From: Bacilli bacterium
GTDB taxonomy: Bacteria > Bacillota_I > Bacilli_A > ML615J-28 > CAG-698
Direction of reading: 5' to 3'
DNA: 64,000 nucleotides
Assembly: GCA_050953065.1 (NCBI GenBank)
Contig: JBMNLZ010000003.1
Location: 256,001-320,000 of the forward strand
Position numbers and translations under genes: made by a program. Below the pieces are notes generated by a model. That model searched no databases. It was not told where the DNA came from and worked only from the letters and a program-made list of their open reading frames with translations. Positions 1 to 64,000 of the stretch are shown here, piece by piece. The stretch's first letter is position 1; the number at the start of each line of letters is the position of its first letter.

Positions 1-444
1 ATAATCATAATGAGCAAGTCTTCTTAGTGATGCTTCAATTCCACCTAATATAATAGGAGTATCTGGATAAAGTTCTTTAATAATTCTAGAATAAACTATA
101 ACTGCTCTATCAGGCCTTTTTCCCATTTCACCATTTGGGGTATAATAGTCCTTCGTTCTTCTTCTTTTAGCTACTGTATAATGATTAACCATTGAATCAA
201 TATTCCCGCTACTTACTAAAAACCCTAAACGAGGTTTCCCAAATTCTTTAAATTCTTCTTTTGTTTTAATATCTGGTTGAGAAATAATACAACACTTATA
301 ACCAAAATTTTCAAGAACTCTAGTAATAATTGCACAACCAAAACTTGGATGGTCAATATAAGCATCCCCAGTAACAAATATAAAATCAGGTTCTTCTATA
401 CCTTGATTAAGCATTTCTTTTCTTGTAAGTGGTAAAAAAGGCAT
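1..444 (-). CDS. YgiQ-family radical SAM protein, N-terminal part (runs off window)
   Basis: Own translation: [11 protein letters not shown]...[14 protein letters not shown]...[12 protein letters not shown]...RPDRA...[15 protein letters not shown], the characteristic YgiQ/UPF0313 N-terminus. RBS AGGAGA upstream. Confidence 0.9.
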
Positions 445-516
445 AAGTTTATCTCCTTTTAAAATATCTAGATATTATTATAACATAAATTATTTTTTAT
501 GTTTTAAACTTTTTTT

Positions 517-550
517 AAAAAACTATCTATATAAAAATAGATAGTTTTTT
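517..550. terminator. Intrinsic terminator-like hairpin
   Basis: AAAAAACTATCTAT-ataaaa-ATAGATAGTTTTTT inverted repeat with A/T tails, downstream of the NUDIX gene. Confidence 0.65.
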
Positions 551-561
551 AAAAAGTGATA

Positions 562-948
562 TTATTTCATCAACATTTTAATTAATTCTAAATCAGATGG
601 TAACCAATTAAGAGAATCTAGATTTTCTTTTTTAAGCCACCTCATCTCTTGATGTTCTAATAAAACAATATCTTCTTCAAGTAAAATACAATCATATACA
701 TACATTTTTAAAAGAAAATCATGATACTCATAATCAATTATTGTTATTAAAGAGTTAACCTTTATTTTTACATCTAACTCTTCTTTGATTTCTCTAATTA
801 AAGCTTCTTCTTTAGTTTCACCATCTTCAACTTTTCCACCTGGAAATTCCCAATAACCTGGAAATTTTTTTGAAGTTGGTCTCCTAGTGCATAATATTAA
901 ATTATTTTTTTTTATAACAGATGCTACTACTTCAACCGTTTCTTTCAT
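562..948 (-). CDS. mutT: NUDIX hydrolase, MutT/NudG family
   Basis: Nudix box GGKVEDGETKEEALIREIKEEL preceded by WEFP. Confidence 0.85.
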   Translation of the reverse strand: MKETVEVVASVIKKNNLILCTRRPTSKKFPGYWEFPGGKVEDGETKEEALIREIKEELDVKIKVNSLITIIDYEYHDFLLKMYVYDCILLEEDIVLLEHQEMRWLKKENLDSLNWLPSDLELIKMLMK

Positions 949-1026
949 TTTCTTTCCTTCACTTTTAATTTATCGTTTTATTATAAACGAATCTTACCGC
1001 TTTTTTATAAAATTGATAGCGTATTT

Positions 1027-1899
1027 TTACCTTTCTTTTCCGAAAAAGAACACTGCAAGAGTTCCAGGACCAGTATGCGCTCCTATGATTGGACCAATTT
1101 GATTATACATAATTTCTTTAATTTTATATTTTTCTTTAATTTTTTCACCAATATATTTAGCTTCATCTAATGCATCACTATGTGAAATAAAGATTGTTTG
1201 ACCTGTTGGGTTTTCAATCTTTTCTTCTACTAAATCAACCAATGCTTTTAAAGAAGCATTTCTTCCTCTAGCCTTTCTTATAGGGCTTAGTTTTCCTTCA
1301 TTAGTAGTATGTAAAATAGGTTTAACACCAAGAAGAGATCCTAAAAATGCTTTAGGGGCACTTAATCTTCCCCCTCTTTTTAGAGTTCCTAAATCATTAA
1401 CTGTAAAAATATGTGTAATTTTTAATTTCACATTTTCAACTATAGTTGCTATTTCATTAATACTTTTACCTTCTTCTTTTAATTTCCAAGCATACCAAAC
1501 AAGCATGCCTTGACCAGATGATGCACAAAGTGAGTCGATTGTTATTACATTACAATTAGGATATTTTGTTTTTAATTCTTCAACTGCAATTCTTGATGAA
1601 TTAAAAGTACCACTTAATTGTGAAGAAAAACCAATATATAAAACTTGTTTTCCTTCTTTTACAAACTCTTCAAAAAACTGAATAAAAGCATCTGGATTAA
1701 TTTGAGAAGTTGTTGCAACTTTCTTTTCTCTCATTAAATCATAAAACTTTGCAGTAGTTAAATTTCTCTCATCAGGATAATGACTGTAATTCTTTCCTCC
1801 AATTTCAACTGAAAGAGGTATTATTTCTATATTCATATCTTTTACAGCTTTTGCACTTAAATCACAACACGAATCTGTAGCTATTATCATTTTTTCCAT
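1027..1899 (-). CDS. DegV family fatty-acid-binding protein
   Basis: TDSCCDL, TTSQ, SSQLSGT, LKRGGRL and IGAHTGPG motifs. Confidence 0.93.
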   Translation of the reverse strand: MEKMIIATDSCCDLSAKAVKDMNIEIIPLSVEIGGKNYSHYPDERNLTTAKFYDLMREKKVATTSQINPDAFIQFFEEFVKEGKQVLYIGFSSQLSGTFNSSRIAVEELKTKYPNCNVITIDSLCASSGQGMLVWYAWKLKEEGKSINEIATIVENVKLKITHIFTVNDLGTLKRGGRLSAPKAFLGSLLGVKPILHTTNEGKLSPIRKARGRNASLKALVDLVEEKIENPTGQTIFISHSDALDEAKYIGEKIKEKYKIKEIMYNQIGPIIGAHTGPGTLAVFFFGKER

Positions 1900-2000
1900 A
1901 ATTTAATTAGTCTCCTTTTCCTTTAAGTTTAAATAATTCTATCATAATAAAAATCTCATGTCAAACAAATAAAAAATAATAAAAAAGGTGTTTTTTTATC

Positions 2001-2714
2001 TTAAAAAACACCTATAAAATATGCTTGATAAATAAAATAAATCGCTAAAACAAACATTAAGATTGCCATTAAAACTTTTAGAATGATTGATATAACTCTA
2101 AATTTTTCAGATGTTGAGATATCTCTTATTGTTTGAATGCTTAGTCCAGCAATAATAATACATAAACTATAGCCTAAAGAATAAAATAAAAGCAATAACC
2201 CACCAAGTAAAACTCCAGCACCAGTTGCACTAACATAAGCAAGCATCGCAGTTAAAACTGGAGTTGCACAAGGTGTTGAAAACAAAGCACCAACCATTCC
2301 AATAATTAAAGCACCTAAAATTCCTTTTTTACTAACCTGTGGCATTGGCTTTTGAAGTTTTGCTAAAAAATTAGTTAAGCCAATTATTTCAAAAGCCATA
2401 AAAAGCATTAAGAATGCAAGAATTGTATACCAGACTTGACCAAAGCCATTTATACTCATTGCAGTTCCAATTAAAGCTGCTAAAACTCCCAAAACTACAA
2501 AAACAATGGTTTGACCTATTGCTAAAAATAAAGAATACAATAAAGCTTTTCTTCTAGTAGTACCAGCCCCACCTACATAAGCAATAATTAAAGGAACCGA
2601 ACTTAGTGAGCATGGAGTAAAGAAAGTAATCACTCCAGCCACAAATGCTATTAAAAACCCTAGCCAAAGATTAGAAGCGATGATTTCACTTAAATTTTGT
2701 AAAAAAGCATCCAT
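2001..2714 (-). CDS. ccdA: CcdA/DsbD-like thiol-disulfide membrane transporter
   Basis: About six TM segments with the two PC motifs (FTPCSL, STPCATP). Adjacent to a thioredoxin. Confidence 0.85.
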   Translation of the reverse strand: MDAFLQNLSEIIASNLWLGFLIAFVAGVITFFTPCSLSSVPLIIAYVGGAGTTRRKALLYSLFLAIGQTIVFVVLGVLAALIGTAMSINGFGQVWYTILAFLMLFMAFEIIGLTNFLAKLQKPMPQVSKKGILGALIIGMVGALFSTPCATPVLTAMLAYVSATGAGVLLGGLLLLFYSLGYSLCIIIAGLSIQTIRDISTSEKFRVISIILKVLMAILMFVLAIYFIYQAYFIGVF

Positions 2715-2718
2715 ATAA

Positions 2719-3108
2719 CTATCTCCATCCTAATGTAGTAAAACGATTCTTAATCGTACTGTATTCTTGATAACCTACCATTCGATATAACTCAGTACCA
2801 TCTCTATCTAAAAAAATCAAAGTAGGAACTGTCGTAGCATTATACTCAGCTGCCTTTTGAGCACCCGCTTGAGTATTCCACGAATCATATACTACTACAT
2901 TTACTCTTCCTTTATATTCCTCTTTTAAAGTATCAATTGTAGGTTTAAGTTTTTGACAAGGTTCACAACTAACAGAACCAATTTCCATTAAAGTTGGTAA
3001 ATTAGGATTCATATCTGTTTCATTTTTATTGCCTAAAATAATGCCTAAAGCTATTGCTCCCATAAATAAACAAACGATTACTAATGCTATAATTGTATTT
3101 TTTTTCAT
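2719..3108 (-). CDS. Membrane-anchored thioredoxin-family protein
   Basis: N-terminal TM, CEPC active site, cis-Pro motif VPT. Confidence 0.85.
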   Translation of the reverse strand: MKKNTIIALVIVCLFMGAIALGIILGNKNETDMNPNLPTLMEIGSVSCEPCQKLKPTIDTLKEEYKGRVNVVVYDSWNTQAGAQKAAEYNATTVPTLIFLDRDGTELYRMVGYQEYSTIKNRFTTLGWR

Positions 3109-3195
3109 AGAATACCTCGCTATTTTTAAAATAAGTCTAACTTTAAATTATTCTATCATACTTAAAAAATTAAAGGGTGGTTTTTACCCCCTTAA

Positions 3196-3443
3196 TTAGA
3201 TTGCTTTAACTAAAATTATATCTTTATCTAAAGCACCTCGTTCACTTTTTTTACTAATTCGTTTTGTTTGATATTCAGCAACTATAACGTTTTTATATTC
3301 TAAAATCACATGAATAACCTCATCAACATCAACTAATTCTTCTAAATACTCATTATCTTCTAAAACTCTAACAATACCTTTTTTCCATCTTTTTTAATAA
3401 TATTCGGAATATTATCTCTAACTAATTTATTATAAATCATCAT
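3196..3443 (-). pseudogene. Degraded MazG-like / PRA-PH nucleoside triphosphate pyrophosphohydrolase
   Basis: MMIYNKLVRDNIPNIIKKDG, then a frameshift in an A-run, continuing GIVRVLEDNEYLEELVDVDEVI...ERGALDK. Appears internally shortened relative to the family. Confidence 0.7.
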
Positions 3444-3523
3444 TTTTCCACCTCTTACTAACAATAATTATAGCATAGAGTAAATAAAATAAGAAACTTA
3501 AAAGTTTCTTATTTTTAGTTATT

Positions 3524-4027
3524 TTATCTTTTTTTCCTCTTACTTCTATTATCATGGAACATCTTATCTAACATTAAAACTAATGCTACATAAAACTCTG
3601 CCATTTCTTCATCAAAAATTGCAATTTCATATGTGTCTCCGAATGAAATAACTTTCTTTCTAACCGCAACAACTTGCTCTTCACCTTTAAATATTTCAAA
3701 AGTATAAGCATAGATGTCTCCTCTAATTTTAAAGTCTCCATAGATTGATTCAATCGTCATTTTTTGAGTTAAAATTGAAATTCTTTTTTTGATTTTAGCA
3801 ATTCGTTTACCACTTGGATCTTTTAAATAGTAAACTGGCAAAATTCTAAATATCTTTTTATTTAATGTATATATATGTCTATTAGTAGCCGTTTCGATTA
3901 TCTTAGTTTTTCCTGATAATGAAAACAGTTTACTAATCATATTGTAAAGCACTTCTTTATTCTCATTATAAACTTTATATTTGTCTTTAATTTGAAAAAC
4001 ACCTTGTTTTAAAAAATATCGTTTCAT
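3524..4027 (-). CDS. LURP-one-related / scramblase-like protein
   Basis: YFLKQ...D.Y.V and ISFGDTYEI pattern typical of the LURP-one family. Confidence 0.8.
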   Translation of the reverse strand: MKRYFLKQGVFQIKDKYKVYNENKEVLYNMISKLFSLSGKTKIIETATNRHIYTLNKKIFRILPVYYLKDPSGKRIAKIKKRISILTQKMTIESIYGDFKIRGDIYAYTFEIFKGEEQVVAVRKKVISFGDTYEIAIFDEEMAEFYVALVLMLDKMFHDNRSKRKKR

Positions 4028-4052
4028 TTTTAAGTCTTCCCTTTCAATTTAG

Positions 4053-4697
4053 TTAATAATATCTAAATACTCTACCTCTATCATCAAATTCGTAAATAAT
4101 TAATAAAGAACCTCTTCCAACTGAAACAGAACTTTTTTTCCCTATAAACTCATTACTAATTCCTATAGGATATTTGTTAGTCAAAGTTTGATTTTCTATT
4201 TCATATTTTAGATTCTTAATACTTACCTTTTCAGCTTTTTCTGATAAAGAAAAAACTGAAATAAAGCCTCTATAATTATCACCAAAATCAATTTGGCTAT
4301 CCGTAATAACTGTAATAATTTCTGCATCTCCATACATAAAACCTTGCAGGCCTTCTTGTGAGAGCATATGTAGACATTGAATATTTGCGATAGTATGTGA
4401 AATTCTTCCTCCAATCCCGCCATATAAACAAAAGTTTTTATAGCCCTTTGATTTTCCTATATTAATAGCAGCTAACATATCTGTTTCATTTTTTTCTTGT
4501 TTTAAAACTACTACATTAGGATGTATTGGAATACCTCCGTAAGAATCAAAATCTCCTACAACTAAATCAATTCTTACTCCCATATTCATTAAATAATTAA
4601 AACCATTATCAACCGCAATAACATAGTCATCTGAGCCTGGATCAATCATATGATTGTAAAATTCACCAGCCCCAACTACATAACATATTTTTTCCAT
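4053..4697 (-). CDS. thiN: Thiamine diphosphokinase
   Basis: IAVDNG, VVGDFDS, EKNETD, GGRISH and GISNE motifs. Likely start is MEKIC at 4697. Confidence 0.9.
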   Translation of the reverse strand: MEKICYVVGAGEFYNHMIDPGSDDYVIAVDNGFNYLMNMGVRIDLVVGDFDSYGGIPIHPNVVVLKQEKNETDMLAAINIGKSKGYKNFCLYGGIGGRISHTIANIQCLHMLSQEGLQGFMYGDAEIITVITDSQIDFGDNYRGFISVFSLSEKAEKVSIKNLKYEIENQTLTNKYPIGISNEFIGKKSSVSVGRGSLLIIYEFDDRGRVFRYY

Positions 4698-4782
4698 ATA
4701 AGTCCCCCAACACATTTATTATAACACTATTTTTTATTTTTATCAATACAGATTGGATTCTTAAAAAACGATTTTTTTATTT

Positions 4783-4814
4783 AAAAAAACCACTATTTAA
4801 ATTAATAGTGGTTT
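4783..4814 (-). terminator. Intrinsic terminator
   Basis: AAACCACTATT-taaatt-AATAGTGGTTT hairpin with a U-tail on the minus strand. Confidence 0.65.
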
Positions 4815-4822
4815 CATTTTTT

Positions 4823-7800
4823 TTAAATATCTTGACCTATTTTTAAAACTTTATTTATAAAAATATCAACTACTGCTGGATCAAAATGAATTCCTGCTTT
4901 TTTCTTTAATTCTAAAATTGCTACTTGTTTACTCTTAATAACATTATATGCTCTTAAATTAGTCATCGAATCATATGCATCAGCAACCGCAACAATTCTT
5001 CCGTTAAGTGAAATCTCTTTTCCTTTAATTTTTCTAGGATAACCAGTTCCATCCCATTTCTCATGATGCTCTAAAACTCCAAGTGCAAGACTTGCAAACT
5101 CATTAATTGAAGATAAAATTTTATAGCCTGTTTCTGGATGTTTTTTCACAATAGCCCATTCATCATTTGTAAGAGTTGAAGCTTTATTTAGAATAACATC
5201 TGGAATAATAATCTTTCCTATATCATGCATTAATCCAGTCGTTTTTAATTCATTAATCGCACTATTATCAAGTTCCATTGCTTTTCCGATTTGTTCACAT
5301 AATTTAGAAACTCTTTTTGAATGCATTTCTTCTGTTTGGCTTTTTTCATATAGCGTTCTCATAATGATTTCTAAAGTATTATATCTCATACTTTGACTTT
5401 CTGAAAGTTTATGTTTATACATTTTACTTTCAGCTTTTTTAAAAACATCTCTAATACTTTCATCTTTTAATGTCTTAGTTTCATAGCCATAAGAAATTGA
5501 TAAATTAATTGATGATATTTTTTCTTGAGAAATTTTAGCGGCTATTTTAGTAATTATATCTTTAGCTTGTTTAGCATTTGTATTAGGCAAAAGTAAAGCA
5601 AATTCATCGCCACCAATTCTTGCAATCAAATCATTTTTTCTATAACTTTCTTTTAATATATTAGCGATTTTTTGGAGCATGGTATCTCCGACTAAATGTC
5701 CAAAAGCATCATTGATTAATTTTAAACCATTAACATCAATCATAATAATACTTAATGGAAGATTAGCTTCGTTATCATATACTCTTAATTGTTCTTCAAA
5801 ATATCTTCTATTATTTAAAGTAGTTAAGTGATCATTATAACTTAAATAAAGAATTCTTTCTTCTTTCTTTTTCTTTTCAGTAATATCTCTAAATACTAAA
5901 ACAATTCCTAAAACATCCTCTTTTTTATCTAGTATAGGTGTTGCTACAATTTCAATTGGAATAAATTCATTTTTTCTGTTTTTAAGTCTAACATCATCCA
6001 TTGGCCCAAGTGGTTTTTTTTGTTCAAAAACTATTGGAAAACCAATATCGCAAAGTCTATTATTATTTACATCATATGCACTAAAAACATCCCTACAATT
6101 CTTTCCAACAGCTTCTTCTACACTATAACCAATTAAAGAAGATGCTATTTGATTCATTAAGGTAATAGTTCCATCTTTATCAGTTGTAATTACTGCATCA
6201 GCTACTGAAAACAAAGTGGTTCTAAATAATTCTTTTTCATGAAATAACTCTTCTAAGGCTTTTCTTTTAGTACTTACATCTCTAGTTGTTCCAATTAATC
6301 CTATTATTTCATCGTTTTCAACTAAGAATTTAACAGTATATTCAACCCATACAGTTGAACCATCTTTTCTAACAAGTTCAGCTTCAAAGGTTTGTTTTTC
6401 TCTTGTTTAATTTTCTCAGAATTAATTAAATTTTTCTTTAAAAGCTCATCAACTTTTTTAACAGATTCTTTAGTAAACTTCTTTTCTTTAGGAATCTTCA
6501 TATATTCATCAGCTGTATAACCAGTTAACTCATAAATTGAAGGATTTATGAAAGTAATTCCCGAGCGAGCATCTACAACCCAAACTACATCATTCATGTT
6601 ATCAGTAATTTGACGATATTTATATTCACTGTCACTTAATGCTTTTTCATAATAGTTCATATTAAATGCACCAATTAACATGCCACTAAACTCAGTAAAT
6701 ATTGCTTTTTCAGTTTCACTAAATTCTTGATAACTTTTAACGTATTCAAATCCTAGAATACCACGACATTCTCCTTTATACATCATCGGCAAAGAAATTA
6801 AACTTTTTATATTTCTATTTATTAAAAAGTTTTTAAGTTTAGAATCTTTTAAAATGTTAGTATTTGGAATATACAAGATTTCATTTTTATCATAAAAGTT
6901 GTCCCACAACTTTATAATATCATCATCAATTGTTTGAAAAATTTCAATTTCTGAAGTTATTCCTTCTTCTACCCATTCATAAGTGTTTTTAGGTTTTCCA
7001 CCATCTTCACAAAAATACTCAACAATATACGCTCTATCAGCTTTTATGTGTTTACCTAATTTTTTTAAACTATAATTAATTGTTTTATCGATTTCTGATT
7101 TTTTTGATAACATTAAATCCATTGATAAATCAAAAACAATATTTCTTAATTTTTTTTCGTTTTCTCTTTCTTCCTTATCCATTTTAATTTTTAATTCTTT
7201 TTCTTTTAAATCATTAATGTCTTTGATTATTACAACATATTTTTTTGTTTTTGAAATATATTCAATATCTATTTGGTACCATCTTGAAACAGAAGCAACT
7301 TTTAAATCATATTCTATCGTTACTAATTTAGCAGTATTTTTAGCTTTTTTAAGAGATTCCACAAAATGATTAGTTACTTCAGGAATATATAGTTCAGTTG
7401 CTTTTCTACCAATTGAACGCCTAAGTATTTTAATTAATTTACTATCTCCATTTCCTCTTGCTTTTGCTAAAGAAAAATCTTCATTAAATTCTAAAATAAT
7501 ATCATTTAAAGGACCTAACATTTTGTTTTGGCCCTTAATTAATTCAATTTCTTTTGTTTTATCTATGAATTCAAAAAATAATGCTTCTTCACTTGCTTCA
7601 AAAGAATTAATAAAAAAATATTTATTATTATAATAATAATATTTTTCAGTTTCTATTTCTTCAAACCCAAAAATATCACTACAATTTTTATGGATAACCT
7701 CTTCTTTTTTTAATAAAAAATATTCTTCAAAGGCATTATTTACATCCAGCACTATTAATTTATTATTTTGTTTTTCTAATAATAAATATGGAATTTTAAT

Positions 7801-7851
7801 ATTTTTATATAAGCTTTCATAAAGTTGACTATTCATAATGCCTCCTAACAT
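4823..7851 (-). pseudogene. PAS/GAF-PAS-PAS-GGDEF-HD-GYP c-di-GMP enzyme split by one frameshift (ORFs 6322-7851 and 4823-6214)
   Basis: Downstream part has GGDEF, HDIGK and HHEKWDGTGYP. The gap 6215-6395 encodes an intact PAC motif (TFEAELVRKDGSTVWVEY...IGTTRDVS) in frame with the downstream ORF. The shift is at an A5 run near 6395. Confidence 0.85.
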
Positions 7852-7947
7852 CCATCATATTATATCACATTTTATAATTTTACAATAAATAAAAAAAGAA
7901 TTGACTCAAATTAATTAGTCAATTCCTTTTTTAAAAAAATATTAAAA

Positions 7948-9243
7948 TTAATTACCTTGATACCAACTTTCATCTTTATACCAAAGAATACTATCTTCAT
8001 CACAGAAATACCCTTCATACCAAGATGAAGCATCATAGTTTTCATCTTCATTAACAAACCTATTTCCATAAAACTCATATGAAAAATCTTGAATATTAAA
8101 AGAATATTTATATAAGTAATTCATCTCTTCATCATTATAAAAAGGATCAATAAAAAGTTCAACTCCACTATAAACACTAATAGCTGTAGAATCATCAGGT
8201 GCAGGTTCAGTTGTATAGTCTTTATCACCTGAAGATGGCATGATATTCCCTGCTGCATCACCACTTGCTTCCTCTAAAAAATCATATCTATAATCATAAA
8301 GATTTTCAATCTCATAACCTACCTTAAACTTTTGAATACCTTCAACATCAATCTTACTAATATTAAATGTTTTTAAATATGTATCTTGTGAAATCTTTAA
8401 AACCAATTCTAAATTATCAGAACCTTTTAAATCTAGGATGCTTTTATGGATTAAATTTGAATCCTTATATAATTCATAACTTAATTTTTGAATATCACCA
8501 TCTAGGTAACTCATTAGTTTTACATAATTTTGATTTGAAGCAGTCTCTGCAAAAACTAACATTTGGAATTGATTAGTTATTAAATTTTGAATTGAATTAA
8601 TTCTAAACTCTACACTTCCAATTTCTAAAGAACCATTCATGATAATTTTATTTTTTTGACTATAATCATTTGTATAATAAATTGTATAACTAACTTCATT
8701 TCCTAAAAGATCAGTAGCTGAAAAGATAATCTTTTCTTGATATTCAGGCCTTTCTGATTCTAAAAGTTGATAATTCATATCATCTTTAGAGCCAATAATG
8801 ATTTCAAAAATATTTAAGTAACTATTTAAAAACTTTAAATCTTTTTTTTCTAATGAAACAGTACTACTACTTGTTGCACTCATTGGCCCCAAATTGCTTT
8901 CATCTAATGAAAGTTTTAAAAGAAAACTTGATGAAATACTTGTAAAACTGTATAATTCTTCTCTATGAGATAAAGGAGATGCACTCATACTAGTAGCATC
9001 AAGTGCTGCATATTTTCCTTTACCAACTCTATCAACTGATATAATTGCAACTATTGCTAAAACAGCAATAAAAATAAAAGAAAGTCTTGGAAGTAATTTA
9101 AGAAAGGCATTAGGTTTAAAAAGAGCAGTCTCTTCTATTGGTGCCTCAAATACAATCGTCTTAAGATCTATTTTATCAGTAATATTAGGAATAGAAGATT
9201 TCATTCCCTCATTAATGATTTTTTTAATTTCCTGTTTTTTCAT
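7948..9243 (-). CDS. Putative anti-sigma factor / single-TM membrane protein
   Basis: Overlaps the ECF sigma stop. Short cytoplasmic N-terminus, one TM, large extracellular part. Confidence 0.55.
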   Translation of the reverse strand: MKKQEIKKIINEGMKSSIPNITDKIDLKTIVFEAPIEETALFKPNAFLKLLPRLSFIFIAVLAIVAIISVDRVGKGKYAALDATSMSASPLSHREELYSFTSISSSFLLKLSLDESNLGPMSATSSSTVSLEKKDLKFLNSYLNIFEIIIGSKDDMNYQLLESERPEYQEKIIFSATDLLGNEVSYTIYYTNDYSQKNKIIMNGSLEIGSVEFRINSIQNLITNQFQMLVFAETASNQNYVKLMSYLDGDIQKLSYELYKDSNLIHKSILDLKGSDNLELVLKISQDTYLKTFNISKIDVEGIQKFKVGYEIENLYDYRYDFLEEASGDAAGNIMPSSGDKDYTTEPAPDDSTAISVYSGVELFIDPFYNDEEMNYLYKYSFNIQDFSYEFYGNRFVNEDENYDASSWYEGYFCDEDSILWYKDESWYQGN

Positions 9244-9802
9244 TATTTACTTCTCCTTTCTTTTGCATTTTCTTCATTGCTTGATTATATAACCACATTA
9301 CAGTGCCTATTTTTTTATCTAATAATTTAGCAATATCTTTGTGTTTCATATCATCAACTATTTTTAATGTTACAATTTGTCTTTCTTCCACCGTTAAGAT
9401 ATCTAAAAGTTCATCCATTTCAAGTTGTAAACTAGTTCTTGGAGCCTCATGCGGAAGCATAAATTCACTTTCAGATGCATCAATTAAAAGTTCTCTTTTT
9501 CTTTTTCTATAATAATCAATTGCTTGGTTTTTAGCGATTGTTAATATCCAATTTTTAAAACTATTTCCTTCTTTAAATTGATAAATTGATTGGATTGCTT
9601 TCATATAAGTATCTTGCATTACATCTTCTGCTAAAGAGCGATCTCTAATGATTGATAAAATCATTGCATAAACTGCCTCTTTAGTTTCGTTGTATATATA
9701 CTCAAAAGCTTCCTCGTCTCTTTCTTTTAATTTTTCAATTGCTTTATTAATATCCATACTTACCCCTCTATTATATGTATTAATAATAGCACAAGGAAAC
9801 AT
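9224..9802 (-). CDS. ECF (sigma-70 family) RNA polymerase sigma factor
   Basis: Region 2 (AEDVMQDTY, FKNWILTIAKNQAIDYYRK) and region 4 HTH. Likely start is MDINK. Confidence 0.9.
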   Translation of the reverse strand: MFPCAIINTYNRGVSMDINKAIEKLKERDEEAFEYIYNETKEAVYAMILSIIRDRSLAEDVMQDTYMKAIQSIYQFKEGNSFKNWILTIAKNQAIDYYRKRKRELLIDASESEFMLPHEAPRTSLQLEMDELLDILTVEERQIVTLKIVDDMKHKDIAKLLDKKIGTVMWLYNQAMKKMQKKGEVNNEKTGN

Positions 9803-9923
9803 TTTTGTAAATTACAGTTTTTTATCTTTAAATCTTCTTTACAATATATATACGTATTAACTCTTATTTTTCTTGGAATTTTTTTAAAAAAATAAAAAAG
9901 ACAAGAAATCTTGTCTTTTAAGA

Positions 9924-10508
9924 TTATATGTTTTGAAGTCCTTTTGAAATAATATTTTCACAAGGTACTATAACTTCTTGAATTGGAGTCTTACATCCAC
10001 CTTTAAACCATTCCGTAAAAACACCAATTCCTCCTGCCACAATAAAAGTCATAATAACATTTATAGCTTTAAGATCATATTTTTTTGAAGTTCTAGTATA
10101 CATTTTTACTGAATGTTCAACCATAATATCATGGACTCTACCTAAAAAAAATGGGTCTCCATTAGGTGAAATTAAAGCTTGCATAAATCTTTTATCTTAA
10201 TAAAAATATTCTATAATTTTTACTAGGGTTGGTAAGTATAGGTAATTTGTTGCAAGCGTATTTCCTGAATCAACAATCTTTTTAATTTTATTAATAATCT
10301 CATCTTCTAACTTTTCTACCATGTCGTAAATATCTAAATAATGTAAATAGAAGGTTCCTCTATTAATATTGGCTTCTTTTGTTATATCACTAACAGTAAT
10401 TTTACGTAATTCTTTTTCTTCCATTAAAACAATTAAGGCATTTTTTAAGGCCTTTAAGGTCTTACTTACTCTTCTATCTGTTTTATCCATTACTTTCCTC
10501 CTGAACAA
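9924..10508 (-). pseudogene. TetR/AcrR regulator interrupted by an in-frame TAA at 10197-10199
   Basis: N-terminal TetR HTH (ITVSDITKEANINRGTFYLHY). The sequence YFY-TAA-DKRF-MQAL continues in the same frame into a TetR C-terminal domain. Confidence 0.8.
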
Positions 10509-10555
10509 TTTTAATTGATTTGTTTAGTATCAAACACTTCTTAAAAGATTGATTA

Positions 10556-10631
10556 TTGCATTATTCTCTAACTATATTATAATGGAATTGTAGAAAATAG
10601 TCAACACTACATTGAAAAATGGTGTTGATTA
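10556..10631 (+). promoter_or_regulatory. Putative sigma-A promoter and palindromic operator for the MMPL gene
   Basis: TTGCAT-16-TATAAT (10556-10583), followed by the inverted repeat TAGTCAACAC-14-GTGTTGATTA (10598-10631), between divergent tetR and mmpL. Confidence 0.5.
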
Positions 10632-10657
10632 CTAGACATCAAATATAGGAGGTACTT

Positions 10658-12895
10658 ATGAAATATATTATCAAATTTCGTCATATTATATTTGGTCTTG
10701 CAATAGTTTTATTTGTTATAGGAATCTTTATGATTACGAAAGTAAAAATTAACTATGATGGAACCGTTTATTTACCAGACAACACTAATACTAAACAAGC
10801 ACTTGTTGTGATGGAAAAAGAATTTGGAAATTATGGTGCTTGTGAGGTTATGGTAGATAACATCTCACAATTAGAGGCCCAAAGTGTTTTTCAAAGTTTA
10901 AATGAAACTGAAGGTATTAGGCAAGCAGAGTTTTATGCAAATCAAGAGGGCTATTATCAAAACAACAAAGCTCTTTATAAAATCATCTTTAATAGTGGAA
11001 CATATGATGATGAGACAAATGAAACACTCGACAGAATTAAAACCCTATTAGCAGATTATGACATTTATTTAAGAGGTGAATCTGTTACTTCTATTGCCTA
11101 TAACAATGTCCTTCAAGATGAAATTATAAAAATTGTTGCTATTCTTCTACCTATCGTTTTAATAATTTTATTCTTGATGACTACTTCTTGGATAGAACCA
11201 TTATTATTTGTTATTGTAGTTTTAGTAGCTGTTTTGATTAATATGGGAACAAATGTCTTTTTCCCAAGCGTATCTTATATGACTCATGCAACATGCGGGA
11301 TTTTACAACTAGCCCTTTGTATGGATTATGCCGTGATGATGCTTAGTTCCTATAAAGCAGCAAGAGAAAAAACAGATGATGTCAAAAAAGCTGTTAAAAT
11401 TGCTAGCCGTGAAAGTTTCTTGCCAGTTCTTGCAAGTATGCTAACAACCGTAGCTGGATTTGTTGCATTACTATTTATGAAATATACTATTGGATTTGAT
11501 GTAGGTATAGTTTTAATTAAAGGAACACTATTAAGTTTTGCATCTACATTTTTATTAATGCCTGGTTTAATTGTTATCTTTGCTAAACTTCTTGAAAAAA
11601 CAAAACATCGTTCAATTTTTAGACAAGTTAAAATGACTTATAAATTCCTTTATAAAACAAGATTTATTTTGCCTGTTGCTGCTGTTATATTAATTGGCGT
11701 TTGTTTCTTTGTTCAACAAAAAAATACTTTTGACTATAGTGAAACAAAAATAGTTTATGAAAGTCCAACTTTAGGTGTTGATTATAATAAAATTAAAGAT
11801 ACCTTTGGCTTTAATAACAATCTAGTAATTCTCGTTCCAAAAGGCCTTGAAAAAGAAGCTGCCTTGATGGAAGAATTACAACCATTACTTACAGAAGTTG
11901 AAGCAAAGACAGTAATTACTCCATTAATCTTCTACACCCCTTATACAAAGATGGAATTTACTAATCTTTTAAGGAGTTTTGGTGCAGATCAAGAAGCTAT
12001 TGATGGATTAAGTAGCATCTTTGATTTAATGATAATCAATTCAGGTGGAACTAAAACAACCTTTTCAGTTGTTGAAATGGTTGAGTTTGTTCAAACAACA
12101 GCATTCTTAACAGATGAACAAAAAGCTGAATTAGAACCTTTTGTTATAATGATGAATCAAGCAAAAGCTGAATTAGAAGGTACAGAATATGATCGCTTCT
12201 TAATCGTTACTGATATGGCATCTGAATGCGATGAAGTTTTTAAGTTCATAGATGATGTTGAAACAATTGTTCTTAAGCATTACGAAGAATACTATTTATT
12301 AGGAGATAGCGTTGGTATTAAAGATGTCAAAACTATCATTGATTCTGATTATTGGAAAATAACTATTATCACTGTAGTTTTAGTTTTTGTTATAATTTTA
12401 TTTAGTTTTAGAAATATCTTTATACCAATATTCTTAGTTTTCTTAATTTTAGGTGCAACATGGATTAATATGTCAGTTCCTGTATTGCTTGGAACTAACC
12501 TATTATATGTAGGTTACATTGTAGTAAGTAGCATTATGCTCGGAGCAACCATTGACTATGCAATTCTTTATACTCATAAATATCAAGAAAAGCGCCTAAT
12601 ATATGATAATAAAATTCAAGCAATGGAAGAAGCTTTCTTTGAAGCAAAACACACAGTATTAACTTCAGGACTTATTCTAATTTTTGCAGGATATTCTTTA
12701 GGGTTTATCTCTACAATTCCATCTGTTGCTGTTTTCGGCTCTTTAATTGGAAGAGGTGCTATAGCTTCAGTTGTACTTGTATTGTTTGTTTTACCACAAA
12801 TTCTATTTGTTTGCGATAAAATCGTTGTTAAGAAAAATAAAAAAGAAATTATAGCTGAAGATAACATAGAAAAGAAAGAAGAATCTTTGGAATAA
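10658..12895 (+). CDS. MMPL/RND family transporter
   Basis: Two repeats of 1 TM + external loop + 5 TM, with LALCMDYA and LGATIDYA motifs. Confidence 0.88.
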   Translation: MKYIIKFRHIIFGLAIVLFVIGIFMITKVKINYDGTVYLPDNTNTKQALVVMEKEFGNYGACEVMVDNISQLEAQSVFQSLNETEGIRQAEFYANQEGYYQNNKALYKIIFNSGTYDDETNETLDRIKTLLADYDIYLRGESVTSIAYNNVLQDEIIKIVAILLPIVLIILFLMTTSWIEPLLFVIVVLVAVLINMGTNVFFPSVSYMTHATCGILQLALCMDYAVMMLSSYKAAREKTDDVKKAVKIASRESFLPVLASMLTTVAGFVALLFMKYTIGFDVGIVLIKGTLLSFASTFLLMPGLIVIFAKLLEKTKHRSIFRQVKMTYKFLYKTRFILPVAAVILIGVCFFVQQKNTFDYSETKIVYESPTLGVDYNKIKDTFGFNNNLVILVPKGLEKEAALMEELQPLLTEVEAKTVITPLIFYTPYTKMEFTNLLRSFGADQEAIDGLSSIFDLMIINSGGTKTTFSVVEMVEFVQTTAFLTDEQKAELEPFVIMMNQAKAELEGTEYDRFLIVTDMASECDEVFKFIDDVETIVLKHYEEYYLLGDSVGIKDVKTIIDSDYWKITIITVVLVFVIILFSFRNIFIPIFLVFLILGATWINMSVPVLLGTNLLYVGYIVVSSIMLGATIDYAILYTHKYQEKRLIYDNKIQAMEEAFFEAKHTVLTSGLILIFAGYSLGFISTIPSVAVFGSLIGRGAIASVVLVLFVLPQILFVCDKIVVKKNKKEIIAEDNIEKKEESLE

Positions 12896-12914
12896 TCCTC
12901 CTTTTATATAATGG

Positions 12915-12947
12915 AAAAGCCCTATCTTTTTTAAGATAAGGCTTTTT
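12915..12947. terminator. Bidirectional terminator between convergent genes
   Basis: AAAAGCC.TATCTT-tt-AAGATAAGGCTTTTT hairpin. Confidence 0.6.
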
Positions 12948-12952
12948 CTTTT

Positions 12953-13108
12953 TTATTCTTCATTATTTTTACTTTCTTCATTTTGTTCTTTTGGTCTTGT
13001 AATATGATTTAAAATTACAATTCCAAAAAATATAATTGTTATAGCAATAAAAGTTGCTAACATTCCTTTCCATAAAATCTCAAGTGCTTGCATAAAATAT
13101 TTCTCCAT
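12953..13108 (-). CDS. OadG-like small single-TM subunit (51 aa, not in the ORF track)
   Basis: MEKYFMQALEILWKGMLATFIAITIIFFGIVILNHITRPKEQNEESKNNEE. RBS GGAGGGG. Directly downstream of oadB. Confidence 0.7.
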   Translation of the reverse strand: MEKYFMQALEILWKGMLATFIAITIIFFGIVILNHITRPKEQNEESKNNEE

Positions 13109-13117
13109 ATTCCCCTC

Positions 13118-14254
13118 CTACAATAATCCTGGAACAATATAAAGAATTACTCCACCAACTATAACAGAAGCAATTTGTCCTGCAACGTTTGCTCCAACAG
13201 CAAACATTAATAGGTGGTTAGTTGGATCTTCTTTAAGTCCCATTTTTTGAATAACTCTTGCAGACATTGGGAAAGCTGAAATTCCAGCTGCACCAATCAT
13301 TGGATTTATTTTCTTTCTACTAAATATATTAATTAGTTTTCCAAATAAAACTCCACCAATTGAATCAAAAATGAAAGCAAACAATCCTAATCCCATAATT
13401 AAAATAGTTTCTAATGCAACAAAACTTTCTGCTTGCATACTAAATGAGATAGTAATTCCAAGTAATAATGTAATAAGATTTGCTAAAACCTTACTAGCAG
13501 TTTCTGACAAGCTATCTAATACGCCACATTCTTTAATTAAGTTACCAAACATCAAAAATCCTACTAAAGAAACTGACGCTGGAGCAATTAATCCTGCAAC
13601 AATGGTAACTACAATTGGAAAAAATATCCTTGTAGTTTTACTAACGTTTTGTGGATCATAATCCATTTTAATACTTCTTTCTTTTTTTGTTGTAACTAAC
13701 TTAATAGCAAACGGTTGAATTACAGGTACAAGTGCCATATAAGAATATGCTGCTATTGCTATTGCTCCTACATAATTGCTTTTTAGCACTCTTGAGACGA
13801 GAATTGAGGTTGGTCCATCAGCTGCTCCAATTATACCAATTGAGGCAGCATCTCTTAACTCAAAGCCAAGTAATACCGCTAAAATAATAACTATAAAAAT
13901 TCCTATTTGAGCCGCTGCTCCAAAGAATATTAATTTTGGATTTGAAAGTAACGGTCCAAAATCAATCATTGCGCCAATTCCAATAAAAAGTAATAACGGT
14001 AATGCTTCTGATGCATCAATTCCCACATCAAATAACCAAGATATAATACCTGTAGCTTCAGTTCCATCAGCTAATGTTTGAGTTAAAACTCCAGAATTAG
14101 GCAAGTTAACTAAAATTGCACCAAATCCCATTGGTAAAAGTAGGGCAGGTTCCATTTCTTTTCTAATTGCTAAATAAATTAGAATAAACCCTACTATGTA
14201 CATTACTATTTGTTGCCATGTGATTTGGGTAATCCCTTCATATAAAAAACCCAT
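13118..14254 (-). CDS. oadB: Sodium ion-translocating decarboxylase beta subunit (OadB/GcdB/MmdB)
   Basis: EPALLLPMGFG, IGIIGAADGPT, AYSYMALVP and GISAFPMSAR motifs. Confidence 0.92.
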   Translation of the reverse strand: MGFLYEGITQITWQQIVMYIVGFILIYLAIRKEMEPALLLPMGFGAILVNLPNSGVLTQTLADGTEATGIISWLFDVGIDASEALPLLLFIGIGAMIDFGPLLSNPKLIFFGAAAQIGIFIVIILAVLLGFELRDAASIGIIGAADGPTSILVSRVLKSNYVGAIAIAAYSYMALVPVIQPFAIKLVTTKKERSIKMDYDPQNVSKTTRIFFPIVVTIVAGLIAPASVSLVGFLMFGNLIKECGVLDSLSETASKVLANLITLLLGITISFSMQAESFVALETILIMGLGLFAFIFDSIGGVLFGKLINIFSRKKINPMIGAAGISAFPMSARVIQKMGLKEDPTNHLLMFAVGANVAGQIASVIVGGVILYIVPGLL

Positions 14255-14303
14255 TAATTGTCTCCTTACTTTAAAATTTTTTAACTTGTTTACTAAATAC
14301 TAT

Positions 14304-14337
14304 TAAAACAGAATATTTTAACAATATTCTGTTTTAA
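14304..14337. terminator. Hairpin between hppA and oadB
   Basis: TAAAACAGAATATT...AATATTCTGTTTTA inverted repeat. Confidence 0.5.
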
Positions 14338-14366
14338 ATAGTCTATTATTATTTGTTTTTCTAATT

Positions 14367-16472
14367 CTAGAAAATACTATACATTAAGAATAACATTGCC
14401 ATTAATGATGCAATTAATGAAACAACTGTAATTTGAGTGTTAATAGAAGGTCCAGCTGTATCTTTAAATGGATCACCAATAGTATCACCTACTACTGCAG
14501 ATTTATGAGCCACACTTCCTTTTCCACCGTTATTTCCAGCTTCAACATATTTCTTAGCATTATCCCAAGTTCCACCAGCATTAGACATATATAAAGCTAA
14601 GAATAATCCTACTACGATATTTCCTAATAAGAATCCACCAATAGCTTTAACTCCGCCTAAGAATCCTACTACTAAAGTAGCGATAATTGTAAAGCCTCCA
14701 GCGATCATTAATTCTCTAATAGCTCCACTAGTTGCAATAGCGATACATTTATCATATTCAGGTTCAACACCTGCTTTACCTTCTTTTAAACCAGGAATTT
14801 CTTCAAATTGACGATGAATTTCTGTTAACATTCTTTGAGCATTCTTATCAACACCTCTAATTAATAAAGCAGAGAATACCGCAGGAATTGTTGCTCCGAT
14901 TAAAATACCAAAGAACACAACTGGGTCAAGTACGTCAAAGCCTGTTAATAATTCATATGTTCCAACTCCTTGATGCATAAGTCTTTCTATAATATCATTT
15001 ACTTCTGCAAGAAAAGCACCAAGTAGAGAAATTACAGTAAGTCCTGCTGCAGAAATTGCAAATCCTTTTGTAATAGCTTTTACAGTATTTCCAGCACTGT
15101 CTAATTCATCAGTGATTGCAATAACCTCATCAGTAAGTCCACCCATTTCAGCTAAACCTCTAGCATTATCAACAATTGGTCCGTAAGCGTCATTTGAAAC
15201 AATCATCGCAACAATTGATAACATACCAACAGCTGCCATTGAAATACCAAGCATACCAGATGTTACATCACCACTAATAGGGAAACAAATCTTATATGAT
15301 AATAATGCTGATAAAGCAATTCCAACCATTGCAGGGAATGAACTTAAGAATCCATAACTAGTACCTGATAATACTGTAAATGCAGGGCCTAATTCAGATG
15401 CTTTAGCAACATTTTGAACCGGTTTCTTTTCATCATTTGTAAAGTAATCAGTAGTAATGCCAATTACTACACCAACTAATAATCCAATTACAGTTGCACC
15501 CCAAATACGCCATTTATCTACTAAAGGAATGATTAAAGTTGCAATTGCAGTTAATCCAACAAATAAACCAGTTGTAATATAAGTAGTTAAGTTTAATGCA
15601 CGTGTAGGATTTCCTGATTCACCAATTCTAGCTAGAATAACACCAACAATTGATGCTAATAATCCAAGTGATGCATAACAGAAAATAATTGGAACAAAAT
15701 TAGCACCTACTGCTGCGGATACAACTGCAGCAATTGTAATAGTTGCAGCAAATGCAGCAACATTAGAGTCAAATAAGTCAGCACCCATTCCCGCAACATC
15801 ACCAACGTTATCACCAACGTTATCAGCAATAACCGCAGGGTTTCTTGGGTCATCTTCTGGAATTCCTAATTCAACTTTTCCAGCAAGGTCAGCACTGATA
15901 TCAGCAGTTTTTGTAAAGATACCACCACCAACTTTAGCAAATAAAGCCAGTGAACTAGCACCAAAACTAAATCCAAGCAAAACTGTAGCATCTTTTGTAA
16001 TCCAGTAAACAGCAGTTACACCGATAAGACCTAAGCCAACTACTGCCATGCCCATAACACTTCCACCTCTAAAGCCAACATTAAAAGCAGTTTTAATGCC
16101 GTCTTTTGCAGCCTCAGCACACTTTCCATTGGCATCAGTTGCAACTTCAAGCCCTATAACACCAGCTACTGCAGAAAGAACTGTACCAAGAATATAAGCT
16201 ACTGCCATATAAATGTTTTCTTTTATAACAGCTTCAGCTTTCCAAATTGGTGTTGGCAAGAAAACAAAAATTAACACAACAGCTACTAAAACAAATCTTA
16301 ATAATACTAGGTACTCTTTCTTTAAAAAAGTTCTTGCCCCTCTTTTAATTAGTTTACCTACTCTTTGGATTTCAGCATTCTCAGATGGTTGTTTTTTAAT
16401 CCATCTAAAAAATACGAAAGCCACCACAAACGATGCGGCAGATACAACAAGCGCCAAAATATAAAATACCAT
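14367..16472 (-). CDS. hppA: Membrane-bound H+/Na+-translocating pyrophosphatase
   Basis: GGGIFTKTADISADLAGKVE, EDDPRNPAVIADNVGDNVGD, DAYGPIVDNA, GGTWDNAKK and GDTIGDPFKDTAGP. GNTVKA carries Lys at the K+-dependence position. Confidence 0.95.
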   Translation of the reverse strand: MVFYILALVVSAASFVVAFVFFRWIKKQPSENAEIQRVGKLIKRGARTFLKKEYLVLLRFVLVAVVLIFVFLPTPIWKAEAVIKENIYMAVAYILGTVLSAVAGVIGLEVATDANGKCAEAAKDGIKTAFNVGFRGGSVMGMAVVGLGLIGVTAVYWITKDATVLLGFSFGASSLALFAKVGGGIFTKTADISADLAGKVELGIPEDDPRNPAVIADNVGDNVGDVAGMGADLFDSNVAAFAATITIAAVVSAAVGANFVPIIFCYASLGLLASIVGVILARIGESGNPTRALNLTTYITTGLFVGLTAIATLIIPLVDKWRIWGATVIGLLVGVVIGITTDYFTNDEKKPVQNVAKASELGPAFTVLSGTSYGFLSSFPAMVGIALSALLSYKICFPISGDVTSGMLGISMAAVGMLSIVAMIVSNDAYGPIVDNARGLAEMGGLTDEVIAITDELDSAGNTVKAITKGFAISAAGLTVISLLGAFLAEVNDIIERLMHQGVGTYELLTGFDVLDPVVFFGILIGATIPAVFSALLIRGVDKNAQRMLTEIHRQFEEIPGLKEGKAGVEPEYDKCIAIATSGAIRELMIAGGFTIIATLVVGFLGGVKAIGGFLLGNIVVGLFLALYMSNAGGTWDNAKKYVEAGNNGGKGSVAHKSAVVGDTIGDPFKDTAGPSINTQITVVSLIASLMAMLFLMYSIF

Positions 16473-16555
16473 TTTTCTCCTCCTTTGATATTCTTTTATA
16501 TTTTTAACACTAAATAATAAATAATTTATTATTATGTTAATGACCTAAAATTAAT

Positions 16556-16747
16556 TTTAAATTTAAAAAGTGGACATAGTCCACCCACACTTGACAGACT
16601 CCACCTAATTAAAACAATTATTTAAATTTAAAAAGTGGACATAGTCCACCCACACTTGACAGACTCCACCTAATTAAAAACAGTATTTAATTTAAAAAGT
16701 GGACATAGTCCACCCAAGCTTGACAGACTCCACCTTAATTTAAAACA
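16556..16747 (-). ncRNA. Three tandem riboswitch-like units (about 65-nt period), each an aptamer stem plus intrinsic terminator; probably Na+-I (DUF1646) class
   Basis: Minus-strand unit AGGUGGAGUCUGUCAAG(UG/CU)UGGGUGGACUAUGUCCACUUUUU. Plus-strand unit starts at 16565, 16630 and 16694. Terminator GUGGAC-UAU-GUCCAC-U5 is mutually exclusive with stem AGUCUGUC/GGUGGACU. Located in the hppA leader. Confidence 0.7.
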
Positions 16748-17007
16748 GTTATTATATAAACACATCCACGTTTAAAATTGTATCACTTAATTATTTTAAA
16801 ATCAAGTAGTTTTTACTTTTTATTACACGTGTAAATTTTTAAAATTATTTAAGCTATCATTTCTATCAAGATTAAAAATAGAGATTCATACTTTAAAATT
16901 TTTTTACTTAACTTTTAATAAAAAATGCAAATTAATCAAGACTTTTCTCAATTTAATTTGCATTTTTATACTCTTTTTGCAAATTAAATTTAATTTTAAT
17001 TTGCAGT

Positions 17008-18042
17008 TTATTTTAAATATTTAATCCAATTATTTAATGATTTAACACTTCTTAAATATCCTTTAACTTCAGGACTATATAGCATTGAATTATAAATTGC
17101 TTCTTCTGTTGCTTCTACTACTGCTTGAAATAAAAGATTAAGATGTTTTTGAGATAAAACATTTTGTGTTAAAAAACTAGCATCATCTGTTGCACTAATA
17201 GTATTTGCAGTAGTAAATCCTACAAAAACATCTCCACTACCATGACCTACATAAGAACCCGTTCTTCCTATTGCAATACTTGCTCTTTTAACAATTCGCC
17301 TCAAACTATTATTATCAAGTCCAATATCAGTTGCAACTACTACTATAATAGAACCTTTATCTTCTTCACCTTTTGAAGATTCTTTTTGAATCTCTTTACC
17401 AATTGGTTTACCATTAACAATTAAATCTTTACTACTAGAATGTCCAAAGTTAGAATTTATCAAAACTCCTAAAGTGTAAGTTTTATCATCAATTACTATT
17501 TCTCTAGAGCTAGAGCCAATTCCCCCCTTTAACCCATGACAAATCATTCCAGCACCTGCTCCAATACTTCCTTGGAAGTTATTAGTATTAGCAGAGGTTA
17601 TAGCTTCTTTTACGTCTTCAAACGTAACAGCTATTTTTCTTATATTATTTAATTTACCATCATTACATTCTAAAACTATTGGATTAACTGTGCCAAGTGA
17701 AAGTCCTAGTTCAGGATTTTCATCAATTAAAATCCTGACTAAAGAATCACTTACCTCTCCAACAGCTAAAGTATTAGTTAACATAATTGGTGTTTCAATT
17801 GTTCCAAGTTCATCTATTTGCATTAGACCAACTGATTTACCATAGCCATTCATAACATATGAACTTGCGATAACTTTATTTAAATAAACATTTTCTTTGT
17901 GTGGCAATATCGCAGTGACACCAGTTCTAATGCCATCTTCAGCAATTAATGTTTTATGACCTACTAAAACTCCTTTAACATCGCAAATATGATTTAGTTT
18001 ACCTGGATTTAATTCTCCAACTTTAATTATTCTTTCACTCAT
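17008..18042 (-). CDS. P1 family peptidase (DmpA/S58)
   Basis: DVKGVLVGH, RTGVTAI, GAGAGM..GLKGGIGSSSR, KGSII and GHGSGD motifs. Confidence 0.9.
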   Translation of the reverse strand: MSERIIKVGELNPGKLNHICDVKGVLVGHKTLIAEDGIRTGVTAILPHKENVYLNKVIASSYVMNGYGKSVGLMQIDELGTIETPIMLTNTLAVGEVSDSLVRILIDENPELGLSLGTVNPIVLECNDGKLNNIRKIAVTFEDVKEAITSANTNNFQGSIGAGAGMICHGLKGGIGSSSREIVIDDKTYTLGVLINSNFGHSSSKDLIVNGKPIGKEIQKESSKGEEDKGSIIVVVATDIGLDNNSLRRIVKRASIAIGRTGSYVGHGSGDVFVGFTTANTISATDDASFLTQNVLSQKHLNLLFQAVVEATEEAIYNSMLYSPEVKGYLRSVKSLNNWIKYLK

Positions 18043-18752
18043 TCTTTTTCACCTTTTAAAGGATAACCTAATTTTTTTATAGTACGTTTTGCTAATACAT
18101 CAATTGAACTAATATATTTTTTATTTAAATCTAAATTTTCTACTATTAAAGGAAGTTCAGTACAACCTAGAATAAAATGTTTTAAGTTCTTTTTTTCTAA
18201 AGAGTTAATTAAAGACTTAAACTTTTCTAATACTTTTTTAGTAACTCCTTCTTCTTTAACTAAATAAATTATTTCACTTACCTTGTTTTGTTCTTCTAGA
18301 TTTGTTTCATAACAAAAAATTCCTGCTTGATTTAATTTTTCCTTATAACTTGGAAAAAGTCTTAAGCCTTCAGTTCCTAAAATTGCAAGGCCTTCTTGCA
18401 AGTTAGGATTTTCTTTTATTTCTTCAACAACTTCTTCTATCATATGATAGATTGGTATAGATACATCTTTTTTTAACTTTTCATAACAAAAGTGTGCAGT
18501 GTTACATGCAATGATAATTGCATCAACATTTGAATTTTCTAAAAAGATTGCAGATTCTTTTATAAAAGGATATGGATCTTTTCCTTTTCCTGTTAGAAAG
18601 GCGGTTCTATCTAAAATCTCAGTTTTATTATCTATTATGATTGGAATATGGTCTTGATCTTTTAAAGCGTTAGTTAATTCAATAATTCTCTTATAAAGAT
18701 ACGCACTAGCAAGAGGTCCCATTCCACCAATTATTCCTAATTTTTTATTCAT
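18039..18752 (-). CDS. Aspartate/amino-acid racemase
   Basis: GIIGGMGP, DQDH, IACNTAH and LGCTELP (two catalytic Cys). Confidence 0.9.
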   Translation of the reverse strand: MNKKLGIIGGMGPLASAYLYKRIIELTNALKDQDHIPIIIDNKTEILDRTAFLTGKGKDPYPFIKESAIFLENSNVDAIIIACNTAHFCYEKLKKDVSIPIYHMIEEVVEEIKENPNLQEGLAILGTEGLRLFPSYKEKLNQAGIFCYETNLEEQNKVSEIIYLVKEEGVTKKVLEKFKSLINSLEKKNLKHFILGCTELPLIVENLDLNKKYISSIDVLAKRTIKKLGYPLKGEKE

Positions 18753-18832
18753 AACTTTTAGCCTTTCTTAATATAAACATCTCATTATATTATAATCATT
18801 TAAATTAATTTAAGCAAGTTATTATATTATTT

Positions 18833-18893
18833 TGCAAGTGATTTGTTGGAATTCTTGCAAGTGATTTGTTGTGTTTTCTGCAAGTGATTTGTT
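18833..18893. repeat. Three direct repeats TGCAAGTGATTTGTT with 23-bp period
   Basis: Copies start at 18833, 18856 and 18879, upstream of the racemase/dmpA operon. Confidence 0.85.
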
Positions 18894-18944
18894 ATAAATA
18901 AATAAGCAAACCTTTTAGATTTGCTTAATATAGGCTTTTATAGA

Positions 18945-19946
18945 TTACTCTGTAAAAGCAGTTATTACAGCTGAAAAAGCAAACTTCTTTACTGATTCAA
19001 CATTATTAAGGGCTGATTCTTTTGTTGTGAATGATTCACCTGAATAAATACCAGTACTTCCTGCCCCTCTTAAAATAAATCTAAACTTTCCAAACTTATC
19101 TTCTTCTATGAAAAAGTTCTCTCCAAAGACAGCTTTTTTAAAAGTTTCAATTCCTGCTTGTGCACCTGCTAAAGTTGTATATGGTCTACTTGTATAAAGT
19201 AGTTGGCCATTATTGGCAATCAAATAGAAGTGATATCCTTCTGGACCTTTTTCAAATTCATATTTTCCAAGTGGTTTAATATCTTGAGATAAGAATTTAT
19301 TATAAAAATCCTCATCAAAAGGTTTAATTTCTTTTTTTGTTTCTTCATATAGTTTTTCTTTTTCTGGATTAGATGCATAATGTAGTATTTGAGCATCAAA
19401 TGCAAATCTTTTAACTGAGTTAATACCATTCTCACAAGATGCTTTATTATCATAGTTCTCACCAATATATCTTTTACTTAAGATATATCTATAACGATTA
19501 AACTTATCTTTATAAACTACAAAGTCATCTTCTTCAACTGCTTTTTTAAAAGTATCAATTCCACTTAAGGCACCTTGTGCAGTAGTAAATGCATAACTGT
19601 CAAATAAGATTTGACCGTTACTTGCGATTAAAGTAAAGTGATATCCATCGCGTCTTAAAGTGATTTCATATTTACCTAAATATTTAGTTTGGTCTAGTTT
19701 TTTCTTTGAAGTAGTTTTTGGCTTTTTAGGTTTTGAAGTAGTTTCTACTTCTTTAGTAGGTATCTTTTCTACTATATCTTGTTTTTCTTCATCTTTGTTT
19801 GTTTCAGCATTAGATTTTAAAGCTTTCTTTTTTTTAGCTTTTTTCCCCATTACAATAAATAGTATTATAAAAAATATAACTCCTAAACCAATTTCAATAT
19901 ACAATTCATATTTTTCTATAAAATCAATAATTACTTGAAAATCCAT
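18945..19946 (-). CDS. Membrane-anchored YegP/DUF1508-repeat protein
   Basis: N-terminal TM, Lys-rich linker, duplicated GKYE...YHF.LIA.NGQ.L..S..Y...GI..FKKA domains. Confidence 0.75.
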   Translation of the reverse strand: MDFQVIIDFIEKYELYIEIGLGVIFFIILFIVMGKKAKKKKALKSNAETNKDEEKQDIVEKIPTKEVETTSKPKKPKTTSKKKLDQTKYLGKYEITLRRDGYHFTLIASNGQILFDSYAFTTAQGALSGIDTFKKAVEEDDFVVYKDKFNRYRYILSKRYIGENYDNKASCENGINSVKRFAFDAQILHYASNPEKEKLYEETKKEIKPFDEDFYNKFLSQDIKPLGKYEFEKGPEGYHFYLIANNGQLLYTSRPYTTLAGAQAGIETFKKAVFGENFFIEEDKFGKFRFILRGAGSTGIYSGESFTTKESALNNVESVKKFAFSAVITAFTE

Positions 19947-20070
19947 ATTTGTTCCTTTCCTAATTTATGAATATTTTATCACCTATTATATAATATCAAA
20001 TATTCATACATTTAACAATTAAAAAGCTTTTTAATAAAAAAAAGTTTTAAATTATCATTTTTAAAATAAG

Positions 20071-20298
20071 TTATTTTTGTCTTTTAAAAACACAAATAAG
20101 TGATGCACTGCTTCCATAATCTTTATTTGAAGTTGCAACAGTAACTAGTTCCCAGCCTTGAGAACCATATTTGTTTAATTCTTTTTCAATTTCATCCGAA
20201 TTAAATTTTCCACCTCGAAAAGATTTTGTTTCTTTAATTACAATTGTTTTATATTCCCACATAAGTTTAACCCCTTTTATAATTATCTTTAATAGCAT
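20071..20298 (-). CDS. DUF4177 small protein
   Basis: WEYKT...LNKYGSQGWELV...FKR. Likely start is MWEYK. Confidence 0.8.
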   Translation of the reverse strand: MLLKIIIKGVKLMWEYKTIVIKETKSFRGGKFNSDEIEKELNKYGSQGWELVTVATSNKDYGSSASLICVFKRQK

Positions 20299-20379
20299 TT
20301 TATCATTTTTAGAAGTTTTTTACAATCCTTTAAATCCTAATAAAAAAGTTTAAGTGCTTGCTAATGCAAGCACTTATGG

Positions 20380-21609
20380 TTATTTATCATTTAGTTTATC
20401 AATTTTACGAGCTATTTTTTTAATATCAAATCTTTCAATCTTAACTTTAATTTCAGATATCTTATTTGAAATTATTTTATCAGCTAATCCAACTATCTTA
20501 TATGAAGCCTCATATGCTTTGTTGGCTTCTTTTTTAATATCTTCAACATCTTTTTCTAAAGATGCAAGTGGTTTATCAAGATATGTAGTTTTAAAGTTTT
20601 CAAACTCTTGAATAATACTTTGAGTTTCTTTAAAGTTTTCATCTGCTATTTTTCTTTCAATTAGTAGGTTTTGGTATTTACTAGCCAGTGACTTTATTAA
20701 AGATAAAAAACTTATAAAGTAAGCTGGTCTTACCATATACATGTTTTCATATTCTGCAATCTTTTTAATTGGAGGATCATTTACCATGTCCCATTCTAAC
20801 TCACTAATTAATAAAGCATATTGGCAATTTTTTTTGATTCTATCTTGATCTAACTTTTTATAATGTTCTGAGTTTTTTGTTTTAGTTTTTGTTTCTGGAG
20901 ACTCTGTCTTCATCTCGCAACAAACAGCTAAGATTTTATCTGTTGGATTTTTTTTACTATCTGTATATACTTCAAAGATATAATCTCCTTTAGTAGCTTT
21001 TTCATCAGGAGTATCTCTTATAGCTTTAGTATCTTTATACCATTTACAGTTAGTAAAACCTGATAAAGCGTATGATTCATATTCAGCATTGCACCATTTT
21101 TCAAGTTCTTCACCTAAAACTTTTGTTTGAAGATTAGTTTTAGCTAATCTTAATTGAGCAAGTTCTAAATCTTTTTGAGAAACTTCTTCAGTATGTTGTT
21201 GTTTAAGTTTAGCTAATTCTTTATCTAATTCTAATTTATTAAGATCATCTTTTGATTTTAACTTTTCTTCTAGTAAACGGATTGCTAAATCTTTTTCAGA
21301 AAGAATTTTATCTTGAGAAGATTTTAGATTCTCAATTGCTTTATCTTTTTCTTCTTTTAATAAACTATATTCTTTATTAAGTTTTTTCTCTAGTTCATTT
21401 AATGCATTTTTTGTTTCTAGTTCCTGCTGTTTTCTTTCTTGTGCTAATAATGCATTATATGTTTCATCTTGTTTATTTTTAATTGCTGTAAGAATTGCAG
21501 TATTATCTACTGTTTGAAGTTCTTTTAAATCTATAGTATCTCCAACTTCACCTTTTTCTTCTAATTTTAAGGTAAAGGGATTTACTATACTTACTTTAAT
21601 TTTAGCCAT
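20380..21609 (-). CDS. DUF2130 coiled-coil protein
   Basis: Long coiled coil followed by K.LGEELEKWC, KGDYIF, CEMK and KLDQDRIKKNCQYALLISELE. Confidence 0.8.
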   Translation of the reverse strand: MAKIKVSIVNPFTLKLEEKGEVGDTIDLKELQTVDNTAILTAIKNKQDETYNALLAQERKQQELETKNALNELEKKLNKEYSLLKEEKDKAIENLKSSQDKILSEKDLAIRLLEEKLKSKDDLNKLELDKELAKLKQQHTEEVSQKDLELAQLRLAKTNLQTKVLGEELEKWCNAEYESYALSGFTNCKWYKDTKAIRDTPDEKATKGDYIFEVYTDSKKNPTDKILAVCCEMKTESPETKTKTKNSEHYKKLDQDRIKKNCQYALLISELEWDMVNDPPIKKIAEYENMYMVRPAYFISFLSLIKSLASKYQNLLIERKIADENFKETQSIIQEFENFKTTYLDKPLASLEKDVEDIKKEANKAYEASYKIVGLADKIISNKISEIKVKIERFDIKKIARKIDKLNDK

Positions 21610-21674
21610 ATTATGCTCCTTTTTTAATATTTTAATTAATTAAAATTAAAACTTGTTTTCAAAAAACACACAAT

Positions 21675-22463
21675 CTACTTTTTCTTTGACGTAGTTTTAA
21701 TCATTTTACTTTCATCTAGATTATAAACTGTGTCATCAATAGATATTTTAATTATGATATCTTCTATCAGTTCCCAAGTAGTTTGATTTTTGATATTCGC
21801 AGATTTTTTATTCTCATCAAAATAACTACATTCATCTAATTCTTTTATAAATTGTCTTCTAATTTCTGGTCTTAAATGCAGACTAAAATTTAATAGATTA
21901 GCATGTAACGACGAACGCCTCTCATTATTGATTATACAGTCTTTAAACTTAAGGTAATTTAAAAGAAATCTATTGTGACTGATGGCATTTCTTAATTCAA
22001 GAATTGCCTTAAGATTTAGTGATTCAAAATGCACACAACTAAATAAATTCGACTTATCTTCTTCCTTTAATGATATCACTTGGTCAATAAGTTCGCTAAA
22101 CAAAATATCATCTAGACAACTAGTTAAATTATTTTCTTTTTCTAATTTTTTTGTAATAGGCTTAATCCAATTAACTAATTCTAATTGATCTGAGTATTTA
22201 TTGGCAATATATGCACGTAAATATTCTTCAAATAATCCCATATATTTATAAAGAACTTTTCTTATTCTTTTGTCATATCTATATGCAGATGCAATTTCAG
22301 AATATTTAACTTTACCAGATTTCATACTAGATAAATAATTGAATATAGAAAAATGCAATCCTACTCCTTTAAGTTCACAATAATATTTTGCCTTTTCAAT
22401 CTCTTCTGCTTTTATTTCAATCTCATTTAAAAAATCAGTAAAGGTCATATCTATCAACCTCAC
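21675..22463 (-). CDS. Abi-family (Abi_2/AbiD-F-like) HEPN-type protein
   Basis: YRYDKRIR...FEEYLRAYI N-terminal pattern and an Rx4H motif (LRNAISHN). Confidence 0.65.
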   Translation of the reverse strand: MRLIDMTFTDFLNEIEIKAEEIEKAKYYCELKGVGLHFSIFNYLSSMKSGKVKYSEIASAYRYDKRIRKVLYKYMGLFEEYLRAYIANKYSDQLELVNWIKPITKKLEKENNLTSCLDDILFSELIDQVISLKEEDKSNLFSCVHFESLNLKAILELRNAISHNRFLLNYLKFKDCIINNERRSSLHANLLNFSLHLRPEIRRQFIKELDECSYFDENKKSANIKNQTTWELIEDIIIKISIDDTVYNLDESKMIKTTSKKK

Positions 22464-23074
22464 TTATAAAATTCATTAATAGTTTCTAAAAATATAGAAA
22501 AAGACCTTGTTTGATCATTTCTTCTAAGATGCATATTTTTAAGTTCAAGATATCTTTTTTTAAATAAAAGCCAATATCCTTTTTCTTTAATGACTTTAAA
22601 TTTAAGCATATAATCCTTGGATTGTTTCACCTCATTCCAAATATATCTATTGCTAAACTTATCAAATATCAACTTATAATAATTTCCGTTGTTTCCTTCT
22701 TTTATAATTGCAACATCAAATGAAAAATATAATTTATTATCATATAGTAACTTTGATGTTATTACAGATGTTGAGTCTTGTGCGTATTTAAAACCATATT
22801 CAGAATTTACATTATTAAACGCATTGAGAAATATCTGTTTAATCTTATCTGGACTAGATAGCAAATTTTTTTTATCCTTTTGTAAAAAAATATTGTAATC
22901 TAAATCAAATTCTCCGCTTTCACCGTTTTTAGTCAATAATCTTTTTTCTCCACTACCTATTAACCTAAAGTCAAAAGAAAAATATTCTTTAACTTCATTT
23001 TGAACATTTAATATTATCTCTTCACAAACTTTTGTTAATATTTGTCTTTCATCTTTTTCAATATAAATATACAT
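22460..23074 (-). CDS. Pol-beta superfamily nucleotidyltransferase
   Basis: hGS motif (LIGSG), DLD and a third acidic residue in SFDVAI. GTGA overlap with the Abi gene. Confidence 0.65.
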   Translation of the reverse strand: MYIYIEKDERQILTKVCEEIILNVQNEVKEYFSFDFRLIGSGEKRLLTKNGESGEFDLDYNIFLQKDKKNLLSSPDKIKQIFLNAFNNVNSEYGFKYAQDSTSVITSKLLYDNKLYFSFDVAIIKEGNNGNYYKLIFDKFSNRYIWNEVKQSKDYMLKFKVIKEKGYWLLFKKRYLELKNMHLRRNDQTRSFSIFLETINEFYK

Positions 23075-23617
23075 AAATTTAATCTCCCTCTTTATGTGTT
23101 CAGAAAAAATAAGTTCAATTCAAAATAAATTTTAGTGTTCTATCGTCTCCAAACTAACTTTCTTATGCGTTTTACCGATTTTATAAACTATAAATATACA
23201 CTGATTATATCACATTCGCACAAAAAATTCATCTTATTATTTGAATTACACAAACCATTTTGTTCGCACACACATTCTAGTATACACGAACAAAAAAAAT
23301 AATCGCATTTTTAATATCCCTTGAATTTTCTGGTGAATCAATGTTTTATCTTCAAACAATTCAAGTCCTTAAAAAGAGAGCCTCGTAATATTTTAATTTT
23401 TCAAAAAATAAGTTTTTTTTGGTTTTTATTTTGGGATTATTGAAAATCGTCCCCTACAATTAAATATATAAAAATAAGTTTTGTATTAATATCATTACTC
23501 TTTACTTTTTTTCTTAAGAGATTTCATATCATAATTTATTGTCTCACCCATTTTACATTCTTTAAGGTTATAGAAACACTTCCTTATACTCCAAATGACT
23601 GTTTAATTTTATTAAGT

Positions 23618-23905
23618 TCATCTTCTAAAGAACTTTGTTTTATAAAAATATCTTCCATATTTTTTTAATACTAAGATATATACAATCATCACTATAAACA
23701 AAATAAATCCAAACAAGAACATCGGTTTTACATTCAAATTAATTGTAGTTTTCCCTCCTGTGCTTGCTGTCGCTTTAATTTCATAATATTTTTGTACTCC
23801 ATCTTCTTCACTAAAAGCATCATATTTTCTATCCTTTCCCTCATATTTTTTTAAGCCCAGCGACATCCTAACTAAACTCTCTAAAAATAAGTTAGGTGTA
23901 AGCAC
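23618..23905 (-). pseudogene. Degraded PD-(D/E)xK nuclease / restriction endonuclease-like remnant
   Basis: YDA...YEIKAT motif in a short ORF without a good start. The C-terminal part looks frameshifted. Confidence 0.35.
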
Positions 23906-24087
23906 ATTTTGGCAATGACAAAAATTTTTTATGTTTTAAGCAAAATTTTTCAACATTTTTAAATATTTCAAAGCTGTTTTTTTATCAAACTTTTTCACAA
24001 TTTTCTTCAAATAATTTTCATCAACATAAGTCTTTTTGCTTTAACTATAATTTATTGTTTTTTGTTTTTGTAATTCTCAACTTGAAT

Positions 24088-25590
24088 TTATATTTTATTT
24101 GATAATTTTAAAATATCTAATATCTCTTTCATTAATTTTTCATTATTATAAACTACTATTGCTAGCTTTTCTCTAACTCTAGTAAGTCCTTGATAAAGCA
24201 TTTTCTCATATAAATAATCCGGATTGGGGTGTTTAGTAGATTTCAGTACATTCTTTTCGTAATAATACATTTCACCCATTGTCATTACAACATTATCAAA
24301 CTCTTGTCCAATAACTCTATGAGAATTATTGACCTCATTATACACAATGGAGTTAGTTTTATGATAAGCCGAAGGCGTATAAGCAATATATTTAAAATTA
24401 TAATTTTCTTCTAAGAATTTAACAATTTTGTCAGCTTTTTGAAGTGTTTCTCCATAAAATATATAAATGTTTTTGTAATTATTATATGATGAATCTTTTG
24501 TTTTGTTAAATAATTTTTTAATAAACGATGCTATTTCTTTGTTTGTCCTAATTTTATTTGACAGCTTAAATATCCCATTTGTCCCACAAAGTGCTATAAT
24601 TTTTTCAGAAATTTTTCTATAGTCTTCCGCTTTTGATAACGTTTGTGACTTATCAAACGAAAAAATCGCAAACGCATCAGTTTTATTAATCCAATTAATA
24701 ACTTTTTTTAGCTGATCCAAATAAATTCTATGAGTTTCATCTATTAAAACAGCCTGCCATTCTTTTATTTCTCTATATTTTAAAGATTTTACCTCAACAA
24801 TATCTATATTATTACACGCATTGTTTAAAAAATGCTGCCCCTCATTTAACAACCCACAATGAATTATACCTACTTTAAATAATTTTGATAAGATTATAGC
24901 TAAATCATATAATAACAATGTTTTTCCAGTTCCAGGGTTGCCAGTAATCCCAAAAAATTTTTTATTTTTATCTACCCCTTCTAATATTTTATGTCTTATT
25001 TCATCTTGCTGAACTGTTAAAAAATATTGATGGTCAAGAAATTTTTCTGGTGTATTAAAAGGGGAAATCAAGAAATTTGAAGCTTGAAAAAAATTATTTA
25101 TCTCTATTGAATAATTTGTTATAAATTCATTTAAAACATTTTTTAATTCTTCAAAATTCGCCATTTTTAAAATATCATCTGAATATTTATATAGTTTTTT
25201 CGTATTTTGCACAAAACAAAAAAGATATTTTTTGCCTTTAAAAACATTAAAATATAATAAGTTTTTAGATAACTGTTGTTTAATAGTATCTATAGAAGCA
25301 ATTTTTGACTTAAGTTCAATGTTTAGAATACTATCACCTTTAATTTTTATCAAATCAAACTCTTTGCCTATTTGAGGAATAGAATATGAATAAAAAAAAC
25401 CATCAAAAATTTTTCTTTGTAGATTTAAACATTCCAAAAATGAAATCAAAGATTGAATTTCTTCATCTTTTATTGTTTTATTTGTATCAAAATCACAAAT
25501 ATATTTTATATATTCATCTCTTATTTCAGCATTACTTATTGAAATAACATCACATAAATTTACCGCTCTCAATTTGGCTCCCCCACGCAT
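24088..25590 (-). CDS. DUF2075 (Schlafen group 3-like) helicase with N-terminal nuclease-like domain
   Basis: EFDL...NIELKS (PD-(D/E)xK-like), Walker A GNPGTGKT, DETHR, VIGQEFDNV and YQGLTRVR. Confidence 0.75.
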   Translation of the reverse strand: MRGGAKLRAVNLCDVISISNAEIRDEYIKYICDFDTNKTIKDEEIQSLISFLECLNLQRKIFDGFFYSYSIPQIGKEFDLIKIKGDSILNIELKSKIASIDTIKQQLSKNLLYFNVFKGKKYLFCFVQNTKKLYKYSDDILKMANFEELKNVLNEFITNYSIEINNFFQASNFLISPFNTPEKFLDHQYFLTVQQDEIRHKILEGVDKNKKFFGITGNPGTGKTLLLYDLAIILSKLFKVGIIHCGLLNEGQHFLNNACNNIDIVEVKSLKYREIKEWQAVLIDETHRIYLDQLKKVINWINKTDAFAIFSFDKSQTLSKAEDYRKISEKIIALCGTNGIFKLSNKIRTNKEIASFIKKLFNKTKDSSYNNYKNIYIFYGETLQKADKIVKFLEENYNFKYIAYTPSAYHKTNSIVYNEVNNSHRVIGQEFDNVVMTMGEMYYYEKNVLKSTKHPNPDYLYEKMLYQGLTRVREKLAIVVYNNEKLMKEILDILKLSNKI

Positions 25591-25624
25591 TTAGATTTTT
25601 CATAAGATATGTTTGCTCAATTTT

Positions 25625-28600
25625 CTACATCATAAACTCAGCTTGTTTAATCACAGTTTGAATGGCGTCTTCTGTATATTCTGGTGGATAATTATACTTT
25701 TTCAAAAGTCTTTTTATCTCTCTTCTCATTTTAGCTTGTGTTGATTTTTTCTTTGACCAATCAGTTGTTGCATATTCTTCTACAATATCTTTTAACTCAT
25801 GTGCTATGCATTTTAATGTTTCATCAGTTAACAACTCATAAGCACTCTTATTGTTTATTAAAGCATCATAAAATGCTCGCTCTCTACCTGATAAACCTTT
25901 TGCAAGTGCAGCGTCTTCATCTGCTACAACTTCTTGAGCAAAGTCAATAATTCTAATAATTGTGTCTGTTGTATCAAAGTTATAATCACGATTGTGATAT
26001 TTTTCTAAAATATTTCTTAGTTTTTCGCTATATTGTTGAGCTTTAAATAAATTTGTTTTTCTGCTTTCAGCAATAACTTGTCTTAACAAATTTTCTATTA
26101 TCCTTAAAAAGATATGTGGTGGATTAGATTTTTTAATCTCCTCAATTTTTTCAGGTCTTAATAAATCTATTAAGGAACCTCCTTCTTTCTCACCAATTTT
26201 TGTTAAAACTTTTACTTCATCACCTTTTATTGCATCTGCAACAAGTTCAGCGACTTGCTCGTTAATATCACCAACCCCCATTGGACCTTTACCTACGTCA
26301 AGTTTTAATATATAACTTCTAATTGAAAGATAATATTGTACAATTAAATGGTCTTCTTTTTCTAGCGTGCCTGCACATATAATATAGGCATGCTTTAAAT
26401 CTAAAGATAAACTTAGATAGTCTTTTTTTAAATTTTCATTTCTCAAAATAAAATTAGCACCATCTTGAATAACACTAAATCTTTCTTTAGAAGATTCTGA
26501 ATTAAATTTAGTTATATCGATTTGATAAAACCATTCATTTAAAATTGATAGTTTTTCTTTTAGAATTGTTAGTGCTACATCACGAATGTCCTTTAAGTTT
26601 AATTCTTTATCGCGAGCTGTATATTTATCTAATGCCTCTTCTAATGGTTTTGCTAAGCCAATATAGTCAACAACTAACCCTGATTCTTTGCCAGGGAAAA
26701 CTCTATTAACTCTAGCAATTGCTTGCATTAAATTATGACCTTTCATTTTTTTGAATAAATACATCACATCTAAATCAGGAACATCAAAACCAGTAAGCCA
26801 CATATCAACCACTATTGCAATTTTAATAGAACCATTTTCTAGTTTAAATTCCTTAGCCATATTTTCTCTGTGCAGAGAATTTTTAAATAGTTTTCTAGTT
26901 TCTTCATCATCTTTATTACTCTCAGTAACTACTATAGCCAATATATCCTTATACTCGGGTTTGATTGCTAGCATTTCTTTATAAAGAATAGCAGCAGCTT
27001 TTCTAGTAGGCATTACAATCATTGCTTTACCATTCAAGAATTTTTTTCTTGTTTCATAATGTTTTATAATATCTGTAGCAAGCAATTGTATTAAATCCCT
27101 ATCTTCTAAAATAACTTTAATACTACTCATTCTTCTTTTAGATTCTTCTATAGCTGCATCGCTAACACCTTTTTCTTCTAAACCTTCATAAAAGTCATCT
27201 ATTTTGTTTAATAGTGCATCATCTGTCCATACCCTTGCAAGACGTCCTTCATAAAATATTTTAACAGTTGCTCCATCATTTACTGATTGTGTCATATCAT
27301 ATGTGTCAATAATTTCTCCATATATATCAGCAGTTGATTTGTCAAGCGTAGTAATTGGAGTTCCTGTAAAACCTATAAACGTTGCATTAGGAAGTGACTC
27401 TCTGATATATTTTTCAATACCATAAGAAACAACCATTTCTAATTCTTTTGTTTGTTCATTTTCTTGATAACTAATTTTTTCATATAATCCATAATGACCT
27501 CTATGTGCTTCATCAGCCATCACTATTATATTTGAACGATCATTTATATGAATATTATCTTTATCAAATTTTTGAATAGTTGAAAAGATTATTCCTCCTT
27601 GTTTAGTATATACAAGTTTTTCAAGCAAATCTTCTCTTGAAGTAACTTTAATCGGTGTGCATCTTAAATACGTGCTCGCACTAGAAAACGTATTAAACAA
27701 TTGATCATCTAAATCATTTCTATCTGTCAAAACAATTATAGTTGGATTTACGTATTCTTTACTAGTTATTAGTCTATGGGCTAACATCACCATTGAATAA
27801 CTTTTCCCGCTTCCTTGAGTATGCCACAAAATTCCAGCTTTACCATCACCTTGAGGTTTTAAAGCATATTTAATCCTATCCATAGCTTTTTTAACACCAA
27901 AATACTGATGATATTGAGCCATTATTTTAACATTTTTATTTTTGTCTTTATTGATGAAAAAGATGTTGTTTTTAATAACATCTAATAATCTTTCTTGTTT
28001 TAATAAACCTTCTATTAAAACATTTAACTTATATGCATAGTCATCTTTATATCCTAATTCACCATTAATACTTTTCCATTCATTATATCTATCAAATTTA
28101 GACGTTAAAACGCCAACTTTTGAGTTGGCACCATCACTTATGATATTAAAAGCATTATAATTAAAAAGAGTTGGTATATCATATCTATATCCATCATTTT
28201 CAGAGTTCCCTCCTAATTGATGGTATGCATCTTCTAATAATGTTCCATTTAAACTTTCAAATGATTTTAGTTCCATTACAACTAAAGGAAGTCCATTAAC
28301 AAAAATAATAACATCTGGAATCCTAGCACTTCTATTAGAAAACTCTTTAAATTTAATTTGATTAGCGATCTCAAATTTATTATTACCAATATTTTCAAAA
28401 TCAACTAATTTTATTAAAGGATTAACATCGCTCTCATAATCTTCCACAGTAATCCCATCTATTAAAAAATGATAAAATATTTTATTTCTTTCAAACAACG
28501 ACGGATGATCAATTCGTTTGATAATACGAATTGCTTCTGCTAAGTTCTTTATATTTAATCCTTTATTGATTTTAATTAATTGCTCTAATAATATTTCTTC

Positions 28601-28720
28601 ATTAATAAAGTCGGATAGTTTTCTTTCTTGAACCCATTTATTATTATCACTAATATAAGAATATCCTACATTTATAAGTGATTCAATTATTGTTTTTTCA
28701 ATATCACTCTCATAAAACAT
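25625..28720 (-). CDS. hsdR: Type I restriction endonuclease subunit R
   Basis: PD...NGLPLVVMELK, WHTQGSGKS, DEAHR, FTGTP, DMWLTGFDVP and QAIARVNR. Confidence 0.95.
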   Translation of the reverse strand: MFYESDIEKTIIESLINVGYSYISDNNKWVQERKLSDFINEEILLEQLIKINKGLNIKNLAEAIRIIKRIDHPSLFERNKIFYHFLIDGITVEDYESDVNPLIKLVDFENIGNNKFEIANQIKFKEFSNRSARIPDVIIFVNGLPLVVMELKSFESLNGTLLEDAYHQLGGNSENDGYRYDIPTLFNYNAFNIISDGANSKVGVLTSKFDRYNEWKSINGELGYKDDYAYKLNVLIEGLLKQERLLDVIKNNIFFINKDKNKNVKIMAQYHQYFGVKKAMDRIKYALKPQGDGKAGILWHTQGSGKSYSMVMLAHRLITSKEYVNPTIIVLTDRNDLDDQLFNTFSSASTYLRCTPIKVTSREDLLEKLVYTKQGGIIFSTIQKFDKDNIHINDRSNIIVMADEAHRGHYGLYEKISYQENEQTKELEMVVSYGIEKYIRESLPNATFIGFTGTPITTLDKSTADIYGEIIDTYDMTQSVNDGATVKIFYEGRLARVWTDDALLNKIDDFYEGLEEKGVSDAAIEESKRRMSSIKVILEDRDLIQLLATDIIKHYETRKKFLNGKAMIVMPTRKAAAILYKEMLAIKPEYKDILAIVVTESNKDDEETRKLFKNSLHRENMAKEFKLENGSIKIAIVVDMWLTGFDVPDLDVMYLFKKMKGHNLMQAIARVNRVFPGKESGLVVDYIGLAKPLEEALDKYTARDKELNLKDIRDVALTILKEKLSILNEWFYQIDITKFNSESSKERFSVIQDGANFILRNENLKKDYLSLSLDLKHAYIICAGTLEKEDHLIVQYYLSIRSYILKLDVGKGPMGVGDINEQVAELVADAIKGDEVKVLTKIGEKEGGSLIDLLRPEKIEEIKKSNPPHIFLRIIENLLRQVIAESRKTNLFKAQQYSEKLRNILEKYHNRDYNFDTTDTIIRIIDFAQEVVADEDAALAKGLSGRERAFYDALINNKSAYELLTDETLKCIAHELKDIVEEYATTDWSKKKSTQAKMRREIKRLLKKYNYPPEYTEDAIQTVIKQAEFMM

Positions 28721-28802
28721 AAATAAACTTCGCTCCCTTTTTATAAAATTATATCATAATTAGATGTTCATTACAATTTTTTATTAAACTTTTATAAAGA
28801 AA

Positions 28803-28836
28803 ACATAGTTGACACTATAGGAAGTATTGATGATTT
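28803..28836 (+). repeat. hsdS inversion site A (34 bp)
   Basis: ACATAGTTGACACTATAGGAAGTATTGATGATTT is the exact reverse complement of 31002-31035. Confidence 0.9.
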
Positions 28837-29482
28837 GATAGAAAATTTAAATATTATTAATCATAAAATTTATAATCTAATACAAGGAATTTTTAATAAA
28901 TACACAATAAATCTAGAGAAAATAAGAATTGGAGATTTATCAGGATATTCAATAATCAAATCTGGAATTGATGATTTTGATGGTAAAAAAATATATTTAG
29001 ATACCGCCTCAGTTAATAATGACAAAATTGAATCAACTGATTATATTATAACTATTAATGATAGACCATCCAGAGCAAACATGCAACCAATACCAAATTC
29101 TATTTGGTTCGCAAAATTAAAAGACAGTCCAAAATTTATATATGTTAGAGAGTTTATGAGAGACATATTAGAAAATTATATTTTTTCTACAGGCTTTATG
29201 GGATTAATTTGCGAAAATTCTTATTTTTCTAATTATATGTATTCATTAGTAACCAGTAAACAATTTGATGTAAATAAAAACACACTATCTATAGGTGCAA
29301 CTATGCAAGGAATTAACAATGATTCATTTAAAGAAATATTGGTCCCTAATACAAATCAAGAATTAATGTGCATTATAGGGAAAGAACTTGAACCAAAAAT
29401 TCAATTAATATATTATAATAAGAAAAAAATCGAAAAATTAACTTTTTTAAAAAATAATTACTTAAAAAAGTTCTTTGGATAA
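28835..29482 (+). CDS. hsdS: Silent C-terminal hsdS half (alternative TRD2)
   Basis: Begins at the conserved central linker (HIVDTIGSIDDLIE), has one TRD and ends KKFFG like the full hsdS. Opposite orientation to the operon. Confidence 0.85.
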   Translation: MIENLNIINHKIYNLIQGIFNKYTINLEKIRIGDLSGYSIIKSGIDDFDGKKIYLDTASVNNDKIESTDYIITINDRPSRANMQPIPNSIWFAKLKDSPKFIYVREFMRDILENYIFSTGFMGLICENSYFSNYMYSLVTSKQFDVNKNTLSIGATMQGINNDSFKEILVPNTNQELMCIIGKELEPKIQLIYYNKKKIEKLTFLKNNYLKKFFG

Positions 29483-29555
29483 TAACACCAAAGAACTTTT
29501 TTTGTTAATTTTTTGCTAATATAATATATAAATACTATAGGGGGTATATTTATAT

Positions 29556-30359
29556 ATGATTAACAAATTTAGAGATTGGTTAAAAAAACAAAACTTGTCA
29601 GCAAATACGATAGACTCATATATTTGCTCAGTAAATCGTTTTTTTTCTTTTAGTAAAAAAATAACAAAGGATAAACTTTCTACATATAAACTGTTTTTAG
29701 TAGAAAATTATAAGGCTAAAACTGTAAATTTAAGAATCCAAGGTATAAATAAGTATCTTGATTTCATAGGAAAAAGCACATTTAAAATTAATTTAATAAA
29801 GATTCAACAAAAATCATTATTAGAAAATGTCATCAGTAATGCCGATTATTATTTTTTATGTAATCAATTAAAAAAGGATAAAAACATTGAATGGTATTTT
29901 GTAGTAAGATTTTTAGGAGCAACAGGATGCCGAGTTAGTGAACTAGTTGAAATAAAAGCAGAACATATAAAATTAGGTCATATTGACATATATTCAAAGG
30001 GTGGAAAGATGAGAAGATTATATATTCCTAAAATATTACAACTAGAAGCTATTGAATGGCTACAAGCTAAAGCTAAATTTACAGGCTATGTTTTTTGCAA
30101 TAGAAGAGGAACTAAACTAACAACAAGAGGTATATCACATCAATTAAAAAAACTGGCAAAGGATTATAAAATGAATGCTGATGTTGTTTATCCGCATTCA
30201 TTTAGACATAGGTTTGCAAAAAACTTCATAGAGAAATGCAATGATATTGCTTTGCTTGCCGATCTTATGGGACATGACTCTATTGAAACAACAAGAATAT
30301 ATTTAAGAAGGACTAGCGAAGAGCAACGAGAGATTGTTGATAAAATTGTTACTTGGTAA
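29556..30359 (+). CDS. Tyrosine recombinase/invertase of the hsdS shufflon
   Basis: TGCRVSE, KGGK.R, HSFRH and LMGHDSIETTRIY catalytic residues. Lies between inverted hsdS repeats. Confidence 0.9.
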   Translation: MINKFRDWLKKQNLSANTIDSYICSVNRFFSFSKKITKDKLSTYKLFLVENYKAKTVNLRIQGINKYLDFIGKSTFKINLIKIQQKSLLENVISNADYYFLCNQLKKDKNIEWYFVVRFLGATGCRVSELVEIKAEHIKLGHIDIYSKGGKMRRLYIPKILQLEAIEWLQAKAKFTGYVFCNRRGTKLTTRGISHQLKKLAKDYKMNADVVYPHSFRHRFAKNFIEKCNDIALLADLMGHDSIETTRIYLRRTSEEQREIVDKIVTW

Positions 30360-30379
30360 AAAATATTAGTTCTTTCAAA

Positions 30380-31498
30380 TTAACCGAAAAATTTCTTCAA
30401 TAGAATTTCCTTTAATATTATTAATTTTCTATTTTGTATCATCTTGCTTTTTATATCACAAAATAATGGTTCTATAATATTGTTAAATTTTGTTAAATTA
30501 ATTTCATTCGGGATTATAACATCATAATCAACGAATGAAGACCAATTAATTATGGGCATTTTTGTTCCTTGGGATTTAGTATTACAATGATTATGAAAAT
30601 TAAGAGAACTTATGACCCCTAAAATCCAATAATAATATTTGCTATCGTATGTTTTAAAAGAATGTACGGTTCCTGCAACATAGTTTATTTCAGTTGTGAA
30701 GCCACACTTATGAAAATAAGGACGAATTGAACCATAAAGCAATGTGTTTTCTACAAGAGTTTTAATATTAGTATTAAACAATGCTCCATCACTAAAAGTG
30801 TTTATTACCACATTATCCGAAGGCATAGATGATAGATCAATTAATTTAGATTGCCTCCATTCTTGATTCTTACATAGTTTTCCAGTTTTATATATTAATT
30901 TATCCAATTTTATAACTACCTGAGATTTTAATATAAATTTATGAAGCAAGATTTGTAAAAAGTTATTAAACTTATTAAATATATGATTGTTTGATTCGAT
31001 TAAATCATCAATACTTCCTATAGTGTCAACTATGTGTTGTTGAGTATTTAAATCAGGAATATTTATAATTATATTTTCAAATGAATTTCGGATGATTGTA
31101 TCAAAAACTCCTCCGTTCGACTGGGTTTTTAATTGCTCAACATTTTGTTTTAGCCAATAATATAAATAGAACTGATTTAATTGAGAAGATATAACTCTTA
31201 AACCATAACAGGATTGATTAAATGCCATAGATGTTCCTATTAAAGCTATTTTTCCTACTGTTCCTCTTGCTGAAATAATAATATCATTTTTTTGAAGTAT
31301 ATTTGAAGAACTATTTTGCAACCCTAATTTCGTAATATTTTTTTCTGTTGAAAAAACAAAACGATTTACAACTCCAAAATCTTTTACGGTCAGCCAAGGA
31401 ATATTTCCATTCCAATACTTGGCAACTGAAGTTTTTGGTGTTCCACCAGATATTATTTTAATGTAGTTTGTTAATTTTTTCATTTTTTCTCCAATCAT
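30380..31498 (-). CDS. hsdS: Type I R-M specificity subunit, complete two-TRD allele
   Basis: SGGTPKT...YWNGNIPW TRD1, linker QQHIVDTIGSIDDLIE, TRD2 and LLKKFFG. Start at 31498 or 31483. Confidence 0.9.
   Translation of the reverse strand: MIGEKMKKLTNYIKIISGGTPKTSVAKYWNGNIPWLTVKDFGVVNRFVFSTEKNITKLGLQNSSSNILQKNDIIISARGTVGKIALIGTSMAFNQSCYGLRVISSQLNQFYLYYWLKQNVEQLKTQSNGGVFDTIIRNSFENIIINIPDLNTQQHIVDTIGSIDDLIESNNHIFNKFNNFLQILLHKFILKSQVVIKLDKLIYKTGKLCKNQEWRQSKLIDLSSMPSDNVVINTFSDGALFNTNIKTLVENTLLYGSIRPYFHKCGFTTEINYVAGTVHSFKTYDSKYYYWILGVISSLNFHNHCNTKSQGTKMPIINWSSFVDYDVIIPNEINLTKFNNIIEPLFCDIKSKMIQNRKLIILKEILLKKFFG
31002..31042 (-). repeat. hsdS inversion site B (central conserved region)
   Basis: Matches site A over 34 bp (31002-31035) and site C over 19 bp (31024-31042), both inverted. 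Confidence 0.9.
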
Positions 31499-31527
31499 TC
31501 CTCATTTTTATAGAAAGAGGTTATAGT

Positions 31528-32067
31528 ATGATCTTATCAAAATTATGTTTAAACATTACTGACGGTACTCACAATACCGTAATTGACGATCCTAACGGTT
31601 CTTATTATTTGTTAAGTTGTAAAAACATCAAAAATGGTTCTATTATAATTACCAAAAACGAAAGAAAAATTAATAAAACAGTTTTTTTAAAACTAAACAA
31701 ACGAACTAAACTTACATTTAATGATATTTTAATAACTACTGTAGGAACCATTGGTCAATTAGCTATTATTAAAGATAAAGAAATTAAATATGAATTTCAA
31801 AGAAGTGTGGGTATAATCAAAGTAAATCCAAATATTATGTTACCAAAATATGTTTACTATTACTTGAATTCAAATGATGCCCAGTTTCAAATTTCAAGTT
31901 ATGTAAAAGGTGCTGTTCAGAAATGTCTTTTTTTAAATGATATTGGAAAAATTGATATTTTTGAAAAAAGTTTTGTTGAGCAACAACACATAGTTGACAT
32001 TGTAAGAACTATAAATTTGATTTTAATATCTCTACTACCTTATCTTCTAATTCTTTATTTTTTTTAA
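31528..32067 (+). CDS. hsdS: Alternative N-terminal hsdS half (TRD1b) with its own RBS and ATG
   Basis: ITDGTH...DILITTVGTIG...QQHIVDI. RBS AGAGG before ATG 31528. Ends just after the repeat. Confidence 0.85.
   Translation: MILSKLCLNITDGTHNTVIDDPNGSYYLLSCKNIKNGSIIITKNERKINKTVFLKLNKRTKLTFNDILITTVGTIGQLAIIKDKEIKYEFQRSVGIIKVNPNIMLPKYVYYYLNSNDAQFQISSYVKGAVQKCLFLNDIGKIDIFEKSFVEQQHIVDIVRTINLILISLLPYLLILYFF
31981..31999 (+). repeat. hsdS inversion site C (19 bp)
   Basis: CAACAACACATAGTTGACA is the reverse complement of 31024-31042. Confidence 0.88.
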
Positions 32068-33481
32068 ATAAATCTATGAGTTCAGAAGATAGTTTTTTTA
32101 TCTCAGCATCTATCTCTTCTTCACTCATTTTATTAGAATCATCAATCCCTACATATCTTCCAGGAACTAATGTATAATCAGCTTCTCTAATTTCTTCTAA
32201 AGATGCTACTTTACAAAATCCTTTAACATCTTCATAATTTTTATTTTTTAACCAATTATGATATGTATCAGTGATTTTAACTAAATCTTCTTCTTTTAAT
32301 TCTCTTACTCTTCTATCTATCATTTCACCTAAATTTCGAGCATCTATAAATAAAACATTCTTATTAGTTTTATTTTTTTTAATAAACCATAATGATACTG
32401 GTATCCCAGTTGTATAAAACAACTTATCAGGTAATGTAATGATGCAATCTATTACACCATCTTCAAGCATCCCTTTTCTAATATTATATTCTTGTTTTGT
32501 TGTAGTAGATAACGAACCATTAGCCAAAACAAAACCAGCTATACCTTTCGGAGCCAATTTTGAATACATATGTTGAATCCAAGCATAGTTAGCATTACCT
32601 TCTGGCGGAATATCATATATCCATCTTGGATCTTCTAATAATGAGGGCTGACCGTAATCACTAACATTAAAAGGAGGATTAGCTAGTATAAAATCAAATC
32701 TTTGAGATTTATGCTTATCATCATGAAATGTATCTCCAGGTGAATCTCCTAGATTAGCTTCAATTCCACGAATAGCTAAATTCATTTTAGCGATTTTCCA
32801 AGTATTGACAATTTTTTCTTGACCATAGACTGAAATCTTATCTACATTTCCTCTATGTGCTTTTACAAATTCAGCTGCTTGTACAAACATCCCACCACTT
32901 CCACAACATGGATCATATACTCTACCACTCATAGGTTGAATCATTCTAACTAACAATTGGACAATGCATCTTGGAGTATAAAACTCTCCGCCTGTTTGAC
33001 CTAAATTTCTAGAAAATTTCCCCATAAAATATTCATATACCTGACCCATGAAATCGCCTTCTAAAGATGTTTCAAGCTTGTTTGTAAATAAATCTATAAG
33101 TTCACCCAAATTTCTCTTATCTATAGATGGAGACGAATATATTTTCGGCAAAACTCCTTTTAGCTCCTCATTCTCATTTTCTATTTCAATAAATGCTTCA
33201 TCTAATATTTGGCCTATTTCTTCTTGTTTAGAAAACTGAGCAATATAACTCCATCTAGATTTTTTTGGAACCCAAAAAATATGTTCAGAAGCATATTCAT
33301 CTTTATCATTTTCAAAGCCTTCATTTTCAGCAACTAAACCTTTATATTTATCTTCAAATCTATCTGAAATATACTTTAAGAAGATAAGCCCTAATACTAT
33401 AGCCATATAATCTGAAGCAGCAACGCTACCTCTTAATTTATTCGCTGAAGCCCATAAAACTTTTTCATCAATTTTTGCCAT
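32009..33481 (-). CDS. hsdM: Type I R-M methyltransferase subunit M
   Basis: GEFYTP, YDPCCGSGGM and the N6-adenine motif NPPF. Confidence 0.95.
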   Translation of the reverse strand: MAKIDEKVLWASANKLRGSVAASDYMAIVLGLIFLKYISDRFEDKYKGLVAENEGFENDKDEYASEHIFWVPKKSRWSYIAQFSKQEEIGQILDEAFIEIENENEELKGVLPKIYSSPSIDKRNLGELIDLFTNKLETSLEGDFMGQVYEYFMGKFSRNLGQTGGEFYTPRCIVQLLVRMIQPMSGRVYDPCCGSGGMFVQAAEFVKAHRGNVDKISVYGQEKIVNTWKIAKMNLAIRGIEANLGDSPGDTFHDDKHKSQRFDFILANPPFNVSDYGQPSLLEDPRWIYDIPPEGNANYAWIQHMYSKLAPKGIAGFVLANGSLSTTTKQEYNIRKGMLEDGVIDCIITLPDKLFYTTGIPVSLWFIKKNKTNKNVLFIDARNLGEMIDRRVRELKEEDLVKITDTYHNWLKNKNYEDVKGFCKVASLEEIREADYTLVPGRYVGIDDSNKMSEEEIDAEIKKLSSELIDLFKKNKELEDKVVEILKSNL

Positions 33482-33613
33482 CTTTTTCTCCTATTTAAAT
33501 TATTTGAATACATATTTTTATTAACCAATTTTAAAAGATTATATATTATATTACCATTTTTTAACTTTTTCTTCCAAACAACTCAAATTTGTTTTTAATG
33601 ATTAATTAAAATA

Positions 33614-34228
33614 TCATACGTAATATTTTTGATAGATTTGTTTAATTTCTCTTATCCAATCATCTATTTGTGGTAAACGAATAATAATATCATCAATAAA
33701 TTTATAAAAAAAATTAATATCATCAATAAATTCTTTGCCAGTGCCAATATCTACTTTTTTAGAAAAATGTATTGAATTTCTATATCTTTGCACTTTATCT
33801 ACCCATTTATATTCTAAAGCATCACGACTTTCCCATAACCTACTAACACTATATTCTTTTAATTGGTCAAACGAAGCATCCTTTGGCTCTATTTCTTTTT
33901 CATATCTTTTAATTTTTTTTGGATCGTTTTCATAGTCTTCTAAATAAACACAGTAAACAAATATTAACCATGCCTCAACTATTGCTCCCAAATTTGTCCA
34001 CGCTAAAATTAGTTCACCATTTGTCATATTAACACCCTTTTCAATCCATATAGACAAAGTGTTTGTTAACTCCATTAGTTTATCCAAATCTATTATTTCA
34101 AATGTATCGGCCACATTTTTTGGCACAACCAGTCTGCACTCTTTCCAAGTATCTATTACTTTTGAGGTGCGTTTTTTTATTTTATAAAAACATTCCTGCA
34201 GCATTTTTTCCTCCTTGATTATTACCAT
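33614..34228 (-). CDS. Hypothetical protein, HEPN-like
   Basis: Helical protein with LGAIVEAWL and YRNSIH (R..H) motifs. Confidence 0.5.
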   Translation of the reverse strand: MVIIKEEKMLQECFYKIKKRTSKVIDTWKECRLVVPKNVADTFEIIDLDKLMELTNTLSIWIEKGVNMTNGELILAWTNLGAIVEAWLIFVYCVYLEDYENDPKKIKRYEKEIEPKDASFDQLKEYSVSRLWESRDALEYKWVDKVQRYRNSIHFSKKVDIGTGKEFIDDINFFYKFIDDIIIRLPQIDDWIREIKQIYQKYYV

Positions 34229-34260
34229 ATTTTTTGTTTCTCCATTTCAGTTTATATAAT

Positions 34261-35337
34261 CTAACAATTACATGAAATATATCTGTAATCTGTTATTAAT
34301 TTTTTTGCTCTATCTAGTTGTTCCTCAAAAATATATATAAATTTATTTCCATCTTGGAAAAAAATTGCATTAAAATTATCTATAATTTCTTTAGGTATCG
34401 TATTAATTTTGATTAAAACATTTGAATAATTATCATTCGGCAAATAACCCCCATTAATATGTACATTTGATTTAACAAAAGGCTTGTAGTAACTACAAAA
34501 TAATGCACTATCATAATTTTGTTTTACAGTTCCACCAAATATTATAGATAAATAAGGATCTGGTTTCAAGCCACAATTTTTATAAGCCAAACGACTTCTT
34601 GATTCATCATATTTCTCTTGGTCTCTATAATACTTGGTTTTAACTAACAACAGCGCAGTTTTAGGTGATACTGGTACATACGTAAAAAGATGATCACTAT
34701 CCAAAGTGTTTTCTATAATTGCACACCTTTCAGATATACACATCCATTTTTCATTACTTCTAATAATTGATAAATGTAATCCATATAATGATTGAAAAGG
34801 GTTCTCAATATAATCTACTTTTTTTGAACATATTATATCTGTAAAATTTTCTAGGTGAGTAAAGTTTTGATCATTTTTTACATTTTCAAAAACCTTGATT
34901 ATTTCTTCTGTCATATATAGAACATCTTCTTTTTTAGTATATTTTTTTACACCCCATAAATAGTTATTACTTTGATATATTCCAAAATCATCTTCAAGTA
35001 TCACTTCAGATGTAAATTGATGACGATAAGAACAAAAAGCACAATATAATTTCAAAAGAAAAAGTTCTTTTCCAGTAATTTTTATTTCTTCATCAGCGTT
35101 GTCTACCTTATGAATTATTTCAGAAACATAAGCCTCAAAATTTGCAATTCTATTTTCAAGAGAATCTGTTCCATCAATAGAGTAATATTTTTTCTTTGAA
35201 AAATCTTTAATATTGATTTTTCTTTTTTTGCTAGTGTTTTTATTAAAAAGCAGTCCCCCTTGTTCGCTCCATTTCTTTATATGAAACCTTGGCAAAAAGT
35301 GATTATTAATTTTCATTATATCTCCTTCATATATCAA
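34261..35337 (-). CDS. DUF4238 domain protein
   Basis: NHFLPRFHIKKW start, YYS...LENRIANFE, and PVSPKTALLL. Confidence 0.7.
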   Translation of the reverse strand: MIYEGDIMKINNHFLPRFHIKKWSEQGGLLFNKNTSKKRKINIKDFSKKKYYSIDGTDSLENRIANFEAYVSEIIHKVDNADEEIKITGKELFLLKLYCAFCSYRHQFTSEVILEDDFGIYQSNNYLWGVKKYTKKEDVLYMTEEIIKVFENVKNDQNFTHLENFTDIICSKKVDYIENPFQSLYGLHLSIIRSNEKWMCISERCAIIENTLDSDHLFTYVPVSPKTALLLVKTKYYRDQEKYDESRSRLAYKNCGLKPDPYLSIIFGGTVKQNYDSALFCSYYKPFVKSNVHINGGYLPNDNYSNVLIKINTIPKEIIDNFNAIFFQDGNKFIYIFEEQLDRAKKLITDYRYISCNC

Positions 35338-35784
35338 ACATTTTTTAATAAATAATATGGTATCTGCAATACTATATAAAAAGTTCTTAAAACTTACAAC
35401 AATTATACCATATTTACTTTAAAAATTCTTCTAGTTTTTTTAACATATAATATTAAAAAGTATATCACAGTTAACATGCTTTTGCAAAATATCATTAATC
35501 AATATTATTTAATTACAATAAACAGTTCTATTGATTAATACCACAACTTTTTACACAACCACACAAAAAATAAACAACAGTTGTGTAAAAGTTTCATAAA
35601 TTATAATCTATTCCCCTCTATTTAATTTACAAAAAACATTTATTAAAATTATAAATAAAAACATCTTACATACGAAAAATAAGACGCTTTTTAAGCATTA
35701 GTATTACCAAAAGCAAAATTATTATAATAAATTATTTTGTCCATAAAAACAATTTAATTCTAAAATAAATTAAATTTATTCTTT

Positions 35785-37941
35785 CTATTGTGGTTTCAAC
35801 TGTTTATAATGAATCTCATCGTTATTTTTAATTATTTTCATTAAAAACTTTGCCGCTATTAAAATATCATTATTTGTTTTGGTGTTGGTATGTGACAAAA
35901 CATTAATTACACTTAATAAAGTCCCTAAATCTCTCTTGTCTTTTGTGCTTTCTATTTTGAAAATGTCCTCAATATGTTTTTTATTGTTTCTTTGAGGTAA
36001 AAACGAGTTATTATGTGTTTTAAAAAACAAAAATTCTTCAAAAACTTTTCGAATAATATTTGGCATATGATAATATTCACAATCCGTAGATAATTGTTTT
36101 TTTTGCGATATCGCATACACTTCTTCAAACATATGTTTGTACGGACTCCCTTTACTAATATTTTTAATTAAATAACTTTTCTTATCTTTTTTTATCTCAT
36201 AAGAAGCATATTTCGAACCATTTTTAAAGCTGTTTTTTCCATAAATTAGTTGGCTAAAATCATCCCAAACATGAGTTAAAACAAATACTTGATCTACATC
36301 CAATTCCATTAAATTTTGTACAATTTCTAAAACATAAAATCTATTTGAATCATCCATACTAGATATCGGATCATCTAATATTATAAGTTTTATATTGTTT
36401 TTTAATCTTTTTTGCTCTCGATCTTCAAACATCTCATAATAAAAAAATAGTAAAGATAGTAAATTTTTTTCGCCTTCACTAATATCATCTATTGTTAATT
36501 GGTCTTCAGTTAATAATGTTGTCCTCAAAATATAATCATTATCTTCAATTTCTAATTTGATTGAAATCTCCAAGTCTTTCAATGTTTGATTAACCAAATT
36601 CATAAAATCTGATGTAACAGATTTCATTTCCTTTAATTCTTTAATTTTCGTTTCTAAATTAATATTTTCACTTTCTTTTTCTAAAATACTTTTATTGTTG
36701 ACGTTTAAATCATTTAATCGGTCTTTTATAAAAGTTGAGTCCCCTATTGCCATATAAATTGAACCTTTTACAATAGTTCCTAGTTTACTTAATTTGTTTT
36801 TTTCTTCAGCAATATTTTTCAATCTAACAGAATTGATTTTTTTAATATTTTCGTTAATTGATTTAAGCTTATCCTCAAAAATTTTTACATCTATTTTATC
36901 TATTGCAATTATATTTTTAGCATTATAATGGAACTTATTAATTACTTCTTCAAAAAAAGTTAAGTCTTTTTCAATTTCTTTAAAAAATTGAGATACACTA
37001 CTATCTATTACATTTTCGTACATTTTTTTATTACCAATAAATTTTTTTATCTTTTTTAATATATCACACCAAAATTCGTATTGGTTATAAAAAAATGTTT
37101 CTGCATCATATTTCACATTGCTAACATATGACTGTATTTTTTCTTTGATATCGTTATAACTAATAGGTGACCCACAAAATTCACACTTTTCTTTATTAAA
37201 GTGAATTTCAAGTCCCTCAGAAAGCCAATCAATAATTTGCGAACTAGGTATTTCAATATCGCTAATTTTTGCATTTTGAAACTTTTCTAAATTTGAATAA
37301 AAAGATGGTTCTTCACTAATGATTTCTAATTTTTCAAGTGATTCCATATTAATAATTTTATTTTCTATAGTATCATCACCTGAGGTAGCCTGAATCTTTT
37401 CCTTATCAGGCTCAACTTTTAAAGCTTCCATATAATCAAGACGATATCTTTCTATTATTTCATTCACCTTTAAAGTTTTGGATTTGTTTTGTATGTTTAA
37501 TTTATCTTTTTTTAATTTAAAAATTTTTTCTATTTCATCTTTTATTTCTACTTCTTTTTTTTCATTCTCGCTTTTCAATTTATCTATTTGTTCTTTAGAA
37601 ACCAATTTCTTTTCTAACTCTTTTATTTGTTTTTCAATATCTACATCAACTTCACCAAATGACACCTTCACTCCTCTCAATTTTTCGCGATTTGTTTCGT
37701 CTAATACTATAACCTTAGAGTATTCAGTAGAATAAACTCTTAGGTCATTTTCATCGTTAGATTTTAAAAACTCTTCCTTTATTCCATTACTCAAAGCCGT
37801 TTTACCAGTTCCATTATAACCAAATATTACATTAATTTTTCTAAAATCATCCTCTGGGCCTGTAAATTCTTTAAATGATTTGTGAGTAAAATCACAAACT
37901 TTTTTTATCATATTGAAACCACCTTTCTTTTTACTGTACAA
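35785..37941 (-). CDS. RloC-like AAA_13 ABC-ATPase / anticodon nuclease
   Basis: Walker A GYNGTGKT, coiled coil with zinc hook CEFC, signature ISEGEK, Walker B LDDPISS, LTH, and a C-terminal HEPN-like region PNIIRKVFEEF...INVLSH. Near a type I R-M locus. Confidence 0.8.
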   Translation of the reverse strand: MYSKKKGGFNMIKKVCDFTHKSFKEFTGPEDDFRKINVIFGYNGTGKTALSNGIKEEFLKSNDENDLRVYSTEYSKVIVLDETNREKLRGVKVSFGEVDVDIEKQIKELEKKLVSKEQIDKLKSENEKKEVEIKDEIEKIFKLKKDKLNIQNKSKTLKVNEIIERYRLDYMEALKVEPDKEKIQATSGDDTIENKIINMESLEKLEIISEEPSFYSNLEKFQNAKISDIEIPSSQIIDWLSEGLEIHFNKEKCEFCGSPISYNDIKEKIQSYVSNVKYDAETFFYNQYEFWCDILKKIKKFIGNKKMYENVIDSSVSQFFKEIEKDLTFFEEVINKFHYNAKNIIAIDKIDVKIFEDKLKSINENIKKINSVRLKNIAEEKNKLSKLGTIVKGSIYMAIGDSTFIKDRLNDLNVNNKSILEKESENINLETKIKELKEMKSVTSDFMNLVNQTLKDLEISIKLEIEDNDYILRTTLLTEDQLTIDDISEGEKNLLSLLFFYYEMFEDREQKRLKNNIKLIILDDPISSMDDSNRFYVLEIVQNLMELDVDQVFVLTHVWDDFSQLIYGKNSFKNGSKYASYEIKKDKKSYLIKNISKGSPYKHMFEEVYAISQKKQLSTDCEYYHMPNIIRKVFEEFLFFKTHNNSFLPQRNNKKHIEDIFKIESTKDKRDLGTLLSVINVLSHTNTKTNNDILIAAKFLMKIIKNNDEIHYKQLKPQ

Positions 37942-38027
37942 TTACTTGAACACAAACAAAAATAATCACTATTATTATAATATAATAATTAGTATATTAT
38001 TTCTTATTCAATTTATTAGCTTTTTAT

Positions 38028-39275
38028 TTACACACCTTTCCCCAACGACTGCACATATTCATGCATAGCCTCTGCTACCCTTTTTGAAACCTTTACAGCC
38101 TCAACTACAGTCTTTGCTCCAGTAACAACATCACCAGATGCAAAAACTCCATCTTTACTAGTATGACCAAACTCATCTACTTCAACTAATCCTTTTTTAT
38201 TAACTTTAATTCCCTTAGTTGAACTAACAATTACAGCTCTTGGTCCTTGACTAATCGCAATAATAACTGAATCTACTTCAAATAGTTTTTCTGTACCTTT
38301 AATTGCTTCAACTATTTCTTTTCCATCTTCATCTTTAGTAACATTAGAATCAGCTAATATTATCCCTTTATCAACAAACTCTACAACTGTTTTATAAAAC
38401 TCAAATTGAGCTCCATCAATTTTAGCATATTCAACTTCATGATCTCTTGCTGTAATAGATGATTCATCTTTATTACAAATAATATAAACTTCTTCTGCTC
38501 CATGTCTAAAAGCAGTACGTGCTACATCCATTGCAACATTTCCTGCTCCAATTATTCCTACTATTTTACCTAAATTATAAACACTAGGATTTCTTAAATA
38601 TTCTATTGCATAATGAATATGGCCTAAACTCTCACCCTTAACATCTAATTTAGAAGGCCTCCAAACACCAGTCCCAATAAAGACTGCTTTAAAATCATCA
38701 CGCAATAAATCATCAACTGTTAAATTACTTCCAATAGTAGTATTAGGCCTTATCTTAATACCCATTTCAATCATTTTTTCTCCTAATCTGTCTAAAACAG
38801 ATTTAGGTAATCTAAACTCAGGAATCCCATATCTTAAAATTCCACCAATATGATCATTACCTTCAAAAATAGTAACATCATAATCATATTTAGCAAGAGT
38901 GATTGCAATTGTAATTCCAGCAGGACCTGAACCTATAATAGCAATCCTACCTTTAGTTTTTTTGGATGCTTCAGGTTTAAAGATATTTAAATAATAACTT
39001 GAGATATATTGTTCTATGGCACTGATATGAACAGGAGAACCTTTCTTCCCCAAAACACAATGTCCCTCACATTGGTTTTCCTGAGGACAAACATAACATG
39101 TAACTATAGATAATGGATTATTATCAAAAAGCATTTTACCAGCTTCTGGAATTTTGCTGTCAAGCAATAATTTAATAGCATCTCTAATAGGTGTTTCTAC
39201 AGGACAACCTGTAACACACATCGGATTTTTACACTGCAAACAACGTTTAGCATCATCAATTACATGTTTACTCAT
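38028..39275 (-). CDS. GltD/SudA-like Fe-S flavoprotein NAD(P) oxidoreductase
   Basis: RCLQC...C..GCP, CPQENQCEGHC, GSGPAG, YGIPEFRLP, GAGNVAMD and GDVVTG. Confidence 0.88.
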   Translation of the reverse strand: MSKHVIDDAKRCLQCKNPMCVTGCPVETPIRDAIKLLLDSKIPEAGKMLFDNNPLSIVTCYVCPQENQCEGHCVLGKKGSPVHISAIEQYISSYYLNIFKPEASKKTKGRIAIIGSGPAGITIAITLAKYDYDVTIFEGNDHIGGILRYGIPEFRLPKSVLDRLGEKMIEMGIKIRPNTTIGSNLTVDDLLRDDFKAVFIGTGVWRPSKLDVKGESLGHIHYAIEYLRNPSVYNLGKIVGIIGAGNVAMDVARTAFRHGAEEVYIICNKDESSITARDHEVEYAKIDGAQFEFYKTVVEFVDKGIILADSNVTKDEDGKEIVEAIKGTEKLFEVDSVIIAISQGPRAVIVSSTKGIKVNKKGLVEVDEFGHTSKDGVFASGDVVTGAKTVVEAVKVSKRVAEAMHEYVQSLGKGV

Positions 39276-39684
39276 TTTTGTTTTCTCCTTTATAAACTAT
39301 TAATGTTTCGTTTCTATTAATAATTATAACTTTATTAATTGATTTAGTCAATAAAATGACTAAATACAAAACTATTATTAAATTAATACAATTAAAAATA
39401 TGCAATTATAAAATATTGTTTTATTAAAAAACTATATTGTTATAATGTATCTTAATTTTATAGGGTGATTTTACATTATTTATTTATAAATTTTCACCCC
39501 ATTTGCTTATAATTTAATTAAATAATATCTAATCTTAAACAAATAGTTTTTAAATTAAATCTTTTAATCAAACAAAAATTAAATGGCCTGTCACCTGTAC
39601 AATACAGGCAACAAGCCATTCAAATAACATACATATTAAATTGGTCCGTGTTTAAGGGTTCACATCAATTGCCTAAGATATTTT

Positions 39685-40965
39685 TTAATCCTTTAAACAG
39701 CCTATTGGAATTACAAACACACCATCTTCTCTTTTATAACCATATTTTGTTCCTGTTATAATAATCTTTAAATCGGGAAGTCTTAATGGAGTTTGTTTTT
39801 CCTTTTTGTTATATTCTTTTATTAATTCTTCAATTTCACAAAGATGTTTTGCAGCCACATCTATTTCATTTGAGCCTAATTTAAATTCTAAAAGAGCATA
39901 TCTTCCGTCTTTTAGATGTAGTACTCCATCAGCTTCAAGACCATATCTATCATGATAATATGACATCTCACCATTCATTTTTAAAGAATATACTTTAAGA
40001 TCTCTTATACATAAACTTTCAAACAAAAAACCAAGTGTTTTAAAATCAGTATCAAAATATTTAGGTGATAATCCAAGTGCTGCAACTGCAATAGATGGGT
40101 CTATTAAATTTCTTTTTTTACTAGCTCTAATTACTGTTTTAGATCTAATAGCAGGGCTCCATGCATCGACATCTTCAATAATGTATAATTGTTCTAATTT
40201 TTCTAAATAATCATAAAAAGTTCTATCAGAAATTTCATTAGTAGCACTGACATCACCATAGATAGTATTATACTCACTTAGAGTACATATATTTCTTGAA
40301 TATGATTTTAAAATTGCTAAAGCCCATTTCGGATTTCTCTTCACTCCATCAATATTTGAAATATCTTTATGGCAAGTTTGATAGACTAAATCTTCTACTA
40401 CATGCAATTGATTTTCATTATTAGAAATTTTTAAACAAGAAGGCCATCCTCCTCTACAAATCGCAAAAATTAAATCATCTAGATTTAAATCAGATGTACA
40501 ACCATCAAACGAATCAGGATTATCAAATAATTCAAGTAATGATATAGTACCATTAGATTCATTTGACTCAAACAAACTCATCGGGTACATCTTCATTGTA
40601 CTAATCCGCATTGTACCTGTGTGTGGCGTTTCAACGTTAGCAGAAGTTGAACCAGTAAGTATGTACAACCCTACCTTTTTCTCATCATCTATAGATTTTC
40701 TTATAGCCCCCCAAATTTTAGGAGCATCCTGCCACTCATCAAACAACCTTGGCTTTTCACCATTTAAAAGTCTAGATGGTGCAATACTAGCTGTAGAAAT
40801 TAATTGATCTCTTACATCCTCATCCTGAAATTCAATAAAACTCTTTGAATGCACTTTAGCAGTGGTTGTTTTACCACAGCCCTTTGGACCAACAATTAAA
40901 ACTCCACCAAAAGTATCTAATTTGTTTTTTAAAATAGTATCAGAAATTCTTTTCTTATATTCCAC
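39685..40965 (-). CDS. AAA_14 ATPase with DUF4143 C-terminal domain
   Basis: GPKGCGKT, FDEWQ, LTGS, GGWP, GFLFESL and EAD...LEFKLG. Confidence 0.85.
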   Translation of the reverse strand: MEYKKRISDTILKNKLDTFGGVLIVGPKGCGKTTTAKVHSKSFIEFQDEDVRDQLISTASIAPSRLLNGEKPRLFDEWQDAPKIWGAIRKSIDDEKKVGLYILTGSTSANVETPHTGTMRISTMKMYPMSLFESNESNGTISLLELFDNPDSFDGCTSDLNLDDLIFAICRGGWPSCLKISNNENQLHVVEDLVYQTCHKDISNIDGVKRNPKWALAILKSYSRNICTLSEYNTIYGDVSATNEISDRTFYDYLEKLEQLYIIEDVDAWSPAIRSKTVIRASKKRNLIDPSIAVAALGLSPKYFDTDFKTLGFLFESLCIRDLKVYSLKMNGEMSYYHDRYGLEADGVLHLKDGRYALLEFKLGSNEIDVAAKHLCEIEELIKEYNKKEKQTPLRLPDLKIIITGTKYGYKREDGVFVIPIGCLKD

Positions 40966-40985
40966 ATCTATTCACCCCAACAATA

Positions 40986-41093
40986 TTATAACACAACCAA
41001 TTTTTTATTTCAAGTATTTGAGGTGTTTTGTTTCAAGAATTTGAGGTATTTCATTTCAAGTATTTGAGGTGCTTTGTTTCAAGAATTTGAGGT
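40986..41093 (-). promoter_or_regulatory. Four 23-bp-period direct repeats overlapping the -35 of the ATPase promoter
   Basis: TTTCAAG(T/A)ATTTGAGGT at 41008, 41031, 41054 and 41077. On the minus strand the proximal copy supplies TTGAAA-17-TATAAT. Confidence 0.8.
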
Positions 41094-41581
41094 AAATACT
41101 TTTTGATAACAATAATATTCACTATCATATTCAAGTGTTTCTCCACAATTTTCAAAACCACTCTTATTATATAATTTTAATGCTGCATAATTTACTTTAC
41201 TAACTAAAAGTATCATGCCATCAAAACCTTTTTTTCTGGCAACATTAATAATATGATTTAAAAAAATCATCCCAATCCCTTTTTTATGATATAAAGGATC
41301 TATCCCAAAACGTGATAATTCACAAGGATTTTTTAAATCCCATTTTAAATCTTTTAATTCATCAAAACTACATAATGATGCAACACCAATTATTTGTCTA
41401 TCTTTTTTAAAACATATAGATAATTATTTTTTATATCTCTTTCTGCTAACTCTTTATTAGGATACTCTAAATCCCAAGGACAACCTGGAGTACCAACTAT
41501 TCTTTTATATAAATTATCTATTTCTAAAATATCTTTAATGCTTGCTAAATTAAATTCAAATTTTTCCATTTTAAAACTCAA
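41079..41581 (-). pseudogene. GNAT acetyltransferase split by a frameshift in an A-run near 41405
   Basis: YLYVLKK then a shifted frame DRQIIGVASL...ELSRFGIDPLYHKKGIG...NYAALKLYNKSGF. Confidence 0.8.
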
Positions 41582-41590
41582 TAACCTATA

Positions 41591-42055
41591 TTATTTCATA
41601 TTTTTTAATGATTCATAAAATTTAACTGCTTTTGCGATGTCTTTATCATTTGGTCTACCTTTAGCAATACCACCCCATCTTTTAAAAACATATGTATCAT
41701 ATCCACGACAATGAAATTTTCCTAATTCATTACAATTCTTCTTTTTAGCAATCCTACGCATTGCTTTTAGATATCCACCTACTGGTACTCCACAAGTGTA
41801 GATATAAAATATATCTTTTTCATCAGGCAAATAATTATTAGCATATTCTATTATTTGTTTAGCAAATTTAGAAAAATATATACCTGAAGCAAAGCCTATA
41901 AGATCATATGAAGAAATATCAGCACTGGGCTCTTCTAATACATCAATTAAATCAACTGAATTATCACTTTCTTTAATAGCTTCAACTATTTTTTTAGTAT
42001 TACCGTGATGTTTTGAATAATATACAATTACTGTTTTCATATTTCTTATTTCCAT
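41591..42055 (-). CDS. Flavodoxin-domain protein
   Basis: YYSKHHGNTKK, DLIGFASGIY and GGIAKGRP. Confidence 0.85.
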   Translation of the reverse strand: MEIRNMKTVIVYYSKHHGNTKKIVEAIKESDNSVDLIDVLEEPSADISSYDLIGFASGIYFSKFAKQIIEYANNYLPDEKDIFYIYTCGVPVGGYLKAMRRIAKKKNCNELGKFHCRGYDTYVFKRWGGIAKGRPNDKDIAKAVKFYESLKNMK

Positions 42056-42073
42056 TTTTACTATTATTAATTA

Positions 42074-43768
42074 TTATTTAATCGTAATACGTCCAGCTAC
42101 TTCCTGATAAACAGAAAAGTCACCATCTAAATTATCTTCTACATAATCAATTAATGTTTGATAGTCTGGTTGTGCAGAATCAACTAAAAGTTCATGATCC
42201 TTCAATAAAAGTCCCATGCCACAACCTCCATTCTTGATTATGTAATCAGATGAAGCAAGAGTATAAATAAAAGAAGGATTAATTAATTCCCATTCACCAT
42301 TCTTTAAAACATACACTTCACTAACACGGCGTGCACCTTCTTTAAAGCCAGTTAAGTTTCCATTACTATCCATTTCTACAGGAGTCTCTATTGAAGTATC
42401 AACTGTTACTTTAAGTCCAGAAATTTGCATAAAACTGCCAGATTCTCCATATGCTTCACCATTTTTTGCATATTCACTTTGCACATCCTTATAGAAATAC
42501 TCAAGCATATCAAGTACTTCAGCACCTGTTAGCTTAACTACACAGTTTAGATTTCCAAAAGGATGAACATTTATTAAGTCACTTAATTTAATATCACCAG
42601 CTTCTAAACTTGCACGAATACCTCCACCATTACACATACCAATATCAGCATTAAATACAATACGAACCGCATCAGCACAAAAATCACCAATTGCAGTTTC
42701 ACGAGAACGAACAATGCGTATGCCATCTTCATCCTTAATAGAAAGATCAAAATCAAGTGTAGCAATTTTATTGCTTAAAAATGCTTCATAGACTCCTTCT
42801 GCATTTTCTAACCACGCCTTAACCGTTTCATCTTTATTTTCATAATTAGAAATATTACTAGTCGTAATACTTCCTTCAGAAGAAATAATAAGTTCACCAA
42901 TATTAGTCATACCTGTACCAGTAGAAGCAAGTATAACTGTTTTATTATCCTTTGATGTTACTTCCATACCATCAATTACAGAATGTGAATGTCCATCAAG
43001 CACAACATCAATTCCAGTAGTATTTTTGATAACATTAGTAGAACTATACAAAACTTCTTCTTCAAAATAGCCAAGATGTGCTAGAAGAACAACAAATTCA
43101 GCACCTTCTAAACGGCAACTATCAACAGCATTTTGCACTGCTAAATATAAAGCATCACCAATACCATCTCTACAAAAATCATAAACTTGTTGACCGTTTT
43201 CTTCAAAATATGATGGAGTTGAACTAGAAGGCGTATAAGGAGTTGTTACACCTACAAAGCCAACCTTTGTTCCACCAAAATCCTTTATGGCATAAGGAGT
43301 TGTCTTTGAAAGCATATTTTCCCCATTACCAGTATAAGTAATATTACAGTTTAAATATTGTGCAGTTGATTCTTCAAGAATTGCTTTTGTTCCTTCAAGC
43401 TTATAATCAAACTCATGATTACCAAGTATGCAATAATCATATCCTACTTTATTTTTAGCTTCAATAATTAAAAGCCCTTTAGATGCGGCACTTAAATAAT
43501 TGCCTTGAACAGAATCTCCGCAATCTACTAAAGCTACATAAGGCGTATTTGCTTCTTTTTCTTGCTTATATGCTGCAAGACCATCCATGCCTATATTTTT
43601 GTTAATAGATGCATGAATGTCATTCGTATAAAGAATTACTATATCCTCTGTACGTTTTGATTCTTCATTCTCTCTTATTTTCTTACAACCCATAAGTGTA
43701 AAAATAAAGAACACCATCATACCTGTTAAAAAGAATACCATTAATTTTTTCTTTAAAATTCTTGACAT
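42074..43768 (-). CDS. Lipoprotein 5'-nucleotidase / bifunctional metallophosphatase
   Basis: Lipobox LMGC, then YTNDIH, DCGD, GNHEFD, DGHSH, NGGGIR and PFGN. Confidence 0.9.
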   Translation of the reverse strand: MSRILKKKLMVFFLTGMMVFFIFTLMGCKKIRENEESKRTEDIVILYTNDIHASINKNIGMDGLAAYKQEKEANTPYVALVDCGDSVQGNYLSAASKGLLIIEAKNKVGYDYCILGNHEFDYKLEGTKAILEESTAQYLNCNITYTGNGENMLSKTTPYAIKDFGGTKVGFVGVTTPYTPSSSTPSYFEENGQQVYDFCRDGIGDALYLAVQNAVDSCRLEGAEFVVLLAHLGYFEEEVLYSSTNVIKNTTGIDVVLDGHSHSVIDGMEVTSKDNKTVILASTGTGMTNIGELIISSEGSITTSNISNYENKDETVKAWLENAEGVYEAFLSNKIATLDFDLSIKDEDGIRIVRSRETAIGDFCADAVRIVFNADIGMCNGGGIRASLEAGDIKLSDLINVHPFGNLNCVVKLTGAEVLDMLEYFYKDVQSEYAKNGEAYGESGSFMQISGLKVTVDTSIETPVEMDSNGNLTGFKEGARRVSEVYVLKNGEWELINPSFIYTLASSDYIIKNGGCGMGLLLKDHELLVDSAQPDYQTLIDYVEDNLDGDFSVYQEVAGRITIK

Positions 43769-44046
43769 TTATTTTTCTCCTTTTTAATAATTAAAACTTT
43801 TAAATACATTTTTATTATACATCACATTTTTCTAAATATAGTATAACATTGTTTTTTATTTATTTGCAACGTTTTTTCTTAATGTTACAGATAAATCGTT
43901 GCAATTTAAAACATAATCCTTCTTTTGTTAATTCTTTATTACTTTAAGCCTATTATACAAAACGGGGTAAAATAAAGGTATTGATTTTTTTCAAAAAAAG
44001 GAGTACAATGAAGTAGTAAGTAGATAAAATTATGGAGGGTATTTTA

Positions 44047-45402
44047 ATGAAAAAAACAACAAGTATTTTATTAATGTTAGTAATGGGGTTAGTTTTTTTA
44101 AACCTATCAGCTTGTAATTCAAGCAAAAAAAATGAAGCTTTATACTCGCTTGATATTAGCGATGCACAAAGTCTTTTTGTAGGAATAGCAGAACAAGCAT
44201 CTCCTACAAGTAATGTTACTAAACTTAGTGCAAATAGCAGCACTAAACTTGCAGCATCTGCTGAACCTAAAATTAAAAAATTATTTAAAATTACAGAAGA
44301 AGGCTATGTTGAAGAAGTTGAGTATACATATGTTGATAGCAAAGGAAATCAAACACAATCAAAAGAAATAAACATTCCAACATTTGTAAAAAATGTCAAT
44401 GATACTTTTTTACTAATAGCATTTGAAAATGACGCACTTTATTTAGTGAATAAAACAAACGGAAGATGTTATTTGTTTCCAAAAGGTATTGTAATGGCAC
44501 TTACAAGAAATAGTAACCTTGAATTTTCTGACTATGTTCCAAATTGTGAGTTTTTCAATACTGATGCAGAAGGCAATTTTTATTTTATGGATAGAAATGG
44601 TAAACTTCAAAAAGTTATAATTGCTGATCCTGATAATATACAAGTTACTGTTGCATCAATTGAATCAGACGAGTTAGATTGGAATAGTATTTCAGCAGTT
44701 TCTTCTAATGGTGAGATTGCATATCGCGGTAAAGACAAAAACGGTAATGACATAAATAGATTTATTACACAAAGCGGATCATTTGTAAATATGGGCGATG
44801 CTACATCTGGTGGTGATTATTGGACTGGATTTGATGGAAAAATTTATTGTGTAAATAATTATAAACTATGCAGATTAAAATATGAAAATTCTGCGATAAC
44901 TTATGAAATAATTGCTGATGAATTTAATCATTTTAATTACGATGGTACAGCACAATATTATGCAGGTAGCAATAATGGAGGACGAGTATATTTTAAGGAA
45001 CATAATAAAATTTTTGCGATGGCAAATCAACATATTATTGAAGTTTATAACCCAACATTAAATGTAGTTTCAAAAAGCTATAGTGATTTTGGAATATCTA
45101 AACCAAAAATATATTCAAATTCAGATGATTGTTTATATATGTTTGCTGTAACTCCAGAAAATAATTCAGTTTTAATAAAAGTTGATGTTTCTGGTGATGA
45201 GTATACTAAAACAGTTTTATTAGAAAACAAATATGATATCGACAAAATGGCTGTAAACAGCGAAGGAGTAGTTTCATTTACTGGTTTAAGGATGTCAGAT
45301 TCAGCTTATGTTGTTGGTACAATAGATGCTGATGGTGTAGAACATATTTCTAGCATCTCATTCCAAGAAGACAGTGTTCAATCTTTAATCAATTTAAATT
45401 AA
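44047..45402 (+). CDS. Putative lipoprotein, beta-rich
   Basis: MKK + hydrophobic stretch + lipobox LSAC. Long ORF with its own terminator. Confidence 0.7.
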   Translation: MKKTTSILLMLVMGLVFLNLSACNSSKKNEALYSLDISDAQSLFVGIAEQASPTSNVTKLSANSSTKLAASAEPKIKKLFKITEEGYVEEVEYTYVDSKGNQTQSKEINIPTFVKNVNDTFLLIAFENDALYLVNKTNGRCYLFPKGIVMALTRNSNLEFSDYVPNCEFFNTDAEGNFYFMDRNGKLQKVIIADPDNIQVTVASIESDELDWNSISAVSSNGEIAYRGKDKNGNDINRFITQSGSFVNMGDATSGGDYWTGFDGKIYCVNNYKLCRLKYENSAITYEIIADEFNHFNYDGTAQYYAGSNNGGRVYFKEHNKIFAMANQHIIEVYNPTLNVVSKSYSDFGISKPKIYSNSDDCLYMFAVTPENNSVLIKVDVSGDEYTKTVLLENKYDIDKMAVNSEGVVSFTGLRMSDSAYVVGTIDADGVEHISSISFQEDSVQSLINLN

Positions 45403-45430
45403 TTATTATGTTTGTTTGATTATAATATAA

Positions 45431-45464
45431 TAAAATTCTCCCCAAAGTTTGGGGAGAATTTTTA
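45431..45464. terminator. Intrinsic terminator
   Basis: AAAATTCTCCCCAAA-G-TTTGGGGAGAATTTTT. Confidence 0.8.
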
Positions 45465-45581
45465 TTTACCAAGTAATTTTAGAAATATAAAACCACTCAT
45501 TATCTTTACTTTTTTTGTTTGAAATCTTTACTTTTTGATTGTTTTATGCTATAACAAGTAAAGATTTAAAAGGGGGTATTT

Positions 45582-46493
45582 ATGTATTCTTACAAACCTT
45601 TAGAAACAAAACTCAATAATTTAGGCTTAACCAAATCAGATTTAACTACAAAACTTGGTATTTCATCAAGAACTATTGCAAAACTTTCAAAAGGAGAAAA
45701 ACTAGCAAATCATGTCCTTCTTAAAATTGCTGATTTCTTACATTGCAATCCAGAAGACTTATTTAGATTTGTTTGCGATAACCACATTTTACAAATTCTT
45801 CGTGAAGAAAAAGAAGCAAAGGTATCTGGTGGTCTTTACCATGAATTGCAAGTTAGAATGACTTTTAACTCCAATCGGATTGAAGGCTCTAAACTAACCG
45901 AAGACCAAACACGGTTAATCTTCAAAACACGAACAATCAATGTCGGTGATGATGTGCCAGTTGATGATATTATTGAAACAAGCAATCACTTCCAAGCTAT
46001 TGATTATGTCATTGATTCTGCTCTCAAACCTTTAAGCGAAGAAATCATTATGGACCTTCATTTACTTTTAAAGCAAAGTACTAAAGATTCCTCACTCGAC
46101 TGGTTCATCGTTGGTGATTATAAAAAACGAGCCAATCTAGTCGGTGGCAAAGAAACTTGCAAGCCAAGTGAAGTTCCTAAAATCATGAGCAAACTAATTA
46201 ACGATTTTACTTCAAAAAAAGCCATTACAATCAATGACATAGTTGAGTTTCATGCTGATTTTGAATATATCCATCCATTTCAAGATGGTAATGGTAGAGT
46301 CGGTAGATTGATTGCTTTGAAAGAATGTTTAAAATTTAATATCATTCCTTTCATAATCGAAGATTCAAAAAAAGCTTTTTACTACCGAGGTCTTTCTAAT
46401 TGGAAACAAGAGAAAAGCTGGCTCATTGATACTTGCCTTAATGGGCAAGATACTTTCAAAAAAATTCTAAAAACACTTGATATTCAAGAATAA
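45582..46493 (+). CDS. Xre-HTH / Fic domain protein
   Basis: N-terminal HTH_26-like domain, SNRIEG, and canonical Fic motif HPFQDGNGRVGR. Confidence 0.9.
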   Translation: MYSYKPLETKLNNLGLTKSDLTTKLGISSRTIAKLSKGEKLANHVLLKIADFLHCNPEDLFRFVCDNHILQILREEKEAKVSGGLYHELQVRMTFNSNRIEGSKLTEDQTRLIFKTRTINVGDDVPVDDIIETSNHFQAIDYVIDSALKPLSEEIIMDLHLLLKQSTKDSSLDWFIVGDYKKRANLVGGKETCKPSEVPKIMSKLINDFTSKKAITINDIVEFHADFEYIHPFQDGNGRVGRLIALKECLKFNIIPFIIEDSKKAFYYRGLSNWKQEKSWLIDTCLNGQDTFKKILKTLDIQE

Positions 46494-46499
46494 TTTTTT

Positions 46500-46528
46500 A
46501 AGTCGTCCTAAAAAGGACGACTTTTTTT
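46500..46528 (+). terminator. Intrinsic terminator
   Basis: AAGTCGTCCT-aaa-AGGACGACTTTTTTT. Confidence 0.8.
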
Positions 46529-47056
46529 ATTTGGCTAGATATCTATCATTAAACTCAATATGAAATTTGTTGGTTTTGTAGATAATTCAAAAATTCAGAA
46601 TTTTCTCATAGCTTCTTCTTTTACAAGTTCCCTTTCTCCACAAATATATTTATATGATTATATATGCCGAAAATTAACCTCTGGTTATGAGCAACAAAAA
46701 AAGTTTGATATTTTATATCAAACCCTTGCTTCTTATGAATATTTGGATTATATGAAGAAGTTTGGGGTTTGAGTACACCTATGAATTTCTTTGGAGTCAC
46801 CACTATCTTCTTCATAGAGGCTAAATTCTTCTAGGATAAAGTATAGTTTAATTTATTATATTAATAGATGAATCTATAAAAACAACCAAATAACAATAAA
46901 AATTCAGAAATAAATAAAAGGCATTTCATAATTGTGAAGTGCCTTTTTTTGATCACTAACTTCTCCAAAGGGCCCTTCTTATTTGGTAAAGAATAATCAT
47001 TTTAATACAAAGCAAATACACATACCTTTTGGTAAAATGTTCTCTACACTATTATT

Positions 47057-47227
47057 TTATACTTCTTTTTCAAAAACTACAACACAGGCACCTAGTCAAG
47101 CAGAAAAGTCATATTTGACTAATCTCCAGCCTTCAATTACTCTTTTATTTAGTAAGCCTTGTAGTTTTACAGTTAAGTTCTTTTTGCTTATTCCATAAGC
47201 TATTGTTTCAGTTAAATACTAGTACAT
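47057..47227 (-). pseudogene. DUF4177-like small gene with two in-frame stops
   Basis: MY*YLTETIAYG...LLNKRVIEGWRLVKYDFSA*LGACVVVFEKEV. An HTH remnant (ELADRLNVPFATVNRW) lies upstream. Confidence 0.45.
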
Positions 47228-47573
47228 AAATTTCAATTTCCTTTTCAATGGCATTACATCTTTCTCATAGTATTGTAGATAATTTTTGTAATTTCTAATA
47301 TACCCAAAGTTTTGATAGGGAAAATAATAACCGTAGTCCATCTATTAACCGTTGCGAACGGAACATTTAATCTATCAGCTAATTCTGTTATGTTATATTC
47401 AATTTAGTTCTAATCACTGTTACCAATTTTAAATAATTTATATAGCGTATCTTACAATAATATGACTCATATAACATTTTATAGCCTATTTTTCAATCAA
47501 ATGAGTACACTAAATTTATAAATTTGAATACTCCTACTTTTTTGAGTAAATAATTAAAACATCAGTATTGAAA

Positions 47574-48107
47574 CTAATCAGAAATTGCTTTATTAATTTC
47601 ATTATAATTCCAATATTCTTTTCCATCAGTTTCTTTATAATACATAACTATGTGAGTTCCATAGCCTTTTATGCATTCAGGGCATTTTGATTTATCAACA
47701 TTTGCATAATTATAAATAACAACTATTTTTTTGATTAAGTTGTCTTGATAATCTTTTAATGCCATTTCACATTCATATTCTATATAGCTTCTATAATCCA
47801 AAGCATTATTTCTACAACATCTCTTATTATAACTGTTGTAACTTTTACAATGTTGGCATCCCCCTTTTGTTAAATTTTTAGTTTGCTTTCCAACAATTAA
47901 TACGAATGTTTTAGAAACATTTAGCCTTTTTCGTAATGATGTTTTAATACTGCATAATAAATCATCATCCGATGCTTGTGTATATTCATGCGCATCAACA
48001 AAATCAAGTGTTAACTTATTATTTTTTTTCCATTCATATAATGTTTTTATTGCATCTTCATCTCCAGTCCAATCTCCAGCAATATATGTTTTAGTTCTAT
48101 ATTCCAT
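47574..48107 (-). CDS. thsB: ThsB-like TIR (DUF1863) protein with Cys-rich insert
   Basis: SIKTSLRKRLNVSKTFVLIVG and SYIEYECEMA (catalytic-type Glu). Insert CQHC...RCC. Confidence 0.75.
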   Translation of the reverse strand: MEYRTKTYIAGDWTGDEDAIKTLYEWKKNNKLTLDFVDAHEYTQASDDDLLCSIKTSLRKRLNVSKTFVLIVGKQTKNLTKGGCQHCKSYNSYNKRCCRNNALDYRSYIEYECEMALKDYQDNLIKKIVVIYNYANVDKSKCPECIKGYGTHIVMYYKETDGKEYWNYNEINKAISD

Positions 48108-48133
48108 TTTATTCTCCTTTATATTTTTTTAAT

Positions 48134-48799
48134 TTATTTTTTAATTATAGAAAGCAAATCTTTTATTGAATTAACAGTATAGAAATCACTTGTTTTAAGA
48201 GGAAACTCAATTGAAAATGAAAAACGGGAATCATGAACCAATTGTTCCTTTAAGTGTTTGAGTTCATTTTCGAATTCATTAGCAATTTTGTTTTCTAAAT
48301 AAAGCCACGGCGATAAAGTTTGTTTTAACTTACCAGTATTAATGAATATAAAAATTTTAGACGACTTTATGGTATCAATTAACGAATCAGCCAAAATCAT
48401 ATTAAAAGTTGACGCAGATTGTCGTACTTTATCGTAAGAAAGTTTCCCATTATCCTTGCTATTAATTTCATCAAATTCAACTTGAGAATCATCAATGCTT
48501 TTCCAAAAAAAGGAATCAATAAAAACCTTGTAACTATTATTCATTAATACATTAGCTACATATGTTGCAATCTCTTCGTCATCATGCGAATAAGAGATAA
48601 AAATATCACAGTCCTTTACTATTGGGACAATAGATTTTCTAATTTTTTCCATAGGCATTTTGCTTGAAGATTTGAGTGCTTCATCAATTTTCATATTTAA
48701 ATTATTATTTAAACATTTAAATGCACAGCCATCATAACTATCCTGAATTTCACTTTTGGTTATTTTTAAAACTATTTTTTTCATTACATAATTCCCCAT
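48134..48799 (-). CDS. TIR domain protein
   Basis: DIFISYSHDD, VFIDSFFW and SPWLYLE. Confidence 0.8.
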   Translation of the reverse strand: MGNYVMKKIVLKITKSEIQDSYDGCAFKCLNNNLNMKIDEALKSSSKMPMEKIRKSIVPIVKDCDIFISYSHDDEEIATYVANVLMNNSYKVFIDSFFWKSIDDSQVEFDEINSKDNGKLSYDKVRQSASTFNMILADSLIDTIKSSKIFIFINTGKLKQTLSPWLYLENKIANEFENELKHLKEQLVHDSRFSFSIEFPLKTSDFYTVNSIKDLLSIIKK

Positions 48800-49347
48800 G
48801 ATTTATAAGCCTGATCATTATAGTAATTTAATGATGTTGCTGGATAATTATTATCAACAACTGAAAATTGAGAAATAGCAGCAAAAATTGGTTCTTTTTT
48901 AAAAGGAACATGAATACATTTTGCCAACTTATTATTAATATACTTTAAAAGATTTTTACACCACGCCGATGAAAGAAGTGAAGGGTCTTTAATCTTTTTA
49001 TAGCCGACATAAACTACAATAATAGGAAGTTTATATGTTACGACAGCTAGTTCAATTTCATAATTCAACATTCCTCTATTGAAACTTGTATCATTAGAAA
49101 TAATAACTAAAAAGTTTTTAGAATTCTTCATTCTGTCTTTAAGTCGTTGTTTAAGTGTTTCTTCAGAACTTGAATCTCTAACCTGGTATGTTTTGCTATG
49201 ACTATCACTAAAAGTAAATTCAATATCACTATTTTCTTTCCATGCCTTCAATAATTGAAAGTATTTTTGGTCACTTTTTGTGGGGTCAACTTCATTATTT
49301 CCATCGAAAGCTACGTATGTTCCATTTCTATAATCACTCATTTTCAT
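48784..49347 (-). CDS. thsB: ThsB-like TIR (DUF1863) protein
   Basis: YRNGTYVAFDG, TLKQRLKDRMKNSK and LNYEIELAV...LPII. Confidence 0.82.
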   Translation of the reverse strand: MKMSDYRNGTYVAFDGNNEVDPTKSDQKYFQLLKAWKENSDIEFTFSDSHSKTYQVRDSSSEETLKQRLKDRMKNSKNFLVIISNDTSFNRGMLNYEIELAVVTYKLPIIVVYVGYKKIKDPSLLSSAWCKNLLKYINNKLAKCIHVPFKKEPIFAAISQFSVVDNNYPATSLNYYNDQAYKSWGIM

Positions 49348-50192
49348 TCTCCTTTTTCAAAAGTTCTTAATCTTTCAAAATTAATCTTATTTCTTATTTT
49401 TGGTAGCAAAACAATATTAAGAGATGCTGGATCTGAAAAAGATACTTTAGATAATTTAAAGGTTGAAATCATTGCCTCTAGTGCATCTTGATATGAAATA
49501 CTTGTTCCATCAATCCTTGTTATTCCAGTGCCACATAGTGGTAAATATAATTTTTTTAAATTATAAATTCCATTAAGTTCATTCCACATTCTAAGCAAAC
49601 AGCATACATATTCTTCACTTGAAATATTGCTATTATCATTTTCATCAAAACTACTAAAAGCAACTAAAGCGTATCTCCCTTGGTATATAATCGTTGTTCC
49701 TAATTCATATTTTGTCGTACGCCCGCCATTTATTCTGTTACAATTTTCTTTTTTTATTCTTTTCTTTTTACTTAATAAACAATTATCTATTTCTTTTTCA
49801 AAAGCTCTAACATCATTTATATGCTTATCTATAAATATTCCATTTCTAGAATTATGTGCTATTATTTTATCATCAACAATAACATCAAAATATTCATTAA
49901 AATTTACCGTTTCAATACCATCATTAAAGTCTTCCAAATTTCCAAATAATATATTAACATTGGTGTTATTAATCGTTAATGTTATTGAATCGGATTTTTT
50001 CGCTTTTGAATACATAATCAAATAAGAGAACACTATTGCAACAATACATAAACTAAAACAAATTATTGGGATATACCAAGGGAGTAAAAATGAACCTATA
50101 ATAGTAATTACAAACGAAAATATTGTTTCAATAATACCTAATGGTTTAAGAAAACGCTCAAGTAGATTTTTATCAAAAAATTTAATATTCAT
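49344..50192 (-). CDS. thsA: Thoeris type II ThsA-like effector (2 TM + Macro domain)
   Basis: Two N-terminal TMs, then FNEYFD..VDDKIIA..S.NG.F, YELGT and LPLCGTGITR. Translationally coupled to the TIR genes. Confidence 0.82.
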   Translation of the reverse strand: MNIKFFDKNLLERFLKPLGIIETIFSFVITIIGSFLLPWYIPIICFSLCIVAIVFSYLIMYSKAKKSDSITLTINNTNVNILFGNLEDFNDGIETVNFNEYFDVIVDDKIIAHNSRNGIFIDKHINDVRAFEKEIDNCLLSKKKRIKKENCNRINGGRTTKYELGTTIIYQGRYALVAFSSFDENDNSNISSEEYVCCLLRMWNELNGIYNLKKLYLPLCGTGITRIDGTSISYQDALEAMISTFKLSKVSFSDPASLNIVLLPKIRNKINFERLRTFEKGE

Positions 50193-50239
50193 AATTCCCT
50201 CGTATAATTAATTAAAAAAAATTTTATATCTTATTAATT

Positions 50240-50332
50240 TCTTTCTTAATTTTGTCATTGTGTTGGGTGCTATATCTGCTACTTTTCTTAGATCAGCTTT
50301 ACTCTTTTTTTGTCTGCTAGTAGTTTCCATCT
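50240..50332 (-). pseudogene. Fragment of an Xre/HTH_26 regulator
   Basis: WKLLADKK / SKADLRKVADIAPNTMTKLRK with a frameshift. Both ends are missing. Confidence 0.6.
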
Positions 50333-50365
50333 AATATGTGTTGAGTTACCTATTTTAATACAATT

Positions 50366-50433
50366 ACGCACCCTTGCAAAAAATCACGCACCCTAAGGTC
50401 AAATCACGCACCCCTGACTAGTTTTACGCACCC
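50366..50433. repeat. Four ACGCACCC direct repeats with exact 20-bp period
   Basis: Copies at 50366, 50386, 50406 and 50426. GC-rich motif in an AT-rich background. Confidence 0.9.
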
Positions 50434-50440
50434 CTAGTCA

Positions 50441-51880
50441 TTATCTGATAAGAATAGAATCAGCAAATGATGTCGCATAGAAATCAACCTCAAGAAAATA
50501 TAGATTTTCTTGGTAATCTAAAGATTCAAAAACCTCAAAAACCAATGTGAATTCATATAATCCTATTTGGTTAATTTCTAATCCTATCCATGAATAGTCA
50601 TCAATTGGTTTTATACTTTTGAAATCAGTATATCCAAAATAACCACTAACATTTTCTTTTGCGTGATCATTTTCTAAGTAAAAGTCGTTTTTGTTATCTA
50701 GTGTATGATCATTACCAGTTGCTGTCTTCTCTATAGTGATGTTAAGTATCAAGTATTTTTTTCCTGAACTAGCTTGCATCAAGATTTCCTCGTGATTAGG
50801 ATTTTGAATTACAACTTCACTTGAGTAAGTAGCATTAGTTACCTTTAATAAAATAGTATTGTCCTTAAATGAAATATTGTCTCCTATATTAGCAAACGCA
50901 TCAAGAGGAATTATTGGTTGATAAAACGCATAAACATTGAATACTTTATTTTCTTCATAAGCGTAAAAATATAAATCCCTTAATTTAGTAGCTTTTTTAC
51001 CTTTTTCTGAAGTCCAATATAAAAATTTATATCCTTCTTTAATTGGCTCATCGTCGGGCAATTCAATTATTTGACCTGGACCAACACTAATAGGATTCAT
51101 CAATGTTTCTTGAGAACCTCCATCTAAATCAAATTGAACTGTGTATGGAGATGTATTTGATCTTAAAACAAGAAAAATGTTTTTTTGTACTCTTCTTAAG
51201 CCATCATCAATTGATAGAACCATTGTTTTATTACTATTTAGAAATTCCTCATTAAGCACAAATGACAATTCAACAACAGTTAAAATTCCATTTTTCATAT
51301 ATGGATAGAAGGGTTCAAATGTATCTGGATTCGCTTCAATAGTTCTTCCTTCTTCACTAGTAGCATTATCTATGATACCAATAACATAATCCCCAGCAAA
51401 GCTAAGGGTTTCTTCTATAACGTTTATATCTCCACCTACCACACCCGATGCCATTGCGGACACAGTAGCTTTCGCCAAACTCTCAATAAAGACTGACATT
51501 GGTGAACCTGCATATTTATCAACAAGTCTTAGTTCAAACATTTCAGGTCGGATTACTTGTTGATTTACGTTAAAATCTGTATTCCATTGTTCGATTCTTA
51601 GTTGAAGATTTAAAGTGTAGATATCATTTTCTTCTATAGCGTTTATTCCTACGACCTTAATATATATTTCATCAGCAAACTCAACTTCTTCATATAAATA
51701 CACGTTTTCTTTGTTTTCAGATCTTTCAGAAGGTTGATTATCTTGATGATTTACAATAGATAGGATTATTGCAATTCCAATTCCTCCAAAAAGTAATATA
51801 CCCAAAAAAATTCTTATTGAAAGAGAAACCTTTATAGTAAAAGTGTCCCATACTTCTGCTATCTTTTTAATAATTTTCAT
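50441..51880 (-). CDS. Membrane-anchored surface protein with InlB B-repeat (Flg_new) domain; prophage cargo
   Basis: One N-terminal TM. YTVQFDLDGG...PIKEGYKFLYW repeat signature. Confidence 0.6.
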   Translation of the reverse strand: MKIIKKIAEVWDTFTIKVSLSIRIFLGILLFGGIGIAIILSIVNHQDNQPSERSENKENVYLYEEVEFADEIYIKVVGINAIEENDIYTLNLQLRIEQWNTDFNVNQQVIRPEMFELRLVDKYAGSPMSVFIESLAKATVSAMASGVVGGDINVIEETLSFAGDYVIGIIDNATSEEGRTIEANPDTFEPFYPYMKNGILTVVELSFVLNEEFLNSNKTMVLSIDDGLRRVQKNIFLVLRSNTSPYTVQFDLDGGSQETLMNPISVGPGQIIELPDDEPIKEGYKFLYWTSEKGKKATKLRDLYFYAYEENKVFNVYAFYQPIIPLDAFANIGDNISFKDNTILLKVTNATYSSEVVIQNPNHEEILMQASSGKKYLILNITIEKTATGNDHTLDNKNDFYLENDHAKENVSGYFGYTDFKSIKPIDDYSWIGLEINQIGLYEFTLVFEVFESLDYQENLYFLEVDFYATSFADSILIR

Positions 51881-51984
51881 AAATCATCACCCTTCCATTA
51901 AATAAATATTATACTTTCCTTTTTAACTCAAAACATATACTTATATATTATCAAAATAATGGTCTATCCATATTCATAGCTTAT

Positions 51985-52827
51985 TTATTCGCTATCCTCC
52001 TCACTAAATTCATCTGGCAATCCAAAGAAATCACAAAGAACTAAGTAAGCAGCATATCTTTTAGCTTCTTTCTTTGACGTTGCATATGCAGTGTGCTTCA
52101 TTGCCCAGCTTCTTACATAACAGGTACATTCCCACATCAATCTTCCATCACGCATTAACACTTGTTCATCTGGTTGGTCGTATTCAGGAATGGAACATCT
52201 ACCTTTTTCTGCTAGTTCTTTTAAGGTAGTTACTGCGTTGTTTAACTGAAACTTTGATGGTCTTGGTTCTTCTGTGTCGACATCTGCTAGGAAGTCTTCT
52301 ATACGAAGTATAACTTCAACCATGTTTTGAAGTTCATCAGGATTCCAATCGCTATCAATAGCAGCTGCTCCAAGTATAGCTTCAAAGAGATCAGCTTTTA
52401 CTTTGGTGAGATTATCTTTAAACTTTGGATTTTCTAGGTCTGTATCACCTAAATACATAAACTTGAATAGTCCTAGTTTATCAATTCTTTTTGCGAGTGT
52501 TTCATTTGATACTATTTGTTTCTTTAATTCTGTAAAATCAGCTTCATTTTTGTGAGCTACGATGCAGTACTCATCAAGGTCATTCTCTTCATCATAGTAA
52601 TCCGATTGAGATTTCACAAATCCAAATCTATCAGCGATCACTTTTGTTACATAAAAATCCAGAATTTTGTCGCCTAGAAATTCCAGAACTTCATTGTTTT
52701 CACCACCATGTTGTGATGAGTAAGAGCTACGAGTGAAAGCTTGTAAAAGCAAGTCTTCATTATTAAACCAGTAGCCAATTTTCTTTTGCACATCATCTAA
52801 ATGTTCCATTAAATCTTGTGTTTTCAT
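51985..52827 (-). CDS. Ribonuclease III family protein (RNase III domain + dsRBD); element cargo
   Basis: QAFTRSSY, NEVLEFLGD, ADLFEAILGA and dsRBD end SKKEAKRYAA. Acidic insertion in the nuclease domain. Confidence 0.88.
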   Translation of the reverse strand: MKTQDLMEHLDDVQKKIGYWFNNEDLLLQAFTRSSYSSQHGGENNEVLEFLGDKILDFYVTKVIADRFGFVKSQSDYYDEENDLDEYCIVAHKNEADFTELKKQIVSNETLAKRIDKLGLFKFMYLGDTDLENPKFKDNLTKVKADLFEAILGAAAIDSDWNPDELQNMVEVILRIEDFLADVDTEEPRPSKFQLNNAVTTLKELAEKGRCSIPEYDQPDEQVLMRDGRLMWECTCYVRSWAMKHTAYATSKKEAKRYAAYLVLCDFFGLPDEFSEEDSE

Positions 52828-52850
52828 TTTTATTCCTCCATTTTATTTTA

Positions 52851-53059
52851 TTGTCCGAGAGGAAACAAAAAAGACCTATGGCCGATAAGGATACCCACTC
52901 CTAGCAGTAAGTAGAGTAAACCCATTTGCTTAAGTCTTAATTAAATCAAAATAATATTTGTAAGTTTATATATCTAACCTTTCCCACTCGCATAGAGAAG
53001 CTTAAATAAATACCGTTACGCTGTTACTTTGAGGAAACTAATCCTTCCATCGGACACAA
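52851..53059 (-). ncRNA. Structured ~210-nt 5' leader / candidate ncRNA of the RNase III gene
   Basis: Closing helix UGUCCGA.GGAA (53045-53059) pairs with UUCC.UCGGACA (52851-52866). Long internal hairpin at 52871-52938. Confidence 0.5.
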
Positions 53060-53061
53060 TT

Positions 53062-53090
53062 ATTCTACCATATAAACTTGGTTTTGTCTA
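53062..53090 (-). promoter_or_regulatory. Sigma-A promoter for the RNase III transcript
   Basis: TAGACA-17 bp-TAGAAT with TG extension, immediately before the leader's 5' arm. Confidence 0.6.
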
Positions 53091-53095
53091 TAGCC

Positions 53096-53121
53096 AAAAA
53101 AAAGAACCTGCTTAGAGGTTC
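53096..53121 (-). terminator. Terminator after the recombinase operon
   Basis: GAACC-loop-GGTTC followed by a T-run on the minus strand. Confidence 0.55.
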
Positions 53122-53125
53122 AATC

Positions 53126-54706
53126 TTATATTGTTATTTCTATCCCGCTTGTAAACTTAAAGGTTATGGTTTTATCTCTGTTAACAATTGCCTTTTCAAT
53201 CATTATCATCCACACATCATTTGACCATTCAGGCAGGTAAGTATCTGCCTTTTTTATTTCCTCAAGATAAGCCTTCATCTTAATTTCCTGTGATTGTTTG
53301 TAGGCTCTTTTTTCTAATGCTTTATCTAAGGAGTTTTTATTTGATTCATACTCAGCTGAAAACTCTTCATACTTCCTTGCAAACTCAGCTTGATCCTGTG
53401 CTGTTTTGGTGTTTTCTTTTATCAACTTTTCTACCAAGCCACTTATAACTGCCATCCTGTTTTGAAGGTCTATAATCTTAGCGTCCTGTTCTGAAGTGTC
53501 TGATAGAACTTGGATAATCTCTTTTATATCTTCTATTATTCTTTCCTTGCCCTTCATCACTTGGTTATATGCGATTACAAATTTTTCTTTAATCTTGTCT
53601 TCAGTTAATGCAGGAGTTTGACACTTGTCCTGGTTCTTGTTGTACTTGCAATTGCATTGATAAACCGTCCTAGCGTACTTGCTTGTTGAATGCCATATCT
53701 TTCTGCCATAGAACCCTCCGCAATCAGCACAGACTAATTTTGAGCTAAACACACTGCTTCCTGAATATGATGCACCAATCTTATCTCTTCTTAGTAATTC
53801 TGCCTGAACTATCTCCCATTCTTCTTTATCAATAATTGCAGGGTGACTGTTCTCTACATAATACTGCGGAAGGTGACCTTGATTCTTTTCTACTTTATGC
53901 TCTAAGTAGTCCTTCGTATAGGTCTTTTGAAGTAAGGCATCACCTTTATACTTTTCATTTCTTAAAATTGAATTGACGGTGTTTTTGGTCCATTTATATG
54001 ACCTTCCACTTGGTGTTGGTATATTTCTTTCTTTTAGATATTCTGCAATTCCTGTGCAGGTTTTTCCTTCCCTTAAAAATAAGTGATAGATTTTTCTAAC
54101 TAAAATTGCTTCATCCTCAACAACTATAATCTTGTCATTTTCTTTTGCATAACCTAGCATGTTGCTATAAGCCCAGCTGACTCTTCCTTCTTTCATTCCC
54201 CAGCGTTTACCAATTGTTACGTTTTGAGAAATACTTCTGCTTTCTTCTTGTGCCATACTTGCCATAATTGTAAGCAGGAATTCAGTCTTCTCATCAAGTG
54301 ACCATAGGTTTTCCTTTTCAAAATAAACCTCGATCCCTTTGGCTTTTAGCTTTCTAGTATAGAAAATTGTGTCTAGCGTGTTTCTGGCAAAGCGTGATAT
54401 TGATTTGGTTATGATAAGGTCTATCTTTCCTTCAAGTGCATCCTTAATCATCTCGTTAAAGCTTTCTCTTCTTTTGGTACTTGTTCCAGAAATACCATCA
54501 TCGGCATAGACCTTAACATACTCCCACTCAGGTTTTCTTTGGATAAATTCCGTATAATGTTTTACTTGAGCTTCGTAGCTTGTTGCTTGCTCTTCATCAT
54601 CTGTTGAAACACGAGCGTATGCTGCTACTTTTCTTCTACTTAGCTCATTTAGTGGCGAGAGTGTAGATGGATTAATTGTTGATGGAATAATTCTAACTTT
54701 TGCCAT
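53126..54706 (-). CDS. Large serine recombinase (integrase)
   Basis: AAYARVST, KSISRFARN, recombinase domain, zinc ribbon CADC...C, coiled coil. Confidence 0.93.
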   Translation of the reverse strand: MAKVRIIPSTINPSTLSPLNELSRRKVAAYARVSTDDEEQATSYEAQVKHYTEFIQRKPEWEYVKVYADDGISGTSTKRRESFNEMIKDALEGKIDLIITKSISRFARNTLDTIFYTRKLKAKGIEVYFEKENLWSLDEKTEFLLTIMASMAQEESRSISQNVTIGKRWGMKEGRVSWAYSNMLGYAKENDKIIVVEDEAILVRKIYHLFLREGKTCTGIAEYLKERNIPTPSGRSYKWTKNTVNSILRNEKYKGDALLQKTYTKDYLEHKVEKNQGHLPQYYVENSHPAIIDKEEWEIVQAELLRRDKIGASYSGSSVFSSKLVCADCGGFYGRKIWHSTSKYARTVYQCNCKYNKNQDKCQTPALTEDKIKEKFVIAYNQVMKGKERIIEDIKEIIQVLSDTSEQDAKIIDLQNRMAVISGLVEKLIKENTKTAQDQAEFARKYEEFSAEYESNKNSLDKALEKRAYKQSQEIKMKAYLEEIKKADTYLPEWSNDVWMIMIEKAIVNRDKTITFKFTSGIEITI

Positions 54707-56016
54707 TAATGATTCCCCTTTCTATATTTTTTGAGTGCATTTTGTCTTGCTTGTTCTTTCATTTCAGGTGTCCATGATTTACTTCTTGATCGGTCTTCCC
54801 AACAAATCTCTCCAGTCTTTCCATTTTTGAAATGATAAACTAACCTGTTCTCATTAAATGCCTCTATGTAATCAATTCTGTCTTGGACCAAATCATCAGT
54901 TAATTCATCAACTCCAAGAACCTGTGAGGTTATTTCATTCAACGTTTCTTCTGGTATAGCTTTAGATTCACATTCGCTTTTTCCTAAAGTATCATAAGTA
55001 GTGCAAACCCATATTTTATGGTTGCTTCTCGTACCTCTTCTAAAATTAGCACCACAAACTCTACACTTAACTAATCTTGTATAACGTTTTTTTACCAAGC
55101 TGATACCTTTATTATTTGATAATTCACATCTTTGTTTTCTTAACTCTTGAGCCATTTGATACTCTTCAAGTGAAATAATAGGTTCATGGTTATTATCAAT
55201 AACATACATATCCTTTTCACCTTTATTCCTTTTGGTTTTCTTTGAAAGATAATCTTCTCTATAAGTCTTTTGAAGTACTAAGTTGCCTGTGTAGTTGTAA
55301 TTCGTTATTATGTTTAGAATTGTTGATTTGTTCCATTTACCTCCTCTTAAGGCTTTTACACCTTCATTGTTTAGGATGTTGGCAATCATCTGTATTCCGT
55401 ATCCATCAAGGTACATCGTAAATATCCTTCTTACAAGTTCTGCTTGCTCTGGCACAACTACAAGGTTTTTATTAACTATTTTATAGCCATGCATGTCTTT
55501 TGCACCCCAGAGAATACCTTTTTCAAAATCTTTTTTAATTTTCCACTTTATGTTTTCTGAGTTTGACCTTGCTTCCTCCTGTGCAAATGAAGCTAAAAAT
55601 GTTAATACCATCTCACCTTCAGCACTCAATGTATGCAGGTTCTGTTCCTCAAAAAATACATCGACTCCTATAGTTTTTAATTCTCTAACTGTCTTTAGCA
55701 TCGTGAATGTGTTTCTTGCAAATCTTGATATGGACTTAACAATCACCATATCTATTTTACCTGCCTTACAATCGCCAATTAGCCTTTGAAACTCTTCTCT
55801 TGTATCTTTTGTTCCAGTCAACGCTTCATCTGCATAAATCCCAGCAAATTCCCAGCCTGCTTGCTCTGATATCATCTTGTTGTAATAACTAACCTGAGCG
55901 GCTAAGGAATGAAGCATGGCGTCTTTACCAGTTGATACTCTTGCATATGCTGCTACCCTAGTTTTCTTTTGTAACTTTGGTAGAACTTCTATCTTGGTTA
56001 TCCGTTTCTGATCCAT
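54706..56016 (-). CDS. Large serine recombinase
   Basis: AAYARVST, KSISRFARN, CRVC zinc ribbon and C-terminal SRSKSWTPEMK. Confidence 0.93.
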   Translation of the reverse strand: MDQKRITKIEVLPKLQKKTRVAAYARVSTGKDAMLHSLAAQVSYYNKMISEQAGWEFAGIYADEALTGTKDTREEFQRLIGDCKAGKIDMVIVKSISRFARNTFTMLKTVRELKTIGVDVFFEEQNLHTLSAEGEMVLTFLASFAQEEARSNSENIKWKIKKDFEKGILWGAKDMHGYKIVNKNLVVVPEQAELVRRIFTMYLDGYGIQMIANILNNEGVKALRGGKWNKSTILNIITNYNYTGNLVLQKTYREDYLSKKTKRNKGEKDMYVIDNNHEPIISLEEYQMAQELRKQRCELSNNKGISLVKKRYTRLVKCRVCGANFRRGTRSNHKIWVCTTYDTLGKSECESKAIPEETLNEITSQVLGVDELTDDLVQDRIDYIEAFNENRLVYHFKNGKTGEICWEDRSRSKSWTPEMKEQARQNALKKYRKGNH

Positions 56017-56230
56017 TTTTGACCTCCTTATTCGGTAGTATATATATCACTCTAAAACGATTATTTATCAAGTCATTTGTCCGATAAAGACTATCTTTTT
56101 TGATACAGTATTTACTCGCCAAAACAGACTCAGCTTTTAGAAAATCAGCATCGTTTAATATCCCTTTATTCTTCATTGCAATTAGGTGAACAAGCGATGA
56201 ATGGAACTGTTCTATATTTTTTGTAATCAT
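55958..56230 (-). CDS. Small SHOCT-like protein of the recombinase module
   Basis: Typical position and size before paired serine recombinases. M.NKGILNDADF...LASKY pattern. Confidence 0.55.
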   Translation of the reverse strand: MITKNIEQFHSSLVHLIAMKNKGILNDADFLKAESVLASKYCIKKDSLYRTNDLINNRFRVIYILPNKEVKNGSETDNQDRSSTKVTKEN

Positions 56231-56616
56231 TGCTCATTACCTCTTTTCGCTCTACTTTTAACATAACAAGAGATACTACAATAAATTCTTTTGCTATTTC
56301 CATATGCCTCAAATTCAGAGTTGCAAATTGGACACGTGTAAGTATAAAAGGATTTTCTTGCTACTTCATCTCTATGCGAATTCCACCATGTCATTCTGCA
56401 TTTATCAGAGCAAAATTGACGCTTCTTTTTTCCAGGCGTTTGTTTGACTCTATTTCCACAGTTCTTGCAAGTTCCATATAAATCTGGATCATTATATTTT
56501 GCTGTACATACACTTCTAACCGCACTAGGCGTAATTGATAATTCTTTGGCTATTGCTTTATAACCATTACCTAAATTCCTTAATTCTAATATTTTATTTT
56601 TGAGTTCGTTTTTCAA
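56227..56616 (-). CDS. HTH + zinc-finger DNA-binding protein
   Basis: GYKAIAKELSI HTH, CKNC, FCSDKCR..WW, CPIC and YCSISC. Probable TTG start at 56616 after GGAGGT. Confidence 0.75.
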   Translation of the reverse strand: MKNELKNKILELRNLGNGYKAIAKELSITPSAVRSVCTAKYNDPDLYGTCKNCGNRVKQTPGKKKRQFCSDKCRMTWWNSHRDEVARKSFYTYTCPICNSEFEAYGNSKRIYCSISCYVKSRAKRGNEQ

Positions 56617-56726
56617 ATCATCTACCTCCTCATAAGTCAAATGGGAAGTCGAGACGATTTTGCCAAAAGAAAACAAAAAAAGCCTACCAGACAACTCCGA
56701 TAGGCATTATGTTTTATTAAGTTCTT

Positions 56727-57050
56727 CTATTTTGTAAGTTGCTTAATAACCTGATTAGTACCTGTTGCAGCTAGTCCTGAAGCCGCACCAACAATAATGG
56801 CTACAAACACATTATCAGTATTTAATACACCTGGTATAAAGTAAAAGCTTACTATGCCACATATGATTCCAAGAACTGCAGCAACAAGTGGAATTAATCT
56901 TAGAAACTTCTCGTTGCTGTTTGTTGCTTTCTTGATAATATCAATGATCACATAGACTATCGATGTAATTACTGGAATAGTTATAAATGTATAATCCATA
57001 CTTTTTTTCCTCCTTTTATTTATGAGCTTGTTTGTTGAGATGAACTTCAA
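56727..57050 (-). CDS. Holin-like membrane protein
   Basis: Three TMs, IPLVA..LG and GAASGLAATGTNQ..KQL. Likely start is MDYTF. Confidence 0.7.
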   Translation of the reverse strand: MKFISTNKLINKRRKKSMDYTFITIPVITSIVYVIIDIIKKATNSNEKFLRLIPLVAAVLGIICGIVSFYFIPGVLNTDNVFVAIIVGAASGLAATGTNQVIKQLTK

Positions 57051-57282
57051 TTTCTGAAATTGCAGAAGTCACTGGCCCATCACAACCTTGTTCTTTTAAA
57101 CCTTTTAAACACGCTAGAACACCATGAATAAGAATTACTTGTTCCTGTTTGATTTCCTTAATGTCCTCATCTTGTTTGTTTTGTTTCAAATACCATCTAT
57201 AGCCTGAAAAAAAGACACCTGAAATAATTCCAAGTGCCGTAATAATGGAGGCGATAGTGAGTATAAGTTCTTTTATATCCAT
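57016..57282 (-). CDS. Small single-TM phage protein (holin-associated)
   Basis: N-terminal TM, then LACLKGLKEQGCDGPVT..I. Confidence 0.6.
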   Translation of the reverse strand: MDIKELILTIASIITALGIISGVFFSGYRWYLKQNKQDEDIKEIKQEQVILIHGVLACLKGLKEQGCDGPVTSAISEIEVHLNKQAHK

Positions 57283-57301
57283 TGGAATAATCCTCCTTTA
57301 A

Positions 57302-57442
57302 TTAGTCATTTGTGTTCTTTACTTCTTCTTTAACTTCTGTCTTTTCATCGGTTTGTTGATCAGTTGGCTGTTTTGGTTTCTCCCCAAACAAAGCCTCTAA
57401 ATCAACAACCACCTCTGCAGACATTTCTAAATATTTTGGCAT
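57302..57442 (-). CDS. Small hypothetical phage protein (46 aa)
   Basis: ORF MPKYLEMSAEVVVDLEALFGE... with strong RBS AGGAGG, filling the operon gap. Confidence 0.55.
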   Translation of the reverse strand: MPKYLEMSAEVVVDLEALFGEKPKQPTDQQTDEKTEVKEEVKNTND

Positions 57443-57457
57443 AATTTTATCCTCCTT

Positions 57458-57877
57458 TTATTGTAGTGATACTGTTAGTGCACCTGCCCTAAAGATTGGA
57501 ATGTACCCAGATGGAACGGTAATCGATGTACTCAATGCACCCCACATAATTGGAGTTGTTGAACTCTTAGATGTAAAAATACCAAAATGAGTAATTGTTC
57601 CCCAACTTGCTAATGCTTCTGGAAAGAAAATAATACTGTTAGTGTTACTAATACTTCCTCCACTTGCAGCTTCCATTAGCATGGTGTTTGACTGATTGTA
57701 GTTTCCAATTAGAACTTTAGCATAGCCATTTGCTTCTGATGGTTCAGTAAAGTTGTCACCTGTTGCTGTAGGTGTAGTTGTTGAAAGTCCAATATAGCAA
57801 GTTGATGCTAAACTGATCTGGTTTGTCCTTCCAAAAAATGCATTTAAAATTGAGTTTGCTGTTGCGTTTGTAATCAT
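57458..57877 (-). CDS. Phage tail-associated structural protein
   Basis: YIGLSTT.P...E...GYA...FPEA..SWGTITHFGIF pattern of small tail/fibre proteins. Confidence 0.7.
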   Translation of the reverse strand: MITNATANSILNAFFGRTNQISLASTCYIGLSTTTPTATGDNFTEPSEANGYAKVLIGNYNQSNTMLMEAASGGSISNTNSIIFFPEALASWGTITHFGIFTSKSSTTPIMWGALSTSITVPSGYIPIFRAGALTVSLQ

Positions 57878-57889
57878 GATTTTATCCTC

Positions 57890-59257
57890 CTAAATTTCAT
57901 ATTTTATTAATCGTGATGCTGTTGTGTCTGTTGCACTTGTAAATTGCAGATCAAAGACTAGACTAATTAAGTTAGTGTTGGTAGTATAACCCGAATATAA
58001 TTTACCCCTAACTAAGTAGTCATTATTACCATTAGGACCATAGGTGTTTGTCCCAAAGTATGTTGTCGCTGATGAAGTTCCTAACTTTGAAGGCAAACAA
58101 ATAAATGGATTGTTATCATCCCAACCAAGAGCCTGAACACCTCGCCAGTTTGAACTAGTTGTAACGTTCTTATAGTAAGAAAGCTGTGATTTATTAATAG
58201 TTCCATTCTTATATGTTTCGATATCCCTTGATGTATAATATGCACCTGTTACGTCAGGCATCCAAAGTGCATCATTACCAACAAAGTCCTCAATCCCACG
58301 ATATTTCATTCGGTTATTCGCTGTTAAGTAACCAGTTAATGCTTCAATTGTGTTTGTTGCACCAGTTGCTTGGTTGTAACTTGAATAACCATTTAAAATG
58401 TTTGTTGCTCGCTTGTTAGCAAATTCTATAAGCCAAAGAAAAGTTAGAATGGTATGTTCATAGTTTCCATAAGGCTTATATCCCACACCATTTGCTTTCG
58501 CATAAGCTGTCCATTGCAATGGTGTATGGCTTTGACTCATAGACTTACCAGTTTTAGAGACCATCATATTATTTTCTTGATGTGATAAATATTTACCAAC
58601 AAGAAACGCATCTGATTTATACCAATTTCCAGAACCCTTTTTATATCTAGCCACAGCTATATCCGTAATATTGTCTTCCTCATCTGTTCCGATTCGCCAC
58701 CACATTTCAGGAATTGAGATAAACATGCTATCTTCAACATTAACTTCAGTCATTTCGTTATAAGGAAACTCATCGTCAAAGTCACTTGAAACTATACCAG
58801 TTGATGTATTAATGGCATATGTTTTACCAACCGAATCATCTGTTCTTGTTAAAGCTATCGCCGAGTCATACATTCCGCTTACACCGAATATCTTTGTTGT
58901 TATAACTTCATTACTTGTAAAATCACCATAATCTGTATGAACTACAACCATAAAATTGTTTATAGAACCTTCTGTTACTGAAGTATCGGAATAATCAATT
59001 AGAACATCCTCAGTTGATAGAGCATCGTGGTCTATAGTCTTTTCTAACACCTCATCCACATACAAATCAATTGATGATATTCCTGGTTGAACGTTGGTTA
59101 CTACAATTCCCCCTTCAGACTGCATAATAAAAGGATTATTGTAATACTCTTTTTCTACAGCTTCACTGTTTCTAAACCCCTCACCCGTTGCAATAACCTT
59201 TATTCTATGAAGTCCATAGGTTCTTATGTATTGTTTTAAATCTAAATTAATAGCCAT
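57890..59257 (-). CDS. Putative receptor-binding / tail protein with CLec-like C-terminus
   Basis: LWLIEFAN, MKYRGIEDFVGN and terminal SRL resemble phage C-type-lectin-fold tail proteins. Confidence 0.5.
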   Translation of the reverse strand: MAINLDLKQYIRTYGLHRIKVIATGEGFRNSEAVEKEYYNNPFIMQSEGGIVVTNVQPGISSIDLYVDEVLEKTIDHDALSTEDVLIDYSDTSVTEGSINNFMVVVHTDYGDFTSNEVITTKIFGVSGMYDSAIALTRTDDSVGKTYAINTSTGIVSSDFDDEFPYNEMTEVNVEDSMFISIPEMWWRIGTDEEDNITDIAVARYKKGSGNWYKSDAFLVGKYLSHQENNMMVSKTGKSMSQSHTPLQWTAYAKANGVGYKPYGNYEHTILTFLWLIEFANKRATNILNGYSSYNQATGATNTIEALTGYLTANNRMKYRGIEDFVGNDALWMPDVTGAYYTSRDIETYKNGTINKSQLSYYKNVTTSSNWRGVQALGWDDNNPFICLPSKLGTSSATTYFGTNTYGPNGNNDYLVRGKLYSGYTTNTNLISLVFDLQFTSATDTTASRLIKYEI

Positions 59258-60762
59258 TAAATGCCCTCCTTTTCTTCGTAAGTTAAAACATCATTAAGAT
59301 AGATATGATGCGTAACGTTTGCTGATCTTCTTTGCATGTAATCTATATTTGATAATTTCAAAACATAATCATCATTCAGTACAACTTTGTCACTTGAGAT
59401 AGGTAATACTTTATCAATAAAATCTACTTGAAACTGAAACATATCCCATCCACTATGAGCACTACCATCTTTTCGATATTTAACGTCATAAAAGTTTGTG
59501 CCTGTAGGAGCATCAAGTATTAGTTCTTTTGGTGTAGTTGCAGTTTGACCTTTTGCATCCAACAACACTCCAGTATCAACGTTTGCACTTAAAGATAATG
59601 CAACATTCATTTGTCCGACAAGGCCAAAGTCGTAGTTAGATTCCGAACTTTGCATCCATAAAAACCTTATAATCTTTGGGCTTTCAGTATTTACAATCTT
59701 AATTCTTGCAATGGCAAAGCTGCTATTTATTCCTATGTTTGTCGGTTTATAATAACCATCTGAATCTCTAATAAAGGTATAAGTTGTTCCAAGTGGCTCA
59801 ACACTAACAAAAATAGGATCTTCTTCTTTTACCTCTTCATGAAATAATTCATCGTTGTCATAAAATAAAAGCTTTTGAGAATATATCGGAAATGATGTAA
59901 TAAGCTTAAATTCATGGTCGATAAATCTTACTTGTTGCTTTTTCAGTTGTGGTTCTTCATCAGCGACTACTTCGATTTTCACATTGGCATCCATTGATTC
60001 AAAAGATATCTCACCTGTATACATCGAGTAATAGTAATCGTCAGTTAGCTCATATTCATCAGATCCATTTTTCTTTTTATACACATTGATGATTACTGGT
60101 AGCCAATATCCAAAGGCACTTTTTATATTAATCTTATATTTTAATCCATCACTTATCTTTGTGGTTGTATCTGTTGTCGAGATGTGTTCGTCAAGTACTT
60201 TATTAATAGAGTAAATAGAGAATCTTATTGAACCACTTTTACCTGATTCATTCATTAATGGATTTACACAAGTCGCCTGTATTAAGTAATCATTCTCTGC
60301 TTCAAACTTACCAATTAAACTAAACGTTGTAGCAGTTTGATAGAACGCCACATCCTCACCAGAGTAAATGTTAAATCCTTTGTTGAAGTTACCATTTGTG
60401 GTTGGATTTGTTATTGTAATTGTGTCACTACTTCTTGCTATGGAAGGAGTATTAAGAGTTGGCATATCTCTTGCACCTTCAAACGTTCCTTCAATTCCAG
60501 CAACAATTACACCCTGTGCTATATTCTCTGGTATAAATGTTTCTGGTTTAAGAATTAAAACTCTGTCATATAGTTCATCATCGGGTACAACGACCAGTTG
60601 ATCGCCTTCTGCAAAGTTTAATTCAATAGTTCCTTCTGTAAGGTTACCTAATGAAAATTGTTTTTTAGTGCCATCTTCACCATCAAATGATACCGTTGAA
60701 ATGTCACTATAAACTACATCTTCACCATGCTTATTTTTAAGTATTATATTTGTCTTTCTCAT
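59257..60762 (-). CDS. Hypothetical phage structural protein (beta-rich)
   Basis: Coupled ORF within the tail operon. PENIAQGV..AGIEGT and SSESNYDF...YRKDGS motifs. Confidence 0.55.
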   Translation of the reverse strand: MRKTNIILKNKHGEDVVYSDISTVSFDGEDGTKKQFSLGNLTEGTIELNFAEGDQLVVVPDDELYDRVLILKPETFIPENIAQGVIVAGIEGTFEGARDMPTLNTPSIARSSDTITITNPTTNGNFNKGFNIYSGEDVAFYQTATTFSLIGKFEAENDYLIQATCVNPLMNESGKSGSIRFSIYSINKVLDEHISTTDTTTKISDGLKYKINIKSAFGYWLPVIINVYKKKNGSDEYELTDDYYYSMYTGEISFESMDANVKIEVVADEEPQLKKQQVRFIDHEFKLITSFPIYSQKLLFYDNDELFHEEVKEEDPIFVSVEPLGTTYTFIRDSDGYYKPTNIGINSSFAIARIKIVNTESPKIIRFLWMQSSESNYDFGLVGQMNVALSLSANVDTGVLLDAKGQTATTPKELILDAPTGTNFYDVKYRKDGSAHSGWDMFQFQVDFIDKVLPISSDKVVLNDDYVLKLSNIDYMQRRSANVTHHIYLNDVLTYEEKEGI

Positions 60763-60772
60763 TGGTTACCTC

Positions 60773-62764
60773 CTATCCTAAATTTAAGTTCATATCTTCT
60801 TGCTCACCTTCATAGACTTGATAAATTTCCAATACTTCATTAATCAGTACTGGATTAAGCCATGAAGACGAATCAAATTCAATAAAGGACTCAATGCTTG
60901 CCTGAATTAAGGTGTTCACACTAAATGAGTTAAAATCAACTTTAACTAAGCTCGCATTGATTGAGTCCTGAAATGCAAATTCATCAATGTTCATTGTATC
61001 TTCTGCTAATCTCAAACTCGGCTCAGCTTGAAACAACTCATTTTCAATATGTTTAATTTCTACACTAAAAGGTGATATAGCATTTATTAATGCATCAGCA
61101 AATAACTGTGATAAATAATCAGTGATAAGCACGTCACCTTCGTAATGCAGGACATCAAGATTAAATTGACCTCCGCTAAAATATGATCCTATTGCACTTA
61201 GCATTTTGTCATCTAAGTAACCCATTAGAGTTGCACCTTTAACTACTAACTCGTTGTGTCCTGTAGCACTTAGAATGGTAGGTTCGTTTGCTGTTACTTC
61301 CGAATGTATATTTAACTTATGCAAAAAGTAATGGGCTGCTTGTCTAATCAGTTTAATTTCAGCCTCAGAACTTTCTATTGTTAATGTACTTGATGTTTTT
61401 TCATTTGGTAGTATTCTTGCCTCTTTTACAACAACACTTCCTTCATCACTTAATGCGTGTGCAATAAATGAGTCCATTATCAGTCTTTCAAATGCCACAC
61501 TTTCAGCTGTTATCACATAAATATGATTTATTTCAGCTTCTGGAAGGATACCTGCTGGCTTTGAATGAGCACTTGAGTTTATGCTAGCTTTTGCTGGAAC
61601 ATTGGATACTGTTCTTCTAGCCAATGCTCTACTCATTGTTGTTCTTTGAATTCTCAAAACCGCTGAAACTATCGAATATAGGTCTCTTCCTGTGATGGTT
61701 TCCATCTCACCAAATGTTGCACTTTCTGCTGATGAATAGCTCTGTATTAAGCGTGGCCTTGCGATTTCTACTTTTGCTGATTCATAAATACTATTTAATA
61801 CATCAACATATAAAGCGAGCGGTTCTAATTTTCTTAGTTCAGCCGTTTGGCTAGTTGTCGAAATAATCTCAGTTAGCATATTAATTATGTCTGGTAAGAT
61901 CAGTGTTGCTTCGTTTATGTTCTCAACACTCAAGTCTATTTTTAGTATGCTTTTATTATTGTTAACTACTAACTTTGCGTTTTGGCTAATGTTTGAATAT
62001 ACGTAGGCATATAGATTTCTATATAACTCTTCAAGTAACAATGATGCTGATGCCGACATTCTAAATCTCTCATTAATAGCTAAAGTTTGTGCAGCATTTT
62101 TAAGGCTTATCAATGCATCGTTTGTGTGTTTATTTTTACTATTAACATTAAACTCTATTGGTTCAATGTATGAAAGTGCACTATTCGATACAGTGTTATT
62201 TATTAAATCGACATTCAAAATCGCTGAGTCTAGACTTACAAATTCAACCTGCGATGTATCTAAAACAAAAGTAAAAGCAACATTTGGTTCTGCAAATGAA
62301 GCTTCATTTTTAAAGATACTTATAAGTAGATTAAGCTTTCTGGCAATTTCAAGAATGTATGATCCAAAGAAAGTGTCAGGATTACTTGTTGTGCTTGCAC
62401 CCCTAAAATCCAATCGTCCAACATAACCCTCATAAGCCTTGTTGAAGGTCCACTTCCATGTTGTTGGAACATGCACTTCGATATTGTGCCTTACTGAGTT
62501 AAAGATTTGAGCAGTTAAGGTGGGATAATAACCACTTAATAACACTCCGCTATATGTTGTATATTTATCATCCCAACTAAGACTCATAGCATTTAAGGTC
62601 TGATATAACTTATTGCATAGTGAGTTCCAAACAGCAGCTTTAAACTCAGCTGTATACCCTTTATTGTTAATGGCATAGTAGGCTTTAATGGTATCATCGT
62701 CTTTACTCCAGTTCCATGCCTCAAATGAAGTAGGTAAATTTAGATTTTTCATATAAACCACCAA
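60773..62764 (-). CDS. Hypothetical phage tail-region protein
   Basis: 663-aa ORF within the tail operon. Confidence 0.5.
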   Translation of the reverse strand: MVVYMKNLNLPTSFEAWNWSKDDDTIKAYYAINNKGYTAEFKAAVWNSLCNKLYQTLNAMSLSWDDKYTTYSGVLLSGYYPTLTAQIFNSVRHNIEVHVPTTWKWTFNKAYEGYVGRLDFRGASTTSNPDTFFGSYILEIARKLNLLISIFKNEASFAEPNVAFTFVLDTSQVEFVSLDSAILNVDLINNTVSNSALSYIEPIEFNVNSKNKHTNDALISLKNAAQTLAINERFRMSASASLLLEELYRNLYAYVYSNISQNAKLVVNNNKSILKIDLSVENINEATLILPDIINMLTEIISTTSQTAELRKLEPLALYVDVLNSIYESAKVEIARPRLIQSYSSAESATFGEMETITGRDLYSIVSAVLRIQRTTMSRALARRTVSNVPAKASINSSAHSKPAGILPEAEINHIYVITAESVAFERLIMDSFIAHALSDEGSVVVKEARILPNEKTSSTLTIESSEAEIKLIRQAAHYFLHKLNIHSEVTANEPTILSATGHNELVVKGATLMGYLDDKMLSAIGSYFSGGQFNLDVLHYEGDVLITDYLSQLFADALINAISPFSVEIKHIENELFQAEPSLRLAEDTMNIDEFAFQDSINASLVKVDFNSFSVNTLIQASIESFIEFDSSSWLNPVLINEVLEIYQVYEGEQEDMNLNLG

Positions 62765-64000
62765 TTATCCAAACTTTGCAATAGCTGCACCAGTGTAAAT
62801 ATTCTTCATTTCTGTATCCTTGACTACATAAGCTGTGTTGTCACTGAAGCGAAAGAAAATACCGTTATAGCCTAGCATCGGAGTGAAGTTTCCACTTTCA
62901 TCAGCAGGTTCAGAGTTTCCAATCCAAAGCCCGTCAGTAAACTTTTTAACAAGTCCAAAATCAGTAAATGCACCACTTCCAGAGCCAAGTTGAATATACG
63001 GATAGTCCTCACCTTCTGTTGTGTAGCCAAGTCTTAATTTGATATCGTTTGTACTATTGAAAACCTCAAAGCCGCTTGATGTCATTTGCGAGTATCCATC
63101 ACTATTTTCAATATCCCCTGCATAATATCTACCGCCATAAATAGTAGACTGCCCTGACATATGTACATCCCCGTTTTCATCTACTATAAACTTATTGTTG
63201 ATATTAATTTTCCCTGCATCAACCTCAATTGAGCCACTAAATTTATAACTTCCAGCAATTGGATCAAAGTAAAGCCTGTCTCTAAAGATATAGTCTTCAT
63301 CCATTGCCTGCATTCTAAACTCATCGGAATTCATAATCACTTTAGCTTTCTGGTCTTCTCTTACTACCGTTAAACCATCATCAGGAGATATTTTTACACC
63401 GTAGTAACTTTTATTACTTTCTATGGAGTCTTGCTTTAATGAAACAAGATCTGCTTCGATCGTGGCTTCTGCTACACCTACCTCAAGGTCATAATCTTTG
63501 CTTATAAATGGCTTGCTTGTGATTCCAATAAGTCTTACATTTTCATTAATACCCAACCTATCAAACTTAAGATGTAACTCATCACCAACCACAAGATTGG
63601 TAGTCGGTCTTACTGTAATTGAATAAGAAGGAACTAATAAACCTGCTTTTTCTGTTTTGCTTATTGAAACTACATTTTTATCAATTAGGTCTATAGGATT
63701 TGAACTACCTCTATGACTAAACATATTTACATAGAAACCTGTAAACTCCACATCGCAGCCTATGATGTTAGCGATTTTAAGAATCATGCTTCGTACAGTA
63801 CTTTCTTCTTTGATTGGAATTTCAAAATCAGCAGTAATATCACTTATCCCAGCATAAAAGCCAGTGTCTTTAAGTAGTAAAGTTAGTATCTCTTTTACTG
63901 TTCCAATTCCCCAAAAATAACTCCTTGAAAAACCGCTCAATCGATAAGAAACATGTTCACAGCTAAACTTAATTTTATATAGTCCCTTGCTTAGTGATTT
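62765..64000 (-). CDS. Phage tail spike / prophage endopeptidase-like tail protein (N-terminus outside window)
   Basis: CEHVSYRL upstream in frame, VGDELHL...LGIN..VR.IG and YYGVKISPDDGL. Confidence 0.65.
   Translation of the reverse strand, partial: KSLSKGLYKIKFSCEHVSYRLSGFSRSYFWGIGTVKEILTLLLKDTGFYAGISDITADFEIPIKEESTVRSMILKIANIIGCDVEFTGFYVNMFSHRGSSNPIDLIDKNVVSISKTEKAGLLVPSYSITVRPTTNLVVGDELHLKFDRLGINENVRLIGITSKPFISKDYDLEVGVAEATIEADLVSLKQDSIESNKSYYGVKISPDDGLTVVREDQKAKVIMNSDEFRMQAMDEDYIFRDRLYFDPIAGSYKFSGSIEVDAGKININNKFIVDENGDVHMSGQSTIYGGRYYAGDIENSDGYSQMTSSGFEVFNSTNDIKLRLGYTTEGEDYPYIQLGSGSGAFTDFGLVKKFTDGLWIGNSEPADESGNFTPMLGYNGIFFRFSDNTAYVVKDTEMKNIYTGAAIAKFG

Follow-up and report, generated by a model that had tools for sequence, protein, structure and literature searches.

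This study analyzed the leader of hppA, a membrane pyrophosphatase gene located on the minus strand of a 64,000-nt stretch of DNA (hereafter the window), and found a tandem array of three units, each composed of an invariant 14-nt box and a hairpin followed by a T-run. Judged from the sequence and its relatives, the array is probably a conserved, unannotated, and hppA-specific transcription-attenuation leader built of serially multiplied box-plus-terminator modules. Four facts carry this reading: the block is invariant, a terminator always follows it, the units are placed between a predicted promoter and hppA, and they are iterated in two lineages. Together, these facts argue that each unit terminates transcription conditionally and that the box serves as an element that something reads.

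Anatomy of the tandem array

Tandem Repeats Finder reported a repeat at 16556-16749 on the minus strand with a period of 65, 3.0 copies, 93% matches, 1% indels, and a score of 330. A 36-nt core recurred three times on the same strand (16570-16605, 16635-16670, and 16699-16734, with 0, 0, and 2 mismatches); it was not matched in 100 dinucleotide shuffles and had no further copy within the 64 kb. The initial annotation had described three near-identical units of approximately 65 nt in the hppA leader and had located them correctly.

The core consists of GGTGGAGTCTGTCA, an A and a 6-nt variable stretch, GGTGGAC-TAT-GTCCAC, and T5. The G+C-rich hairpin with its T5 run begins 5 nt after the box, the RNA form of which is GGUGGAGUCUGUCA, and the units form G+C-rich islands in a region of 27-30% G+C. 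The pattern scan of 16300-17100 returned six terminator-like rows (shuffle level, 0.1 +/- 0.4); five correspond to the three units, read in two registers, and the sixth falls within hppA. At all three array sites, a G+C-rich hairpin directly precedes the U-run, as in Rho-independent terminators. Thus, the proposal that every unit has its own terminator on the transcribed strand was supported in the form of terminator-like hairpins, and the 3' ends that had been predicted at 16694, 16630, and 16565 coincide, on direct reading of the sequence, with the last T of each T5 run. The spacers differ between the copies and unit 1 deviates at two loop positions; the units are therefore distinct copies rather than a trivially collapsed or expanded repeat.

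The consensus scan placed a promoter-like site upstream of the array (Table 1), from which transcription would start approximately 35-40 nt upstream of box 1. Because the number of promoter-like sites in the region was close to the shuffle level (7 vs. 5.6 +/- 2.8), this site is not significant by itself. Consensus scans predicted promoters at the same leader position in the three related loci that carry the box. The order on the minus strand is promoter-like site, three box/terminator units, Shine-Dalgarno sequence, and hppA; read on the sense strand, the array thus has the predicted promoter before it and the start codon after it, which is the location of a leader attenuator and confirms the earlier placement of the array in the transcribed hppA leader. 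The G-U pairs and U-runs of the units make sense solely on the sense RNA strand.

Table 1. Features of the hppA region in the window
Feature	Position	Strand	Evidence
Whole tandem array, three head-to-tail units of 64-65 nt	16556..16749	-	Tandem Repeats Finder, sequence, core search
Promoter-like site TTGATT-17-TACAAT, TG before -10	16777..16805	-	Consensus scan
Box 1, GGTGGAGTCTGTCA, invariant 14-nt element	16721..16734	-	Core search, alignment
Terminator 1, stem-loop GGGTGGAC-TAT-GTCCACTT (16715-16697), T5 (16698-16694)	16694..16715	-	Pattern scan
Box 2	16657..16670	-	Core search, alignment
Terminator 2, stem-loop (16651-16633), T5 (16634-16630)	16630..16651	-	Pattern scan
Box 3	16592..16605	-	Core search, alignment
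Terminator 3, stem-loop (16586-16568), T5 (16569-16565)	16565..16586	-	Pattern scan
Shine-Dalgarno sequence of hppA, AAGGAGGAG, 4 nt before ATG	16477..16485	-	Direct sequence reading
hppA, 701-aa membrane pyrophosphatase	14367..16472	-	Pfam H_PPase, 745 bits; NCBIfam NF001960, 813 bits (cutoff 546)
AU-rich hairpin with U-rich tail just past the hppA stop, probable terminator	14299..14342	-	Fold, shuffles
oadB, starting about 110 nt past hppA	13118-14254		TIGR01109
51-aa ORF, oadG candidate	12953-13108		OAD_gamma, weak match (21.1 bits, cutoff 27)

Conservation of the box upstream of related hppA genes

A genome scan with the hppA protein yielded 80 related loci, whose best aligned segments were 64-79% identical. 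Three of the 80 loci, as well as the window, carried the exact 14-nt box upstream of hppA and in the orientation of that gene (4 of 81 hppA loci). One copy was found in L001 (hppA identity 79%, position 3284) and one in L023 (68%, position 1252), whereas L003 (75%) carried two full copies (3501 and 3726) and a partial copy near 3656 that is cut by an N-run, with a period of 70. The box is identical in all seven aligned copies from the four lineages, and because the motif-bearing hppA proteins are just 68-79% identical, the unchanged 14-mer implies selection. By our own arithmetic with the base composition of L023, approximately 1e-4 exact matches would be expected by chance in the approximately 450 nt upstream of the 77 other hppA genes.

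A search that allowed up to three mismatches on both strands of the 80 loci and the window returned no other match with zero or one mismatch. The nhmmer profile search likewise identified no further box (next-best E = 0.5); because the profile was built from the copies that it re-found, the E-values of those copies are circular, and only the lack of further matches is informative. Outside the units, the four leaders showed no mutual similarity at E<1e-3. The motif-bearing loci share no gene content except hppA, which is the sole gene consistently linked to the motif, and no candidate regulator gene is common to their neighborhoods.

In the hppA tree, the window, L001, L002, and L003 constitute one clade with 100% local support, and L023 is distant from them, among Oscillospiraceae-like sequences. 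The box is missing from L002, which has a short leader and is 81% identical to L003 and 75% identical to the window hppA, and from L042, the sister of L023 (83% identical). Because these closest relatives lack it, the distribution of the box is patchy; it corresponds to three changes on the hppA tree, and 29 of 500 label shuffles do as well. Tandem iteration occurs in two lineages with unrelated spacers, namely three units of 65 nt in the window and at least three units of 70 nt in L003.

The pattern of a hairpin and a U-run also occurs in L001, L003, and L023. In L001, the predicted promoter TTGCAA-17-TATAAT with a TG (3228-3256) precedes the box, and the terminator GTGGGCA-TGCTC-TGTCCAC with T6 (3301-3319, -9.5 kcal/mol) is followed by the ATG at 3414. 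The L023 leader comprises a predicted 12/12 promoter, TTGACA-17-TATAAT (1211-1239), the box, a 15-bp terminator of -26.9 kcal/mol (1346-1378), and the ATG at 1450, and the fold of this 217-nt leader has a z of -4.39. In L003, TTGAAT-17-TATAAT with a TG (3408-3436) is followed by the array. No promoter was predicted between the terminator and hppA in L001 or L023, so the hppA mRNA of these two loci must traverse the terminator.

Pairing possibilities and folding energies

The helix AGUCUGUC/GGUGGACU of the window unit, which includes three consecutive G-U pairs, has a computed energy of -4.7 kcal/mol alone. The terminator hairpin alone reaches -9.4 kcal/mol, and a longer hairpin that contains the box together with the antiterminator reaches -10.6 kcal/mol. 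The initial annotation had read this helix and the overlapping terminator as an ON switch. Both structures are present in the sequence as claimed, and the overlap on which the switch logic depends exists; the logic itself is tentative, since the helix is weak and does not rise above the shuffle level in three of the four lineages.

The 3' half of the box (UCUGUC and flanking letters) can pair with the 5' strand of the terminator in all four lineages. The partner is GGUGGACU in the window and L003, with three G-U pairs; GGCAUGCU in L001, with seven of eight pairs; and GACAGA(G)CUC in L023, which lies approximately 90 nt downstream of the box and forms Watson-Crick pairs. The 5' half of the box (GGUGGA) can pair with the 3' strand of the terminator, which is UCCACU in the window and L001 and UCUGCU in L003. 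When the short partner strand was shuffled as a control, duplexes as good as that between the box and the 5' strand were obtained in 764 of 2000 shuffles for the window (-4.1 kcal/mol), 848 of 2000 for L003, and 670 of 2000 for L001, but in just 28 of 2000 for L023 (-13.2 kcal/mol). The antiterminator pairing is thus above chance in one of the four lineages, L023.

RNAalifold, unprompted, returned the combined long hairpin as the consensus structure. In this hairpin, 92.9% of the alignment cells pair, compared with 40-54% when the partner is slid by one to three columns; for the short terminator, the corresponding values are 89.3% and 38-54%. Two-sided covariation was observed in none of the 13 RNAalifold pairs and none of the 14 P1/P2 pairs across the four lineages, because the 5' strand never varies and four lineages are known; the shuffle control (207 of 500) was uninformative. 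Once the helix proposed in the initial annotation forms, the freed 3' strand of the terminator can take up GGUGGA, and the long hairpin that results stops at the U-run of the short one, so that this helix leaves, by itself, a stem against the U-run. As every evaluated fold of the window keeps such a stem, read-through has to be postulated, and the modeled thermodynamics are not decisive as a guide to the direction of the switch.

The hppA protein and the downstream oad genes

The hppA protein carries the signature GNTVKAIT, the lysine of which we take to occupy position 12.46 and which all 81 of the 81 relatives examined have in common; K12.46 and T12.49, the threonine three positions after that lysine, are the residues of the K+-independent H+-PPase type. 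In the published text on this family, the changes A12.46K and G/A12.49T mark K+-independent H+-PPases (PMC10897367). This signature speaks against the Na+ rationale that had been offered for hppA, although the NCBIfam name of the NF001960 family is nonetheless "sodium-translocating pyrophosphatase".

The initial annotation had also extended the control by the array, as a possibility, to oadB and oadG. The hairpin 3' of hppA (-18.3 kcal/mol, z -7.05, with none of 200 shuffles as good) probably separates hppA from these two genes, as far as a modeled fold can indicate, and oadB is absent from the vicinity of hppA in the other motif-bearing loci (L001, L003, and L023). Because this strong hairpin intervenes and the oadB adjacency is not shared, control of oadB/oadG by the array is unlikely.

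Riboswitch classes and alternative explanations

The initial annotation had assigned the units to the Na+-I (DUF1646) riboswitches and had proposed a covariance-model search as a check. Rfam 15, which we take to contain the Na+-I (DUF1646) and Li+-I (nhaA-I) models, gave no match at the gathering score over the whole window. At E<=10, the search of 16300-17100 (801 nt) returned six noise rows with a best E of 1.2, and that of 16556-16690 (135 nt of the array) returned six rows, the best being a microRNA model with 19.2 bits against a gathering score of 80; DUF1646, nhaA-I, and T-box were absent from both sets. The L001 leader gave 18 weak rows, all far below the gathering score and none of them DUF1646. 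Among the 31 of the 80 loci that were searched at the gathering score, no Rfam match preceded hppA in its own orientation, and the matches in these 31 loci were four tRNAs and one cobalamin element on the opposite strand.

The architecture of the unit also differs from that of the Na+-I class. According to the text description of that family, its aptamer comprises two extended paired substructures, P1 and P2, in a tested construct of about 66 nt, and conserved clusters are located at the P1 base and within the loop of P2 (PMC9337991). The window unit, when compared with this description, has about 30 nt before the 3' strand of the terminator, with one 8-bp wobble-rich helix and a variable 7-nt loop. 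The words "pyrophosphatase" and "hppA" have no occurrence in the main text of PMC9337991. A Na+-I array would fit the general layout, in which a hairpin overlaps the 5' strand of the terminator, the nearby oadB/oadG, and the NCBIfam name of the hppA family; set against the missing Rfam match, the shorter unit, and the K+-independent H+-PPase signature, this assignment is barely credible. We conclude that the element is not a Na+-I riboswitch and belongs to no named family.

A riboswitch of a new class is doubtful but deserves separate consideration. Such an element would consist of an aptamer of approximately 45 nt (box, weak hairpin, and terminator shoulder) interwoven with its own terminator, and it would sense the substrate or an ion of the pump (PPi or Mg-PPi, a cation, or pH) and turn termination off, with iteration sharpening the response. 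The association with a single gene, the lack of a neighboring regulator common to the loci, and the G+C enrichment of the units are consistent with this possibility, as is the ON layout, the weak helix overlapping a stronger terminator in its 5' strand. Tandem complete units are known for alkali-ion riboswitches, including a triple Li+-I arrangement before nhaD described in the text of PMC9646797. By contrast, conservation is confined to a single uninterrupted block on one strand, and the partners vary around it through wobbles and a mismatch, so no conserved pocket geometry is evident; in L023 an insertion of approximately 75 nt separates the box from its partner, covariation is absent, and no known family matches.

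It is improbable that the units are constitutive terminators that stop read-through from the upstream peptidase/racemase operon, with the hppA promoter located downstream of the array. No other terminator-like site exists between the stop of the upstream gene (17008) and the array, and termination is the outcome of all evaluated folds. Promoter-like sites also occur past the array (16583-16554 and 16560-16531) and likewise in L003, and a separate hppA promoter at 16560-16531 would be contrary to the attenuation reading; these sites are not above the shuffle expectation in A+T-rich DNA. In L001 and L023, however, a strong predicted promoter aims into the box and terminator with none predicted after them, and a plain terminator needs no invariant 14-nt box across lineages with different upstream genes. 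A DNA-level element, that is, an operator or an antisense promoter, or a gene for a small trans-acting RNA is a highly improbable explanation. The reverse complement of the box starts with TTGACA and creates a promoter-like site at 16591-16618 on the plus strand, but conservation extends beyond TTGACA through the whole box, and L001, L003, and L023 show no conservation of the -10-like parts. Similarly, GTGGAC-ATA-GTCCAC is a perfect DNA palindrome that could serve as an operator, but it is conserved in neither L001 nor L023. An RNA of 60-140 nt could be delimited by promoter and terminator, but the gene of a trans-acting RNA would not have to stay beside hppA, in the same orientation, in distant lineages. 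The chance that the triplication is an assembly artefact is next to nil: repeats are error-prone in assemblies and the L003 array is broken by an N-run, but the three copies in the window differ in spacers and at the two loop positions, and L003 has an independent array.

Several further readings were tried and dropped. A leader peptide was considered because a 31-aa ORF (16670-16765, minus strand) runs through unit 1 and another ORF, opening with ATG, spans the box of L001, but their frames differ, a start codon is lacking in L023, and the box shows no variation at any of the three codon positions. Sensing of tRNA 3' ends through GGUGGA/GUCCAC (UGGA/UCCA) would require a CCA-like strand, which L003 and L023 do not have; a T-box leader had no Rfam match, and the 65-nt unit is too short for Stem I. 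A two-layer G-quadruplex acting as a K+/Na+ sensor is unlikely, given that L001 has just three GG runs and the invariant UCUGUCA would be unexplained. The window, L003, and L023 each show four GG runs, two in the box and two in the terminator shoulder. Dual GGA sites of the CsrA type, approximately 20 nt apart, are also unlikely, the second GGA being absent from L001. Between the box and the coding RNA of hppA, the best duplexes reached -11 to -14 kcal/mol at non-homologous places, and a shared pairing site at the TEIHR codons is also found in the box-less L002; both were taken as chance. A dispersed repeat or mobile element was dropped because neither the 64 kb nor the flanks at the 80 loci contained another copy.

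Proposed mode of action

In the proposed attenuation mechanism, the default state of each module would be termination, as the short and long box-containing hairpins are both predicted to end at the U-run, and little hppA mRNA would be produced unless an effector that recognizes the box blocks formation of the terminator. The likeliest route is that the effector stabilizes the pairing of the 3' half of the box (UCUGUC) with the terminator 5' strand and meanwhile holds the 5' half (GGUGGA) off the terminator 3' strand, which would constitute an ON switch. Because all computed folds terminate, regulation should act through anti-termination. With three modules one after another, the discrimination would be multiplied and the leak reduced. 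An OFF design, with the antiterminator blocked by an effector that sequesters the box, is possible; for L023, the ON and OFF designs fit about equally well.

If the attenuation reading is correct, we lean slightly toward a trans-acting RNA-binding protein or RNA as the effector; direct binding of a small ligand or ion is conceivable but clearly less probable. The trans-acting factor is rated higher because one contiguous block is invariant whereas its pairing partners drift, a pattern that fits a binding site for protein or RNA better than it fits a ligand pocket.

Relation to known systems and implications

The regulation of bacterial membrane pyrophosphatases is, to our knowledge, largely unknown, and we know of no PPi-sensing RNA. 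Full-text searches, judged from their result listings, returned no relevant paper on an RNA element linked to hppA, and the string "pyrophosphat" had no occurrence in the main text of a 224-motif survey.

Attenuators of Bacillota such as trp/TRAP, pyr/PyrR, and the sac/bgl RAT systems have a conserved recognition sequence, single-stranded or in a hairpin, beside an intrinsic terminator in the leader, and whether the antiterminator or the terminator forms depends on protein binding; in the pyr operon there are three attenuators. The box is not known to resemble any of the TRAP, PyrR, and RAT binding sites. Unlike these protein-dependent attenuators, the hppA array has no candidate protein encoded nearby, and its modules are arranged head to tail in one leader. 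The HMP-PP (thiS motif) riboswitch is a very small sensor interwoven with a terminator hairpin, and its ligand carries a pyrophosphate group; the element described here differs from it in having no Rfam match and another gene context. Ordinary Rho-independent terminators have the same pattern of a hairpin and a U-run, but the hppA units are located between a predicted promoter and the start codon, are preceded by a box that is invariant across lineages, and are iterated.

The array shares with the Na+-I and Li+-I riboswitches the position in the 5' leader and a small helix the 3' strand of which overlaps the terminator 5' strand, as the text on the Na+-I family describes it (PMC9337991). With Li+-I arrays it shares the serial placement of complete units that each carry a terminator; PMC9646797 describes Li+-I elements in tandem and, before nhaD, one triple arrangement in which the terminators are separate. 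The initial annotation had called triple arrays rare; that judgment holds, with the qualification that this Li+-I case makes a triple array as such rare but precedented. Unlike both riboswitch classes, the hppA element has no Rfam match, is much shorter, and has its conserved letters in one block, and the gene that it precedes is of the K+-independent H+-PPase type rather than a Na+/Li+ transporter gene. On these comparisons of sequence, the element would be a leader attenuator with a new recognition motif.

The invariant 14-nt box offers a handle for a regulator pull-down or a ligand screen, and the natural versions with one, three, and at least three copies provide a ready test of how serial conditional terminators relate to the dose response. 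If a new riboswitch class is the true explanation, the head-to-tail copies would give a near-digital, low-leak response, and if the effector is PPi or an ion, the element would represent a new sensor class.

Features overlapping the repeat units and the hppA transcript

In all three tandem units of the hppA leader, the reverse complement of the box, the invariant 14-nt element of each unit, begins with a perfect TTGACA. The -10 part of the antisense promoter-like site at this place was not conserved in the relatives. The 31-aa ORF spanning unit 1 had no Shine-Dalgarno sequence, and its reading frame was not conserved in relatives.

The box was also complementary to a segment of the hppA coding RNA, with a predicted energy of -11.8 kcal/mol in the window and -20.7 kcal/mol in the related locus L023. 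This site was present in L023, in the related locus L003, and in L002, a relative of L003. Because L002 lacks the box, the complementarity is probably a matter of chance.

The hairpin following hppA (-18.3 kcal/mol, z -7.05) is a probable terminator in this genome of 27% G+C, and a simple terminator scan would overlook it because it contains too few G-C pairs.

Features in the window and at related hppA loci
Feature	Position	Strand	Remarks
ECF-type sigma factor (192 aa) and 431-aa protein	7948-9802	-	20-nt overlap
Hairpin, 19 bp, nearly all A/U	14299-14342	-	directly after hppA stop
hppA segment complementary to box	about 14750-14780	-	codons for ...TEIHR..., 1.7 kb downstream
Antisense promoter-like site, TTGACA-16-AACAAT	16591-16618	+	also at the equivalent place in units 1 and 2
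31-aa ORF, ATG start	16670-16765	-	spans unit 1; ends at a TAG immediately ahead of box 2
DUF1508 protein (four repeats)	18945-19946		near the ORF pair and the DUF2130 protein
DUF2130 protein	20380-21609		adjoins the ORF pair
ORF pair (262 and 204 aa)	21675-23074	-	4-nt overlap
Second hairpin, perfect 10 bp, A/U-rich, TATTGCTTAT ... ATAAGCAATA	L001:3323-3362	+	immediately 3' of terminator T-run
Cobalamin riboswitch	L033:3379-3539	-	79.4 bits; upstream of hppA, opposite strand

Related hppA loci

The homologous tandem array of L003 is broken by a run of approximately 100 N (L003:3552-3660), and one copy is truncated at its 5' end; the array therefore has three or more copies. In L001, another related locus with the box, no T-run was found behind the second hairpin. 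Among the 31 hppA loci scanned for Rfam families, the only known riboswitch was the cobalamin element of L033, which serves the divergent neighbour rather than hppA, given that it lies on the strand opposite to hppA.

Other genes in the window

The 192-aa sigma factor contains the domains Sigma70_r2 and r4_2; the overlapping 431-aa protein, which matched no Pfam family, may be its anti-sigma partner. Within the ORF pair, the 262-aa protein exhibited a sub-threshold Abi_2 match (24.1 bits versus a cutoff of 25.6) and the 204-aa protein had no Pfam family; together, the two may constitute a phage-defence pair.
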